The notes below the pieces were generated by a model, which worked only from the letters and a program-made list of their open reading frames with translations, was not told the DNA's origin and did not search any database. Of a stretch of DNA of 64,000 bases, positions 1 through 64,000 are shown one piece after another. The DNA lies in the NCBI GenBank assembly GCA_963693055.1, contig OY843751.1, positions 6,432,001-6,496,000 on the forward strand, written 5' to 3'. The stretch is from a bacterium (GTDB lineage Bacteria > Zhuqueibacterota > Zhuqueibacteria > Residuimicrobiales > Krinioviventaceae). Made by a program: the position numbers and the translations under genes. Each line of letters opens with the position of its first letter. Position 1 is the first letter of the stretch.

Positions 1-306
1 CCATCCGAAAACAAAATTGTGAATGAGTGAAGAGGTGCCGGCAGGATGTACCAGGGCAATGATGAACCAGATGCCCACACCCGTAATACCGCCAAACACC
101 ATGGTTAACAATAAAAAGAAATTGGTGTGCTTGTAGACATAATTGTGAACGTCCTTACTGTTTTCCCGATAGCCTTTAAGGTCAGTCAACCAGATAAAAA
201 TACCGCCGCCAACAGCGAGATGTGCCACATAGGCGTGAATAATAGAGATAAGGGCGATCATTGTGCCGCCGCCAATGTTTGTCAGTTCCCATATCGGATA
301 ATTCAT
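1..306 (-). CDS. Membrane protein, cytochrome bd subunit I-like N-terminus (partial, runs off the left edge)
   Basis: Not in the ORF track. ATG at 306-304 overlaps the upstream stop (TGATG). Reads MNYPIWELTNIGGGTMIALISIIHAYVAHLAVGGGIFIWL...; the H..AH.AVGGG helix is typical of CydA-like/cytochrome c fusion proteins of anaerobes. Confidence 0.6.
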   Translation of the reverse strand, partial: MNYPIWELTNIGGGTMIALISIIHAYVAHLAVGGGIFIWLTDLKGYRENSKDVHNYVYKHTNFFLLLTMVFGGITGVGIWFIIALVHPAGTSSLIHNFVFGW

Positions 307-1382
307 CAGTCGGCCCTCCTCTGGTTAGCGGTTACTGCAAGTTTGATCATATATGCTACAATGACAAGACCGGTTACAAAGACCAGTAAAAATAATGCCA
401 GAATGCTGTACTGTGGTTTTAGGACCAGGCTGTCAGTATTAAAGAATCTATCTAAATACATGCTGCGCAGATTCATGCGGGTTATGACCATAATGATGAT
501 TGTAACAAGCAGATGCGCAAACGCCGGAATGAATTTGCCCAGAAATCCGGTTATAATGGCGCCAATTGCCAGCAATATTCCGATCATCAGGATAATGGTA
601 TAGAGCATATTCTGTCCCATGAACTGTAACATGAATTCTTTGGGGATAGCAAGCAGGAACCAGAACCCTACAATGATCTGAACAGATGTGGCGATTGCAA
701 AGATTTGTAATGATTTTTTCATTTTTACATCAGCACCTTTTTCACCTTTGCGCAGTTTCAGGTACCACAACAAGGCCATAAACATTCCCGCTACCGCAAC
801 CGAAGCTGTAAGAAAGTGCAGGTATCTTGGTGCCAGCGTGGGCTCGGAAAGATTGAGGTAATTGCCCGCCCGATGTGAGAAATAGGCGCTCCAGTGTTCG
901 GGCTGCACCATAAGCGTCATATTGTTTACAAAGATAAAAGCGACATAGAGTAGTATTATAACCGTAAACGCGAGCGCGGTTTTTGATAACAGGGCAGAAT
1001 CGTAACGACGGATATGGATATATGCACCATAATATGCTATGATCAACAAGGGGATGATCAAAATCCAGAATACAGCCATTAATACCGAGCTGGAGTAAAA
1101 CAGATGACCATAAATCACCTGGATAAAAAGCAGAGGTGCTACTCCAAAATTGATAGCCAGGGCAAAGGTGGTAGGAACCTTTCCGGCAATGGTTTGATGA
1201 AGACGGTTTTGCAGCGGTTGCGAATCGTCTTTCAAGCGCGAAAAGAGTATGATGAGTGTACCGCCAACCACAATGTTGATAAATAACAGGTGAATAATTA
1301 GTGTGATGACATCCAGAGTCAGGAATATCCAGGATGGGGCCGGAATCGTATCCGGTGTTGGTACCAGGGACAGATTTTGCAT
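306..1382 (-). CDS. Polytopic membrane protein, partner of the cytochrome bd-like gene
   Basis: 358 aa, about 9-10 TM helices, HLLFINIVVGG, NFGVAPLLFIQVIYG and RYLHF motifs; translationally coupled to the downstream gene. Confidence 0.6.
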   Translation of the reverse strand: MQNLSLVPTPDTIPAPSWIFLTLDVITLIIHLLFINIVVGGTLIILFSRLKDDSQPLQNRLHQTIAGKVPTTFALAINFGVAPLLFIQVIYGHLFYSSSVLMAVFWILIIPLLIIAYYGAYIHIRRYDSALLSKTALAFTVIILLYVAFIFVNNMTLMVQPEHWSAYFSHRAGNYLNLSEPTLAPRYLHFLTASVAVAGMFMALLWYLKLRKGEKGADVKMKKSLQIFAIATSVQIIVGFWFLLAIPKEFMLQFMGQNMLYTIILMIGILLAIGAIITGFLGKFIPAFAHLLVTIIIMVITRMNLRSMYLDRFFNTDSLVLKPQYSILALFLLVFVTGLVIVAYMIKLAVTANQRRAD

Positions 1383-1425
1383 AAACTACCTCTCAATTGA
1401 AGCGAACTGTAAGAATTATCCATAT

Positions 1426-1458
1426 AAAAAAGGCCGGTGTCCGAGACGAAACCGGCCT
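1426..1458 (-). terminator. Rho-independent terminator
   Basis: AGGCCGGT...ACCGGCCT stem with an A6 tract on the + strand (U-tract on -), just after the stop of 1465..1800. Confidence 0.6.
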
Positions 1459-1464
1459 GAATTC

Positions 1465-1800
1465 TCAATCTTTTACCATTGCTTTACGTAGGTCGTTTTT
1501 CAAATGATGGATTTTGCGACGTAACGATTTTAATTCACGTTTATCATAGCCTGCTGTTGCAAGCAGCTTGTCGCGCTGTTCTTTCATACCTTTGATTTTT
1601 TTCTTGATACCGGTTTTATCAACTCCCTCGATATGTTTATGCACATGCATATCGATATCAAGGGCTTTACAAATTCCTTCGAGTAAATGCTCTTTGTTCA
1701 TTTGTGTGTAGCCTTGAACTGCCTCATTTTCAATACCCTTGGCAATTTCCCGGAGGTCGGCTACTGTTTTATGTTTGAGCTCATCAAACGTATAAGACAT
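1465..1800 (-). CDS. Small basic protein with a Rho N-terminal-like (HeH) domain
   Basis: Likely start MSYTFDELKHKTVADLREIAK...MNKEHLLEGI, with a GGAGG RBS upstream; Rho_N-like pattern. Confidence 0.6.
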   Translation of the reverse strand: MSYTFDELKHKTVADLREIAKGIENEAVQGYTQMNKEHLLEGICKALDIDMHVHKHIEGVDKTGIKKKIKGMKEQRDKLLATAGYDKRELKSLRRKIHHLKNDLRKAMVKD

Positions 1801-2053
1801 GGTGTGCCTCCTGTTAGGTTGTTTAATGCCTGTCGGAATATCATCGAGAGAGTGTAGGAAAAGTTTAGAAATCTGAATTCGATATATTAATATGTATTGA
1901 GAATATTCAAATTTATCAAGGATTTTCTTGCAAAACATATAAAAATGTATTTTTTTTGTTTCTTTTAAACATATTTTTTAGTGATTTTAAATTTTCAGCT
2001 TGTATATTGAAACAAGCTGTTTATATTTATACACATTTACGGTTTGGTTGATA

Positions 2054-3772
2054 ATGAAAAAACATGTTTTTATATATTTCTTTGTTGTTTGGGTCCTGTT
2101 TTCTGAATTAATGGGACAGGATACGGCTCTACCTCCCTATGAAATTTCTCTTGAGAACAAAATTATTTATCCCCTGGCAGACTGGAAGTTCAAAGCGGGT
2201 GACCAGCTAGAATGGGCAGACCCTGCGTACAATGATTCTTTGTGGCAGCAATCAAAAGATATTAAAAAGAAAAATACAGAGCTGCCCGTTGTCTGGTTCC
2301 GGAAGAAATTTGAAATCAGTGGTTCCGTAGATCAAACGGATATGCCCATCATTACAGCGATTCAACTTGCCAAAGCTTTTCAGGTTTACTGGGATGGCCA
2401 GTTAATTGGTACCAATGGAGACCCGGATACGATTCCTCCTCAATATGGTGATATGATAAAAAGCTGTATAATTCCTCAGAATCTGCTGGAACCGGGCGAA
2501 CATTTACTTGCTGTGCGGGTGAATAACGATTTTCAAAAGATATATAAACGGTATCGTATCTATTTTACTTTTGAAAATAATATGAAGAACATTCGGGGTA
2601 AAACCATACCGGTTTACCATTTTAAAAACGGATTTGAACTGCTGGCGATTATGCTCAGCCTGGCCTTGTTTATTGGTACACGGCATACTTCTTATTTTTT
2701 CTTTGGTATGCACCGTATAGGATATGGTATTTTTACCCTGTATATTTATCTGCTTTACAGCTATCCCATTTCCATGAAATATAATGATTTGATTATGGGA
2801 TTTGTTCAGGTTTTCGATCCGCTTTCGTATGTGTTCCTGGGATTATTTGTATTATACTTTTTTGATATTCCCCGGAAAAAGCTGCATCTTTTACTGCAAC
2901 TGGCAGTGTTTGTTTTTATTTATGTTTTTATAGGCATTCGTTACACGCCGGTTGTCATGTTTTATACCCTTGCATTGGGGCTTTGGGCTGTGATTAGCAA
3001 ACGTCCCAGCAGTATTCTGGTATTTATTGGATTGTTACTGGTAACGCTGGATTTTAATATTGGTTTTGTAATTCAATTGGGATTCAACACCGGCTTTTAT
3101 CCGGATTTTATTTTTGTATTTCTGGCGTTATTGTCCATTAGTCGGCAGGTGAGTCGTCAGGAAAAAGAGTTGCAGCATGTACAATTGCATAATGCCAGGT
3201 TGGAAGCGGATCTGCTAAAAAAGAACATTCAGCCGCATTTTTTAATGAATACGCTGCTAACCATCATATCCTTAATCAAGACACACCCTGAAAAAGCCAT
3301 AGAGTTGATCCGTGCCCTTGCCGATGAATTCAGGATTATCAATAAAATCTCTTCTGAACGTACCATTCGTATCGATAAAGAAGTAGAGCTTTGCCAGAGA
3401 CATTTGCAGATCATGGGGCTGCGCAAAAGCGCTCATTATGAACTGGTTGTAAATGAACTGGATGGTGCGGCAATGGTGCCGCCTATGCTGTTTCATACCT
3501 TGATTGAAAATGGCATAACCCATGCGTATGAAGCTTATGAAAGCGGTACCTTTTACTTGTCCGGTAAAAAGGAAAATGGATATACCCGTTATACATTAAA
3601 GAATACGGTAGGTAATGAGCATACCGCTGATGATAACAAGGGTCTTGAAGAAGGTATGGGGCTTAAATATGTACGTGCGCGATTGGAAGAGAGTTTTTCT
3701 GGCAAATGGGGTCTTGATTACGGCAGAGAGAATGGTAACTGGTATGTAAATATAGAGTTGAGGGGGGAGTAA
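2054..3772 (+). CDS. LytS/YehU-family sensor histidine kinase with an N-terminal periplasmic galactose-binding-like domain
   Basis: Signal peptide; WKFKAGD..WADPAYNDSLW and WFRKKF beta-sandwich; about 7 TM; IQPHFLMNTL and TLIENGITH, GMGL kinase motifs. Confidence 0.85.
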   Translation: MKKHVFIYFFVVWVLFSELMGQDTALPPYEISLENKIIYPLADWKFKAGDQLEWADPAYNDSLWQQSKDIKKKNTELPVVWFRKKFEISGSVDQTDMPIITAIQLAKAFQVYWDGQLIGTNGDPDTIPPQYGDMIKSCIIPQNLLEPGEHLLAVRVNNDFQKIYKRYRIYFTFENNMKNIRGKTIPVYHFKNGFELLAIMLSLALFIGTRHTSYFFFGMHRIGYGIFTLYIYLLYSYPISMKYNDLIMGFVQVFDPLSYVFLGLFVLYFFDIPRKKLHLLLQLAVFVFIYVFIGIRYTPVVMFYTLALGLWAVISKRPSSILVFIGLLLVTLDFNIGFVIQLGFNTGFYPDFIFVFLALLSISRQVSRQEKELQHVQLHNARLEADLLKKNIQPHFLMNTLLTIISLIKTHPEKAIELIRALADEFRIINKISSERTIRIDKEVELCQRHLQIMGLRKSAHYELVVNELDGAAMVPPMLFHTLIENGITHAYEAYESGTFYLSGKKENGYTRYTLKNTVGNEHTADDNKGLEEGMGLKYVRARLEESFSGKWGLDYGRENGNWYVNIELRGE

Positions 3773-3777
3773 TCTGC

Positions 3778-4494
3778 ATGAAGGTTTTGATCATAGAAGA
3801 TGAACCCCCCATTGCGGATTTTATTGAAGAGACAGCACAGCAGGTACTGGGGAGTGAGCTGACCTCTATATCCAAGGTCCATACGGTTGAACGGGCGCTT
3901 TTATTTTTATCTGAGCATTCTATTGATGTTTGCCTTTTGGACCTGAATCTGAACGGTAAAGACGGTTATGATCTGCTGCAGCATTCAGTAGCGGGATCTT
4001 TTCATACAATCATTATCTCGGCATATACAGACCAGGCGGTGCATGCGTTTGAATATGGTGTTCTGGATTTTGTGCCAAAACCTTTTGACGCAGAACGTCT
4101 CCAAAAAGCCTTTGACCGCTATTTTAATTTGTCTTACCGTCATGATCTGGCAATACGCTATTTAACAGTAAAAGATCAGAGCGGCATACGGGTACTGGAT
4201 GTAAATCGCTTTAAATATTTTATGGGTGCGGATAATTATGTAGAGGGGTACATGACGGATGGGCATATGGAACTGTTGGACAAGCCCATATATCGATTAA
4301 TTCAGATTCTTCCGCATCGGTTTGTACAAATTCATCGTTCATGCATTGCAGATATTGAACATGTTAAATCATTTGGTCACGCGGGGCAAGGGAAATATAA
4401 TCTAACTTTGGATTCCGGAGAAATTTTACCACTGAGCAGGTCTAAATATAAAGCTTTGCAAAAACATTTTGAAGTTAACCCCGGTATATTGTAA
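3778..4494 (+). CDS. LytTR-family response regulator
   Basis: Receiver (IIEDE, LLDLNL, KP) plus LytTR domain (FVQIHRSCI, LPLSR). Confidence 0.9.
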   Translation: MKVLIIEDEPPIADFIEETAQQVLGSELTSISKVHTVERALLFLSEHSIDVCLLDLNLNGKDGYDLLQHSVAGSFHTIIISAYTDQAVHAFEYGVLDFVPKPFDAERLQKAFDRYFNLSYRHDLAIRYLTVKDQSGIRVLDVNRFKYFMGADNYVEGYMTDGHMELLDKPIYRLIQILPHRFVQIHRSCIADIEHVKSFGHAGQGKYNLTLDSGEILPLSRSKYKALQKHFEVNPGIL

Positions 4495-4572
4495 TTCACC
4501 CAGCAACATTTTGTGATTCCTTTTTTCTTTATTATTATTAACCAGGAAATTGAAAATATTAGGGAGATGGAA

Positions 4573-7500
4573 ATGAAAAAGGTTTTACTTTTTTGTTTGA
4601 TGATATTCATGTCTTTTAATTTGTTTGCCTCTAACGGAAACTCGGTCAAAGTGTTGGTGCTATTGTCAGAACGCTATGGGCCTAATTATTTTTTAAACCG
4701 GGATGCAATGGATGAATACGGTTGGGATATTACCTTGACGGGACTCACTGAAGAAGTTAAACCGTGTCCATTTTTTGACAACGTGTTTCCCATTACAGTT
4801 GACAGCTTGATTTCAGATATTAAAGATATTATGGCGTACGATGTTCTGGCCCTCATGCCGGTAAGATGGAGGTCAGGAACACCCTATAAAGAAGTGTTGG
4901 AAGATTCAACCACCATGACATTAATTAAAACCGCAGTAGATTCGGGTCTTGTCTTTTGGACCTCATGCGCCGGGGTCCGAGTGCTGGCGGCCGCAGACCT
5001 TTTAAATGATGTAGATATTATTGGTACTGCCAAGTACCAGGACGAATATGTGGCCGCCGGCGCAAACTATTTGGGAGATGATCATCATCCGGTTATTGAC
5101 GGTAATATTATCTCGTGTGTGCGCGACCAGTATTATTATTTGCATAATATTGACGCTATTGCAACGGTGCTTGAGCAAAATGCCCGGAACCAGAATGGAT
5201 CGGCAGTATCCGGAGAGTTGGCAAATAGCCTGGCAGATATTCAGGATGACGATTTAATTTGGGCCAAAACCATTGGCGGATCCGGTTCTGAAGGCGGCAA
5301 AGCAATTATCCAAACGCAGGATGGCGGGTTTGCAATAGCAGGGTATACCAACTCGAACAGTAATGGCTATACGGATTTGCTGGTGCTGAAAACCGATGCT
5401 GACGGCAATGCCGAGTGGAGCAGTACCTTTGGCGGTACCGGCTGGGAATATGGTTATGGTATTGCGGAAACCGCGGATGGCGGGTATGTGGTTACCGGGT
5501 ATACCACATCGGAAAATATGAACAAGGATGTATACCTTGTTAAAGCAGATAATACAGGTAACCTCGTTTGGGAAAAAACATTCGGGTCTGACGGACTGGA
5601 GGTTGGATATTCCGTTTGCGTAACAACGGATGATGATATTTTGATTTGTGGATTTACGGATGCTGATACCAATGGTGAAGAAGATCTGTATGTAATCAAA
5701 ACGGATGATCAGGGTGATTTGATTTGGTCACAAACCTATGGTGAAGAACGGTCAGAGATCGGTCAGTCAATCAAGCAGGCTGCGGATGGCAGTTATATGG
5801 TCATTGGCGCTACCGGGTCAGCATTTAACACTGGCAATCAGGATGTTTGGATGCTGAATCTTGCCGAGAATGGCGATATGAACTGGAACAAGACTTTTGG
5901 CAATACCTCTGATTCCTTCCCCTTTGACTGGGGTAAATCAGCAAGCCAGATGAATACGGGAGAATGGATTATTGCCGGAAACAGCAACATTGTATCTCCT
6001 ATGCAGGCATATGTGGTCAAAACAGATTCAGCCGGAAATCAGGAATGGCAGCTCAATTATGGAGATACCTTTTATGATTATGGCAACAGTGTTTGTGTTA
6101 ATGATGACGGTTCGTTTCTGGTTGCGGGAGCAACCAAGGTTCCGGGAACATTGTATAACCAACTCTATTTGCGGTATTTTGATGAAAACGCAAATGAACT
6201 GTGGACCAAATCCCTTGGTGGAGACAATACGGAATGGGCAAACGCGGTATGCTCGGTACAGGATGGCTTTGTAGTACTGGGTCACACCTGCTCAATGGGT
6301 GCCGGAAAACATGATATACTCTTGCTCAAAGTATCCAACATTGTTCAGGGAGTGGATGTTTTGCCGGGTACCGGTCATGCTCCCCTTGAGGTAGAATTTG
6401 AGGACCACTCTTATGGCTATATTGAATCTTATGAATGGGATTTTGATAGTGATGGTACCATAGATTCATATGAAAAAAGTCCGGTGTTTGTGTTTGAAAC
6501 TCCCGGCGAGTATACCGTCAGTTTGACCTTGAACGGGGGTGGAGTTACAAAGAACTATGAGTTTGAAAATTGTGTACGTGTGTTTAACGGAGAAAGCTCG
6601 CTTTTATTCAACACAGACAGCAGTTACGCCAAATGCCAGCCAACGGATGAACTGAATTTGACGCAAAACCTGACCCTTGAAGCATGGGTAAAACCCTATA
6701 ATTATGGCTCATACGAGTTTGGGAGGATTATTGATAAAGAAAATTTTTCGCTGCATTTGATAGGTGATATACCCGGAATGAACAAAAACAGCGTATCTTT
6801 TTATTTGATCAACAGTAATAATACCATCAGTTATACGGACTCTAAAGAGAATGCGGTACAGCTAAACGAGTGGCAGCATTTTGCTGTGACCTATGAGGCG
6901 GCTACCAGTACGGCAAAAATGTATATTAACGGTGTACTGCAAGAAGCGGATTATTTATATGGTGTGCCTGATGGAGAGGTCATGTTTAACGGCAATTTTG
7001 CTTTGAATATTGGCAACAATATTGATCATAATCTTGCTTTTAACGGATTGATTGATGAAGTGCGTGTTTGGAATATAGTCCGTACTGAACAAGAGATCAG
7101 TACATGGATGTATGATTTTGTAGAAAATGACGCACCAGGATTAATCGGTTACTGGCACATGAATGAAGGCAATGGTAGCGAGCTGACGGATCTCTCGGAC
7201 CATCATAACGATGCTGAAATAGCAAATGTGGTTTGGAAGAATGGAGTGGATGTATTGACCGGAATTGTGGATACAAACTCGGGAGATGCCATGCTGCCGC
7301 AAACCTACGAGCTGGAGCAGAATTATCCCAATCCTTTTAATCCTGTAACCACCATTCGCTTTGCATTGCCCAAAGCTTCGTATGTGAAATTAGATGTATA
7401 TGATATACAGGGACGGCTGGTTAAATCTCTTGCGGATGTCTCGCAAATGCAGGCGGGATATTATACCGCGCAATGGGACGGCACCAATGCGGTAGGAATA

Positions 7501-7581
7501 AAAGTCAGTACAGGAGTTTATTTTTACAGAATACAGACCCGGGATTTTTTAGAATCCAAAAAGATGGTCTATATCAGATAA
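4573..7581 (+). CDS. Secreted multidomain protein: DJ-1/PfpI + beta-propeller repeats + PKD + LamG + FlgD/T9SS-like C-terminal sorting domain
   Basis: Signal peptide; SCAGVRVLAAADLL (DJ-1 Cys); repeated DxxLxKTDxxGNxxWxxTFGG; GHAPLEVEF..WDFD (PKD); TLEAWVKP, WQHFAVTY, IDEVRVWN (LamG); QNYPNPFNP...GVYFYRI. Confidence 0.8.
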   Translation: MKKVLLFCLMIFMSFNLFASNGNSVKVLVLLSERYGPNYFLNRDAMDEYGWDITLTGLTEEVKPCPFFDNVFPITVDSLISDIKDIMAYDVLALMPVRWRSGTPYKEVLEDSTTMTLIKTAVDSGLVFWTSCAGVRVLAAADLLNDVDIIGTAKYQDEYVAAGANYLGDDHHPVIDGNIISCVRDQYYYLHNIDAIATVLEQNARNQNGSAVSGELANSLADIQDDDLIWAKTIGGSGSEGGKAIIQTQDGGFAIAGYTNSNSNGYTDLLVLKTDADGNAEWSSTFGGTGWEYGYGIAETADGGYVVTGYTTSENMNKDVYLVKADNTGNLVWEKTFGSDGLEVGYSVCVTTDDDILICGFTDADTNGEEDLYVIKTDDQGDLIWSQTYGEERSEIGQSIKQAADGSYMVIGATGSAFNTGNQDVWMLNLAENGDMNWNKTFGNTSDSFPFDWGKSASQMNTGEWIIAGNSNIVSPMQAYVVKTDSAGNQEWQLNYGDTFYDYGNSVCVNDDGSFLVAGATKVPGTLYNQLYLRYFDENANELWTKSLGGDNTEWANAVCSVQDGFVVLGHTCSMGAGKHDILLLKVSNIVQGVDVLPGTGHAPLEVEFEDHSYGYIESYEWDFDSDGTIDSYEKSPVFVFETPGEYTVSLTLNGGGVTKNYEFENCVRVFNGESSLLFNTDSSYAKCQPTDELNLTQNLTLEAWVKPYNYGSYEFGRIIDKENFSLHLIGDIPGMNKNSVSFYLINSNNTISYTDSKENAVQLNEWQHFAVTYEAATSTAKMYINGVLQEADYLYGVPDGEVMFNGNFALNIGNNIDHNLAFNGLIDEVRVWNIVRTEQEISTWMYDFVENDAPGLIGYWHMNEGNGSELTDLSDHHNDAEIANVVWKNGVDVLTGIVDTNSGDAMLPQTYELEQNYPNPFNPVTTIRFALPKASYVKLDVYDIQGRLVKSLADVSQMQAGYYTAQWDGTNAVGIKVSTGVYFYRIQTRDFLESKKMVYIR

Positions 7582-7617
7582 AATACCTCCGGTAAAGGTA
7601 TAGCAGCACAACCAATG

Positions 7618-7653
7618 AAAAGGTCCCTGTTTTAAACGGGGGCCTTTTTTTTT
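7618..7653 (+). terminator. Rho-independent terminator
   Basis: AAAAGGTCCCTGTT/AACGGGGGCCTTTT stem followed by a T-run. Confidence 0.75.
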
Positions 7654-7672
7654 AATAATTGAACAAATTTAT

Positions 7673-7700
7673 GATCGCGATGCAGATTTCTGCATCGTGA
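7673..7700. repeat. Short palindrome of the GATCGTGA...TCACGATC family
   Basis: TCGCGATGCAGA-TT-TCTGCATCGTGA; related copies at 16341 and 47505. Confidence 0.5.
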
Positions 7701-7880
7701 AATATCATATAGGGACATTCGTCCAGTAATCGCTTTTTTACCACCCGGTATTAGCCAACTGACGGATCGGGATGTATTTAAGGACAATGGCCGTTTACTC
7801 TTTCTCCTTCTGGTCCTAATCTTCTCGGTTAGTGATAACCGATAACGATAATAAAAAATTGTTCAAGAACACATTGCCCC

Positions 7881-7909
7881 TTGACAAGATCGAAAAATTT
7901 ATCTATCCT
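7881..7909 (+). promoter_or_regulatory. Sigma70-type promoter, unit 1
   Basis: TTGACA (7881-7886), 17 bp spacer, TATCCT (7904-7909); same geometry as unit 2. Confidence 0.75.
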
Positions 7910-7912
7910 AAA

Positions 7913-8062
7913 AAGAGTGCTGGATTGTAAGTTTTATCGAGCGACGAGGGAACTCTCTTGTAATTCAGCGCTACACGGGGTCGTACTACACGTGAATACT
8001 GTAATCTAATTCGCAAAGAGATGCTTATGTACTGTGGGGTACAATATGAAAACAAGGGGAAA
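7913..8062 (+). ncRNA. Conserved structured 5' leader / candidate cis-regulatory RNA, copy 1
   Basis: About 150 nt, near-identical to 9229-9379 (about 10 differences by manual alignment). Begins at the predicted TSS. Long stem AGTGCTGGATTGTAA/TTGTAATTCAGCGCT with G-U pairs, and hairpin TGTACT-GTGG-GGTACA. Confidence 0.6.
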
Positions 8063-8146
8063 CGCTTTAATGGCTTCGTAGAGAATATTCTTATCCATAA
8101 TTATTTTTTTGATCATAATCGAATAATATTCATACAGGAGTTATAG

Positions 8147-8812
8147 ATGAAATTTAAAATTATTTCGTTAATTGTTTTGACCATGAGCATAACCATGCAA
8201 ACCGCGCAGGGTGCGATTGGTCTGAAAGCTGGTGTGAATTATATATATTTTAAGAACAAGGACATTCAATCCGAACCGGCAGAGATGTGGGGAATTTTCA
8301 AAGATTTCCATTTAAGCAAACGTTTTTCGCTTGCCCCGGAATTATTGATCAGCCATAAAAGAGGCAAGCTTTATAACGTAAGAGAAGCACCATGGTGGCT
8401 TTCTTCAAATGGAATAATTAATCATATAAATATTCAAATTCATACTGTTTTTTTAGAAATACCTGTCCTGTTACAATTTTCATTATTTACCAAAGACCAA
8501 TTTACCTTAAACCTGATTGCAGGTCCATCACTTTCAATCGGGTTTAGTGATAAATCGAAAAAGACGATTATACGACAGGACAAATATTTAACAGAACCAG
8601 AAAATTTACAATATGATTACAAATATGCTGATTATAACAGATTCTCCAAATATGGAAAATGTTGGAATTTTGGTATAGAATTAGTCTGGCGCAGGTTTTC
8701 ACTGGAATGCCGATACAGCAATATCAATTATGATCTGGATATGATCGCTGATCTTTGGTTTAAGGAAGAACTCATGCATTCGCTGGCATTAATTGGCGGG
8801 ATACGTTTCTAA
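8147..8812 (+). CDS. Outer-membrane beta-barrel protein (PorT/OMP_b-brl_2-like)
   Basis: Signal peptide, GLKAGVN, FLEIPVLLQF, AGPSLSIG, C-terminal Phe (GGIRF). Confidence 0.8.
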   Translation: MKFKIISLIVLTMSITMQTAQGAIGLKAGVNYIYFKNKDIQSEPAEMWGIFKDFHLSKRFSLAPELLISHKRGKLYNVREAPWWLSSNGIINHINIQIHTVFLEIPVLLQFSLFTKDQFTLNLIAGPSLSIGFSDKSKKTIIRQDKYLTEPENLQYDYKYADYNRFSKYGKCWNFGIELVWRRFSLECRYSNINYDLDMIADLWFKEELMHSLALIGGIRF

Positions 8813-8833
8813 CACAATATAAGGGGAAGTAAA

Positions 8834-9124
8834 ATGAAACAATGTATAAAAGTAGTTTTGATTATTTTATGTTTGACAATAATATCACAATCTCATGCAC
8901 AAATAATAAATGACAATAAAATTCCGGCATCAACCAGGCCTTTGTGGCACCAGGCAGGTCTGTTACCCACAAGCAGAACATTATCACCAGAGACACCAAC
9001 TATAGCAGACAATCTGGTTGTAATTAATGCAAATTCAAGTACATCGGTTGATGATCAAATTGATAACGCAATAACCAACGCAACGGGAACAACAATTATA
9101 TATTCCACCCGGAACTTCCGATGA
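8834..9124 (+). pseudogene. Truncated secreted protein, probable pectate-lyase-3-like beta-helix N-terminus
   Basis: Signal peptide, then DDQIDNAITNATGTTIIY. A shifted frame continues ATT CCA CCC GGA ACT (IPPGT), matching the xxYxPxGT motif, then stops before the unit 2 promoter. Confidence 0.55.
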
Positions 9125-9192
9125 GCCGGGCCATTAAACACCTCAATATTTTGGAATATAGTAAAAAAATTTTCTATTTATCATAATTTATC

Positions 9193-9221
9193 TTGACAAA
9201 AATAAAATTTTTATTTATTCT
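9193..9221 (+). promoter_or_regulatory. Sigma70-type promoter, unit 2
   Basis: TTGACA (9193-9198), 17 bp spacer, TATTCT (9216-9221). Confidence 0.75.
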
Positions 9222-9228
9222 AAGAAAG

Positions 9229-9379
9229 AAGAGTGCTGGATGCGTAAATTTTAACGAGTGACGAGGGAACTCGTTTGTAATTCAGCGCTACACGGGGTCG
9301 TACTATACGTGAATACTGTAATCTAATTCGCAAAGAGATGCTCATGTACTGTGGGGTACAATATGAAAGCAAGGGGAAA
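9229..9379 (+). ncRNA. Conserved structured 5' leader / candidate cis-regulatory RNA, copy 2
   Basis: Near-identical to 7913-8062; inner stem AACGAGT-GACGAGGGA-ACTCGTT inside the AGTGCTGGAT/ATTCAGCGCT stem. Confidence 0.6.
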
Positions 9380-9441
9380 AATCTTGATACCGCCATAGCC
9401 ATTTTTTACACTAAAGTCATTTATTTAAAAAGGAGTGAATT

Positions 9442-10116
9442 ATGAATACTCTGAAAGTTTTTTGTTGGGCACTGGTCCTGTTTATTGCACAAAATGTTAC
9501 GGCCAAAACCGTAAAATATGTGGAATTGGGTGTCAACCGGTCTACATTTCGTAACGAAAGCTGTACGCCTGGTTGCGGTGTTTCTGTGGGATTTGGGATA
9601 GATTACTATCCGTGGCAAAAATTCGGGGGGTTTTGGGGGTGGGGGCTGAGTATTCAAAATAAAAAAATGGATATCAAGGACCGTACGTTACCTTCTGCTG
9701 CCCCGCCAGCAACACTTTCTTTTGTATCAATTAAAGATTTTGATATCAATATAACATTCATTGAAATACCCATCAAGTTGGGTTATTCCATTGATGTGGG
9801 AAAACACATTACCTTAACCTTTTTATCTGGTTATGCTATTTCTGTACCTCTCAATGATAACACAACATCGAACCCAATAAGAAGTAGGGAACTTGCACCG
9901 GAGGAAAAGGAAACTTTCGAATTTGATTATGTGCAAAAAGATGAAACACATGTAACGTCATCAAACTATCTCCTGGTCGGCACAAGTATAGCCTATCGTA
10001 ACATGTCTATCAGTATAGATTACTTGAGTGCAAGAACAGCAACTGAAAATATAGTAAATACAAGTTTGGGAGATAAAATTGATAGTATCAAAATTTCATT
10101 TGCATTTCTGTTTTAA
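9442..10116 (+). CDS. Outer-membrane beta-barrel protein, distant paralog of 8147..8812
   Basis: Signal peptide, ELGVNRSTF, FIEIPIKLGY, C-terminal FAFLF. Confidence 0.8.
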   Translation: MNTLKVFCWALVLFIAQNVTAKTVKYVELGVNRSTFRNESCTPGCGVSVGFGIDYYPWQKFGGFWGWGLSIQNKKMDIKDRTLPSAAPPATLSFVSIKDFDINITFIEIPIKLGYSIDVGKHITLTFLSGYAISVPLNDNTTSNPIRSRELAPEEKETFEFDYVQKDETHVTSSNYLLVGTSIAYRNMSISIDYLSARTATENIVNTSLGDKIDSIKISFAFLF

Positions 10117-10148
10117 CAAAAACAATCAAAAATTGAGGGGAATTAACC

Positions 10149-10214
10149 ATGCAAAATTATAAAAATGGTCTTTTTTTTATTGTGTTTGTTGTACTGGCTG
10201 TAAACAGCCCGTAG
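10149..10214 (+). pseudogene. Stub of a secreted-protein gene truncated at the REP
   Basis: GAGGGG RBS, then MQNYKNGLFFIVFVVLAVNSP*; the TAG stop is part of the GTAG REP motif. Confidence 0.5.
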
Positions 10215-10233
10215 CCTGGGCGTGTCGCCCAGG
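10211..10233 (+). repeat. GTAG-type REP (left)
   Basis: GTAG + CCTGGGCG-TGT-CGCCCAGG hairpin. Confidence 0.85.
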
Positions 10234-10255
10234 ATTCATATGATTATTGATACAT

Positions 10256-10805
10256 TTATTCACCATAACTACTGCCAACCGGAACGGAACGCGTATCCCC
10301 CCAATCCGGATCATACCAACCTTATTTCACATATTTATGAAATGTTGACCAGGGCCACCTTTTCGGATGTTCAACAAGACCATGCTTAACCGGATTATAA
10401 TGAATATAATCAAAATGTTTAGTCAAATCATTATCATCTTGAATGACATGCTCCCAATACCGTCGCTGCCAAACTGCTGCTTCACGATGTTTTTTTACGG
10501 ACAATATTTCGGTCACCTTCCCACCCATTGTTTTGCAGCCATGATCGCGTAAATAAACTTTTTATCATTTTCCAGCGCATTGGAAAATCCGAATCACCAT
10601 TCGGTAATGTCAAGATGCAATGAATATGATCCGGTAACAAGCATATAGCATCTGTTTTAAACGGGTATGCATTTGCTGTTTTTTTCCAGACAGCATGTAA
10701 ACACTGTCTGGCAACCGCATGAGTTAAAAAAGGCATCCGATTATAGGTTACCACTGTAAAAAAGAATGTACCACCTGGAGCTATTGATCTACGATAACGA
10801 ACCAT
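10256..10805 (-). pseudogene. rayT: REP-associated tyrosine transposase (RAYT, Y1/HUH) pseudogene
   Basis: GGTFFFTVVT, LPDHIH (HUH), WQRRYWEHVI, YIHYNPVKHG and WPWSTF motifs. Frameshift near 10500-10530 and in-frame TAA at 10322-10324, followed by GWYDPDWG...YGE*. Confidence 0.9.
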
Positions 10806-10987
10806 GAAATCCCCCTCTTGTTGATTGAATAAATTAGCATTTATTTATTATTAAACAATAATTTTATAATGTGTAACGTAATATACCCGAGTTGATCTGT
10901 TTTAAAAGCCAGACGAATAAAATCCGTGCCACTATTAGTACCACGGATTTTTTAGTTAGAATTTACAGTCCTAGTACCGGAAAAAAT

Positions 10988-11010
10988 CCTGGGCCTCAGG
11001 CCCAGGCTAC
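10988..11010 (-). repeat. GTAG-type REP (right, inverted)
   Basis: Reverse complement reads GTAG + CCTGGGCC-TGA-GGCCCAGG. Confidence 0.85.
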
Positions 11011-11099
11011 AAACTGGGTAGATATCGAAGAAAATATTGATATGAATGATACTGCTTTTGAAACATCATCTTCATTTTTTTACTCGTTCCCAAACTCCT

Positions 11100-12699
11100 C
11101 AGACTGTGTGAAAACAAACTATAGAACAGCTATTTTATAGACTTTAATGGGACAAAATGGAAAATAACATTTAAAATCACGAGTTTTCATTTTATACATT
11201 TTAATAATGCTTATTAATTGTTTCACACCAATAATATTCATTACTCTTTTCATGTTGTAAGCCAGAAATGATAAACTCATTTCCGTTTTAACCATTTCAA
11301 GCCCTTTACAAAGAAAATAGTAATGTCCCATTGCATATTTTATGGTCCCGTATGGATGTTCCACTATATTCCGCCTAGCGGCAATGATTTCTGGATTTTC
11401 TTTGACCCGTTGGCGCATTTCATCTATGATTCCTTCATGTTCCCATCGATAAATATGACGCACATCTTTGGCTGTAGTGCATTTTGATTTGAGTTTACAT
11501 TTTCGACAAGCCGCAGTCCAATATACCTTTTCTTTTTTGCCGTTATGATTTCTGAAGTATGTCCAATTCAATTGTTGTTTTGCGGGGCAAATATAGCAAT
11601 CGTCTTTAGCATTATATTGAAAACTTTTATTGGTATACAGCCCTTTTGCGCTGTTCTGTGATTTATTACCTTCCGGTAGAAAACATTCGATTTTATTATC
11701 ATGGCATTTTTTTATTTCATCTCTCTCATAGTATCCTAAATCAGCAACAGCGTTGAATCCTTCAATTTGAAATAACTCTTTCACCCTGTTTGTCATATTA
11801 TCAAGTTGATGCAGGTCATTCCCTTCGTTTGTAATATCAAAGTCAACGACCAACTTGTATTTACCGTCAACTGCACTTTGAATATTGTAACACGCATCCT
11901 GCCCCTTATGTCCCGTGCGCATGATACGGCAGTCAGGATCAGTCAGGGCAATCTGTGTTTCGCCTGTTGCCTCTAATTCAGCTTCATAGCCTTGCAGGGT
12001 GCTTTTTTGTGTCTTTAGGTGTTCAATCTTTTTTTTTACTTTATTTTCCGACGGATGGGAGGCACTCTTTTCATGTTTATCATTTTGTTCAATATTTTCA
12101 AGATAATCATTTATACTTTGATCTATTTCATTGATCATTTTTTTTATTTTCGTTTTACTAAAAACTTTTCTGGTGTGATTGACTGCAGCGAATTTACTGC
12201 CGTCTATGGCAATCAATTCCAGGGCAAACAAATTGAGTTCACGACAATAAAGGACAAATTCCCGATGTACTTTTTTAAGTGCTCCTTTATTGTCCTTTCG
12301 AAAATCTGCAATAGTTTTAAAGTCTGGTCGTAATCCACGAAGCAACCATATTACTTCTAAATTTTTGATTGTCTCTTTTTCAAGCATACGACTGGACCGA
12401 ACACGATTGAGATAACCATAAATGTATAATTTTAAAAGATCTGCCGGATTGTAAGGTTTTCTGCCTACTGCCTGGGGATCTGCATGGGTAAATCCGAGTT
12501 TAAGTAAGTCAAGAGTATCAACATAAGCGTCAAGAAACCTTACCGGATTATCTTCGGTTACATAGTCATCCATTACCGATGGAAACATCGTCTCCTGCTC
12601 TCGATTATGACCTTGAACATATCGCATAGTTGGATTCTCCTTTCAACTTGAATATCCAACTTTAATATCATATATTCAAGATCATTTTCACACAGTCTG
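11100..12699 (-). mobile_element. IS1182-family insertion sequence, apparently intact
   Basis: 15-bp perfect terminal IRs CAGACTGTGTGAAAA (11100-11114) and TTTTCACACAGTCTG (12685-12699); 4-bp target duplication TCCT (11096-11099, 12700-12703). Confidence 0.92.
11119..12627 (-). CDS. IS1182-family DDE transposase
   Basis: GRKPYNP..LLKLYIYGY, PDFKTIADFRK, AIDGSK, TDPDCR, ADLGY, YICPA, VEHPYGTIK. Confidence 0.95.
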   Translation of the reverse strand: MRYVQGHNREQETMFPSVMDDYVTEDNPVRFLDAYVDTLDLLKLGFTHADPQAVGRKPYNPADLLKLYIYGYLNRVRSSRMLEKETIKNLEVIWLLRGLRPDFKTIADFRKDNKGALKKVHREFVLYCRELNLFALELIAIDGSKFAAVNHTRKVFSKTKIKKMINEIDQSINDYLENIEQNDKHEKSASHPSENKVKKKIEHLKTQKSTLQGYEAELEATGETQIALTDPDCRIMRTGHKGQDACYNIQSAVDGKYKLVVDFDITNEGNDLHQLDNMTNRVKELFQIEGFNAVADLGYYERDEIKKCHDNKIECFLPEGNKSQNSAKGLYTNKSFQYNAKDDCYICPAKQQLNWTYFRNHNGKKEKVYWTAACRKCKLKSKCTTAKDVRHIYRWEHEGIIDEMRQRVKENPEIIAARRNIVEHPYGTIKYAMGHYYFLCKGLEMVKTEMSLSFLAYNMKRVMNIIGVKQLISIIKMYKMKTRDFKCYFPFCPIKVYKIAVL

Positions 12700-12939
12700 T
12701 CCTATTTGGGAACGCCATGGCTGGATAAACTCCGTTTATCCAATATGTTAAGGATGTGTCTTTATTGTCTTGGAGACAATCCACCTAACGGTGGACAATC
12801 CCATTAAAATGGGATCTACAGGTAGAATGAAAATTGTTACGTTTCCCCTCGTTCCCGGCAACCGGTGCCAGAATTTGATTGCATCTGCCAGCTGGCGATA
12901 TACCGAGCGATCAAAGAAAAGTTTTAAGGACGAGTCCTA

Positions 12940-12974
12940 AAAGGCCTTTTGATGAATTTCAAGAGGCCTTTTTT
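12940..12974 (+). terminator. Rho-independent terminator (possibly bidirectional)
   Basis: AAAAGGCCTTTTGA/TCAAGAGGCCTTTT followed by a T-run. Confidence 0.7.
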
Positions 12975-13048
12975 TATGCATTTCCACAAACTCGTTGACT
13001 GGTATTTATAAATATCCTATTTTTAGTTTTAAAAGGAGAGTATTGAAT

Positions 13049-13804
13049 ATGTCTGAATACAAGATTGAATCGTTGACACTGGATACGGTGCAGGAATATG
13101 GACTGGGGTGTTTAAAAAGTGTAAAGCATGTGGGTTTTGCACCCAAAACCGAGTGGTTTAAAGAAATGTCAGCCAATGGGCTGACGCAAAAGCAGATCAT
13201 TATAGATGGAAAATCCGTTGGTTTTATAGAGTATGTGCCGGGCGAGCACGCCTGGCGGGCTGTAAAAGCACCGGGATACATGGTGGTACATTGTATCTGG
13301 GTGTATCCCAAAGTCTATCAAAAACAGGGCTATGGCGCCATGCTGGTACAGGCATGCATTGAGGATGCCAGGTCACGCGGCATGAAAGGTGTTGCTGTAG
13401 TTACCAGTGAAGGCACATGGATTGCCAGCCGGGCATTGTTCACTGCACAGGGATTTGAGGTGGTGGATCGTCGTGATCGTTTTGAGCTGTTGGCGCTAAA
13501 ATTTGATCAGGCAGAGGACCCGATTTTTACCCCGGAAGCAGAGCTGGATGCGTATGATGGTTTTACGATTTTGATCTCGGATCAATGCCCCATGAACGCC
13601 AAATTTGTTCATGACATTCAGAATTATTGTGATGAAAAGGGACTGGAAGTGAGTACTGTCAAAATCACGTCTGCTGAGCAGGCCCAACGGAATCCCGGAG
13701 TGTTTGGTGTTTTTGCCATACTGTATCAGAACAAGGTTGTTGCTGACCATCCGGTAAGTTTGGGCCGGTTCAAGAATATTGTCCATAAAGAGTTGAAATT
13801 GTAA
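13049..13804 (+). CDS. GNAT acetyltransferase with C-terminal YoaP domain
   Basis: GFIEYVPGEHAWR, HCIWV, QKQGYG, DQCP; AGGAG RBS before MSEYK. Confidence 0.85.
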   Translation: MSEYKIESLTLDTVQEYGLGCLKSVKHVGFAPKTEWFKEMSANGLTQKQIIIDGKSVGFIEYVPGEHAWRAVKAPGYMVVHCIWVYPKVYQKQGYGAMLVQACIEDARSRGMKGVAVVTSEGTWIASRALFTAQGFEVVDRRDRFELLALKFDQAEDPIFTPEAELDAYDGFTILISDQCPMNAKFVHDIQNYCDEKGLEVSTVKITSAEQAQRNPGVFGVFAILYQNKVVADHPVSLGRFKNIVHKELKL

Positions 13805-13970
13805 TTCTAGTTGTAGAAAAACAATGTCACTCGGCATATTTGAAGACATGGACCATCAGCCAACAGACGTAGATCTGCGAGATGTATTTTAAGACAGGTA
13901 CCTGGCTTGGAAATCCATCGAGCCTTTTGTGGACGAGACCTATCCTGTAATTATCCGGGATAGATCTTTT

Positions 13971-14408
13971 TCAGGCTTCTGCTTCCGCAAAGATTTTAAA
14001 ACTGTTCATGTCTTTCAGTGTCTGTTTGGGAAAGGCGCCTTTCATAAAAAATCCCACCAGCTTCATGAATCCACTGAATTCAAACACGTTTTCATTGCTC
14101 CAGCGAGTCAGTGATTCCCCTTCTTCCGTGAAACGGTTTACAACAAGATTGTGTACATTTTTTGCATCATAGGTGGCAGAAAACGCTTCCGGCAAATCAT
14201 GTTTTATAATGGTTTCAATCATTTCCAAATTGCGACCGTTCATATCATAGACCAATCTGGATTTTGAACCGGATTGTCCCGGTTCTCCGCTTATGGGCTC
14301 GAGTTTCTTTAATCCGGGCTGCCATTTGAACATATTGTCAGGATTGTCAAACAGTTCAATGACACGATTGCGAGGTAGTTTGATGAGAATATCTACGGTG
14401 TATTTCAT
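13971..14408 (-). CDS. SRPBCC (START-like) family protein
   Basis: LPRNRVIELFDNPDNMFKWQPGL...FPKQTLKDMNSFKIFAE. Confidence 0.8.
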   Translation of the reverse strand: MKYTVDILIKLPRNRVIELFDNPDNMFKWQPGLKKLEPISGEPGQSGSKSRLVYDMNGRNLEMIETIIKHDLPEAFSATYDAKNVHNLVVNRFTEEGESLTRWSNENVFEFSGFMKLVGFFMKGAFPKQTLKDMNSFKIFAEAEA

Positions 14409-14477
14409 GCTGCCTCCGGTTATTGGTTTATCAAATAATAACAGGAAGCACGTTTAATATCATTCCAGGATTGATAA

Positions 14478-15032
14478 TTATTTTGAGGTTCCCCATTCCG
14501 TCTTTAACAACGCGTACAAATACTCATCTGTCCAGCGGCCTTTGGACCAGACGTTTTTGTGAAAATGGCCTTCACGTCTGAACCCCAGTTTTTCGAGCAG
14601 AGCGGCAGACGCTTTATTGTCGCTATCACAAACAGCTGTAACACGATGGATCGATGTATTTGTAAATACCCAATCCAAAACGGCTTTAACGCCTTCGCTG
14701 CCAAATCCTTTTCGTTGAAACTGTTGATTTACATTATAGCCGATTTCCGCCTGGGGGTATATGTCTTGGGAGATTTTGAGCGCAACATCGCCAATCAGTT
14801 TAGAGGTGGATTTGAGTTGAATGCCCAAACCTGTCCACCGTCCCGGTGCACCGAATTGTGCGTATTGATATTTCCGGATAAAAAAGCGGGTATTGTCGGC
14901 AGAGTAGGGTTCCCATAACTGAAAACGCGCAACCTCGGGATCGCCGCGATACTCTAAAATATCGTTCAGGTCTTTTAACCGAAACGGCCGCATAAGCAGC
15001 CGTTTGGTTTCTATAATAACAGTATCTTTCAT
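14478..15032 (-). CDS. RimJ/RimL-type GNAT acetyltransferase
   Basis: IETKRLLMRPF, AEIGY, QRKGFG, NKASAALLEKLGFRREG. Confidence 0.9.
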   Translation of the reverse strand: MKDTVIIETKRLLMRPFRLKDLNDILEYRGDPEVARFQLWEPYSADNTRFFIRKYQYAQFGAPGRWTGLGIQLKSTSKLIGDVALKISQDIYPQAEIGYNVNQQFQRKGFGSEGVKAVLDWVFTNTSIHRVTAVCDSDNKASAALLEKLGFRREGHFHKNVWSKGRWTDEYLYALLKTEWGTSK

Positions 15033-16048
15033 TACAGGTGCTTTTTGTTTTGCAGATTGGTGTGTTTATTGTAACCAAATTCGTCATAGGGATTCAGTTT
15101 TTCAAGCCACAGTTCCTTTAATTCCAGCAGGTCTTTTTCTGAATTCCAGTCCGGATCGGTTTTGGGCTCCAGCACATCCAATATCTCGAATACAAAGGCA
15201 TCCTGTCCGAATTCGTTCCAATCGCTTTGCAGGTCCTTGTTGCGATGACTACCCAACTTGAGCTGAAAGCGGTAGCGGTTCAGCATACCCGGCAGGTTTT
15301 CGCTGCAACCAATAAACACCTTGTTGTTTTTGGTATTTCGGATCTGGAACACACCCATTGGTGGGGGGTTGTCCAGATATTGTCTCTTGAGTTCTTTTTT
15401 TGTGTCTTTCATTGTATGTCCATTTTCTGTTTTTACGTGTTGTGTAATGTCTTGCAGGGTCAACGGTTCTTCCCTGATCTCATCGTCTTCAAGCTCGGTT
15501 TTAACCAGGCGGTAGCGGTCGCCTGCTCTGACCATGAATCCTTCATCCACCAGCAACCTGCGGATGGTGCAATAGTCGTCATAGATGAATGTGATGAGCT
15601 CGTTGACCTGTGCTTCCTGATAGTCGTGACTTTTATCAAATGTGGATGCAATTACTTCCAGCACAATGATGCGCTTTTTGTGCTGGGTGGGAAGTTTGAT
15701 CAATCGTCCGTTTTCAAAAAAAGTGGCAATGACCTTTTGGATGTAGCGGTCCATGCGTTCTTCTTCTTTTTGTTTTTGCGGATTGTTAAAGCCGATCAAA
15801 TTCTCGAGCGTGATGAAAAACATGGGTTTTGCAGCATAATACATGACATAGTATTGCTGTTTTTCTTTATAGACGAGATTGGCCTGCTCTAACTTTTTGA
15901 GATGAAAAGAGACCGTAGACATGGAAAGATTGAGCCGCTGCGACAACTCTTCCACATAGCAGGGCTTTTGAAGCAACGCATTGGCAATGAGCAGCCGGGA
16001 CTCGTCTGCCAGGGCTTTCAAGATTTTTACGGTTTCTTTTAATTCCAT
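15032..16048 (-). CDS. ArsR HTH + DUF2087 + GIY-YIG (LuxR-like subgroup) fusion protein
   Basis: LKALADESRL..STVSFHLKKL (ArsR); LPTQHKKR..DDYCTIRRLLVDEGF (DUF2087); MGVFQIRN..VFIG..LQSDWNEFGQDAFVFEIL (GIY-YIG). Confidence 0.8.
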   Translation of the reverse strand: MELKETVKILKALADESRLLIANALLQKPCYVEELSQRLNLSMSTVSFHLKKLEQANLVYKEKQQYYVMYYAAKPMFFITLENLIGFNNPQKQKEEERMDRYIQKVIATFFENGRLIKLPTQHKKRIIVLEVIASTFDKSHDYQEAQVNELITFIYDDYCTIRRLLVDEGFMVRAGDRYRLVKTELEDDEIREEPLTLQDITQHVKTENGHTMKDTKKELKRQYLDNPPPMGVFQIRNTKNNKVFIGCSENLPGMLNRYRFQLKLGSHRNKDLQSDWNEFGQDAFVFEILDVLEPKTDPDWNSEKDLLELKELWLEKLNPYDEFGYNKHTNLQNKKHL

Positions 16049-16225
16049 AATGCATCCTGTGTTTGTTTTGATAACTATCAAAGTAAATATAGGATTTTTG
16101 TGTAAAAATGTCAATGTATTTTTGTCATTATCGAAATGGATTTGGTAAATTGTGATGAAAAACAAAACGCAATGGGCGCGGTGGGATCGCAGGGTGCGCA
16201 AAGAGAATTGATCGGAATGATAAAA

Positions 16226-16307
16226 ACCACAGAGGCACCGAGAGCGCAGAGAGAAGATAAGATTCCATTCAAAGAGATTTTTCCTCTGTGGCCTTTATCT
16301 CTGTGGT
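16226..16307. repeat. Paired inverted-arm element (ACCACAGAG...CTCTGTGGT), no cargo
   Basis: Left arm ACCACAGAG-N10-CGCAGAG; right arm (reverse complement) ACCACAGAG-N8-CACAGAG; about 30 bp between the arms. Confidence 0.6.
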
Positions 16308-16340
16308 AAGTTTTTTTTAATTGACTTTATGATTTATTAA

Positions 16341-16366
16341 GTGATGCAGACATCTGCATCACGATC
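16341..16366. repeat. Short palindrome of the GATCGTGA...TCACGATC family
   Basis: GTGATGCAGA-CA-TCTGCATCAC-GATC. Confidence 0.5.
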
Positions 16367-16384
16367 AACCCACCTGACAGAAAG

Positions 16385-16795
16385 TTATTGTTTCTTGTCT
16401 TCCTTGCACATGAATTCGGAATTTAAAAATCCATATTTTTCATACAAACCGTGCGCGTCTTTGGTGCGTAGGACTTGCATGCGATTGGGGATTTGCGGGT
16501 GTTCGGTTATGCACTGCATGAGGAATTTCCCCAATCCCTTGCCCCGGTGCGGAATGGCAATGATCACATCGGCGATCCAGGCAAAATAGGTATAATCTGT
16601 AACCACACGGGCAAACCCCACCTGTTCGCCATTTTGATAAATGTTGAAACACATCGAATTGAGAATAGACTGCTTAACTCCGTCAAATGTACGGTTATGC
16701 GCCCAATAGGTGTTGAGCAGCAGATGATAAACAGAATCTACATTGGTTTTTAAATTGTCATCATCAATTGTGTAATCCTGAAATTGCCATTCCAT
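16385..16795 (-). CDS. GNAT acetyltransferase
   Basis: QVGFARVVTDY, ADVII..HRGKGLGK, TKDAHGLYEKYGF. Confidence 0.9.
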   Translation of the reverse strand: MEWQFQDYTIDDDNLKTNVDSVYHLLLNTYWAHNRTFDGVKQSILNSMCFNIYQNGEQVGFARVVTDYTYFAWIADVIIAIPHRGKGLGKFLMQCITEHPQIPNRMQVLRTKDAHGLYEKYGFLNSEFMCKEDKKQ

Positions 16796-16809
16796 GTTGC
16801 CTCTTTTCT

Positions 16810-18237
16810 TTACCAGCCCATATCCAGTTTTTGCAGATTATCCGGTGACAATGCAGGGATCTTGGGCAGCGTTTCACCATTGATTACTACATTATCCATG
16901 CGGATGTTTTTGGCCATTTTTAAATAATAGGCCTGACGGGCCTTGTTGATGGTTATATCTTTGAACAGAATATTCTGTAATTGCGATTCGGGATGACCCT
17001 GAGCAAAAATTCCATAATTGTCTGCAATTCCGCAGGTAATATTTTCTATAACAAAATTGCGGAACAATGGTGGAAAATGGTTTCCGCGGTGCCCCTGGTA
17101 ATTGGGTTCAAACCGGATACAGGCACCAATAGCACGATTGACCTTTACATTGCGTATATAGACTTCTTCGATCCTGCCGCCGCGGTCGAGGTTGCCCTTG
17201 AAATAAACCGTAGACAAGGCTGTATCTACTGTACAGTTTTCCATAAAAACATGACGAACACTGGCAGACATTTCACTGCCAATGCACAGGCCGTTACATT
17301 TAGACAGGATGTTGCAATTGCGAATGACCACGTTCTCAGTGGGGCGTCCAACGCGCCATGCATCCTGATCGCGTCCGGCTTTGATCGCAACACCATCATC
17401 ACCGGTATTAAATGTGCAATTCTCTATCAGCACATTGCTGCTGCCATCGGGATCGCAGCCATCATTGTTGGTGTTCCAACTATTAACTGTCACATTCCGC
17501 ACTATTACATTCTCGCAATAAACCGGATGAATGATCCAGAACGGTGAGTCTTTGATGGTTACACCATCAATTAAAACATTATTGCAGCCAAACGGTTGTA
17601 TCAGGCTGGGGCGCAAAAAATGACCCTGGCCAAAAATACGTTCATTCACAGGCGCCAGATCGTTACCCAATTGACGCAGGGTCAACTGGTCTGTTTTTTG
17701 TTTGTGAATCCAGCCGGCAAATTCAACCTTTGCATTGCCGTCAATGGTGCCCTTGCCGGTGATGGCTATATTAGTGGCCTCATAGGCGTAAATGATGGGA
17801 GAATAGTTGTACACTTCTACACCTTCCCAGCGGGTTAGAACAACGGGAAGAAAATCTTTGGGTTCTCCGCTGAATTCGAGTTTGGAACCTTCTTCAAGAT
17901 AAAGATGAACATTGCTTTTCAAATGAAGCGGGCCATTAATGCGATAGGTGCCGGCAGGGACAATAATGGTACCGCCACTTTCGAGATTACATTCGGCAAT
18001 GGCCTTGTCGAATGCCGTTTTACAATCGGTTTTGCCGTCTGCAACTGCGCCAAAGTCGGTAATATTCCAGGACTGGTCCGGGAACACCGGTTCATGGATT
18101 TGATCGAGAATCCAGTCCACCCGGTCCCAACCGGTTACCTGGCCCCGCTTTGCATTTTGAGGAGAACAGGCCAGAGTGATCAAGAGTGGCAGTATAAAAA
18201 GTGACAATTTTTTCAACATAATACTTCCTTTATTCAA
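16810..18237 (-). CDS. GH28 polygalacturonase-family lipoprotein
   Basis: Lipobox LAC; NNDGCDP, GDDGVAIKAG, IGSEMS motifs. Confidence 0.9.
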   Translation of the reverse strand: MNKGSIMLKKLSLFILPLLITLACSPQNAKRGQVTGWDRVDWILDQIHEPVFPDQSWNITDFGAVADGKTDCKTAFDKAIAECNLESGGTIIVPAGTYRINGPLHLKSNVHLYLEEGSKLEFSGEPKDFLPVVLTRWEGVEVYNYSPIIYAYEATNIAITGKGTIDGNAKVEFAGWIHKQKTDQLTLRQLGNDLAPVNERIFGQGHFLRPSLIQPFGCNNVLIDGVTIKDSPFWIIHPVYCENVIVRNVTVNSWNTNNDGCDPDGSSNVLIENCTFNTGDDGVAIKAGRDQDAWRVGRPTENVVIRNCNILSKCNGLCIGSEMSASVRHVFMENCTVDTALSTVYFKGNLDRGGRIEEVYIRNVKVNRAIGACIRFEPNYQGHRGNHFPPLFRNFVIENITCGIADNYGIFAQGHPESQLQNILFKDITINKARQAYYLKMAKNIRMDNVVINGETLPKIPALSPDNLQKLDMGW

Positions 18238-18261
18238 TGATTATATATAATATCCAAAATT

Positions 18262-19581
18262 TTAAACCAGAAACAGAGTCAAAAGTGAAATAACAGCAAT
18301 ACCAACACACCCCTGCGCCAGTGTTGCCAATGTATGCGCACGAAGAGCAGTAGAGGTATCCATATCCGAGAATTGTGAAACTACCCAGAAATAGCTATCG
18401 TTAGCGTGAGATACAGTCATGGCACCGGCACCAATAGCCAGTACAACCAGTGCTTTGCCTGCCGCTGCTGCCAGACCCAATGCTCCCAGCATTGGCGAAA
18501 CCAGTGCGGCTGTGGTTATGATGGCCACCGTCGATGATCCCTGTGCGGTTTTCAATACTGCCGCAATCACAAATGGCAGCAGAATGCCAATGTTCCATTG
18601 TGTCAAAGTTGTTCCCAGGGTATCTCCAATATTGGTGGCGCGCAAAATGGCTCCAAACGCACCTCCCGCACCGGTGATGAGAATGATGGTTCCTGCGCTT
18701 TTGAGTCCGTCACCCACCCAATCGAAGAGTTTGCCATCAGAATTATTTCTTTTCAGGATGAATGCCAGAAACACACCCAACAACAGCGCAATTACCGGAT
18801 GTCCTGTAAAGATGAGCAGGGATTGCAGTCCACCTGTTATGGGCGAACCCGGATAAGAGGCTACTGATCGCAAAGCGATCAAAATGATGGGTACCAACAG
18901 CGGAGCCAGTGAAGGCAAAAGCCCCGGCATTTTGTTTTCATCTAAAATCGGGGCGTCTGAATCGTGCGGGATGATGGAAAATCGTTTAGCATAAAATAAC
19001 GCCCATAGCAAACCCGCGGCTGCCGTGGGGATAGATACTATTAATCCCAGAATTAATACCAGACCTACATCCGCGCCAAGGGTTGCCGCAGCAGCCAGAG
19101 GACCCGGGGTTGGGGGGACAAACACATGGGTGGTATAGAGCCCTGTGCCCAGAGCAACGGCCAATACCGCCAGCGATATGCCCGTTCGTTTGCTGATGGC
19201 CCGGTTGAGTGTAGAGAGAATAACAAAGCCAGAATCGCAAAATACGGGTATGGAAACAACAAACCCGGTAATGCTCATTGCCAATGGAGAGCGCTTATCA
19301 CCGGTAATGGAAAGGATGGAGGACGCCAGCTTTTGCGCACTGCCGCTCTTTTCTAAAAAAGTACCAATGATGGTACCGAAAGCGATAACAATACCAATGC
19401 TCTTTAGCGTACCTCCGAACCCAGCGGTGAGTGTATCCATAATCTCGGTGGTGCTCAAGCCAGAAAGAAATCCCATGGCAATTGCCGCAATGAGCAATGA
19501 TAAAAATGGGTGCAGACTTAATTTTGTAGTAGACATAACTATAAAGACCATAATGAGAACAAGAAAAACCAGGGTCAGCAT
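18262..19581 (-). CDS. GntP-family sugar-acid permease
   Basis: LHPFLSL, VSIPVFCDSGFV, PPTPGPLAAA, KTAQGSSTVA, SHANDSYFWVV. Confidence 0.9.
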   Translation of the reverse strand: MLTLVFLVLIMVFIVMSTTKLSLHPFLSLLIAAIAMGFLSGLSTTEIMDTLTAGFGGTLKSIGIVIAFGTIIGTFLEKSGSAQKLASSILSITGDKRSPLAMSITGFVVSIPVFCDSGFVILSTLNRAISKRTGISLAVLAVALGTGLYTTHVFVPPTPGPLAAAATLGADVGLVLILGLIVSIPTAAAGLLWALFYAKRFSIIPHDSDAPILDENKMPGLLPSLAPLLVPIILIALRSVASYPGSPITGGLQSLLIFTGHPVIALLLGVFLAFILKRNNSDGKLFDWVGDGLKSAGTIILITGAGGAFGAILRATNIGDTLGTTLTQWNIGILLPFVIAAVLKTAQGSSTVAIITTAALVSPMLGALGLAAAAGKALVVLAIGAGAMTVSHANDSYFWVVSQFSDMDTSTALRAHTLATLAQGCVGIAVISLLTLFLV

Positions 19582-19602
19582 TTTGGCTCCTTTTTCAGGT
19601 TT

Positions 19603-20634
19603 TTAAACGGTGCGGTCATAATTCAGATTTTCATAATAGTCGAATCCGGTGCCCATTTTTTCTTTTAATGGTGCGGTAATGGATTCAATCTCTTCTATAA
19701 CATCCTCAAATATGGGTGGTTTTAAAGCATCCACATTGCTTTGCATTTGTTCCGCGTTACGAGCACCAATGAGAGCGCTTGTGACAGCAGGATTATGAAT
19801 TGCCCATTGTAAGGATAACGAAAGCAGAGATGAATTACTTGCGTCTGCCAGTTTAAACAGGTTTTGCAATGCAGTCTCTATTTCATCGTCAAAACCATTT
19901 TCGCCATGACGGCTCAGTTCATTCTTGCGGCTGTCAAAGTGACGGGTGCGGGTACGGATTGGGGGTACATCCTGAATGGATTTAAATTTTCCCGAGAGCA
20001 AACCCTGCATGAGCGTATTATAAGTGATAATACCTACTCCATTGTCCTGACAGAATTGTGCGGTATCATATTCAATGGCACGAGAGAACAGGTTATAGGG
20101 TAACTGGTTTACCGCGTATTTGACATTCATGTCATTAACCTTTTTCATATAAGGAATGCCATGGTTGCTGATCCCAATATGGCGGATCTTGCCATCTTGC
20201 TGCAGTTTGAGCAGAACAGCCAGCACGTCATCATAAGTGGGCTGTTTGTCCAAATGCCCTACAGTTTTTTCATTCAGGGGCCAATGAATCATGTAAATGT
20301 CCACATAATCCATGTTTAACCGCGTCAATGAATTTTCAAAATGTTCGGTAAGCATATCGGGATGGCTGTTTTGCGGCCAGACTTTGGTGCCAATAATGTA
20401 TTTGTCTCTGGCAACATCCCGTAGAGCGTGGCCCAGTGAAACTTCGCTGCGTCCATCGTTGTATCCTTCTGCCGTATCAAAATAGTTGATGCCGTTATCA
20501 ATTGCATTGTGTACAACAGCGTAAACATCGTTCTGGTCCTGCTGGCCCCAGTAATCTCCACCGCCGAATGACCAGCATCCAATTCCCAGGGCAGAGAGTT
20601 CAAGATCGGTGTTTCCACATTTTCTTAACTGCAT
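19603..20634 (-). CDS. Aldo/keto reductase
   Basis: LGIGCW, FDTAEGY, IGTK, YMIHWP, IGISN, QLPYNL; likely start MQLRKCG. Confidence 0.9.
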   Translation of the reverse strand: MQLRKCGNTDLELSALGIGCWSFGGGDYWGQQDQNDVYAVVHNAIDNGINYFDTAEGYNDGRSEVSLGHALRDVARDKYIIGTKVWPQNSHPDMLTEHFENSLTRLNMDYVDIYMIHWPLNEKTVGHLDKQPTYDDVLAVLLKLQQDGKIRHIGISNHGIPYMKKVNDMNVKYAVNQLPYNLFSRAIEYDTAQFCQDNGVGIITYNTLMQGLLSGKFKSIQDVPPIRTRTRHFDSRKNELSRHGENGFDDEIETALQNLFKLADASNSSLLSLSLQWAIHNPAVTSALIGARNAEQMQSNVDALKPPIFEDVIEEIESITAPLKEKMGTGFDYYENLNYDRTV

Positions 20635-20635
20635 A

Positions 20636-21289
20636 TTAAAATTCCTGTAATGGTTTGAGTGTAATATTTTTAAAAGCGGCTTTTGTCCAGAATGAAGCAA
20701 GCCCCAAAGGACACGAATCTTTAACTTCATCCCTTATACCAATTGCTTTGCCTGTCGTTTCCGTATCTACAATTTCCTTGTCATCCAGCCAGGCTTGAAT
20801 ATTGTTCTCGGTAACACGTAAACGGATGTGATACCATTTTTTATTTTCAAACATAAATGCATTTGTGGTTTCGTTCTCGGCGGCATCCTCTCCGTTAATG
20901 CTTGAAAGTCCCAAGGTGTATCCACCCCAGCCACCCAGAATCAGGCTGCAATGAGAATCGTTATAGGGAAATGTGAGTCCTAAAAAGAAATCACTACCAT
21001 CAAGTCTTACGGCATCCAGCTCTATTTCATAATTTTGCCGGATGAGAGGCCCGTACCAGGTGACTCCTGAGAGATAACCACCCATTTCAAGGACGATGGA
21101 ACTGTCCTGTACATAGATATCTCCATTATATAAAAAGTCACTGATCTTCCAGTAACCCAGTTTTTCTCCGTCAAACAGAGAGACTTTTTCGCCCGGTTTA
21201 TAAAAGTCTTCCGGTGCGATTTGAGGTAATTGTGAAGCACAGGAGAACAAAGTCAGTGTAAAAAGCAGGGTAAGAATTGGTTTTGTCAT
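20636..21289 (-). CDS. DUF1080 (3-keto-disaccharide hydrolase-like) lipoprotein
   Basis: Lipobox FSC; SLFDG..L..W; GSDFFLGLTFP; LGGWGG. Confidence 0.75.
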   Translation of the reverse strand: MTKPILTLLFTLTLFSCASQLPQIAPEDFYKPGEKVSLFDGEKLGYWKISDFLYNGDIYVQDSSIVLEMGGYLSGVTWYGPLIRQNYEIELDAVRLDGSDFFLGLTFPYNDSHCSLILGGWGGYTLGLSSINGEDAAENETTNAFMFENKKWYHIRLRVTENNIQAWLDDKEIVDTETTGKAIGIRDEVKDSCPLGLASFWTKAAFKNITLKPLQEF

Positions 21290-21302
21290 GTAATTCTCTT
21301 GG

Positions 21303-22847
21303 TTATTGAGTTACCGCTGTTTCATTTGCATTGTTGCTAAATTTTATAGGTGTTTTGCTGTATCTTAAATGGTTATTAAGCAAGGTTATGTTTTTTGTGC
21401 TGCTGTCAGAAATTTCCAGAAAAATATCTGTGTCTTTTGCTGCACGGCAATCTCTGATTAGAGCAGTTTCAATCCTGTCCAATATCATGACCGGTATGGC
21501 AGATAAAGGTTTTCTGCTGGTTACATTGTCCAGTTCAAGGTCGGTAGATGCTTTTACCGTCAAGGCCGGACCTTTTTTGACATTGATTTCTACATCCCGC
21601 AAGGTTAGATTGTCGGTAAAGCTGGCTTCCAGGCCGATTTCCGCATCAAGATACACATCAGACAATACAACGCCGTACATGGGGGCTTCGGGCAGGCCCC
21701 AAATCTCACCGGCTTTTTTAATGTTGGTGCCAGTAATATGGCTGTAACGGATATTACGAAAATGGGGAGTAGTCTCATCCACAGGTAATGCAATTTCATC
21801 TTTGCTGCCGTAAAACATATCCAGTGAAATACCGGTACCCACATTTTCCATAATGATATTGCTGGCGCGGATGTTCTCCACCACATTGCCGCGACCTCTG
21901 GCGGATTTGACCCGTAATCCCCGATACGTATCTTTGAACACACAATTACTGATGGTCACATTGCGTACGCCGCCGGAAGTCTCACTGCCAATACCAATGG
22001 CACTACGGCCATGTTTGAACGTACAGTTTGCAATGACGATATTTTCGCAGGGAATATTGACCCGTCGGCCATCCTTGTTATAACCGGATTTGATGGTGAT
22101 ACAGTCATCTCCACAGTCCACAAAACAGTTGAAAATACGAACATTGTTACACGATTCCGGATTAATACCATCTGTATTGGGTGATTCGTAGGGTTGGATG
22201 ATGGAAATATTTTCTATAGTAACATTTTCACAATACACGGGATGCACTGTCCATGATGGTGAGTCGAGCAGGGTAATATCGCGAATTAATACATTTTTAC
22301 AGTTATAGAGATTGATCATACGGGGTCTTGCCCACTTTAATGGCGAATCGGGTGGATTATCCTGTTCGCGTTCGGTAATGCCCGCTTTTTTGCGCATTTC
22401 ACTGTTGATTTGATGCGCGTCCCACCATACTTGTCCATTGCCATTCAGGGTACCCCTGCCGGTTATGGAAATATTTTCAAGATTGTGACCGGTAATCAAT
22501 GATGAATGGATGGTGCGTTCTATGCCCGCGTAACGTCCTTCAACCGGGGGATAGTGGTCAAAGTTCTCGCTGCCTTGCAGTACCGCGCCTGTCATGATCT
22601 CCAGGTTGACATTACTTTTCATAAATAATGCGCCAGTGAGATACTTACCAGGAGGAACAATCACTTTGCCACCGGTTTTTGTGCAGGCGTCTATTGCTTT
22701 TTGAATGGACTGCGTGTTCAACGTTGTACCGTCACCTTTGGCACCAAAATCCGTTATATCATAAACGCCAATGGAAGCCCAGACCAGAGAGTGATACAGT
22801 AGCGTTATTGTTATTAAAAGGATTCTTTGCATTGCCTGTTTCCTCAA
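21303..22847 (-). CDS. GH28 polygalacturonase-family protein
   Basis: DFGAKGDG, NTDGINP, GDDCITIKSG, IGSETSGG, GLRVKS. Confidence 0.92.
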   Translation of the reverse strand: MRKQAMQRILLITITLLYHSLVWASIGVYDITDFGAKGDGTTLNTQSIQKAIDACTKTGGKVIVPPGKYLTGALFMKSNVNLEIMTGAVLQGSENFDHYPPVEGRYAGIERTIHSSLITGHNLENISITGRGTLNGNGQVWWDAHQINSEMRKKAGITEREQDNPPDSPLKWARPRMINLYNCKNVLIRDITLLDSPSWTVHPVYCENVTIENISIIQPYESPNTDGINPESCNNVRIFNCFVDCGDDCITIKSGYNKDGRRVNIPCENIVIANCTFKHGRSAIGIGSETSGGVRNVTISNCVFKDTYRGLRVKSARGRGNVVENIRASNIIMENVGTGISLDMFYGSKDEIALPVDETTPHFRNIRYSHITGTNIKKAGEIWGLPEAPMYGVVLSDVYLDAEIGLEASFTDNLTLRDVEINVKKGPALTVKASTDLELDNVTSRKPLSAIPVMILDRIETALIRDCRAAKDTDIFLEISDSSTKNITLLNNHLRYSKTPIKFSNNANETAVTQ

Positions 22848-24013
22848 TTATTCATATCAATTTTGACTGAATATACTTGTGGTGAACCGGATTTGTCTGT
22901 GCTGAACAGAACCCGGCTGCCATCCGGGCTGAAATGGGGGTGCGGATGTGAGGGCTGGCCGTTCCAGCTTGAATCGTGACGAAACAGGGGGCGGGTCTCT
23001 GAAATTTTACGATCATTAATGGTGAACAAGGTCAGTACCATACCATCGTTAACATCTGCTACCCAGTGACGTCCGTCTTTGAACATTTGTGAGTGAGCGT
23101 ATTTGACTGGGGCTTCCATCAGGTAAGCATCGCTGCCATTGGGGGCGCAAGATCCAAGAAACTCTTTACCCTTGTTGGGCCCAAACTTGTAGCGGGCAGA
23201 ATAGCCCATACGTGAGCCGTCCGGGAACCAGAACTCGTGCGTGCGGTGAATGCCAAATTCCTGTGGTCCCACGGGGCCACCGTCCGTACCATCAATATTG
23301 ATCCACCAGACACGGAGGGGGGTAGCACCTCGGGTGCCGGGGTAATCTCCGTTTTTGTACAGATGCTGCCAGCAATAGGAAACGATTTTAGGATTTGTTG
23401 GATTGGCCTGCAAATGCCCGATTACAAAACCATAATCCGGAGAGATTTGAACTGTTTCTCCGGTCTCTGTACTAATTTTTATGATAGCAAAAGGTCCCAG
23501 TTGCATGGGAGATGCGTTGGGATTTGATTTGGATTTGTCGATAGTGGTAACAATCCATTTACCGTCGCAGGTAATGGTCATAGAGCGTGGGGGACCCGGT
23601 AATTCTTTGACGGTTTTTGCTTCATAGGTTTTTGTATTCAGGGCTTTGATGGTATTGCCGGTAACGATCCAGGCAGTATTTAGATTGGGCCAATGCCAGA
23701 TGTTGGTGCTCAGATCTTTTTCATCTGTCATTTGTACCATTTCACCGCTTTGCAGATCAAGATTGTATAATTGCAAAGAGCCACTGCGTTCTGAAAATAT
23801 AATTGCATGGTCGTTATTGATAAAAGATTCAATGTTGAAATAGAGGTGCCAACTCCTTGCATCATGTTGTGTATATTGGGTTATTTCACAACCAAATTCT
23901 GGATCTGTCCAGATCTTTATTTCAGAAGGCCAAACTTTACCAACGTCCGAAGCGTATCCCGGAATGGAGTAAAGAATAATGAAAATCCCCCAAAATAACG
24001 TTTTCAGTTGCAT
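22844..24013 (-). CDS. Oligogalacturonate lyase (PL22)-like beta-propeller
   Basis: HLYF, FSERSG, GHLQANP, THEFW and HPHPHFSPDG motifs; pectin-degradation context. Confidence 0.75.
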   Translation of the reverse strand: MQLKTLFWGIFIILYSIPGYASDVGKVWPSEIKIWTDPEFGCEITQYTQHDARSWHLYFNIESFINNDHAIIFSERSGSLQLYNLDLQSGEMVQMTDEKDLSTNIWHWPNLNTAWIVTGNTIKALNTKTYEAKTVKELPGPPRSMTITCDGKWIVTTIDKSKSNPNASPMQLGPFAIIKISTETGETVQISPDYGFVIGHLQANPTNPKIVSYCWQHLYKNGDYPGTRGATPLRVWWINIDGTDGGPVGPQEFGIHRTHEFWFPDGSRMGYSARYKFGPNKGKEFLGSCAPNGSDAYLMEAPVKYAHSQMFKDGRHWVADVNDGMVLTLFTINDRKISETRPLFRHDSSWNGQPSHPHPHFSPDGSRVLFSTDKSGSPQVYSVKIDMNN

Positions 24014-24061
24014 AAGTCTCCCGCAAAGCGTTGTCTGAAAATGGCATTATGACAAAATTTC

Positions 24062-24104
24062 AAAAAATAATACCGGGTCCTGAATTAAGACCAGAGGACC
24101 CGGT
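24062..24104 (-). terminator. Probable terminator
   Basis: ACCGGGTCCT...AGGACCCGGT stem downstream of 24123..25583. Confidence 0.5.
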
Positions 24105-24122
24105 TAAGAACAATAAGGGAAA

Positions 24123-25583
24123 TCAAACCTTTTTAGGAACAACAAAGGGTTTTCTATATTTTCTGGTGAGGTATTTATTGGCTTTACGTGCATGTTTACC
24201 TTTAAATTCCTCATCATTATTATCGACTGTTAACCAGGGACCGCTGGTGATAGGTGTGGTAGAAAGGTCTATCTCGTTTTTCTCAAGATGTGTGGTAATG
24301 CTTTTCAATGTTTCCAGATCATGTTTGTAATTGGGAAGCATTTCACGAATTTCTTCGGGTGAAGCATCTTTGCCGGTGCGGTATGAAGCGTTTGCCATGT
24401 GGCATAAAGAGCTCGAGTAATGGCATTCTTCAACTTCGGCATGTAAAATTTTTCTGTCTCGGTTTCTAACGGCTTCAATAAAGTTTTCAAAGTGCTTTTC
24501 GCCACCGTCACCGGGGAATTGTTTTTGTTTCTTGTTGTCATTTCCATAAACCCAGCCGCCGCCGCGACCGCCGGCAAAATAACCGTTTTCGCACTGGATG
24601 ATGTTACCCATGCGCACACCCCGTAAATGGTCCATAGCTCTTACACCAGCTGACATTGGAAGGCCGCGTAGTTCAATAATTATGGGTACCTCATCATAAT
24701 CAAAAAGTGCAAATTGGGTATTGGGTGTTTGTGCATTGTCGTCAACAACAAAACGACCGCCAAAGCTCATAATACGTTTGGGAAATCCCTGAACTCCGGA
24801 TGCAAAACGGCAGTCATCTATCTGGTGCACACCCAGGTTGCCCATATCTCCGTTACCGGTGTTCCAGAACCAGTGCCAGTCATAATGAAGATTGGGACGC
24901 ATGAGTGGATCCATAGGAGCAGGACCACACCACAGATTATAATCAACAGTTGCTGGAATGGGTTGAGGCTCGGTGACTTTACCAATGCCGGGACGTTCTT
25001 TGTACCATAATCCGTGTATCCATTTGATCTTGCCCAGGTTGCCTTCCTGAATGTACTGGACGGCATCGCGAAAGCCAATATCTGAACGGTTTTGAGTTCC
25101 GGCTTGCACAATTTTGTCGTATTTACGAGCAGCTTTGACCAGCTGGCGACCTTCCCATACATTGTGGGAGATGGGTTTTTCTACATATACATCTTTGCCT
25201 GCCTGACACGCCCAAATGGCAAGTAAAGAATGCCAATGGTTGGGTGTAGCGATCATGACAGCATCTATATCTTTATCGTCAAGCAGTTCGCGGGCATCAC
25301 GATAAGTTTTAACATTCTCTCCCAGATCTTTGGCGATTTGTGCTTCACGGTCCAGAATGTCCTGGTCTACATCACATAGAGCAACAATACGAACGCCGGG
25401 TATTTTTCTAAACATCTCTGTATCTTGTTTGCCTTTAGACCGAAGCCCAATCATACCCATACGTATATCACTGTTGGCCCCCAGTACCTTTGAATCATTG
25501 AGGAGAACATTGCCGGCCAGTGCCAAAGAAGCTCCTCCTGCTAGTGTTTTTTGAATAAAATCTCTTCTGGTAATGGAACTCAT
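24123..25583 (-). CDS. Tat-exported Gfo/Idh/MocA oxidoreductase
   Basis: TRRDFI Tat signal; ATPNHWH, DVYVEKP, GTQNRS, GDMGNLGVHQID. Confidence 0.9.
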   Translation of the reverse strand: MSSITRRDFIQKTLAGGASLALAGNVLLNDSKVLGANSDIRMGMIGLRSKGKQDTEMFRKIPGVRIVALCDVDQDILDREAQIAKDLGENVKTYRDARELLDDKDIDAVMIATPNHWHSLLAIWACQAGKDVYVEKPISHNVWEGRQLVKAARKYDKIVQAGTQNRSDIGFRDAVQYIQEGNLGKIKWIHGLWYKERPGIGKVTEPQPIPATVDYNLWCGPAPMDPLMRPNLHYDWHWFWNTGNGDMGNLGVHQIDDCRFASGVQGFPKRIMSFGGRFVVDDNAQTPNTQFALFDYDEVPIIIELRGLPMSAGVRAMDHLRGVRMGNIIQCENGYFAGGRGGGWVYGNDNKKQKQFPGDGGEKHFENFIEAVRNRDRKILHAEVEECHYSSSLCHMANASYRTGKDASPEEIREMLPNYKHDLETLKSITTHLEKNEIDLSTTPITSGPWLTVDNNDEEFKGKHARKANKYLTRKYRKPFVVPKKV

Positions 25584-25769
25584 ATATACCTCACTTTCAA
25601 AAGTTGAATATTTTAATATATAAAAAGAGATTCACAAATCAAGAAGCATTATTTTTTGCAAGTCGGTTGAGTATATCAGTTTTTAAAAATAATAGTTGTA
25701 ACTTATTGTTTTTGTTGAAAGTGAACTTGTGAATCCAAAGTGTTCCAAAATGTTAAAAATTGTAAATAT

Positions 25770-27389
25770 TTAATTTGTTTCAATTTCATATAATGTCATA
25801 CTATGGCGCGGAATACTAAAATTGAAAAGCAGATTTTTGTTTTTAATTTGTACAGTATTTGTTTCTTTAACAGTCAATTCAGCAATATGAGTTAATTGAT
25901 CAATTTGTTCAATAGTAAACGTTGTCGGGCTACCCATTTGCTGCCAGGCCCGGTATGTATTGTGCGAATCTCTATCCATTTTATACGCTCGGATTGTTGC
26001 AGATGTCCCTTCCAATTTATCAAGAGTAATGGAAAGACGGTCTTGAATAGATAGATCTGTATCTGTTTCATTATAATTGTAAACGATGAATTGCAGGTGT
26101 TTGTTGCATTTTTTTGCAGCAAGTACGCCCAGTCGTCCACCTGGTTTTGGACCGGTTACTTTTAATCTTTGATTGCCCAGTTTTGCAAGCATTTCGTATC
26201 CGGTTAGAATGGGCTTGGGAATGTTTCCGGCTGTGGTCAATTCCCGGTTACCGTTAAAGGGGATGTTTAACTCTGCCTCCCAATTAAACCCCCAATACAG
26301 CAGCAGCCGGGTTTCGAAATTATGATCATCCCGAATGGCAAACATGCAATCTATCATTTTGGTTAAAAACAATGCGGAAGCTTCGCTGTTTCTGTATTCC
26401 AACTCGGGATGTCTGCTAACGGTCCGTTGAAAATGTGAAGACATGCCCCACTCGTTTAGATGAAATTCAACATCCTTTAATTCAGGATATTTGTTAACCA
26501 GGCGTTGGAGCCATAAAATTTGCTGATTAAAGCGGTTCACGGATGGATACAATAGAGGAGATTTTTCCAACCAGGAACCCGAAAGTCCATATATGTGATA
26601 TGAAAAGAAATCTATGGGAGAACCGACTTGGCCGGTTACATAGTTGGTCCCATGGGTTACATGGTCAAAGAATTCTTTTAAAAAAGATAAATGAAAACAA
26701 CCCGGTCCACCAACTTTGTATTCCGGATCAAAGGATTTAATAACGTGAGAGAAAACATCATACAGTCTGAAAAAAACATCAATATGTTCATGCGGCCAAT
26801 TGTCGGGCTCGTTCCAAACTTCAAAATACCAGGTACGTAGTTCCTTTTGGCCAAATTCCTGGGTCAGGTTTTGCATAAACTTTTGCAGCAGTGTTTCCCA
26901 TTCCTGCCAGTCTCTGGGAGCACCCACTTTGAAGCCAAAGCCTTCATCGTTAATATTCATTTCAAAATCAGCAGACATGCCATCAGGGAAAAAGTCAAAT
27001 TCCACAATCGGTTTGATGCCATTTTTTACATATTGGTGAAATGTCTGGTTAATGATAGAAAAATCATAGTGGATGTTACCTTTGTCGTCAATGATGGCAA
27101 CATTACCACCGATAGGGCCTCCGGCAGCCTTGTCCAACTTTACTTTATTGCTGAATGTATAATGCGTACGCATATAGCGCATGGATTGGTGCTCGTTGAA
27201 CCGTTTCAGCAGTTCCTGGCCCATGGGTCGATTTACAAGGCGGAATAAAAAGTCCTGACCGCAAGCTTGCCAGAATTTTGTGTTCGGCCCTGAAATTTCT
27301 TTAGAATCTATAGTAAACGAAGCATCCAGTGCAAGTAATGTCACTGGAAGAATTAGAATGAATATGATGAGTGCTTTACGTAAACGCAT
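25770..27389 (-). CDS. GH39 family glycosidase (beta-xylosidase/iduronidase-like)
   Basis: WYFEVWNEPD (acid/base), DFFSYHIY, HLNEWG (nucleophile), IPKPI. Confidence 0.85.
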   Translation of the reverse strand: MRLRKALIIFILILPVTLLALDASFTIDSKEISGPNTKFWQACGQDFLFRLVNRPMGQELLKRFNEHQSMRYMRTHYTFSNKVKLDKAAGGPIGGNVAIIDDKGNIHYDFSIINQTFHQYVKNGIKPIVEFDFFPDGMSADFEMNINDEGFGFKVGAPRDWQEWETLLQKFMQNLTQEFGQKELRTWYFEVWNEPDNWPHEHIDVFFRLYDVFSHVIKSFDPEYKVGGPGCFHLSFLKEFFDHVTHGTNYVTGQVGSPIDFFSYHIYGLSGSWLEKSPLLYPSVNRFNQQILWLQRLVNKYPELKDVEFHLNEWGMSSHFQRTVSRHPELEYRNSEASALFLTKMIDCMFAIRDDHNFETRLLLYWGFNWEAELNIPFNGNRELTTAGNIPKPILTGYEMLAKLGNQRLKVTGPKPGGRLGVLAAKKCNKHLQFIVYNYNETDTDLSIQDRLSITLDKLEGTSATIRAYKMDRDSHNTYRAWQQMGSPTTFTIEQIDQLTHIAELTVKETNTVQIKNKNLLFNFSIPRHSMTLYEIETN

Positions 27390-27410
27390 GTGTTCTCCCG
27401 GATATGCAGA

Positions 27411-27440
27411 AAAACCCGGTTGAATATTCAACCGGGTTTT
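27411..27440. terminator. Perfect 30-bp palindrome, probable terminator
   Basis: AAAACCCGGTTGAAT ATTCAACCGGGTTTT, just after the stop of 27450..28148. Confidence 0.65.
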
Positions 27441-27449
27441 ATATAATTA

Positions 27450-28148
27450 TTAGAATGGACGAATTTTAATGTTACGATAAGAAACCGTGTCTCCATGGTC
27501 CTGAAGCAGAATGTGACCGGTTTTGAATGTAGCAAAATCCGTTTTATCTTTAAATTTACTATGCAAGATCAATTGGCGGAAACAGGGACAGAAACGATCA
27601 TATTTAACAACCAGCTTGCCATTCAACCAATGTTCTACGTGACCACCATCCACAAGAATGCGGACGCTGTTCCATTCCCCAATGGGGTTGAGTTCACGAT
27701 TTTGTGCGGGAATCAGATCATACAATGAACCAAACTGACGGTTGTTGTTTACTCCCAGTTTTGCATCGGGGTGTACATCATCATCCAATACCTGGAATTC
27801 ACAACCAACGCCATTACCTTCCTGGATAAAGTATTTAATTCCGCTGTTGGCACCTTTGGTTAATTTAACATCAAGTGTTAATTCGAAATTTTCAAAAGCT
27901 TCAGTTGTAATAATATCTCCACCGCGCTCTTTTGAGAGTACAGAAAGTATTCCATCTTTAATTTCCCAGCCTTTATCTGGAAAGCCTTTACCCCGGTTAC
28001 TTTTCCAACCTGTACTTGTTTTGCCATCGAACAACAATTTCCAACCCTGCGCTTTTTCTGTTGAACAAAGCTGATTGTCGGTCTGGGCAAATGTCATAGA
28101 GACCAATGTCATGACTACAAGACACACAAAAACGGTCAGGTTTTTCAT
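27450..28148 (-). CDS. DUF1080 (3-keto-disaccharide hydrolase) protein
   Basis: GWKLLFDGK, GANSGIKY, EFQVLDD, GSLYDLI, GHILLQDHG..V.YRNIKIR. Confidence 0.9.
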   Translation of the reverse strand: MKNLTVFVCLVVMTLVSMTFAQTDNQLCSTEKAQGWKLLFDGKTSTGWKSNRGKGFPDKGWEIKDGILSVLSKERGGDIITTEAFENFELTLDVKLTKGANSGIKYFIQEGNGVGCEFQVLDDDVHPDAKLGVNNNRQFGSLYDLIPAQNRELNPIGEWNSVRILVDGGHVEHWLNGKLVVKYDRFCPCFRQLILHSKFKDKTDFATFKTGHILLQDHGDTVSYRNIKIRPF

Positions 28149-28315
28149 ATAAAACTCCTCATAAAAAAGTATGATTTTGCAACAACTCTACCCGTGAACA
28201 GAAAACTTTCTGTCAGTTATTGCTTTTATCTTTTTCCCAATATACAAAAAAAAAGGCCTGAACCAAAGAAAAATATGAACCGGTTCAAGCCATTGTATTT
28301 TATTTGGTTTATGAA

Positions 28316-29899
28316 TTATTCTTCATGTATGGGTACCAGGGGAGGAAGTTTGTAATATTCGCGAAGACGGACCAGCTCTTTTTTCAATTTCTGAATGGTA
28401 TCAGCATATTGGGGATTGTCGTACTGGCTTTTCATCTCGTTTGGATCTTTTTCCAGATCATAAAATTCCCATTCGTTAAGATCATAATAATTAATCAATT
28501 TATATCGTTTTGTTGCAACGCCTTCGTGTCTGCGCACACTGTGTACGGCGGGGTATTCATAATAATGGTAATACAGTGATTTCCGCCAGTCTGCCGGTGT
28601 TTTTCCTTTCAAAATGGGAACAAGACTTTCACCCTGCATGTCTTGCGGTTGTTCAAGGCCTGCAATGTCTAAAAATGTTTGAGCAAAGTCGAGGTTTGAC
28701 GTTAGATCTGTATTAACTGTTCCCGCAGGTGTAACACCGGGCCATTTGGCCAGCAATGGAGTACGGTAGGATTCTTCATACATGAATCGTTTGTCAAACC
28801 AGCCATGCTCACCCAGATAAAAGCCCTGGTCAGAAGAATACATAACGACAGTATTGTCTGCCAGCCCGCTTTCCTGCAAATAATTGAGCACTCTGCCTAC
28901 ACTTTCGTCTACCGCGCGGATGCAGCCCAAATAGTCCTGCAGATAGCGCTGGTATTTCCATTTGACCAGTTCTTTACCCTCAAGGTTAGCTTTGCGATAG
29001 TATTCGTTTTTAGGCTCGTAAGCTTTGTCCCAGGCGGCACGTTGAACATCTGTCATGCGCCCATGAATGCGTCTTTCCAGTTCTTTGTCTTTGGCTTTCA
29101 AGGTCTTGACTTTAAGGTCGGTTACAATGCGCATGGTTTTGTCGATTGTCATATCTTGTTTATGAGCGGCAGTACCACGTCCGCTGTAATCGTCAAACAG
29201 GCTTGGAGGTTCCGGAAATTTAACATCATCAAAAATGTTGAGATGACGTATGGCAGGAGACCATTCACGGTGAGGTGCTTTGTGCTGCATCATGAGAATA
29301 AAAGGCTTTTCGGTATCACGACCTTCTTTGAGCCAGTTGATTGCTTTGTCTGTAATAAGATCAGTAACATATCCGTTTTCCTGATGAGTTCCTTCAGCCG
29401 TACGAAAATCCGGATTATAGTAATGGCCCTGACCGGGTAATACTTCCCAGTAATCAAATCCGGTAGGTTCGGCTTTCAGGTGCCACTTGCCAAGTATAGC
29501 TGTTTGATAGCCGCCTGACTGCATTAATTTGGGGAATGTTTGCTGGGTGTTGTCGAATACGTCTTTATTGTCTTTAACGGAATTGAGATGACTGTGTTTG
29601 CCTGTTTGAATGGTTGCCCGAGATGGCGCGCAGATGGAATTGGTTACATAGCATTTGTCAAAACGGATTCCCTCATTTGCAATTCTGTCAATATTAGGTG
29701 TGGGAGCAACTTCTGCCAGGCGGTCTTTATACGCGCTGATGGCCTGGTAAGCATGGTCATCGGAAAAGATGAACAGAATGTTGGGCTTTTTTTTAAACAA
29801 TCCACATCCGGTAATGCCGGATGAAAACAGGGTCAACGCTGCTGCACCTCCACCCATTTTTTTTAGAAACGATCTTCGAGATTCCTGGTTTTTGTGCAT
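28316..29899 (-). CDS. Tat-exported S1 sulfatase (N-acetylglucosamine-6-sulfatase-like)
   Basis: SRRSFL; [11 protein letters not shown]; CAPSR FGly motif; GKWHL; HKAPHR; [16 protein letters not shown]. Confidence 0.92.
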
Positions 29900-29962
29900 A
29901 AAAGCCTCTCTTTATGATTTAATGGATTTATGCTATTTTGACTGGTTTTTGCTAAATATTGA

Positions 29963-30490
29963 CTAGACTGATTTGTAACGATTTATAAAAATTTTACTAT
30001 TTTTTAATTCTTTGTCTGGTGTTTTGGTGTTTTCTTCATCGGGATACCCCAATGCAATAATGGATTCGATTTTGACATTTCTGGGGATATGTAGTAATTG
30101 TTGAATGTACGCTTCTGATGTTTGACCGCTCTCATGCATACGATTGCGAATCTGTATCCAGCAGCTGCCAAGGCCCAGAGACTCTGCTGTTAATTGAGCA
30201 ATGATAGAAGCTATTGAGCAGTCTTCTATCCAAACATCGCTTTGGTTATCGTCACCGCACACCAGAATACCTAATGGCGCGTTTGCAAGGAACGCGGCTC
30301 CATGCGGCTTAGCAGTAGCCAGCTTTGTTAACAAATTCCGATCATCTATTATAATGAATTCCCAGGGTGTTCTGTTTTTGGAAGAGGGAGAGCGCAAGAT
30401 GGCTTCTTTAATGATTTCTATATGTTCAGGGCTGACGGGTTTGTTCTCAAAGTGCCTTACGCTTTTCCTGTTTCGTAATATATTAATCAT
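29963..30490 (-). CDS. Nitroreductase family protein
   Basis: RKSVRHF, SPSSKNRTPWEF, LGLGSCWIQ, IIALGYP. Confidence 0.9.
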   Translation of the reverse strand: MINILRNRKSVRHFENKPVSPEHIEIIKEAILRSPSSKNRTPWEFIIIDDRNLLTKLATAKPHGAAFLANAPLGILVCGDDNQSDVWIEDCSIASIIAQLTAESLGLGSCWIQIRNRMHESGQTSEAYIQQLLHIPRNVKIESIIALGYPDEENTKTPDKELKNSKIFINRYKSV

Positions 30491-30750
30491 TTTAATGGTC
30501 CCATATCTATGAATATCCTATAGTTGAATATATTATCTGAATAGCAATGAAGCAATAAAAAAGTCTGACATTTTGAGGTTATTCTCTAATATTCATGGCT
30601 GAAATATTTGAGAATAACCAGTTTGGATATATGCCTGGAAATTTTAGTGGCATATTATAAAAAAAGTATTAATTTATTAATGGGTATATTTGGGAAAAAT
30701 AATGGGATTGTATTCTCAAAAAGATATTTTCCTGATCGGAGGTCGAAACT

Positions 30751-31953
30751 ATGGTAAAATCCATTGATCGCAGAAAATTTATTGCCGGGACAGGTGCAGC
30801 GGCATTAACATTTTCTATTGTCAAACCCGAACAAGTCAGAGGGTCAGTAGCCAATTCAAAGTTGGAATTGGGATTGATAGGCTGTGGGGGACGTGGTAAA
30901 TGGATCGCAAAGCTGTTCGAGGAGCATGAAGGTTATCGATTTACGGCAGGGGCAGATTATTTTCAAGATAAAATAGATGTATTTCAGGAACAATTTAATA
31001 TAGAAAAAACACGGTGCTTTACCGGTTTGGATGGATATAAACGGCTTTTAGACAGTAAGGTGGATGCAATAGTTGTTCAAAGCCCGCCATATTTTCATCC
31101 CATGCATGCTGCTGCCGGAGTGGAAGCAGGAGTGCATGTGTATCTTGCAAAACCGGTTGCTGTTGATGTGCCGGGCACACTTTCCGTTGAGAAAAGTGGT
31201 AAAAAGGCAACAGAAAAGGGACTTGTATTTCTGGTTGATTTTCAAACGCGCGCGCATGAGTATTATCAGGAGGCAGTAAAACGGGTACAGTTTGGTGATA
31301 TTGGTCCCATTGTTTCGGGAGAAGCCAGTTATTTTGCTGGTATTACCTGGGGCAAGGCTTATGATTTGTACAAACAAACCCCGCTCAGTGCTGAGAACAG
31401 GCTCCGTGGTTGGGGGCTTGACCAGGCACTCTCTGGCGATGTAATTACTGAGCAGAATATTCACGCGCTTGATGTAGCAAGCTGGATATTGGACGCGCAT
31501 CCTGAATCGGCAATTGGAACCTGCGGAAGAAACCGCAAGTATGGCGATTGTAATGATCATTTTTCCGTGATGTTTACATTTCCCGGCAATGTAGTGGTTA
31601 CTTTTAATTCCAAGCAGTTTGGCAAAGGGTATGATGATATTTTGTGCAGAATGTATGGAACCCGTGGTACTTTAGATACACATTATTTTGGCTCTGTGAG
31701 CATTCAGGGTGACAAACCCTATAAAGGCGGTGAGCTGGGTCATCTGTATAAAGATGGCGCTGTTAGTAATATTGCGGATTTTCAAAAGTTTATTTCGAGC
31801 GGACAAACTGCAAACACAACTGTACCTGCAAGTGTACGCAGTAATTTGACTACTATTCTGGGACGTACAGCCGCTTATCAAAAGAAACTGATCTCGTGGC
31901 AGGAAATGATGACTGCAAATGAAGAATTAATACCCGATTTAGCCGGATTGTAA
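30751..31953 (+). CDS. Tat-exported Gfo/Idh/MocA oxidoreductase
   Basis: DRRKFI; GLIGCGGRG; HVYLAKPVAVD; SGDVITEQNIHALD. Confidence 0.9.
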   Translation: MVKSIDRRKFIAGTGAAALTFSIVKPEQVRGSVANSKLELGLIGCGGRGKWIAKLFEEHEGYRFTAGADYFQDKIDVFQEQFNIEKTRCFTGLDGYKRLLDSKVDAIVVQSPPYFHPMHAAAGVEAGVHVYLAKPVAVDVPGTLSVEKSGKKATEKGLVFLVDFQTRAHEYYQEAVKRVQFGDIGPIVSGEASYFAGITWGKAYDLYKQTPLSAENRLRGWGLDQALSGDVITEQNIHALDVASWILDAHPESAIGTCGRNRKYGDCNDHFSVMFTFPGNVVVTFNSKQFGKGYDDILCRMYGTRGTLDTHYFGSVSIQGDKPYKGGELGHLYKDGAVSNIADFQKFISSGQTANTTVPASVRSNLTTILGRTAAYQKKLISWQEMMTANEELIPDLAGL

Positions 31954-31969
31954 AAGCAGGAAACCCGCA

Positions 31970-32731
31970 ATGAAATCAAAAATGTTTTTTGCAGTATTGA
32001 TGATTTTATGTACTCTATTTGTAAATATTAAAGCGCAATCAGAAAGCCCCGATAAAATTGTCAATTCAACAGGTATCGATCTTGTGCTTGTGCCCGCAGG
32101 CAGTTTTGTAATGGGAAGCCCTTTTGGAGAAAGATGGCACCAGAATGATGAATTGCCGCACAAAGTGACCCTGACAAAATCTTTTTATATGAGTGCTGCC
32201 GAGATTACCCAGGTTCAATGGGAAAGTATAATGGGCTTTAACCGAAGCGACAACAAGGGCGATGATCTACCGGTTGAAAAGATAAGCTGGAAAGACGCAG
32301 TATCTTTTTGTGAAAAACTATCTGTCAAAGAAGGCAGAACCTACCGGTTGCCTACTGAAGCGGAATGGGAATATGCCTGCCGCGCAGGATCAGAAGCTTC
32401 TATTGGCGGTTTGGATAATTTACATACATCAGCATGGTACAGTGAAAACAGTGATGAGTTAACCCACCCGGTAAAACAGAAACAGGCAAATGCCTGGGGA
32501 TTGTATGATATGCTGGGTAATGTGTCTGAATGGTGCGCGGATATCTATGAAAAAGATTACCCTGAATGTGGATCGATTGATCCAACCGGGGCCGAATTCG
32601 GACCGTTACGGGTTATTCGGGGAGGAGCTTTTGATACGTTTCCACCGGGGCTGCGATGTGCTGCGCGGACTAGTGCTCCGGCATCTTATCAATTTACTCA
32701 GACCGGATTCAGGATCGTTTTGGAACTGTAG
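31970..32731 (+). CDS. FGE-sulfatase (SUMF1-like) domain protein
   Basis: PAGSFVMGS, RLPTEAEWEYACRAG, NAWGLYDMLGNVSEW, RGG, GFR. Confidence 0.9.
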   Translation: MKSKMFFAVLMILCTLFVNIKAQSESPDKIVNSTGIDLVLVPAGSFVMGSPFGERWHQNDELPHKVTLTKSFYMSAAEITQVQWESIMGFNRSDNKGDDLPVEKISWKDAVSFCEKLSVKEGRTYRLPTEAEWEYACRAGSEASIGGLDNLHTSAWYSENSDELTHPVKQKQANAWGLYDMLGNVSEWCADIYEKDYPECGSIDPTGAEFGPLRVIRGGAFDTFPPGLRCAARTSAPASYQFTQTGFRIVLEL

Positions 32732-32768
32732 ACAAGAAATTATATATATTTAGGAGCAGTAATATATT

Positions 32769-34055
32769 ATGAGTATCAAGAGAAGAGATTTTTTAAAACA
32801 GGCGGGTTTGCTGGCTGGTGCTGCATCAGTTATACCGGCATCAGCCTGGAGTAGCAGCAATGTGATGCCCAATGACCGTATCACCCTGGGTTTTATTGGT
32901 GTTGGTAAACAGGGGGAAGGCCTTTTACGCGGATTTTTAAATTCACCGGAAACACATGTGCTTGCAGTTTGTGATGTTGACGCGAATAAAATGGAGCGGG
33001 CTAGAAAAAATGTGGACGCGTATTATTCCAAGCAAAAGGAATTGAATTATAAAGGATGTGATGCTTATCGTGATTTTAGAGATGTTCTGGAACGTAAAGA
33101 TATTGACGCGGTAGTTATTGCAACGCCTGATCACTGGCACGCTATACCTGCAATCATGGCTGCGAGGGCTGGTAAAGACATTTACTGTGAAAAACCTCTG
33201 ACCTTGACCATTGCTGAAGGCCGTGAAATGGTTAACGAAGTTCGCCGTCATAACCGTGTGTTCCAGACAGGCAGCATGCAGCGATCTAGTAGTGGTTTTC
33301 GTCAAGCATGCGAACTGGTCCGTAATGGTTATATTGGTGATGTCAAAACAGTACGTGTTAGCATTCGTACGGGATTTATCCCTCATCCTATTGTTTGTGA
33401 ATTGCCTGAAGAACCAAAACCCGCCGAGTTGGATTGGGACATGTGGCAGGGCCCCGCTCCAAACCGTCCTTACAATGCTATTTTGGCTCCTCCAATCAGT
33501 TTTACCGGATATCCGGCATGGCGTAATTATCGAGATTATTCCGGTGGCGGCATGACAGATTGGGGCGCGCACCATTTTGATATAGCGCAATGGGGGTTGG
33601 GTATGGATTACAGCGGCCCGGTAGAGATTAATCCCCCCGATGATAAAGATTATAAATTGTTAACATATAAATATGCCAATGGCGTGGTGATGGATACGGA
33701 CTTTGATGATAATCGTATTTTGTTTACAGGCACCGATGGCTGGATAGATGTAAACAGGTCATATTTAAAGGCAAGTAACCCCAAGTTGGTAAACCACAAG
33801 ATTGGACCGAATGAGATTCGACTGTATCACAGTAATGATCATCATGATGACTGGCTGCAAGCCATTAGAAACCGACGAATCCCCATTACAGATGTGGAAA
33901 TTGGTTGTCGGTCTGTTACAGTATGCCATCTTGGTAACCTTGCCGTTCAGTTGGGTAGGAAATTACAATGGGACCCGGATACAGAAAATTTTGTTAATGA
34001 CCCGGAAGCAAACAGGCTTAAAGAACGCTCAAAGCGGAGTCCCTGGTATTTGTAA
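32769..34055 (+). CDS. Tat-exported Gfo/Idh/MocA oxidoreductase (tandem paralog 1)
   Basis: KRRDFL; ATPDHWH; DIYCEKP; QTGSMQRS; GGGMTDWGAHHFD. Confidence 0.9.
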   Translation: MSIKRRDFLKQAGLLAGAASVIPASAWSSSNVMPNDRITLGFIGVGKQGEGLLRGFLNSPETHVLAVCDVDANKMERARKNVDAYYSKQKELNYKGCDAYRDFRDVLERKDIDAVVIATPDHWHAIPAIMAARAGKDIYCEKPLTLTIAEGREMVNEVRRHNRVFQTGSMQRSSSGFRQACELVRNGYIGDVKTVRVSIRTGFIPHPIVCELPEEPKPAELDWDMWQGPAPNRPYNAILAPPISFTGYPAWRNYRDYSGGGMTDWGAHHFDIAQWGLGMDYSGPVEINPPDDKDYKLLTYKYANGVVMDTDFDDNRILFTGTDGWIDVNRSYLKASNPKLVNHKIGPNEIRLYHSNDHHDDWLQAIRNRRIPITDVEIGCRSVTVCHLGNLAVQLGRKLQWDPDTENFVNDPEANRLKERSKRSPWYL

Positions 34056-34073
34056 AAAAAACAGGAGAACAGT

Positions 34074-35390
34074 GTGGAAAACAAAAAAATTGACAGGCGT
34101 GGATTTGTAAAACGTACATTGGGCGCGGGTATTGCGGCTGCAGCATTTCCGGCAATTATTCCGGCAACGGTATTAGGAAAAAACGGAGCAATTGCCCCCA
34201 GCAATAAAGTAACCATGGCTTGTATTGGTGTTGGCTGGCAGGGTACATGGAATATGGAAAATTTCCTCAGCGAAGACGACTGTCATATAATTGCGGTTTG
34301 TGATATTGATAAAGATCATCTTGCAAATGCTAAAGATATTGTTGATAGAAAATATGACAATAAAGATTGTAAAGCATATCATAATTTTAGAGATGTATTG
34401 GCACGTAAAGATATAGATACGGTTTGTCTCAGTCTTCCGGATCACTGGCATTCAATTCCTGCAATTGAAGCGGCAAAAGCCGGAAAAGATATATTTGGTG
34501 AAAAGCCTTTTTCTCATAGTCTTGTAGAAGGCCGGGCTATGGTGAATGCTGTTACTAAATATAACCGTATCTGGCAAACCGGTAGTTGGCAGCGGTCTCA
34601 ATCCAACTTTCGGTTTGGTGCAGAGCTTGTATTGAATGGTCGTATTGGTAAATTGCACACTGTTGAAGTGGGCTTACCCGCGGGCCATTCTGATTTTGCG
34701 AATACTAAAGGACAGGATGTAATTTCTACACCACCACCTGAGCTGGATTATGAAACCTGGGTGGGTCCTGCTCCTTATCTTCCATATGTTAAATCATATG
34801 TACATAAAAACTGGCGCTGGCGTCTTGAGTTTGGTGGCGGTCAGTTGATGGACTGGGTAGGTCATCATGTAGATATTGCACACTGGGGTATGGGTACCGA
34901 GTATACTGGTCCGGTTGAAATTGAAGGTACCGGTGAATATCCTGCAACAGGTGTTTGGAATACTGCCGGTAAATATTGGGTCGATACTGTATATCCCAAT
35001 GGTGTGAAAATGGTTATGGCCGGCGGTTACCCGGAAATTCGTGGCGGCACAAAATGGATTGGAGATAAAGGATGGGTCTTTGTAACCCGTGGTGGTGTGC
35101 TTGAAGCATCTGATCCTACCTTGAAACGGGAAGTTATTGGACCGAATGAGATCCATTTGTTTGAATCTCCCGGTCATTGGCGTAATTTTATTGATTGTGT
35201 TAAAACACGTAAAGAAACCATTACCCCTTGTGAAGTTGCGCACCGTTCCGCATCACCAGGTCACCTGGGTCAAATCTCAATGCTGCTGGGACGTAAATTG
35301 AAATTTAATCCCGATACCGAAGAAATTATCGGTGATGATGCTGCATCCAGAATGCTTGGCAACAGTATGAGAAGTCCCTGGCACTTGTAA
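34074..35390 (+). CDS. Tat-exported Gfo/Idh/MocA oxidoreductase (tandem paralog 2)
   Basis: DRRGFV; LPDHWH; GEKP; QTGSWQRS; GGQLMDWVGHHVD. Confidence 0.9.
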   Translation: MENKKIDRRGFVKRTLGAGIAAAAFPAIIPATVLGKNGAIAPSNKVTMACIGVGWQGTWNMENFLSEDDCHIIAVCDIDKDHLANAKDIVDRKYDNKDCKAYHNFRDVLARKDIDTVCLSLPDHWHSIPAIEAAKAGKDIFGEKPFSHSLVEGRAMVNAVTKYNRIWQTGSWQRSQSNFRFGAELVLNGRIGKLHTVEVGLPAGHSDFANTKGQDVISTPPPELDYETWVGPAPYLPYVKSYVHKNWRWRLEFGGGQLMDWVGHHVDIAHWGMGTEYTGPVEIEGTGEYPATGVWNTAGKYWVDTVYPNGVKMVMAGGYPEIRGGTKWIGDKGWVFVTRGGVLEASDPTLKREVIGPNEIHLFESPGHWRNFIDCVKTRKETITPCEVAHRSASPGHLGQISMLLGRKLKFNPDTEEIIGDDAASRMLGNSMRSPWHL

Positions 35391-35396
35391 AAACAA

Positions 35397-36704
35397 ATGG
35401 AGGCATTTTTGAAAAGACGACATTTTTTAAAAGCGGCGGCACTAAGTGCGGGCGCGGCAGCTTTTCCGACAATCGTCCCTGCAACTGCATTGGGAAAGAA
35501 TGGAGCTGTAGCTGCGAATGATCGTATTGTTATGGGTTTTATCGGACTGGGGGGCATGGGTACCGGTAATTTGAACGGGTTTTTGGGTAAATCTGATGCG
35601 CATGTTGTTGCGGTTTGTGATGTAGATACGGATCATCGAAATGAAGCAAAAGAAATGATAGATAGAAAATATGGGAATCAAGATTGTGAATCCTATAATG
35701 ATTTTCGTGAATTGCTGGAACGGGATGATCTGGATGCCATTTGTAATGCAACACCTGATCATTGGCATGCAATTGTATCTACACGTGCTGCCAGAAAAGG
35801 ATTAGATATATACCAGGAAAAACCGCTTGCATATACTATTGCTGAAGGTCGTGCCATACTTGACGCGGTTGAAAAATATGGAATTATTTTTCAAACCGGT
35901 AGTCAGCAGCGATCGAGCAGTAATTTTCGTTTTGCCTGTGAATTGGTAAGAAACGGCAGAATAGGCCAGGTAGATATGGTCAAGGTGGGGTTACCTTCTA
36001 AAAGCAGTATACGAGATTATGGTGTAGAGTTTACCAAACCTCCGAAAGGTTTTGATTATGATATGTGGCTGGGACCCGCACCCAAAGTTCCTTATAGTCC
36101 AGGTAGATGCCACTGGAATTTTCGCTGGATCAGCGACTATTCAGGTGGGCAGCTAACCGATTGGGCAGGTCACCATATAGATATAGCTCAATGGGGCATG
36201 GATTCGGAAATGACGGCTCCTATTGAAATTGAAGGAACCGGAGTTTTCCCATCTGGAGATACAATTCTTTATGATACCATGGAGAGCTATGAATTTGATT
36301 GTAAATATAAAAAAGGATTTACGATTAAAGTAATGGACAGGGACCGTCATCCACGCGGTATGGGTGTAATATTTGAAGGCACTGAAGGATGGGTTTATGT
36401 TACACGTGGTGAGATTGATGCACATCCCAAATCGTTACTTCGATCTACTATTGGTCCTAATGAAGTTCATTTGTATGAAAGTAATGACCACCGCCAAAAT
36501 TTTTTGGATTGTGTGCGCACTCGTCAGGAGCCCATTGCACCTGCCAGAGTTGCACATCGCTCCATTATGGTGGCGCATCTGGGCTTGACAGCCATAAAGA
36601 TGGGACAGAAACTGTACTGGGATCCGGAAAAGGAACAGTACGTAAACAATCCGGAAGCGAACCGGTATTTGTCTCGGGCAATGAGAAGTCCCTGGAAATT
36701 ATAA
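35397..36704 (+). CDS. Tat-exported Gfo/Idh/MocA oxidoreductase (tandem paralog 3)
   Basis: KRRHFL; TPDHWH; QEKP; QTGSQQRS; GGQLTDWAGHHID. The real start may be TTG at 35409, after GGAGG. Confidence 0.9.
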   Translation: MEAFLKRRHFLKAAALSAGAAAFPTIVPATALGKNGAVAANDRIVMGFIGLGGMGTGNLNGFLGKSDAHVVAVCDVDTDHRNEAKEMIDRKYGNQDCESYNDFRELLERDDLDAICNATPDHWHAIVSTRAARKGLDIYQEKPLAYTIAEGRAILDAVEKYGIIFQTGSQQRSSSNFRFACELVRNGRIGQVDMVKVGLPSKSSIRDYGVEFTKPPKGFDYDMWLGPAPKVPYSPGRCHWNFRWISDYSGGQLTDWAGHHIDIAQWGMDSEMTAPIEIEGTGVFPSGDTILYDTMESYEFDCKYKKGFTIKVMDRDRHPRGMGVIFEGTEGWVYVTRGEIDAHPKSLLRSTIGPNEVHLYESNDHRQNFLDCVRTRQEPIAPARVAHRSIMVAHLGLTAIKMGQKLYWDPEKEQYVNNPEANRYLSRAMRSPWKL

Positions 36705-36744
36705 TAATCTGGTAAATAAAATTTAACTATAAATAGAGTAGAGG

Positions 36745-38808
36745 ATGGTTCACATGAAAAAACGTTTAAACTTTTCAGCATATGTTCTGCTGATTTGTGT
36801 TTCAGTTTTTGCTGCTTCAGCAGTTTTTTCTCAAACAACAACAGAAAAAGTAAACGCGCTGCTCAAAGACATTCAAACATATGATTTTGGTCAGAGTCGT
36901 GCCGCATTATCTGAATTTAGCGATTTGATGAAAAATGTACTGGATTCGAATGCAGACAAGGCTGCGGCTGAAAAATCCATGATCAGTTTTCTTGAAACTG
37001 ATGCAACCTTTGCAGGAAAACAATTTGTTTGTAAACAGCTCTCCATTATTGGAACCAGCGAATCTGTTCCGGTATTGAGCAAATTGCTTGTAAATTCAGA
37101 AACATCTGATATTGCGCTTTATGCGTTGGAAAGAATTCCCGGAACAGCGGTAGATGATGCACTTTTGGCAGCCCTTGGGAAATCAAAAGGAAATGTTAAA
37201 GTTGGCATTATTAATACACTGGGACAGAGAAAAACCGCTTCTGCTGTGAAAAGCCTGGGAAAAACTGCAGCTGATAAAAATGCAGAGATTGCCGGCTCTT
37301 CTCTTGCCGCTTTGGGAAAGATTGCAACAACTGATGCTGCCGATGCGCTTGCCAAGGCTGTGAAAAAAAGCAAAGGTAATTTAAAAGCACTGGCGCTCGA
37401 TGCATGGCTGCAGAGTGCGGATGGTCTTGCTGCTAAAAATAAAGACGCGGCAATGAAAATTTATGAATCTGTTTATGAAAACGAAAAATCTACTCCTGCA
37501 CGTATTGCTGCATTAAGAGGTATGGTAGCCGTAAAGGGAGCAGGTGCTGTAGATGTTCTTGTAAAAGCTTTGGATAAAGATGTTGCTATTCAAACTGCTG
37601 CAATTGGTCTTGTTAAAGAATTGCCTGCAACTAGCAATCTCAAACCTTTGATAGCCAAGTTGGACAAACTGTCAGAAATGGGCCAGGTAAGATTATTGAC
37701 GGCTTTGGCAGATCGTCGAGAAGTGGCTGCTAAAACAGCTGTTTTGAGTGCTGTAAAAGCCAATGACGAACAAGTCAAAATTGCAGCATTAAAAGCATTG
37801 TCTCGAATTGGTGATGATTCTGATGTAGATTTGCTTGCAGAGATTGCTGCCAATAGTTCTGCAGATGTAAAAGAAACGGCCCAACTGAGTCTTGACAGGC
37901 TGGATGCTCCGGCAGTTGACAAAAAGATCATTTCTTCTATGAATGCATCAGACTCCAAGGTGAAAGCAGAACTGGTCCGTAGTGCCGGTGCAAGAAATAT
38001 TCTATCAGCAACCGATATGTTGTTAAAAACGGCAAAAGACAATGACCGTGTTGTTCGCCGTGAAGCATTTAAAGCATTGGCAACATTGTCAACCCCCGAT
38101 AATTTTGATGAGCTTATCAATTTAACCGTTAATGAAGAAAACAATACCATTCGTCAGGAAGCGGTTAAAACTCTGGTTGCTGTTGCATTAAAGATTGATG
38201 GTGACAGAGGAGAAAAAATCCGTAAAGCAGCAGAAAAAGAAAAAGAGATTGAAGCGAAAAGCGCATTACTGCAAGCATTGGGACGCCTGGGTGACCAGCA
38301 GTCACTAACATTGATGCGTAAAAATCTCAACTCTGAAAATGTAGAACTGCAAAAAGCTGCTGTACGCGCGCTGGCTCTTTGGACCGACACCAGCCCAATT
38401 GATGATTTGTTATCAATTGCTAAAACTACAGACAATGGTACTGTTAAAATTCTAGCTTTGCGTGGTTATGTTGATTTGTTAAAGCTGGATAGTAACCGTA
38501 ATGATGAAGAATCTTTGGTGTTATATAAAGTGGCGATGGATTTGGCTACAGAAGTTTCTGAACAGCGTATGGTTCTTTCAGGCGTTTCTGATTTGCGCAG
38601 CATAAATGCATTAACCATGGTTGCAAGTTATCTTGGAGATGAGAATTTAAAACGCGAAGCAGAAGTAGCGGCAACTGAAATTGGTAACCGAGTATATCAA
38701 CTTGATCCTGATTATGTTACAGAGATAATGAATAAGGTGTTGAAGCAAACAGATAACGATAGTGTTATCAATACTGCAAACAAGGTATTGCAAAAGATAA
38801 ATAGTTGA
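36745..38808 (+). CDS. Secreted HEAT-repeat protein
   Basis: Signal peptide; repeated A..ALG.IG / ALRG helical pairs. Confidence 0.85.
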   Translation: MVHMKKRLNFSAYVLLICVSVFAASAVFSQTTTEKVNALLKDIQTYDFGQSRAALSEFSDLMKNVLDSNADKAAAEKSMISFLETDATFAGKQFVCKQLSIIGTSESVPVLSKLLVNSETSDIALYALERIPGTAVDDALLAALGKSKGNVKVGIINTLGQRKTASAVKSLGKTAADKNAEIAGSSLAALGKIATTDAADALAKAVKKSKGNLKALALDAWLQSADGLAAKNKDAAMKIYESVYENEKSTPARIAALRGMVAVKGAGAVDVLVKALDKDVAIQTAAIGLVKELPATSNLKPLIAKLDKLSEMGQVRLLTALADRREVAAKTAVLSAVKANDEQVKIAALKALSRIGDDSDVDLLAEIAANSSADVKETAQLSLDRLDAPAVDKKIISSMNASDSKVKAELVRSAGARNILSATDMLLKTAKDNDRVVRREAFKALATLSTPDNFDELINLTVNEENNTIRQEAVKTLVAVALKIDGDRGEKIRKAAEKEKEIEAKSALLQALGRLGDQQSLTLMRKNLNSENVELQKAAVRALALWTDTSPIDDLLSIAKTTDNGTVKILALRGYVDLLKLDSNRNDEESLVLYKVAMDLATEVSEQRMVLSGVSDLRSINALTMVASYLGDENLKREAEVAATEIGNRVYQLDPDYVTEIMNKVLKQTDNDSVINTANKVLQKINS

Positions 38809-38920
38809 TTTTTGTAAAAATTTGTAAAATGTATAACACCTTTTGCTTATTCATTGAATGTAACGGGATAAATTAGTAATTTCCATGATAAGAGTTTTTT
38901 AATATTTAAGGAGGTCTACT

Positions 38921-40324
38921 GTGAAAGGTAATGAACAAGATAAAAAAGGCGAAGGTATGAATCGTCGTGAATTTATTGGTGGAGCAGCTGCAGCCGCTGC
39001 TGCTTTTTCCATTGTGCCCAATAGTGTATTGGCAGGGAATGGAAAAACAGCTCCAAGTGATAAATTAAATATAGCCGCAATTGGTATTGGTGGCAAAGGG
39101 AAATCTGATATAAGTGGCGTAAGTTCTGAAAATGTAATAGCGCTTTGCGATGTTGATGATACCATGTTCAGTAAATTTAAAGAACATGTAGATAGAGATA
39201 AAGAAAAACATCCTAACCTGCCCACACTGTTCAAGAATGCAAAACGTTTTCGTGATTTTCGCGAAATGTTAGATTCTATGCCGGAAATTGATGCTGTAAC
39301 TATCAGTACTCCGGACCATACACATGCTACAATCGCTATGAAAGCGATGAGTCTGAAAAAACATGTTTATTGCCAGAAACCTTTGACCCACTCTGTATAT
39401 GAAGCACGTATGCTTGCCGAAACAGCTAAAAATATGGATGTTGTAAGCCAAATGGGTAACCAGGGCCATGCAAGTGAAGATGCACGCCTGATCAATGAAT
39501 GGATCTGGGACGGTGCAATTGGTGATGTTACCCGCGTTCATGTTTGGACCAACCGTCCGGTATGGCCACAGGGTATTGATGCACCCAAAGAAATTCCTTC
39601 AGTTCCCCCGACACTCGATTGGGACCTGTTCCTGGGACCTGCCCCATGGCGTCCTTACCATCCTGCATATCATCCATTTGCATGGAGAGGCTGGAAAGAT
39701 TTCGGAACAGGTGCTGTTGGTGATATGGGTGCGCACTTGATTGATCATCCCTGGTGGGCTTTGAAACTGGAAGCTCCTGAAACTATTCAAGCTTCTTCTT
39801 CTGACTTGTGGTCAGATTCTTTTCCGTTGGCATCTACAGTACATTTTACATTCCCAAAACGTGGAAAAATGGCACCTGTTGAATTGACATGGTATGATGG
39901 TGGATTAACACCTCCTCGTCCAAAAGAATTGGAAGATGGTCGTCGCATGGGTGACGGCGGTGGTGGTGTATTGTTTGTTGGTACAGAAGGAACCATTATG
40001 TGTGGTACTTATGGCAGCAGCCCGCGTATCATTCCAGAAGCCAAGATGAAAAAATACAAACAACCCAAGAAAACCATCGAACGTTCACCTGGTATTTACG
40101 CGGAATGGATCCAGGCTATTAAGGAAGGAAAGAAATCAACCACTGATTTTTCATATTCCGGTCCCCTGACTGAAGCTATGATGCTTGGAAATATTGCAAC
40201 ATTGTTACAGGATGATAACAAAATCCTGCAATGGGATGCAAAAAATATGAAATTCACCAACCATGATAAAGCAAATGAACTTGTTCATACCGACTATCGC
40301 AAGGGTTGGAAATTAGAATATTAA
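38921..40324 (+). CDS. Tat-exported Gfo/Idh/MocA oxidoreductase (glycoside 3-dehydrogenase-like)
   Basis: NRREFI; IGIGGKG; STPDHTH; HVYCQKPL; QMGNQG; WTNRPVWPQG; GTGAVGDMGAH. Confidence 0.9.
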   Translation: MKGNEQDKKGEGMNRREFIGGAAAAAAAFSIVPNSVLAGNGKTAPSDKLNIAAIGIGGKGKSDISGVSSENVIALCDVDDTMFSKFKEHVDRDKEKHPNLPTLFKNAKRFRDFREMLDSMPEIDAVTISTPDHTHATIAMKAMSLKKHVYCQKPLTHSVYEARMLAETAKNMDVVSQMGNQGHASEDARLINEWIWDGAIGDVTRVHVWTNRPVWPQGIDAPKEIPSVPPTLDWDLFLGPAPWRPYHPAYHPFAWRGWKDFGTGAVGDMGAHLIDHPWWALKLEAPETIQASSSDLWSDSFPLASTVHFTFPKRGKMAPVELTWYDGGLTPPRPKELEDGRRMGDGGGGVLFVGTEGTIMCGTYGSSPRIIPEAKMKKYKQPKKTIERSPGIYAEWIQAIKEGKKSTTDFSYSGPLTEAMMLGNIATLLQDDNKILQWDAKNMKFTNHDKANELVHTDYRKGWKLEY

Positions 40325-40332
40325 TAAAATCA

Positions 40333-40364
40333 GGACCTGCCGGTCCATTACCGGCGGGTCTTTT
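40333..40364 (+). terminator. Rho-independent terminator
   Basis: GACCTGCCGGT/ACCGGCGGGTC followed by TTTT. Confidence 0.7.
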
Positions 40365-40398
40365 CCTTTCTTCAAGTTTATCAAATATAGGATGACTC

Positions 40399-41844
40399 AT
40401 GAGTATTAGAAAATCTATAAAGCTGGCGCTGATTGGTGCCCTGATTTTGGTCTGTTCGGTAATGACTTTTGCCGAAGAACTTCCTACAACTTATCATCCC
40501 GCTACCGATGCTTATGAAGGATGGCGACTGGGTGCACAGGCATACACCTTTAACCGTTACACTTTTTATGAAGCATTGGATAAGATGGCATCTTTGGGAC
40601 TCGATTGGGTTGAAATGTACCCGGGACAGGTAATCAGCAAAGATGACCCAAACATGAAAACCACCACAGACATGCCCGCAGAAAAAAGAGCTGAAATTAA
40701 AGCCAGATTAAAAGAATATGGAATGACCCTGGTAAATTACGGTGTGATCAGCCTTCCGAATGATGAAAAAGAGTGCCGTAAAGTTTTTGATTTTTGTAAA
40801 GACATGGGTATTGAAACCATAGCTTCTGAACCCCCGGAAGAAGCATTTGATTTGATTGATAAATTGTGTCAGGAATACAAGATCAATGTAGCTATTCACA
40901 ATCATCCCAAACCTTCTCATTACTGGGATCCTGAAACTGTTCTTAAAGTTTGCAAGGGCCGCAGCAAATATATTGGTGCGATGGGAGACACGGGTCATTG
41001 GATGCGTTCTGGCATTGATCCCAAAGAAGCGATTGAAAAATTGGGTGATCGCCTGATTGCTTTACATTTTAAAGATTTGAATTCTTTTGGTAGAAAAGAC
41101 GCTCACGATGTTCAGTGGGGTACCGGAAAAGCAGATGTTAAAGGTATTATGGAGCTGCTGCACAAACAGGGCTACAAAGGTACATTTTCAATTGAATATG
41201 AACACAATTGGGAATATTCAGTACCTGAAATTCGGGACTGTGTAAAATATTTTAATCATGTTGCGCAATCATTGAATCCTTCCGGTTGGAAGTGCCTGCT
41301 CAAGTGCGACCTGTCAAATGCTGTTATGAATCCAGGCGCCTGGACCTGGGAAAATGGCGAACTGACCTGGCATCATAAAGGTTATATTTGGACTGAAGAA
41401 CGATATGGCGATTTTATTCTGGATGTAGAATACAAAGTTTCAGAAGGCGCAAACAGTGGTGTCTTTTTCCGTTGCAGTGATCTTGACAATACTGTTCATA
41501 CCAGCATTGAGGTGCAAGTACATGAAACTTCCGATGGTGCAAGGATTGGTATGTGCGGAGCAATTTATGACGTAAAAGCACCCAAAGTTCAAAACCAGAA
41601 AAAAGCCAATGAATGGAACCATTATACTATTACTTGTAAAGACAATATGATATGGGTTGTACAAAATGGTGAACAGATCGTTGAAATGGATTTGAATGAC
41701 TGGACCGAAGCTGGTAAAAATCCCGATGGTACCCCGAATAAATTCAAATATGCCTATAAAGATATGGTTAGAGAAGGCCATATAGGTTTTCAGGACCACG
41801 GACAGCCTGTTTGGTTTAGAAATTTGAAAATTAAAGAATTATAA
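40399..41844 (+). CDS. Sugar phosphate isomerase/epimerase (AP2Ec TIM barrel) + DUF1080 fusion, secreted
   Basis: LGAQAYTF, AIHNH, DTGHW, LHFKD, SIEYE; then ANSGVFF, GAIYD, GHIGFQDHG..WFRNLKIKEL. Confidence 0.88.
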   Translation: MSIRKSIKLALIGALILVCSVMTFAEELPTTYHPATDAYEGWRLGAQAYTFNRYTFYEALDKMASLGLDWVEMYPGQVISKDDPNMKTTTDMPAEKRAEIKARLKEYGMTLVNYGVISLPNDEKECRKVFDFCKDMGIETIASEPPEEAFDLIDKLCQEYKINVAIHNHPKPSHYWDPETVLKVCKGRSKYIGAMGDTGHWMRSGIDPKEAIEKLGDRLIALHFKDLNSFGRKDAHDVQWGTGKADVKGIMELLHKQGYKGTFSIEYEHNWEYSVPEIRDCVKYFNHVAQSLNPSGWKCLLKCDLSNAVMNPGAWTWENGELTWHHKGYIWTEERYGDFILDVEYKVSEGANSGVFFRCSDLDNTVHTSIEVQVHETSDGARIGMCGAIYDVKAPKVQNQKKANEWNHYTITCKDNMIWVVQNGEQIVEMDLNDWTEAGKNPDGTPNKFKYAYKDMVREGHIGFQDHGQPVWFRNLKIKEL

Positions 41845-41846
41845 GC

Positions 41847-41872
41847 AAAAAACGCCCCTTGCGGGCGTTTTT
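41847..41872 (+). terminator. Rho-independent terminator
   Basis: AAAAACGCCC-CTTGC-GGGCGTTTTT. Confidence 0.75.
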
Positions 41873-42048
41873 GTGGTTTAAGTGATTGTTTTTAAACGAA
41901 TTCAATTTTATATTGTTTTTGTTTGCATATTTTTTTAATACATGTTATATTATTCCTGCGGTTTGATTTGAAACCTTTGAGCAGTCAGATCGTTAAATAT
42001 TTAACATGAAATTAAGTATATTGGCATATGAAAAAGGAGAGTATAGCC

Positions 42049-42750
42049 ATGTTGAGTAAATTCCTGATGCGTACCTATATTTTGTCATTTGCATTGACTT
42101 TGACGTTGTCAGTAGTTGGTGTAGATATTTTGACATCTAGAGCACAAGCGCAAGATATGGAACCGATTCCACTGGAATTGCCCAAACCGATGTTTGTGGG
42201 AACTCCTCAAAATTTGAACGTACCAAATCTTGAAAAACCATTGGGTAAAGCCCGTGCACCATTTTTGGCACCTAAAGGCACAGTAAATGTTGCTGAAGGT
42301 AAACCGGTAACCAGTACAGATGATATGCCTATTATTGGTGAAATTGATATGATTACCGATAATGACAAAGAAGCCGCAGATGGTAGTTATGTAGAGCTTG
42401 GACCCTTTTTGCAGCATGTAACCATTGATCTTGAAGAAAAATGCGATATTTATGCAGTTGTTTTGTGGCATTTCCACAAACAGGCACGTGTTTATTTTGA
42501 TGTAATTGTTCAGGTTGCAGATGATGCTGATTTTACTCAGAATGTATCAACTATTTATAATAATGATATTGATAATTCAGCCGGTTTAGGTGCTGGTAGT
42601 GATAAGCATTATGTTGAAACTTCTGAAGGTCGTCTGATTGATGCCAAAGGTGTTAAAGGCCGCTATGTTCGCTGTTATAGCGCTGGCAATAGCAATAACG
42701 ACCTTAACCACTATATCGAAGTCGCCGTATACGGCAAACCGGTGAAGTGA
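42049..42750 (+). CDS. Secreted discoidin/F5-8 type C-like domain protein
   Basis: Signal peptide; NVAEGKPVTST, VTIDLE, GRYVRCYS, YIEVAVYG. Confidence 0.7.
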   Translation: MLSKFLMRTYILSFALTLTLSVVGVDILTSRAQAQDMEPIPLELPKPMFVGTPQNLNVPNLEKPLGKARAPFLAPKGTVNVAEGKPVTSTDDMPIIGEIDMITDNDKEAADGSYVELGPFLQHVTIDLEEKCDIYAVVLWHFHKQARVYFDVIVQVADDADFTQNVSTIYNNDIDNSAGLGAGSDKHYVETSEGRLIDAKGVKGRYVRCYSAGNSNNDLNHYIEVAVYGKPVK

Positions 42751-44357
42751 AAACACAAAAACTAATTCTTTTTATAATAGTACTATTAGCTGCGGCAGTC
42801 ATACGCTTGCCGCAGCTTTCTATTCGTGCCCTGCACACGGATGAAGCCATTCATGCTGTAAAACTTGGGGAATTGATTGAACACAATAACTACAAGTATG
42901 ACTGGCACGAGTATCATGGTCCTACATTAAATTATTTTTCCCTTGTTCCTGCTGTTTTAAGAGGCCAGTTTACATACCCTGAACTTGACGAGTTTACTTT
43001 GCGAGTGGTTACTGTATTTTTTGGTCTGCTGCTTATTCTCTTATTGTTTCCCCTTGTAAATGGTCTTGGCTGGCCTATTGTATTATCGGCCGGGATCTTT
43101 ACGGCAATTTCTCCGGTGATGGTGTTTTACAGCCGATATTATATTATGGAAATCTTGTTGGTTGCGTTTTCATTTGGGGTAATTGTTTCCGCTTATCGAT
43201 ATTTAAAGACCCATCATATTGCCTGGGTTATATGGATGGGAGTTTTTATTGGGTTGATGCACGCTACCAAAGAGACCTGCATTATTGTGTGGGGAGCTAT
43301 GGGGCTTGCATTGCTGATAAATGCTTTTGCGTGGCACCCTATTGCCACTCGTGAATATTTAAAGCTGATCCGTTGGGACCATGTAGCCGCCCTGTTTTTG
43401 TCCGCTGTAGGTATATCGATATTATTCTTTTCTTCTTTTTTTGCAAATCCGCGTGGTATTATTGATTCTGTTATTACATTTACCAATTATTTCAACAAAG
43501 CGGGTAATTTTGATATTCATATATATCCCTGGTACTGGTATCTAAAAATATTATTATATAATCCTGCTTCTTATGGTGTGAACTGGAGTGAGGGGTTTAT
43601 CTTTGCATTTGCACTGCTGGGTTTCTTTGCTGTTTTCAGTGGGCGCTGCAGTTCCCGGATTGATGAAAATTTACTCAGGTTTATAGCATTATTTACATTG
43701 ATATTAACTGTGCTATATTCCGCTATACCTTACAAAACCCCCTGGATTGTTCTCGGATTCTGGCATGGATTTGTTATTATGGCAGCCGCTGGCGCGGTTT
43801 ACATGTTGTCAACAATACGCAACCGCATGGTAATTGGCGGTATTGTTTTTCTGTTGCTGTTAGGCTCTGCCAACTTGTTATGGCAATCTCTGCTGGGAAA
43901 TTTTAAATATTATGACGATCCTGCCAATCCCTGGGTTTTTTCTCATCCGCAAAAAGATGTTTTTGCCATTAGAGACAAAGTAAGAGCAGTTGCGAAATAT
44001 CATCCGGATGGTAAGAACGTTCGTATTGATGTGATTTGTGCTGGTGGCGATTATTGGCCATTACCCTGGTATTTACGTGAGTTTCCCAGAATTGGCTGGT
44101 GGAATGAGGTAAACATGGATACACCAGCGTCACCCATAGTGCTTGTTTCTCCTGATTTAGAGTCTGAACTGGCACGGAAATTGTATGAAATTCCGCCACC
44201 GGGTCACCGGGAGTTGTATATGCCTCTGTTTGACGATTACCGCGAACTGCGGCCAATGATTGAAATTAGAGGCTATGTTGTAAAATCTTTGTTTGATAGA
44301 TACTACTATGAACAACCACCAATCATAAATCAAGAAAAGGAAAATGAAAGAGAATGA
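42747..44357 (+). CDS. GT-C fold membrane glycosyltransferase, TIGR03663/Agl23-like
   Basis: R.LHTDEAIH, YHGPTL, YSRYYIME, ATKET, YKTPW, YWPLPWYLR; many TM helices. Confidence 0.8.
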   Translation: MKTQKLILFIIVLLAAAVIRLPQLSIRALHTDEAIHAVKLGELIEHNNYKYDWHEYHGPTLNYFSLVPAVLRGQFTYPELDEFTLRVVTVFFGLLLILLLFPLVNGLGWPIVLSAGIFTAISPVMVFYSRYYIMEILLVAFSFGVIVSAYRYLKTHHIAWVIWMGVFIGLMHATKETCIIVWGAMGLALLINAFAWHPIATREYLKLIRWDHVAALFLSAVGISILFFSSFFANPRGIIDSVITFTNYFNKAGNFDIHIYPWYWYLKILLYNPASYGVNWSEGFIFAFALLGFFAVFSGRCSSRIDENLLRFIALFTLILTVLYSAIPYKTPWIVLGFWHGFVIMAAAGAVYMLSTIRNRMVIGGIVFLLLLGSANLLWQSLLGNFKYYDDPANPWVFSHPQKDVFAIRDKVRAVAKYHPDGKNVRIDVICAGGDYWPLPWYLREFPRIGWWNEVNMDTPASPIVLVSPDLESELARKLYEIPPPGHRELYMPLFDDYRELRPMIEIRGYVVKSLFDRYYYEQPPIINQEKENERE

Positions 44358-45303
44358 CATTTCGCTGGACCGGACCATCCATCCGGAGGGCGTAGCCGCC
44401 CAAAAAAATGTGCACCGTTTTGAACACGAAGCCATGGGCACCGTATATGAAATTTATATTGCGGACCAGGATAAGCAATACGCAGCCCAGGCAGCACATG
44501 AAGGTTTTATTTTACTTGACCAGCTCGAAGGGGACCTCAGCAAGTATGTAGAGGGGAGCGATATTACCCGTATTAATGTAGCTGCAGCAGATACTCCGGT
44601 AAGGGTAGGACAGGATGCGTTCGATTGCCTGCTTGCCTGCCAGGAATTTTTCAACCATACCAACGGCATATTTGATGTGACGATAGGTTCGTTGATGCAG
44701 TTGTGGCTGAACCCAGACAAGTCTTTACGTAATCCCTCCAAATCTGAAATTGAAAAGGTTTTAAATGAGACCGGCATGGATCACCTCTTTTTTGATGTGG
44801 ATGATTTTTCCATTTCAAAATCGTTGGATTCTGTCAATATTGATCTGGGTGGGTATGGCAAAGGATATGCGGTTGATGAAATGGCAACGCAGCTTGAAGA
44901 GTGGGACATTGAAAACATGCTCATTCATGGCGGTTACAGTTCTGTTGTTTCACGTGGACGCATGCCGGGACGCGCAGGCTGGCCTGTGTCTATAACCGAT
45001 CCCTTTACTAACAAAGTGCTGGAAAAGATTGATCTCGAGAATAATGCCATGTGCAGTTCGGGATTGATGAAGGGCAGTCACATTATTGATCCCCGTAGTG
45101 GTGAACCCTTGAAACGTAAACGGGCAACCTGGGTATTTACCCCGGATGCAGCAGAAGGTGACGCATTATCAACAGCATTCATGGTAATGGATTTTGAAGA
45201 AATTGAGCAGTATATTGAGGATTTTCCTGAAGTGTCTGTGCTGATTGTATCTGAAGAAGATGGCAAAAAGCAGGTGCTGCGTTTAGGCAGACAGTGGGAC
45301 TAG
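44344..45303 (+). CDS. apbE: FAD:protein FMN transferase (ApbE family), no signal peptide
   Basis: AMGT, SDITRIN, FDVTIG, IDLGGYGKGYAVD, SSG, HIIDPRSG, DALSTAF. Confidence 0.9.
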   Translation: MKENDISLDRTIHPEGVAAQKNVHRFEHEAMGTVYEIYIADQDKQYAAQAAHEGFILLDQLEGDLSKYVEGSDITRINVAAADTPVRVGQDAFDCLLACQEFFNHTNGIFDVTIGSLMQLWLNPDKSLRNPSKSEIEKVLNETGMDHLFFDVDDFSISKSLDSVNIDLGGYGKGYAVDEMATQLEEWDIENMLIHGGYSSVVSRGRMPGRAGWPVSITDPFTNKVLEKIDLENNAMCSSGLMKGSHIIDPRSGEPLKRKRATWVFTPDAAEGDALSTAFMVMDFEEIEQYIEDFPEVSVLIVSEEDGKKQVLRLGRQWD

Positions 45304-46025
45304 TGATAGTTTCGCATTTCTTTGGTGATTTCCCACATTTCCAGTAACATATTCATAAAGGTACGCGTGGGCGCCAACCGGCTGTCCACGTCTGCGTACC
45401 AGTCAATGGGGAATTCTTTGATTCGATAATTATTTTTCAATGCCTTGAGCAAGATTTCAATATCAAACAGAAAACCGTCGGTGGTGCATTCTGCATATAA
45501 CCGGCGGCCAATGTCTCCCTTGTACATTTTTAATCCGCATTGGGTATCTGTGACCCAGTCCGGAATGCCCATTAATATTCTTGCTACACGTCGAAAGATG
45601 AGAGATGTGATTTGCCGTGCTTTAAGATGGGGACGTACAATGCGGCTTTCAGGCAATCGTCGTGAGGCGTTTGCAATGTCGCACTGGTCTGTTTGCAATA
45701 ATTCTATTCCCCGGCTTACTTGCTCCCAGGGCACAGTGTTACCGCTGTCAATAAACATGATGTATTTGCCATTCGATTCCTGCATGCCCTGACGCACCGC
45801 GTAACCTTTACCGCGGTTGGGTGTATAATGAATTACCTCTTTTTTAATTTTCGAGGGAACGTCCGCAAGAATAGCGGATTCCGCCGTATAGTCGGTACTG
45901 CCGTCATCCACAATAATAATCTCACCTTCAAGATTGTGGTTTTCAAGAAACGTAGATGCTTCTAAAATATCACGTCTTATCTTTTTGTGCTCATTATATG
46001 CTGGTATAATAATGGACAGATCCAT
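45300..46025 (-). CDS. GT2 polyprenyl-phosphate glycosyltransferase (Dol-P-Glc synthase-like)
   Basis: SIIIPAYNE, VDDGSTD, NRGKGYAVRQG, DTQCGLK, FLFDIEIL. Confidence 0.85.
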   Translation of the reverse strand: MDLSIIIPAYNEHKKIRRDILEASTFLENHNLEGEIIIVDDGSTDYTAESAILADVPSKIKKEVIHYTPNRGKGYAVRQGMQESNGKYIMFIDSGNTVPWEQVSRGIELLQTDQCDIANASRRLPESRIVRPHLKARQITSLIFRRVARILMGIPDWVTDTQCGLKMYKGDIGRRLYAECTTDGFLFDIEILLKALKNNYRIKEFPIDWYADVDSRLAPTRTFMNMLLEMWEITKEMRNYH

Positions 46026-46382
46026 ATTCGCCGCCGGGATTTGTTGATGGTTACCTGTTTACTAATATATAAAATTGCCATAATGGAAGCAAGCAAGATT
46101 GTGTAAGCAATTGTTAAATCCGTTTTGCGGCTCTGCCCGAGCCAGAAAAACAGTGAGGGAAATAATGATGATAGTTGCGAGCATATCTTTTAGAGGTCAA
46201 TTCTTTTTTTTCGTAACCGAGAAACCCAAGTGTGCTGCATAATACAGAATAAAGTGGAAACTGACAGAATCCATGTAACCCATGTTATATACATGCGTAT
46301 GCTCACAAGAAAGAGGGATGGAAACAGCATTTATGATTGTTGTTTTTATCAAATATGATTTCATTTAAGGAGAATATATATT

Positions 46383-47318
46383 ATGCAGACCATATTGGGT
46401 TCAGGGGGTGCCATAGGTGTAGAATTGGCAAAAGCCCTTATGCAACATACAGAGGATATCCGCCTGGTGAGCAGGAATCCTGAAAAAGTAAATCCAACGG
46501 ATCAGCTTTTGGCGGCCGATCTTTTAAATCCTGACGAGGTCCAAAAAGCGGTTAAAGGATCAGAGGTGGTGTATTTGACGGTGGGATTGCCTTATAATTT
46601 CAAAATATGGCAAGCCAAATGGCCGGTGATTGTGCAGAATGTAATTGACGCATGCAAGCAGCACAAGAGCAAACTGGTGTTTTTTGACAATATTTACATG
46701 TATGATCCCGATTGCCTGTCACACATGACAGAAGAGACCCCCATCCGTCCGGTCAGCAAAAAAGGAGCAATACGAGCAGCATTGGTTGAAATGATTTTCG
46801 ACAGCGTGGAAAAGGGCGAGTTGCAGGCACTGGTAGCCCGGTCAGCGGATTTTTATGGTCCGTCGATAAAAAATACCAGCGTCATGACAGAAACGGTGTT
46901 CAACTATTTGGTGCGTGGTAAAAAAGCCATCTGGTTGGCGGACGCGAACAAAAAACACTCGTACACCTATACCCCGGATGCGGGCAGGGCCACGGCTTTG
47001 CTGGGCAATACCGATGGAGCTTATAACCAGGTCTGGCATTTACCCACAGCCCCCAATCCTTTCACGGGTAAAGAGTGGGTAGAGGCCATTGCAAAGGAAC
47101 TGGGGGTTGCGCCCAAATACATGGTTGCTTCACGATTCATGATGCGCATGATTGGATTGTTTGACATCACCATGAAAGAGGTGGTTGAAATGATGTACCA
47201 GAATGACCGGGACTATGTGTTTGACAGCAGCAAGTTTGAAAACCGGTTTGGGTTCAAGCCTGCATCGTATGAAGATGGTATTCGCTATATTGTCAACTTG
47301 GATTATAAAAAGGGGTGA
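46383..47318 (+). CDS. NAD-dependent epimerase/dehydratase family protein
   Basis: ILGSGGAIG, FFDNIYMY, ARSADFYGP, YTPDAG. Confidence 0.9.
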   Translation: MQTILGSGGAIGVELAKALMQHTEDIRLVSRNPEKVNPTDQLLAADLLNPDEVQKAVKGSEVVYLTVGLPYNFKIWQAKWPVIVQNVIDACKQHKSKLVFFDNIYMYDPDCLSHMTEETPIRPVSKKGAIRAALVEMIFDSVEKGELQALVARSADFYGPSIKNTSVMTETVFNYLVRGKKAIWLADANKKHSYTYTPDAGRATALLGNTDGAYNQVWHLPTAPNPFTGKEWVEAIAKELGVAPKYMVASRFMMRMIGLFDITMKEVVEMMYQNDRDYVFDSSKFENRFGFKPASYEDGIRYIVNLDYKKG

Positions 47319-47356
47319 TAAGACTTTCGACGGAGCTGCAATGAGCGTAGTGAAAA

Positions 47357-47502
47357 GAAATAAACCGCGGAAAACGCGGAATGACACGGAAAGTAGAGCG
47401 AAAAGAACCACAGATAGCGCGTTATGAAACGGAAAGTTGTACGAAAAGAACCACAGATGAATCCGCCAGTGGGCGGACAGGCGCTGATAAACGCAGATAA
47501 AA
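47357..47502 (+). repeat. Degenerate 43-bp tandem repeat with a nested TCCGCC...GGCGGACAGG palindrome
   Basis: Units start at 47357, 47400 and 47443 (GAAAAGAACCACAGAT...ACGGAAAGT); the third unit is interrupted by ATCCGCCAGTGGGCGGACAGG. Confidence 0.6.
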
Positions 47503-47504
47503 AC

Positions 47505-47539
47505 AAGATCGTGACAGAGATTATCTCTGTCACGATCTT
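47505..47539. repeat. Perfect palindrome (GATCGTGA...TCACGATC family; may act as terminator)
   Basis: AAGATCGTGACAGAGA-TTA-TCTCTGTCACGATCTT. Confidence 0.7.
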
Positions 47540-47558
47540 TATGGCTGCTGTTTTTTTA

Positions 47559-47584
47559 GGTTCCAGTGGCTCTGCCCTGGAACC
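47559..47584. repeat. REP-like hairpin
   Basis: GGTTCCAG-T-GGC-TCT-GCC-CTGGAACC. Confidence 0.55.
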
Positions 47585-47609
47585 AGAGGGGATTTTGTTA
47601 ATTCATTTA

Positions 47610-47635
47610 AACGCAGAGACCCAATGAGCGCAGAG
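47610..47635 (+). repeat. Left inverted arm flanking the defence operon
   Basis: AACGCAGAG-N10-CGCAGAG. Confidence 0.55.
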
Positions 47636-47814
47636 AAAAACAGTAACCATAATGATCGAAAATAAAGAATCAATCTATATTTATATTGATGAATTAAAAT
47701 AATATTTTGTTTTTATTAATGAATTTGTTTAATTGTAAAAAGGTTAATGGGGTGGATATGGAGCTAGGGATAAAAAATAATTAAGGGGTATAGATTACTA
47801 AAGAGGGGAAAGAT

Positions 47815-49029
47815 TTGCAAGATAATAAGTATTCTAAGAAAAATAAATTTTCAGCGGCAGAACAAGCTTTAGGCTATTTTTATCAGCTGAGATATGCTAT
47901 GCTTCAGCTTTTGAGTCTCCCAGAAGATATTATCTGTTATATTGAGAGGGATGATGATATAGATTTCTCAAATGATAGTGAAGGACAAATTCTGGCATCT
48001 CTTAAACACAAGGCTGTCGGAGATACTCTTTCTGATTTGTCACCAGATTTTTGGAAATCCGTTCGAATTTGGCTTGATTACTACAATAATGAAAAAAATT
48101 TAATTTCCAAAGCTTCTTTCTTCCTTTTTACAACGGGAAGAGTAGTTGCTGGTTCTTTACTAGAAGCTTTTCTTCCTAATAAGAAATTAGAAGACACTTT
48201 CCCAAAGCAAGTATCCGAAATACTTGATAAATCAGAATCGAAAACAATACAAAAAACAAAAGAACTACTTAAAATTCTACCTAAAGAGAAATGGCTTGAT
48301 TTCTTTGGTCGTATTGTAATTTTTGATAATCAAGAACGAATACAAGACATACCTGAAAAAATTATTAATGAAAAATTAAGAACTGTACGACCTCAATTTC
48401 GGCAAGCCGTTTATGAGCGACTTGAAGGTTGGTGGATTAACGAATGTATCGAACTTTTGAGTGGTCAACGCCATGAACCTTTCAAAGGGCATGAAGTATC
48501 AGAGATGTTGAGTTTTTTTGCAGAGCAATTTCATGAAGACAATCTTCCGATTGATTATGAAAATATTGAGCCGGAGAATGGTGTAAATGTTGAAACAGAC
48601 AATCGTTTTTTCGTAAATCAGTTGAAAGCAATTGGTCTTCATTCAGATAGACTTAAAAGAGCAATATTGGATTATTATCGTGCATTTGAGCAAAGAGGTT
48701 CTTGGTTACGTGAAAATGTGACATTATCCGGTGAGCTTGAGAGATATGACGATCGTCTTGTTGATGAATGGTCACGGCTTCGTGAGATTATTTTTGAAGA
48801 CTTGGCAAATGATAGTCCAGAAGAACTTTTAAAAAGTACAGGAAGGAAACTGTTAAATGAACTTTCAACAAGTAATCAACCGAATCTTCGTATACGAAAA
48901 GGTGTAACTGCCACCTTTGTTACAATGGGTAGCTACCATATGCTTGCAAATGATGAGAATCCTCGAGTTCATTGGCATCCCTGTTTTGAGAAAAGAATTC
49001 AAGAAATTTTCAATGGAGTGGAATTATGA
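47815..49029 (+). CDS. ABC-three-component / Lamassu LmuA-like effector (Cap4-like PD-(D/E)xK nuclease + C-terminal domain)
   Basis: ALGYFYQLRYA, IERDDDIDF, SLKHK, DFWKSVRIW; C-terminal FVTMGSYHMLAN..VHWHP. Confidence 0.8.
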   Translation: MQDNKYSKKNKFSAAEQALGYFYQLRYAMLQLLSLPEDIICYIERDDDIDFSNDSEGQILASLKHKAVGDTLSDLSPDFWKSVRIWLDYYNNEKNLISKASFFLFTTGRVVAGSLLEAFLPNKKLEDTFPKQVSEILDKSESKTIQKTKELLKILPKEKWLDFFGRIVIFDNQERIQDIPEKIINEKLRTVRPQFRQAVYERLEGWWINECIELLSGQRHEPFKGHEVSEMLSFFAEQFHEDNLPIDYENIEPENGVNVETDNRFFVNQLKAIGLHSDRLKRAILDYYRAFEQRGSWLRENVTLSGELERYDDRLVDEWSRLREIIFEDLANDSPEELLKSTGRKLLNELSTSNQPNLRIRKGVTATFVTMGSYHMLANDENPRVHWHPCFEKRIQEIFNGVEL

Positions 49030-49514
49030 AATCCTGGAGTAGTAGACCTCGAGAAATAAGAAATTTATTTAATCCAGCATTTTGTGGCTTAGTATTGGTT
49101 CGTGGTATTGAAGGGTTTATAAAAGAAACTAATAAGCCAATGCCGTTTTCTCTTGCTTTATTGATTCTACCGCTTTGTCTCCATAAGCGGACAAGAGATC
49201 ACCTTAAACAAGGGAATCGTTCTTACTTTTCAAAAATACTTCAAGAACATCCTGAAATTCGAGTTGATTTCGCACAGAGAGCACGAGACCTTTTGCCATA
49301 TACGATGGAAGCATTTGCTTACCTCATGGCTTGTGATGTTATTCTTGTTGATGAGTCAGGTGCAATAAAAGTGATTGAACATTCCATTCGTAAGAGTATT
49401 ATTGGTTCACAAGATACAAAGGATTGTCAGACAGTAGCTCATTCACTTGGAAAGAAGTTGGCTTTAATTAATGATAGGGTAACCATTTATTCAACATTAG
49501 GAATTCGACCATGA
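49026..49514 (+). CDS. ABC-3C middle component (LmuC-like)
   Basis: W..RP.E..NLFNPAFCG, LILPLCLH..TR, LGIRP; ATGA overlaps on both sides. Confidence 0.85.
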   Translation: MKSWSSRPREIRNLFNPAFCGLVLVRGIEGFIKETNKPMPFSLALLILPLCLHKRTRDHLKQGNRSYFSKILQEHPEIRVDFAQRARDLLPYTMEAFAYLMACDVILVDESGAIKVIEHSIRKSIIGSQDTKDCQTVAHSLGKKLALINDRVTIYSTLGIRP

Positions 49515-51460
49515 ATATTTGTGATATAATTCTTTATAGCTATTCAGGTGAAATGAGACGAATCACCTTTAATGTTAAAGGTCTAAATATTATCACTGGA
49601 CGATCATCGACTGGTAAATCGACACTTTCTGACATTGTTGAATATTGTATGGGGCAGAGTGATTTTAATATACCTGAAGGCCCTATTAGAGATAAAGTAT
49701 CATGGTATGGTGTTATTTATCAGTTTAAAGGAGAACAAGTTTTAATTGCTAAACCATCTCCGGCAATAAATGCGGCGAGCTGTTCAAGGGCAATGATTAA
49801 AAGAGGGGCAGAAATTGAACCACCACCTTATAATGAACTTAAACAAAATGCTGATGATTCAACCGTGGTATCACTTCTTTCAGAATTGCTTGGAATCCCT
49901 GCGAATCGAACAGATGTGCCAAATGATCAGAGCCGTCAATCATTTTCTACAACAATTAAGCATACCCACTTCTATCTTTTTCAAAAACAAGGTTTGATTA
50001 CAAATAAAGAGCAATTGTTTTACAAACAAAATGAACAGTTTTTACCACAAAAAATTAAGGATACTTTACCAATCCTTCTTGGCGTAATACCAAGTAATCG
50101 CTTTGAAATTGACAATAAACTACGGGCAATTCGTCGGGATTTAAAGATCGTCCAAAAACAATTAGATGAAGCTGAACAATTTAATGAAAAAATTAATGTA
50201 AGAGCTTTAGGACTTTTATCTGAAGCTCAACAGGTTGGTATTTATAGTCAAGGGCCACTTCCCAATAATACAAATGAAGCATTAGTGGCAATGAAAGAGA
50301 TTTTGAAATGGAAACCTATTTCTGTTCCTGATGAAGATACGCGTCGGATAATTGAATTAGAAGAAGAAATTGCTGCCATACGAAAAGAAAGAATGTCAGC
50401 AAATGAGACTTTACGTGCAACTCAAGATTTTGTTAATAAAGAAAAAAGTTTTACAACAGAAGCGAAAGAACAAAAAAGTCGTCTAGAATCCATTAATGCT
50501 TTACCAATTAATCCTGAATCAGGTAAATGGCAGTGGCCATTTGTACCTGAAAATTTTGGAATGGATACTCCAATAGGTAAATCTTTAATAAAGGAACTTA
50601 ATTCGTTAGATGATGAATTAAAAACAGTGCTTGGAGAACAACCACATTTGGAGAAATATACTCAAAAAATTGAAAATCAAATTTCTGATTTAAATCAAAT
50701 AATGCAGATGAAAGAAGAGGAGCTTGCTGCAGCAATTATGGCAAATGAAGCAATAGCAGTAATGGGTAATAGAAATGCAGCTGCAGCTAGAATTGTTGGA
50801 CGAATAAGTTTGTTTCTTGAAACTTATAAACCAGAAGAAGATGTTGCTTTGTTGAAAAAGCGTGTTGAGGTGTTATCTGAACAAGTTGTCCTTTTGGAAA
50901 AAGAATCAGGAAAAAATGATATAGAAGAGCGATTAGAATCAATAATCAATATTATTTCAACTAGAATAAGTCGATATGTTACTGAACTTGATGCAGAGTT
51001 TTCAGAATACCCTTTTAGATTTGATTATAAAAAGTTGACTGTTGTTGCAGATAGACCCGAAAGACCTATACCAATGAATAAGACCGGGGGTGGGGCCAAT
51101 CATTTAGCTTATCATTTGGGAATTATGCTTTCACTTCATCATTTTACATCTAATAATTTGAAACCTGTACCTTCGTTTTTATTTCTTGATCAACCTACAC
51201 AAGTATACTTTCCTTCTGAACAAATGTACAAAGCGGTTTCTGGCTCTATTGAAGAAACGGAAAGAGATTCAGATCTAGAGAAAGTACGTAATTTATTTTT
51301 CATGTTACACCGTTTTGCAAATAATGAGGCGAAAGATTTTCAAATTATAGTAACTGAGCATGCAAATTTACGAGATGATTGGTTTCAAAATTCGATTATC
51401 GAAGTGCCGTGGGCAAAACCACCAGCTTTAGTGCCTGAAGAATGGGGTTTTTTTGATTAG
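49511..51460 (+). CDS. ABC-3C SMC-like ATPase, DUF3732 (LmuB-like)
   Basis: Walker A ITGRSSTGKS, coiled coil, TGGGANHLAYHL, Walker B FLFLDQPTQVYFP, QIIVTEHA. Confidence 0.9.
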   Translation: MNICDIILYSYSGEMRRITFNVKGLNIITGRSSTGKSTLSDIVEYCMGQSDFNIPEGPIRDKVSWYGVIYQFKGEQVLIAKPSPAINAASCSRAMIKRGAEIEPPPYNELKQNADDSTVVSLLSELLGIPANRTDVPNDQSRQSFSTTIKHTHFYLFQKQGLITNKEQLFYKQNEQFLPQKIKDTLPILLGVIPSNRFEIDNKLRAIRRDLKIVQKQLDEAEQFNEKINVRALGLLSEAQQVGIYSQGPLPNNTNEALVAMKEILKWKPISVPDEDTRRIIELEEEIAAIRKERMSANETLRATQDFVNKEKSFTTEAKEQKSRLESINALPINPESGKWQWPFVPENFGMDTPIGKSLIKELNSLDDELKTVLGEQPHLEKYTQKIENQISDLNQIMQMKEEELAAAIMANEAIAVMGNRNAAAARIVGRISLFLETYKPEEDVALLKKRVEVLSEQVVLLEKESGKNDIEERLESIINIISTRISRYVTELDAEFSEYPFRFDYKKLTVVADRPERPIPMNKTGGGANHLAYHLGIMLSLHHFTSNNLKPVPSFLFLDQPTQVYFPSEQMYKAVSGSIEETERDSDLEKVRNLFFMLHRFANNEAKDFQIIVTEHANLRDDWFQNSIIEVPWAKPPALVPEEWGFFD

Positions 51461-51586
51461 TTATTTCACAACTTAAAAAATGAAATTTGTACCTAAGAAT
51501 ATAATATGCTTGGCATAAAGCTACTTTCAAGTATCTTGATTTGGATTTTTATTTGATCAAGAGAGATCATTTTTTTCCGTTCAATC

Positions 51587-51622
51587 AACCTTCCGAGGGG
51601 CTATCAGCCCTCGGGAGGAGGT
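51587..51622. repeat. REP-like hairpin
   Basis: CCTTCCGAGGG-GCTATCAG-CCCTCGGGAGG. Confidence 0.55.
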
Positions 51623-51635
51623 TTTTAATTCTTCC

Positions 51636-51659
51636 CTCTGTGTTCTTTGGCTCTGCGTT
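51636..51659 (-). repeat. Right inverted arm flanking the defence operon
   Basis: Reverse complement AACGCAGAG-N8-CACAGAG; the outer 9 bp are a perfect inverse of 47610-47618. Confidence 0.55.
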
Positions 51660-51763
51660 CAAGTGTTTCAAGATGTTAGAATAATTAAGCTTGTTGGTCC
51701 CCTTCAAGTAATATTTGAATGTATCCCGGTTCCATATTTCATAAAGAACCGGGATTTTTAATA

Positions 51764-53560
51764 TTACAATTTCAGCAGTGAATCCAGCAATGATTGCGGT
51801 ACCTCGAACACGGTGCCGTGGCGCATGTCGTCGGGATGGGTGATCCATTTTGAGATATCGTCCCAGTTTTTCAGATCTTTGGAGCGTACCGCGCCGTATT
51901 TGTGCTTGCGGTATTTGTCAAAATAGACATACCACCAGTCCCCGATCTTGATAGCGGTGGGACCTTCGGCCCAGTAATCGCCAGTGATAGGTTTTGAAGC
52001 GTCAGTGTAAGGCCCGGCTGCTTTATTGCTGGTGGCGATACGTATGTTTTTTTCCGGAGTCAAGGGACGGTCGGTTTCGTTCTTGAGATACATGACATAT
52101 TGATCGCCATTCTTTGTCAGGGTACCATCAATCACATTAAATCCATGATCATAAAACAATTTGGTATCGCTGAATGTATCAAAATCCTTTGTGGTGACGT
52201 AATACATGCGGTGGTTTTTCATGTTTTTGCTGGTGTCCCGGGGGTCTTTGTGGTCGGTTTCCGGAAAGCGTCCGGGAATGGTTGTCGACCAAAAGATATA
52301 GTATTGCTCTGTGGCATCGTCATAATACACTTCGGGCGCCCAGGTATTTTGCGCGATGGCTTCGTGCTCCATCACCGGAATATATTTCTGTTCCGACCAG
52401 TGCACCAGATCTTTTGAACTGGCATAACCTATGCCTTTTTCTTTCCAGCTAACGGTCCATACCATGTGATAAAGACCATCCGGTCCCTGAATAACACAGG
52501 GATCTCGCATGAGCTTGTCGCCGCCAACCATGGGAGTTAGAAAAGATTTACCATTGTTCAGGGCCTTCCAATCCAGTCCGTTATAACTGTACGCCAAATG
52601 CAGTCCGTCTTCGCCGTTACCGTTGAAATAGGTAAAGAGATAGGCGGTGGATTCTTTTTGTTCCAGTTTGTGCATGGTATTTGCGAATTGTACACCCAGA
52701 TCAATAAAACCGGCAGTGTCATAATGATATCTATCGGAATAGCCGTAATTGTCTGTACTGGTTACCAGTGCGGCGTAAGGATCTTTATCACAATAATCAG
52801 CTTCTGCTTTACGGACGATATCGCCATAATCCCAAACCTTGCCGTCATCATCCTGTCCCGAATCCGAGATACGTCCCACAACAACCGGCAGATCATCCAC
52901 ACGCAGTGCGGCACGGACCTGGTCCATCAGCTTTTTCAGATTGGCTTCATATGCTTCGGCGCTGTTTTGGGCGTGACCATCACTCTCGCCCTGCATCCAC
53001 AAAATACCGCACGGGATGAGCGTGTCTTTTTCGCCATCACCATCAATATCATCTACGCTTAGGGCATTGCGCAAGGTTGCCAGAAAATGGTCGTACTGGT
53101 TAATACCATTACCACTGTAAAAATCGGGGTCCCAGCAGCCTGCTTTGCGTGCCTGATCGGGATGAATAGATGTGCCGCCTTTGGAGTATTTAACCAGAGC
53201 GATGGGCATAGTGGGGTCCAACTCGTTCATGTGTTTGCCAAAAGTCAGTTCAAGCCCAAAACGATTGGAATAGGTGTTTGTGAGACCATCGGATTTGAAT
53301 CCGCTGCCATGACCCGGCATCAGGGGAGACCATTTGCCGATTCCATTGACAGGCATATTGTCCGATTCACGGCTGCTTTGATAGATCAGTACATTGGGCA
53401 CGGGTTTGTTAAGATCGGCAGGCAGTTCACTGACCGTACCGTAACCATCCATATTGGACTGGCCGCCAAGATAATAGAGCTTGTATGTTTTTGCGGAAAG
53501 CGGGGTAACAGTTAAAACGAGTAATATAAAGACAAGTAAAAGTAAATATAATCTTTTCAC
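51764..53560 (-). CDS. SASA/CE6 acetylesterase + GH43-like fusion, secreted
   Basis: GGQSNMDG, WMQGESD, DRYHYD (SGNH); then GEDGLHLAYS, MRDP, WAPE, VIDG, WAEGP, RHGTV. Confidence 0.85.
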   Translation of the reverse strand: MKRLYLLLLVFILLVLTVTPLSAKTYKLYYLGGQSNMDGYGTVSELPADLNKPVPNVLIYQSSRESDNMPVNGIGKWSPLMPGHGSGFKSDGLTNTYSNRFGLELTFGKHMNELDPTMPIALVKYSKGGTSIHPDQARKAGCWDPDFYSGNGINQYDHFLATLRNALSVDDIDGDGEKDTLIPCGILWMQGESDGHAQNSAEAYEANLKKLMDQVRAALRVDDLPVVVGRISDSGQDDDGKVWDYGDIVRKAEADYCDKDPYAALVTSTDNYGYSDRYHYDTAGFIDLGVQFANTMHKLEQKESTAYLFTYFNGNGEDGLHLAYSYNGLDWKALNNGKSFLTPMVGGDKLMRDPCVIQGPDGLYHMVWTVSWKEKGIGYASSKDLVHWSEQKYIPVMEHEAIAQNTWAPEVYYDDATEQYYIFWSTTIPGRFPETDHKDPRDTSKNMKNHRMYYVTTKDFDTFSDTKLFYDHGFNVIDGTLTKNGDQYVMYLKNETDRPLTPEKNIRIATSNKAAGPYTDASKPITGDYWAEGPTAIKIGDWWYVYFDKYRKHKYGAVRSKDLKNWDDISKWITHPDDMRHGTVFEVPQSLLDSLLKL

Positions 53561-53673
53561 AATTCCTCCGGGGTTTATTACAATTCTTTACAGGCAGTTT
53601 TGAATGTTCAAGATTTGATCTTGAATGTAATAAAAAAATGGGTTATAATACAGAAAAAACAGAGGTGGAGGAT

Positions 53674-54984
53674 ATGAATAAAGTTGTCCTTTTTATATTG
53701 AGCTTGAGCGCAGCGCTTGCCGCGGATACCGGCATATGGTACTCGCAAATTTTCCCTTTACAGGAGTTACATGTGCATGGTTCTACGCTTGTCGAATGTG
53801 CCAATGGAGATATTATTGTGGCGTGGTTTCAGGGCTCTGGCGAGCGTCAGGCAGAAGATGTAAGAATTATGGGTGCCAGGTTGAAAAATGGCAGCCAGGA
53901 GTGGAGCACTCCCTTTGAACTGGCAGATACACCGGGGTTACCCGATATTAATCCGGTATTGTTTATTGATCCGCAGGGGAAATTATGGTTATTCTATTAC
54001 GCGGTGATTGCTCACCAGTGGGAAACATCGTTGTTAAAGTACAAAATTGCCAACGAGTATGAGGCCGATGGCCCGCCTAAATGGGATTGGCAGGAAGTTT
54101 TACATATAATTCCGGTACCGGGATCAGGACGAGGCATTCAACCCGGTGACCCGTTTCTTGCTTCTGTTAAAGAACAGCTTGAAGCACAGGAAGATTTTCT
54201 CGAAAAGCAGGGTGCATTCCAAACTGAGGAGTTGAGCAAAAAATGGCAGGACCGGAAAGAAGAGTTGATCGGTCATGCAGCAGGAGAAAATATGGTGCGC
54301 TCCGGCAGGTTGTATCACGAGGATGGCAGTTATGATGAACAATCCATGGGGTATCCCTGGTTTCGCAGAATGGGATGGCAAACCCGCAACAAACCTTTTG
54401 TTGTTGGCGAGCGCATGATTTTACCCCTCTATTCCGACGGATTCAGTTTTTCGCTTATGGCGATAACTGACGATTGGGGAAAGAACTGGCATACCAGTGC
54501 TCCCATAGTGGGTTTGGGTAACATACAACCCGCCATTGCGGAAACCCGTGATGGAGATCTGGTAACCTATATGCGTGATAATGGTCCGCCACCCAAACGA
54601 CTGCATGTCAGCCGTTCAACAGACAAGGGCGAAACCTGGGGACTGGTTCAGGATACCGAAATCCCTAATCCCGGTGCGGGAGCGGATGTTGTAACACTCG
54701 ATAATGGAGACTGGGTTTTGCTGGATAATGATGTTGAAGAAGGTCGGCATAGTTTGGCGGTGTATTTGTCTACAGATGAAGGGAAAACCTGGCCCTACAA
54801 ACGTCACATTGAACTGGATGAACGGGGTAAGGATGGAAACCGTTACCACTATCCGGCAGTGATACAGGGCAAAGATGGAATGCTGCATGTCTGTTACAGC
54901 TATTTTAAAAGAGGAGAAAACAGAAAAAGAAACTCGATTAGATATGCAAGGTTTTCAAGAGACTGGATTATGGCTGATGAATAA
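53674..54984 (+). CDS. BNR/Asp-box sialidase-like protein
   Basis: HVHGSTLVE, TDDWGKNW, STDKGETW, STDEGKTW Asp-boxes, YHYP. Confidence 0.8.
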   Translation: MNKVVLFILSLSAALAADTGIWYSQIFPLQELHVHGSTLVECANGDIIVAWFQGSGERQAEDVRIMGARLKNGSQEWSTPFELADTPGLPDINPVLFIDPQGKLWLFYYAVIAHQWETSLLKYKIANEYEADGPPKWDWQEVLHIIPVPGSGRGIQPGDPFLASVKEQLEAQEDFLEKQGAFQTEELSKKWQDRKEELIGHAAGENMVRSGRLYHEDGSYDEQSMGYPWFRRMGWQTRNKPFVVGERMILPLYSDGFSFSLMAITDDWGKNWHTSAPIVGLGNIQPAIAETRDGDLVTYMRDNGPPPKRLHVSRSTDKGETWGLVQDTEIPNPGAGADVVTLDNGDWVLLDNDVEEGRHSLAVYLSTDEGKTWPYKRHIELDERGKDGNRYHYPAVIQGKDGMLHVCYSYFKRGENRKRNSIRYARFSRDWIMADE

Positions 54985-55005
54985 TATAATGATAAGGACT
55001 AGCAG

Positions 55006-56322
55006 ATGAATTTAAAAAAGCTTTTTTATTCAAGTATTATATTTATGTTTGTTATTATGGGGTGTCAAAAGAACCAGCCCTTGCCCGCATCAGAGTATAA
55101 TTCTCTGACAAATGATGGTGTGTGGTGCTGGTTTTCTGATCCGCGTGCCATCTATCATAAAGGTGCCAAAGAGTGCACCTATGCCGGCTGGGTGTCGGAA
55201 CAGGGTGATATTGTGATTGGTTCGTATAACCATACCAGCAAAAAAATAGATACATTTGTACTACATGAAAAACTGGAAAAAGATGATCATAACGTACCGT
55301 CTATACTGGTTCGGGATGATGGCAGAATTCTGGCATTTTATTCTCGTCATAGTGATGACGATATGTATATGCGGATTTCTACAAATCCTGAAGATATTTC
55401 CCAGTGGGAGCCGGTATCGCGCATGTATATCAATGATGTGGATGCCTTTCCCAAGGGGACCAAAAATTCATATACTTATAGCAATCCCTATCAGCTTTCT
55501 CAGGAAGATGGGCGTATTTATTTGTTCTACCGGGGTATGGATTTTAAGCCCAATGTTTCAATCTCTGATGATGGCGGCTTGACCTGGTCCATGGCAAAAT
55601 TGTTTATTTTACCGGAGCGGATCTACAAGAACCGCAGACCGTATGTGAAATACTATTCGGATTACAAGTCAAAAGTCCATTTTTTGTTCACAGATGGACA
55701 TCCGCGTAACGAACCCACCAATAGTGTGTATTATGCTTGTTATCATGATGGTGCGTTTTACAAAGCCAACGGTGAAAAGATGATCGATTTTGAAAATATA
55801 CCCTTTTCACCACAGCAGGCTGATCGCGTATATGATGCCCGACAGGACAGTGTGCGCGCCTGGGTTTGGGATGTTACGGTAGACAGTGATGATCGTCCTG
55901 TTATCGTTTATACACGTTTTCCCAAAGAGACAGACCATCGCTATCATTACGCTCGCTGGGACGGACAGAAATGGCAGGACCACGAGATCACCCCGGCGGG
56001 ACCGTGGTTTCCTCAAACTCCCGAAGGAAAAGAAGAACGGGAAACCTATTACTCGGGTGGCGTGGTGCTTGATCATGAAAATCCCAATGTGGTTTATTTG
56101 AGCCGCAAAATTAACGGTGTTTTTGAGATTGAACGCTGGGTGACGGATGATATGGGCAATAGCTGGACACATGCTGCAATTACTCGGAATTCTCAATACG
56201 ACAATGTAAGACCCTTTGTGCCCTGGTTTTCGCCAGAGGATGTAGAGCCGCATGTGTTCTGGATGACAAATTTAAAATATATACACTATTCGGATTATAG
56301 CAGTGAAATAAAAATGTTTTGA
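55006..56322 (+). CDS. BNR_4 repeat lipoprotein
   Basis: Lipobox MGC; WCWFSDPRA, DDHNVPS, SDDGGLTW, RPYVKY, YSGG. Confidence 0.8.
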   Translation: MNLKKLFYSSIIFMFVIMGCQKNQPLPASEYNSLTNDGVWCWFSDPRAIYHKGAKECTYAGWVSEQGDIVIGSYNHTSKKIDTFVLHEKLEKDDHNVPSILVRDDGRILAFYSRHSDDDMYMRISTNPEDISQWEPVSRMYINDVDAFPKGTKNSYTYSNPYQLSQEDGRIYLFYRGMDFKPNVSISDDGGLTWSMAKLFILPERIYKNRRPYVKYYSDYKSKVHFLFTDGHPRNEPTNSVYYACYHDGAFYKANGEKMIDFENIPFSPQQADRVYDARQDSVRAWVWDVTVDSDDRPVIVYTRFPKETDHRYHYARWDGQKWQDHEITPAGPWFPQTPEGKEERETYYSGGVVLDHENPNVVYLSRKINGVFEIERWVTDDMGNSWTHAAITRNSQYDNVRPFVPWFSPEDVEPHVFWMTNLKYIHYSDYSSEIKMF

Positions 56323-56371
56323 GCTTGTTTTAATACTATTGTTTGATTATGAATTGATGGGAGTACCAACC

Positions 56372-57661
56372 ATGTCAGGACCTTTGCTGGATTCTATTGC
56401 TGACCTGAGATCGCTCGTTGACCGGCTTAATTTTCTACACAAGGTTTCGCAAAAAATTTCAGAAACCAAGCCTTTATCAAAATTATTGAATGAGATCCTT
56501 GAAGACAGTAAAATTGTAATGGATGTTGAAGCCAGTTCTCTGTTATTGTATGATAAAAAAGAGAAAAAGTTGTATTTTCAGGTTGCTACCGGCAGTAAAG
56601 GTAAATCGGTAAAGCGGCACAGTGTCAAGCTGGGTGGAGGTCTGGCCGGGTGGGTGGCAAAACATAAACAACCGCTATTAATTGATGATTGCTATAATGA
56701 TCCCCGTTTTGATGACTGGTATGATAAAAAGTTGAATTACAAAACCCGGAATATGATCTGTGTGCCCATGATGCGCAAGAAAAAGCTGATAGGAGTCATA
56801 CAGGTTATTAATAAAAATAATGGCAAAGGTTTTGCCCAGCAGGATTTGAATATTTTTGAGACCCTGGCTTCGCAATGCGCTATTGCTATTGAAAACGCCA
56901 GGCTGGTGGTAACACAGGTTGAAAAAGAGGCCCTTGAGCGGGAGCTGGATACCGCGCGCACCATTCAGCAAAACCTGTTGCCAGACAAACTCCCGGATTA
57001 TGATGATCTGGATACGGCGGCCATGCTGGTCCCGGCCAAAGAAGTAGGGGGTGATTATTATAATGTACTCCGGATTAATGATAAGACCAGCCTGTTTCTG
57101 GTTGCGGATGTTGCAGGTAAAGGGATTCCCGCGGCCTTGATTGTTTCTACCATTTTTTCTTATTTGCAGACTTTTATAAAGCTGGAAGATTCTTTTGATC
57201 TTATGCGGTTTGTGAAGAGTCTGAATCGGGTATTGATGGACTCTACCACGTTCGATAAATTTGTAACTGTTTGGATTGGTGTATATCATCATCAATCCAA
57301 AGAGCTGGAAAGCGTTAACGCCGGTCATAACCCTACCTATCTTTTTAGAAAGGGAATAAGCAATCCACAGATTTTGAGTGATGGTGGGATATTTTTAGGT
57401 AGTCTTGAGGTACCGTTTGAGATCGAGTCCATTCGGATTGGATCCGGGGATGTGTTATTATTCTATTCGGATGGTGTTACCGAGGCATGGAACAAAAAGC
57501 AGGAAGATTATGGTGAAGAGCGCCTGATTCAACTGGTTTCTAAAAACCGGAAAAAGAAAGCCGCTGATTTATTGGACTTGATCAATAAAGATTTAAAGCA
57601 GCACGCTGGTAAAGCAGTGCAGAGTGATGATATTACCTGCGGTATTGTTAAATTCAAATAA
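56372..57661 (+). CDS. GAF + PP2C/SpoIIE phosphatase (RsbU-like)
   Basis: GAF (GLAGWVA, DPRF, ICVPM); ARTIQQNLLP, VGGDYY, ADVAGKG, NAGH, YSDGVTEA, DDIT. Confidence 0.92.
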   Translation: MSGPLLDSIADLRSLVDRLNFLHKVSQKISETKPLSKLLNEILEDSKIVMDVEASSLLLYDKKEKKLYFQVATGSKGKSVKRHSVKLGGGLAGWVAKHKQPLLIDDCYNDPRFDDWYDKKLNYKTRNMICVPMMRKKKLIGVIQVINKNNGKGFAQQDLNIFETLASQCAIAIENARLVVTQVEKEALERELDTARTIQQNLLPDKLPDYDDLDTAAMLVPAKEVGGDYYNVLRINDKTSLFLVADVAGKGIPAALIVSTIFSYLQTFIKLEDSFDLMRFVKSLNRVLMDSTTFDKFVTVWIGVYHHQSKELESVNAGHNPTYLFRKGISNPQILSDGGIFLGSLEVPFEIESIRIGSGDVLLFYSDGVTEAWNKKQEDYGEERLIQLVSKNRKKKAADLLDLINKDLKQHAGKAVQSDDITCGIVKFK

Positions 57662-57680
57662 ATAATCCCCGGAGATTTTT

Positions 57681-58808
57681 TTGAACGTTCACGAGATATA
57701 GTCAAAGTCCATTTTACGGAAACAAAAGAAAATTGAATTCTGGTTTTTGAGTTACTATGGTATGAATCTGTACAGAGGATGTACGCACAACTGTTCTTAT
57801 TGCGATGGCAGGGCAGAAGGATATTATGTGGAAGGTGAGTTTGGCTGTGATATCAGCGTAAAAATCAATGCGCTGGAATTGTTAACACGCGAGTTGGATC
57901 CCTCCCGAAAGCGCAAGCCTATGAAGCGCAGTTTTGTGCTGCTCGGCGGGGGAGTCGGTGACAGTTATCAGCTTATTGAAAAAAAGTATCAATTGGCACG
58001 GGGGGCGTTGGAACTGATAGAACACTTTGATCATCCCGTGCATGTGCTGACCAAATCCACATTGGTCGAGCGGGACATGGATATTTTACTCCGTATCCAT
58101 GAGAAACAGCGAACGCTTTTGAGCATGAGTTTTTCATCTGTGGATGAAGAGATTAGTCGAATATTTGAACCGGGTGTACCGTCGCCAACCAAACGATTAG
58201 CGACTCTGAAAAAGTTTAAAGAACAGGGTGTGATATGCGGCATGTATCTGCTGCCGGTCATACCCTTTATTACAGATTCTGAAGAGCAGATTGACAGGTC
58301 CGTCAAGGCTGCGGCAGATGCAGGATTGGATTACATTCATTTTGGCGGTATGACGCTCAAAGATGGACGCCAGCGACAGTATTTTGAATCTGTGATTGAA
58401 AGGCATTATCCAGAGGAACTTGGGAAATATCGTAAAATCTACACGGGGGACCGTTGGGGCCAGGCAATTGGTAAATATTATGACTGGATCCATAAAAGCC
58501 TGCTCAAAGCAGCCAAAGAACACAATATACCACTACGAGTACCTAAACCGGTGTTCGATGATATTTTAGATGAAACAGATACTGTCATTGTAATGCTGGA
58601 GCAAATGGATTACATGCTGCGCTTGAAAGGTGAAAAGGGTCCATATGGATACGCGGCATGGTCTCTTGCAAAAGCAGGAGAACCGGTATCGGAAATAATA
58701 AACAATTTGGAAAGCATCAAGGGGATCAATGCCAAAGCGGCATCGGTAATACGAGAGATTTTGGAAACCGGAAACGCAAAGGCGTATTTACAATCTATGG
58801 AATTGTAA
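57681..58808 (+). CDS. SPL-like radical SAM protein with a C-terminal HhH (PolX N-terminal-like) domain; in-frame TAG at codon 7
   Basis: NLYRGCTHNCSYC, DSYQ, LTKS..V.RD, FEPGV; C-terminal YAAWSL..LESIKGI..IREILETG. GGAG + TTG at 57681 gives LNVHEI*SKSILRK in frame with ORF 57747. Confidence 0.75.
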
Positions 58809-58827
58809 ATACGCCGGAAAAAGTCAA

Positions 58828-60066
58828 TTATATCAATAATTCTTTGATTGCAAAATATGTGGTCATGAGTGAAAACAGAATAACCGCAATAATGCCGATT
58901 TTCATTTTCAGGTTTGCAGTGTGTTTTTGCATCAAGGATGATCGGGTGATGAGCATATATATAGGAATAGCTACAGCCGGTAAAATACACGCTTGAAACG
59001 CTTGTGAAAATACCATCAATGCGGGGGGGCGCTGTTCCAGGAAAATTCGTCCCAATCCAAACAAAATACCGACAAGCATGAGTGTTCGATACATGGGCGA
59101 ATGGATGTCGCGCGGTTTGCCGGTATAATCGCTAATGAGCCAGGGAGCAATCAACACAATGGGGAATACGGTTGAAAGGCCCGCGCCGGTGATTCCCAAT
59201 ATCAGAACAAAAGCCGCAAATTTGCCACCGAGGGGTTGAAACATGTGGATCATTTCTACAGTATCATCCAGTTTTAAACCCATAATGTGTAGCGTACCCG
59301 CGGATACCGCCATAATAATACCACTGAGAAACAACATCATTGCTGCAGATACAAAGGCGTCTTTTTTCTCGTTTTTCAAGTGACTCAGGTTCCAGCCCTT
59401 TTCCGCAACAACCGTACTACGCATAATAAAAACTGCAGCCGAACAGGTGGTGCCAGCCATGGCGGCTACCAATCCCATTGCACCGGGTGTGCTGGGAATA
59501 CCGGGTATCATACCTTTTGCAATTGCCGCAAAACTGGGTTTAACCATAAAAAATACAACCAGAAAACAGAGTCCCATTAATATTACAAAAGCAGTCAATA
59601 CTTTTTCAAAGACCTGGTAACGACCAAACCATAACAACGCATAGAGACCAATTATGAGTGTTACAATGAACCAGGCAATGTGAGGTGTGCCCCAGCCCAA
59701 TAATCTGACACCTTCCTGAAGCAGATCTGCAACAATGCCCAGTACACCCATTAATGCCAGCAGTTCACCAATAATTAATGCTGCCATAATGTACAGGGCC
59801 AGAATGTTGCCATATTTGAATTGAGTTTTTATATTGTACAAAGCAGTATGTCCGGTAACCAGAGTGACCTGTCCATAGGCTACCATGAGGATATAGGTAA
59901 AAACGCACGAGAGGATCAAAGCCCAGAACAGGGTCATACCGTGTTCCGCACCTGATTTTGCCATGGTGGTTACACTGCCGGTCCCAATGTTATAACCGAT
60001 CAAAAACAGCCCCGGTCCCACAGCACTTAGAGCAATAATAATTTTTTTTAGAATGGGATTTTTCAT
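58828..60066 (-). CDS. NRAMP-related (YcsG-like) APC-superfamily transporter
   Basis: GPGLFLIGYNIGTGSVTT, GTT; about 11 TM; lacks the canonical DPGN. Confidence 0.75.
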   Translation of the reverse strand: MKNPILKKIIIALSAVGPGLFLIGYNIGTGSVTTMAKSGAEHGMTLFWALILSCVFTYILMVAYGQVTLVTGHTALYNIKTQFKYGNILALYIMAALIIGELLALMGVLGIVADLLQEGVRLLGWGTPHIAWFIVTLIIGLYALLWFGRYQVFEKVLTAFVILMGLCFLVVFFMVKPSFAAIAKGMIPGIPSTPGAMGLVAAMAGTTCSAAVFIMRSTVVAEKGWNLSHLKNEKKDAFVSAAMMLFLSGIIMAVSAGTLHIMGLKLDDTVEMIHMFQPLGGKFAAFVLILGITGAGLSTVFPIVLIAPWLISDYTGKPRDIHSPMYRTLMLVGILFGLGRIFLEQRPPALMVFSQAFQACILPAVAIPIYMLITRSSLMQKHTANLKMKIGIIAVILFSLMTTYFAIKELLI

Positions 60067-60094
60067 AACACACCTTATGATAAAGGTTAGAATT

Positions 60095-60133
60095 GAACAC
60101 GAATAAAACGAAAGACACGAATTTTCACGAATT
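60095..60133. repeat. CACGAA-type repeat arm downstream of the GxxExxY gene
   Basis: GAACACGAATAAAACGAAAGACACGAATTTTCACGAATT; inverse of the arm at 60572-60607. Confidence 0.65.
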
Positions 60134-60518
60134 AAATTTTTAGAGATTTTTTGTCATTTGTGAAAATTTTTCTAACATATTCAGGCTTTTTACCAAAATT
60201 TAATAATAAACCAAGTTCAATATGACTTGCTCTTAGATAATTAATTAACTGGTATTCATGCGCTGAACATAATTTTTCACAAACTTAAAGTTCTAAAATA
60301 ATTTTATTTTCAACCAGTATATCAGCATAGTATTCACCAATTGATATACCCTCGTAAATCACATTGATCTTTTTTTGCTGTTCGATTCCGAGTCCCTTTT
60401 TTTGCAATTCTATGATCATTGCATTTTCGTATACTTTTTCAAGGAACCCATATCCAAGTTTGTTATTCACCGTATAAAAAGAATGGATAATTTGATTCGA
60501 TAACTCCTGATAAAGCAT
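60132..60518 (-). pseudogene. GxxExxY (PD-(D/E)xK-like) protein with an in-frame TAA
   Basis: LGYGFLEKVYENA, ADILVE..IILEL*, then in frame VCEKLCSAHEYQLINYLRASHIELGLLLNFG...KI*. The stop replaces the K of the ExK motif. Confidence 0.88.
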
Positions 60519-60571
60519 GTTTCCCCCAGATTGGAATTAATTAAATCAAAAAAGTATGATAGTTTAGAAAG

Positions 60572-60636
60572 ATTCGTGTAAATTTGTGTTTATTGTGTCA
60601 TTCGTGACATATCTTATATAGAACACGAATGACACA
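60572..60636. repeat. CACGAA-type repeat arm upstream of the GxxExxY gene, with a local 13-bp inverted repeat
   Basis: ATTCGTGTAAATTTGTGTTTATTGTGTCATTCGTG; TGTGTCATTCGTG (60594-60606) / CACGAATGACACA (60624-60636). Confidence 0.65.
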
Positions 60637-60648
60637 TATTGAGAAAGA

Positions 60649-61485
60649 TTACTTTTCAAAGATTTTTGCCATATATTCCTGGCAGATACCTTCTTTGGCC
60701 ATCATGCGTTTGATGCCGCTAACAACGCTAAAATAGCCGCCAATCTTGTTATATTCAGATTGGCGTTCTACAAGTTTTTTCTGTAATTGTTTTGCCTTGT
60801 CCCAATCTCCGGCAGTTCCTGCGTCAAAAATTTCATTACACAATTCCGGATACAAATGCCCAATGCTGGCAACGCTGCCATTACAACCGCGTTTTAAACC
60901 TTCATAGATAAGTGTTTCTTCACCCATAAAGACTTTGTAATCATCGGTTTTACATTCTTTGACCAGACTTTCAAAATACTCAAGATCTCCACTGCTGTCT
61001 TTGATGCCTACAACATTGGGATGCCCTACAAATTTTTTGGCAACTGAAACAGGAATCTTTTTACCATTAAATTGAGGAATACTGTACAGCATGAGTGGTA
61101 ATTTACTATATTCTACAATGGTTGTAAAAAAGTGTTCGATCATTTCATCTGTCATGGGGAAATATGGAGGGAGCTGAAGTGAAACAATATCTGCTCCCGA
61201 ATCATATGCTTTGTCTGCAAAATCTAACACATCTTCATATGCACATGCCCCAATGCCGGCAATGACCGGAACTTTTTTGTCTACTGCTTTGATAACTGTA
61301 TCAATGGCTTCAAGCCTTACCTTTACGGGCAATGCAAGAAATTCACCGGTTGATCCGGCTACATAAAAACTGTTCACATTATCGATCAATTTATCGATGA
61401 TTTGGTTCATGGCCTCTGCATCAAACTCCCGTTCCTTTGTCAGCGGGGTCACCAAGGGTACCATGAGGCCCTGTAATTTGGACAT
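60649..61485 (-). CDS. DHDPS/NAL-family class I aldolase
   Basis: PLVTP, GSTGEF, PVIAG, PPYF, LYSIP, GIKDSSGD. Confidence 0.88.
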   Translation of the reverse strand: MSKLQGLMVPLVTPLTKEREFDAEAMNQIIDKLIDNVNSFYVAGSTGEFLALPVKVRLEAIDTVIKAVDKKVPVIAGIGACAYEDVLDFADKAYDSGADIVSLQLPPYFPMTDEMIEHFFTTIVEYSKLPLMLYSIPQFNGKKIPVSVAKKFVGHPNVVGIKDSSGDLEYFESLVKECKTDDYKVFMGEETLIYEGLKRGCNGSVASIGHLYPELCNEIFDAGTAGDWDKAKQLQKKLVERQSEYNKIGGYFSVVSGIKRMMAKEGICQEYMAKIFEK

Positions 61486-61678
61486 AAAACTTTCCCTTTC
61501 CGATTATTTTTTATTTATAACATATTATTTTTCGGCATCTTAATCAAGCAGTTTTTTTCGCAAAAACGGCAATTAAATATAATTTGTGAAAATTGTATCA
61601 CTTTTGAAATATTTAATACATTTAATTGTTATATTTTTTACAATTTAGGATATGAAATATAATAGTTTAGGAGGAAAA

Positions 61679-62158
61679 ATGAAATCGAAATTTTTTATTA
61701 TTCTGGCGCAGGTCGTTTTATTTCTGGGAATTCACTCATCTGCTGTAATGGCCCATTGTGAGATTCCTTGTGGTATATATAATGACGAATTGCGTGTAAA
61801 GTTGATCATGGAACATGCTACAACTATAGAAAAATCAATGAACCAGATTGTACAATTGTCAGGAGAAACACCAATTAATTATAATCAACTTGTTCGTTGG
61901 GTTACCAATAAGGAAGATCATGCAAACAAGGTACAGGATATTGTAAGTCAGTATTTTATGACTCAGCGAATCAAACCGGAGCAGGAAAAGTATACTGAAA
62001 AAGTTACGCTTTTGCACCAGATGCTTGTGACTGCTATGAAATGTAAACAAACAACGGAATTGAGTAATGTTGAAAAGTTACGCGAGTTGACTGATAAATT
62101 CAGTGAATTGTATTTTGATGCAGCAGCAAAAGAACACATGAAAGAACATAAACACTAA
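61679..62158 (+). CDS. sodN: Nickel superoxide dismutase with signal peptide
   Basis: Ni-hook HCEIPCGIY immediately after AVMA; NQLVRWV.NKEDHA; YFMTQRIKP. Confidence 0.9.
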   Translation: MKSKFFIILAQVVLFLGIHSSAVMAHCEIPCGIYNDELRVKLIMEHATTIEKSMNQIVQLSGETPINYNQLVRWVTNKEDHANKVQDIVSQYFMTQRIKPEQEKYTEKVTLLHQMLVTAMKCKQTTELSNVEKLRELTDKFSELYFDAAAKEHMKEHKH

Positions 62159-62169
62159 AAGCTTGATTC

Positions 62170-62200
62170 ATCCCGGTAGTTTATAACTGCCGGGATTTTT
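62170..62200 (+). terminator. Rho-independent terminator
   Basis: ATCCCGGTAGT/ACTGCCGGGAT followed by TTTT. Confidence 0.75.
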
Positions 62201-62838
62201 TATTTATGAAAGGTATACTCTTCTTTAACCTTCATATCTCCACTTTCAAAGTGCACCGTCTGATCTCTCAGCAATAAAAGCCCTGATTTCGGGTCTATTA
62301 CTAGTTCTGTTGCTGCTAAAAGAACATTATCCACAAATACATCAAAGGTAATTGCGTCAACATTCTTTTCCGCGTTTTGAACATTTGCAACTGTTACCCA
62401 TTGTTTTACGGTGCTATCGGTTTTGTCAGGTTGTTTGCCAAAATGCATTACAGCAATGTTGTGCAACAATCACATTCTAGTCAGGCTAATAATCGAACCC
62501 TGATTTAAATAAGGTGGTGTTTGCACGCTGATCTTGTTATTGCTATTGCTGACATCCATTTTTGATCCGTTAGACAATAGTTCAAGGTTGAGGGGTTCGC
62601 CAGTAAATTCACCCTTGGCAGAAAAACTCACCCGGTTATAGGATTTTAGCAGCATTGTGCCTTTTGCATTTGCTTCAATTGCACCTGTTGCGGTTATATT
62701 GAAATCGATTTTAATGGAATCTGTTTCCAGCAGGTTGATTTCGAGTGCGTTCAAGCAAAGTTTGGTGGAATTGTTTCCATTTGCAAATACCAGGGATGCA
62801 AAAATCAAAAAGACTAATAATATTATACGGATTTTCAT
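62200..62838 (-). pseudogene. Secreted hypothetical protein split by one in-frame TGA
   Basis: ORFs 62470..62838 and 62200..62469 are contiguous and in frame (…SLTRM*LLHNIAV…). Confidence 0.65.
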
Positions 62839-64000
62839 GAGACGCTCTTTTTATTTATCTGTTTTAATATAAAATAGAGAGGAACACCTATGGCAACATT
62901 CAACAACGCAATTCCGGATTCCTGGGGTCTTGTAATGAGAGATAACAGTAATATGATCAAAGACAATGAAACAAAAAAGATCAGGGTGTATGGATACCCC
63001 GGCATTTTTAAAGCAGCCCCTTGTTTGCGCAATTTTACCAAGCCCATTGCTGTAAGAACGGGAAAGAGACCCAGCGAAAAGCCCATATATGTCAGGATCT
63101 GATCAAAGGATCCTGTCATGACATAAAGAATGGCGATTGCGCTTTGTAATAGAATTGCCGCAACCGGAACGCCGGTTTTGGGGTGCACCTGTGCAAAGAA
63201 TCTGAAAAAAAGTCCGTCTGTGGCCATTGCATAGTAAACCCGGGGACCCAGTATAATAAACGCGCTAAGTGAAGAAAAGAGAGCAAACGCAATTAACGCG
63301 GAAACAGTACGCTCCGCGGCTTTTCCGAATATGCTGCCGGCAGCCAATCCGGCAATGGATATAACACCACTCATTTCCTGTGGCGACAGCGCGTAAATGT
63401 AAAAAGCATTTATCAACAGATACAATGCAACAACGATAGCAGTCCCGGAAATGAGTGAGCGCGGCAGGTTTTTATGAGGATCAGTGATTTCTGATCCAAT
63501 ATAAGTTGCAGCATTCCAACCACTGTAAGCGAACATGATCCACATGAGCGATAATCCTGCATTTTTTATTGTGGCAAGTTTGAATGTGATCTGGGGGCTC
63601 TGAATGAAATGATTCAAAGAACCGCTTCCCGCAGTGAATCCCATAATGATCAAACCGGCTAACAGACCGATTTTGAAAAGTGTTAATCCGTTTTGGACGC
63701 GGGTCCCGAATTCTATTCCTTTTGCGTGGACCAGAGTAAAGACAAGGATGATCAGTATGGCAATCCCTTTTTCTAATGTATCTGCTGAGACCGGGAAGAC
63801 AATGTTGATTTGTTCTGTCATGCCCGGAACTGCCCTTGAAAGATATGCTGAAAATCCAATTGCGGAAGCGGCAATAGGCGCTGAAAAACCGGCAACCAAA
63901 GAAATCCACCCGCTTAAAAATCCGGGCAGGGGATGATAGAGTTCGGAAAGGAAACGGTATTCTCCGCCGGCTTGGGGAAATGCCGCACCCAGTTCAGCAT
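62835..64000 (-). CDS. APC-family amino acid permease (partial, runs off the right edge)
   Basis: AELGAAFPQAGGEY at the edge; FAYSGWNAATY..EI.DP.KNLPRSL; GPRVYYAMA.DGLFF; PGYP. Confidence 0.9.
   Translation of the reverse strand, partial: AELGAAFPQAGGEYRFLSELYHPLPGFLSGWISLVAGFSAPIAASAIGFSAYLSRAVPGMTEQINIVFPVSADTLEKGIAILIILVFTLVHAKGIEFGTRVQNGLTLFKIGLLAGLIIMGFTAGSGSLNHFIQSPQITFKLATIKNAGLSLMWIMFAYSGWNAATYIGSEITDPHKNLPRSLISGTAIVVALYLLINAFYIYALSPQEMSGVISIAGLAAGSIFGKAAERTVSALIAFALFSSLSAFIILGPRVYYAMATDGLFFRFFAQVHPKTGVPVAAILLQSAIAILYVMTGSFDQILTYMGFSLGLFPVLTAMGLVKLRKQGAALKMPGYPYTLIFFVSLSLIILLLSLITRPQESGIALLNVAIGVPLYFILKQINKKSVS

Follow-up and report, generated by a model that had tools for sequence, protein, structure and literature searches.

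The window analysed here, a stretch of 64,000 nucleotides of one bacterial genome (G000), holds two outer-membrane beta-barrel genes of family PF13568 (8147..8812, 221 aa, and 9442..10116, 224 aa), each preceded by its own predicted promoter and by a copy of the same leader, all on the forward strand. An intrinsic-terminator-like hairpin (7617..7649, forward strand) closes the upstream gene and separates it from this unit. Between the two barrels lies the 5' remnant (8834..9124, forward strand, 96 aa) of a large secreted beta-helix cargo gene, which is cut off at the beginning of a palindromic repeat and of the second promoter module. The predicted promoters are of the sigma-70 type (TTGACA-N17-TATCCT at 7881..7909 and TTGACA-N17-TATTCT at 9193..9221), and both score 10/12 against the consensus, in line with the matching pair described in the first-pass annotation. 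They were among the four best of 16 promoter-like sites in a scan that is weak by itself because shuffled sequences give 11.0 +/- 3.6 sites; the spacing of the -35 and -10 boxes is constant in all 10 homologues aligned together with their promoters. Mobile and repeated sequences follow downstream: a REP-associated tyrosine transposase (NF047646) at 10211-11010 sits between two inverted GTAG repeats, the left of which breaks the start of a second cargo gene (about 10150-10214). An insertion sequence with 30-nt inverted ends, DUF772 and a DDE transposase, which we take to be IS1182-like, occupies 11085-12714, and three tandem paralogous genes with a spacing of ~1.3 kb (repeat families D1, D3-D5) lie at 32778-36707.

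The two leader copies (7913-8062 and 9229-9379) differ by 9 substitutions and 1 gap over 151 aligned positions, which confirms the count of about ten differences made at first sight. With the promoters included, 165 of 188 positions are identical (88%, E 2e-64), and this is the sole significant match between the two 1.3-kb regions; the leader is indeed far more conserved than the genes behind it, as the barrels are 20% identical. The duplication is real, but its earlier 3' end at ~150 nt was set too short: copy-to-copy homology extends ~20 nt further, to the stop codon of a short leader frame (8079-8081 in copy 1, 9396-9398 in copy 2), so that the element measures ~170 bases overall.

Eleven homologues of the leader RNA are distributed over two species of one genus. 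The search for additional copies that had been proposed for this genome yielded five full copies (C1 67056, 147984, 149105, 6439913 and 6441229) and a short diverged copy, d, at 6171681; the sister species G001 added five, namely three full copies, one 5' half and one diverged full-length copy, e2. Every G000 copy lies upstream of a barrel gene, d at a distance of ~400 nt, and the copies of the sister species occupy the same three loci as in G000, with differing downstream cassettes. Outside the genus, BLAST detected no leader RNA in 39 of 41 relatives, copy d as a query against 17 other genomes of the family gave a single 20-nt match within a coding region, and a 25-base pattern with up to 3 mismatches was absent from 165 other genomes of the phylum. 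Covariance model R1 returned four weak matches (E 0.009-0.04) with no further motif parts from 123 other genomes of the class, and model R2 none from 41 other genomes of the order. Exact patterns matched 3 and 28 stretches in GTDB, of which only the sister genome was real, as well as 86 metagenome and 5 viral stretches (best E 0.022 by nhmmer over all 91 loci). BLAST against phages and plasmids gave one 35-nt chance match and none, respectively, and contigs aligned to the region contained only junction variants already present in G000 and G001. Rfam had no match within the window at gathering score, four weak E-value matches in the window lay off the element, and there was no match at copies d, e2 or three other leaders, in accordance with the initial impression that no known riboswitch class is present. 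The paper listings and accessible texts searched gave no description of the element; the supplements of PMC9973294 and PMC12992588 could list members from this phylum.

Conservation is uneven along the leader. The eight full copies share a core of 98 nt at 94-99% identity, in which 87 of 98 positions are invariant and 11 columns vary, and divergence is greater outside it (promoter types 63-78%, insert of the 5' stem 73-95%, 3' types 49-67% identity). The first-pass annotation had regarded the whole element as structured, which is supported for the 5' stem, by folding and by covariation, but not as a riboswitch-like fold over its full length. This stem, P1, encloses a variable insert and spans 7916..7972 in copy 1 (7916-7925 pairing with 7963-7972) and 9232..9289 in copy 2 (9232-9241 with 9280-9289). 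The 5' stem domain alone folds beyond shuffles in 10/10 homologues (z -2.1 to -6.2; -2.7 and -3.5 in window copies 1 and 2). Taken whole, the 150 nt do not exceed shuffles in folding (z -0.28 and -1.11), nor do the ~109 nt outside that domain (z -0.85 to +0.7). In a nine-row alignment 100% of the P1 cells are paired, with two double and two single changes, and the stem is rebuilt by compensatory changes in the diverged copy e2, the one sequence that contributes all of the P1 covariation. The covariation check suggested at the outset thus supports P1 and nothing beyond it: a stable conserved or covarying fold of the core past P1 was sought among the homologues and none was found.

P1 is followed by a sequence-conserved core segment (7973..8027 and 9290..9344, forward strand) with the invariant islands CACRGGG, GTAC and GCAA, and these islands, like P1, are retained in the diverged copies d and e2. 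Behind it, a hairpin (8028..8043 and 9345..9360, forward strand) covers the GGGG Shine-Dalgarno of the leader frame (8036-8039 and 9353-9356); 98% of its cells are paired, and three one-sided (wobble) changes preserve pairing. The GTAC island is predicted to pair with this hairpin at a probability of 0.3-0.6 in three copies and near zero in most others. Two of the helices proposed earlier did not survive comparison, as the CACG/CGTG hairpin is broken in 2/9 aligned homologues (e2 and g7) and the inner stem-loop around GACGAGGGA shifts its register from copy to copy. Other candidates were dropped as well: an alternative helix from CAC to a distal GTG (pairing probability <=0.03), a long-range ACRG/YRGU helix that by eye fails in w2, g7 and g9, and a coding reading of the core upstream of the leader ATG, where only 2/11 variable columns fall at third positions and an in-frame TAA interrupts 7/8 copies.

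The 3' part of the element contains a previously unannotated frame that the first-pass annotation had missed. All eight full copies read GGGG, 6 nt, ATG, 10 more codons and TAG, 41-65 nt ahead of the barrel start, and the frame ends in PP in six of them, in SP in one and in AS in one. Copy 2 (9363..9398, forward strand) encodes MKARGKILIPP, with Pro-Pro-stop 43 nt before the barrel ATG; copy 1 (8046..8081, forward strand) encodes MKTRGNALMAS, without Pro-Pro and 65 nt before the barrel ATG, and keeps start, length and stop as in the other copies though it ends in AS. Across five diverged 3' types there is no indel in the frame, its length and stop are constant, and four of the six codons that differ between g5 and g9 are synonymous. 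The 11 residues contain no Cys and no hydrophobic stretch. Copy e2 has ATT at the start position and ends in SL, and copy d is without the leader-frame segment. The 11-codon Pro-Pro-stop frame is also the feature that is common to other genera, and in G017, from another genus, an independent, unrelated 11-codon frame has the same layout. Two further frames were observed. One opens at a conserved ATG after the GCAAAG island and reaches the barrel start in the window (8021-8146 and 9338-9445), its stop by eye abutting or overlapping the barrel ATG in both window copies and lying earlier in other copies. The other follows copy d (L003:3680-3800; G000:C1:6171681), behind two DUF1670 genes; as read from the sequence, its 11 codons include four for Phe and one for Trp, it crosses a terminator-like hairpin, and it looks like a classical attenuator.

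A comparison of upstream regions revealed a short motif 51-59 nt before the barrel ATG that reads Pro-Pro-stop. Among 47 barrel genes from 34 genomes outside the genus, seven have PP-stop 30-70 nt upstream, compared with 3/2,296 other G000 genes (Fisher p 9e-11), six of these seven loci having belonged to the motif discovery set; seven control dipeptides occurred at the same position in 0-1 of 47, and 40/47 barrels are without the motif at that distance. The set contains one negative from G158, no positive claim rests on G158 or G162, and a PP match in G029 that lies inside an upstream gene was excluded by the non-coding filter. Four loci were found after discovery, of which one belongs to the seven, another has the motif at 75 nt and two came from a pattern search. 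In 13/13 cases a CCGCC site 51-58 nt upstream has an in-frame stop behind it, with all three stop kinds represented, and none of 1,992 long G000 frames ends in PP. PP-stop was not seen before barrels of other phyla, few of which have enough upstream sequence, and an SGVPP-type pattern was no commoner genome-wide than its reversed control, with 7 of its 36 matches directly before barrel genes.

Several of these loci carry a longer form. Outside the genus, 7/7 long-type loci keep the PP frame open for at least 50 codons, compared with a null of 8% among 138 control stops; two long-type loci found later have it open over 62 and 68 codons, and two of the seven also have a second open frame. The 59-aa leader of G002 is a called gene with a strong Shine-Dalgarno and two homologues ending GVPP; the three 59-aa homologues share one invariant Cys, and NCBIfam gave no match to this form. 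G012 and G002 differ only synonymously at each of their last five differing codons, and over 53 codons there is no third-position bias (13/14/15). A nucleotide motif also fits, because CCG encodes the first Pro without exception and these bases can form a hairpin with a G-rich arm. Promoter-like hexamers occur inside three long frames, 22-32 nt before the stop, and the nearest ATG is out of frame at three loci. Different arrangements were noted before some barrel-cargo pairs: in L176 (G159) a different ~190-nt leader with a strong terminator-like hairpin and no Rfam match, in L186 and L189 (G153, G154) the end of a Fis-type activator gene, repeats of a TTTTGGATAGG box and possibly a sigma-54-type promoter in place of a proline leader, and in L356, a Cloacimonetes record, presumably a sequence resembling an integron attC site.

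The pairing of a barrel with a secreted beta-helix protein behind it, ~1,100 aa long and carrying a T9SS-type tail, recurs in the phylum, and the remnant between the window barrels by eye resembles the N-terminus of a 1142-aa cargo protein in G001. At all three shared loci the downstream genes differ between G000 and G001, G001 keeps the whole cargo gene where G000 has remnants, and for the second barrel of the window the closest relative sits in G001, at a different locus. The points at which copies most often cease to be homologous are the leader stop (+168 to +171) and the barrel start (+216). With 11 homologues in two species, and cassettes that differ between the species at the same loci, the suggestion of a portable expression module has gained ground. 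The shared barrels differ at 2/66 and 9/83 fourfold sites, against 841/3,489 (24%) for 21 flanking genes, so the cassettes likely moved between the species recently; core identity between the species is therefore not clean evidence of selection, and part of the high identity of the leader may stem from this exchange. As judged from sequence, the evidence for selection on the leader is the retention of the islands and P1 in d and e2. Together with the absence of an Rfam family, the 11 homologues and the compensatory rebuilding of P1, it supports the selected cis-acting leader put forward in the first-pass annotation. Two observations concern truncated units. In G001 (L045:11589-13100) a leader that is truncated behind the GTAC island, and so reduced to its 5' half, lies ahead of an LRR lipoprotein gene, with a tandem copy of the promoter module 2.3 kb away. 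At window 8834-9124 and L001:5933-6256, two different cargo genes are cut directly after Ile-Ile-Tyr codons, with a different palindromic repeat at each, and intact cargo genes read on past this point.

Our best reading of the element is a leader-peptide attenuator that would resemble CutF, CruR and TnaC in action and would be gated by the upstream RNA. By its sequence features it is not a member of the CutF-like, CruR or RAPP groups, being without signal peptide, Cys motif and RAPP. CutF of Rhodobacter capsulatus and CutF-like frames share with it a small upstream frame with a C-terminal Pro-Pro, <100 nt before an exported-protein operon, and the proposed ribosome stalling beside the downstream Shine-Dalgarno (PMC9973294). 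The general CutF-like/DUF2946 layout (Pro-Pro in the last 15 residues, frame <150 aa, same strand, short gap) is found in 6/8 full copies; a signal peptide for Sec and a CxxxC or CXXC metal site are absent from the 11-codon frames. CutF itself carries a Sec signal and a CxxxC copper site and requires a stem-loop over the Shine-Dalgarno (PMC9973294), whereas the frame here, 11 codons long, lacks both signal and cysteine, stops right after Pro-Pro, lies inside a conserved RNA and pairs from stop to start only weakly and inconsistently. In Bordetella pertussis, CruR (DUF2946) is likewise a terminal-proline upstream frame heading an outer-membrane protein operon, and Rho is available in this genome too, but CXXC, RAPP and a copper context are absent here (PMC9426467) and the spacer measures 41-65 nt, compared with 162 nt in CruR (figure from PMC9973294). 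In RAPP/RGPP arrest peptides, too, the small frame lies upstream of envelope genes and carries xxPP close to its C-terminus (PMC12992588). The loci here and their relatives lack the R-A/G-P-P motif and end in FRPP, LIPP, FKPP, LKPP or GVPP with the stop directly after, so that a stall would occur at termination, unlike in RAPP/RGPP, and the short form is without a localisation signal (PMC12992588).

TnaC and PepNL are short signal-less frames that stall at their own stop codon and affect the next gene; there is no sequence relation, TnaC senses Trp and PepNL involves UGA read-through, whereas the frames here end in TAG (PMC11890864). In the E. coli model YbeL-PP, Pro-Pro-stop stalls in every context tested, but this system is engineered, and its mRNA cleavage and tmRNA tagging would lower, not raise, downstream output (PMC3834316). 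Control of the RfaH/UpxY/LoaP type involves a specialised NusG paralogue, and a single NusG was found in the genome (Pfam; phmmer --max on six frames), which also speaks against the antiterminator of the first-pass annotation insofar as it needs such a paralogue. The ompA 5' stem is a 5' stabiliser of an outer-membrane mRNA. Other 5' stabilisers, the ermC stall site and cryIIIA, resemble the proposed arrangement, in which a bound ribosome and a 5'-terminal stem head a long mRNA, but they act mainly against RNase J and are not known as multi-copy cassette anchors (PMC3997798).

The frame usually ends in Pro-Pro-stop, and the element is thus likely a ribosome-pausing control switch rather than a known riboswitch. 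Specifically, we give about even chances to the reading that it is a 5' leader whose 11-codon Pro-Pro-stop frame pauses the ribosome ~42 nt before the barrel and thereby sets operon expression. The frequency of ribosome loading on the leader frame is predicted to be set by the conserved upstream RNA, the frame would be translated when its Shine-Dalgarno hairpin opens, and the invariant GTAC island might act as the switch strand by pairing with this hairpin. The ribosome would then pause at the Pro-Pro-stop. We favour a positive effect, in which the parked ribosome would hold the spacer and the barrel start open and would shield the long operon mRNA from Rho and RNase E/Y; the sign could be the opposite if mRNA cleavage dominates. 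The regulated unit would be the operon of the barrel and the secreted protein, and the leader, being common to the cassettes, would also act as a homology anchor for their exchange. In E. coli a Pro-Pro at the C-terminus blocks termination and leads to ribosome arrest, accompanied by cleavage of the mRNA and tagging by tmRNA (PMC3834316), EF-P appears not to act at termination (PMC12856214), and an ABC-F protein rescues proline-dependent termination stalls (10.64898/2026.10.08.757592). G000 encodes Rho, EF-P, tmRNA, RNase E/G, RNase Y and CsrA; RNase J was looked for in the genome and not found, which weakens the 5'-roadblock part of the model. Folding of the spacer was predicted as well: in copy 2 the AU-rich spacer (9399..9444, forward strand) would bring the leader stop into weak pairing with the Shine-Dalgarno and ATG of the barrel (-5 kcal/mol, no better than shuffles), and a clamp in which the leader end pairs with the barrel start is predicted in w1, w2, g7, g9 and c. 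The stop-to-start pairing exceeds shuffles at only 1/19 loci, and a parked ribosome raises the predicted access to the barrel start by at least 0.10 at only 5/15 loci.

Other explanations account for parts of these observations. The element could be a constitutive portable expression module in which the 5' stem and a loaded or paused ribosome stabilise the long mRNA without any sensing. No structure other than P1 is both stable and covarying, P1 lies at the predicted 5' end, the 3' part of the leader has z values near 0, 5' stems and stalled ribosomes are known mRNA stabilisers (PMC3997798), and the cargo behind the leader is unrelated in places, with an LRR lipoprotein and a non-PF13568 protein among it in G001; we nevertheless hold this to be unlikely, as it leaves the invariant islands in d and e2 unexplained, offers no account of a Shine-Dalgarno held in a hairpin and meets a genome in which RNase J was not found. 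Rather less probable still is that the high identity is due mainly to recombination, the leader serving as a homology anchor for horizontal exchange and conversion of surface cassettes and much of its core being young and not selected. The different cassettes at all three shared loci, the ends of copy homology at the leader stop or barrel start, the scarcity of fourfold differences in shared barrels (2/66 and 9/83 vs 841/3,489 in flanking genes), the mostly singleton core changes and the restriction of the RNA to one genus are what this would predict. However, the 94-99% identical core has more diverged parts on either side, identity within a genome is not above that between genomes, d and e2 share islands and P1 despite their divergence, and PP-stop is present in genera without the RNA.

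That the core binds a ligand or protein (as a riboswitch or CsrA-type target) and acts directly on the barrel gene, the short frame being incidental, seems quite improbable to us, even with 87/98 core positions invariant in eight copies, G-rich unpaired islands retained in d and e2, CsrA encoded in the genome and a terminator-like hairpin after the core in d. Against it stand the lack of an Rfam match and of a stable or covarying fold past P1, the very narrow distribution, the missing GGA loop in d and the occurrence of PP-stop, but not of the RNA, across genera. We consider it very improbable that the signal is one of nucleotides, such as a small hairpin, pause site or operator near the transcription start, with Pro-Pro-stop read by chance. 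CCGCC is nearly invariant and pairs with the upstream G-rich arm, g9, w1, e2 and one G002 copy keep G-U pairs while the amino acid changes, and promoter-like sites lie just upstream at three loci, but the variable positions are third codon positions, the next triplet is always a stop, open frames are long at 9/9 long-type loci and there is no NusG paralogue.

What we describe is a lineage-restricted leader, reused before swapped cassettes, in which a minimal Pro-Pro-stop frame joins a conserved core and a 5' stem that covaries. Ordinary G000 gene ends avoid Pro-Pro-stop, yet before one outer-membrane family it is retained at a fixed distance, and its occurrence before barrels spans several families of an uncultured phylum, a small natural candidate case for programmed termination stalling. 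Known proline-stall leaders sense via the nascent peptide, through a signal sequence or metal site; an 11-residue peptide cannot exit the ribosome tunnel, so any sensing would have to reside in the upstream RNA or in termination and rescue factors. The element also marks the exchange point of surface-protein cassettes between two species. It is an improbable but far-reaching reading that a new sensing RNA class gates ribosome loading onto a signal-less Pro-Pro-stop trap, with the leader doubling as an 'expression site' for barrel and secreted-protein cassettes swapped between species; if true, this would give these bacteria regulated surface variation without a dedicated recombinase.
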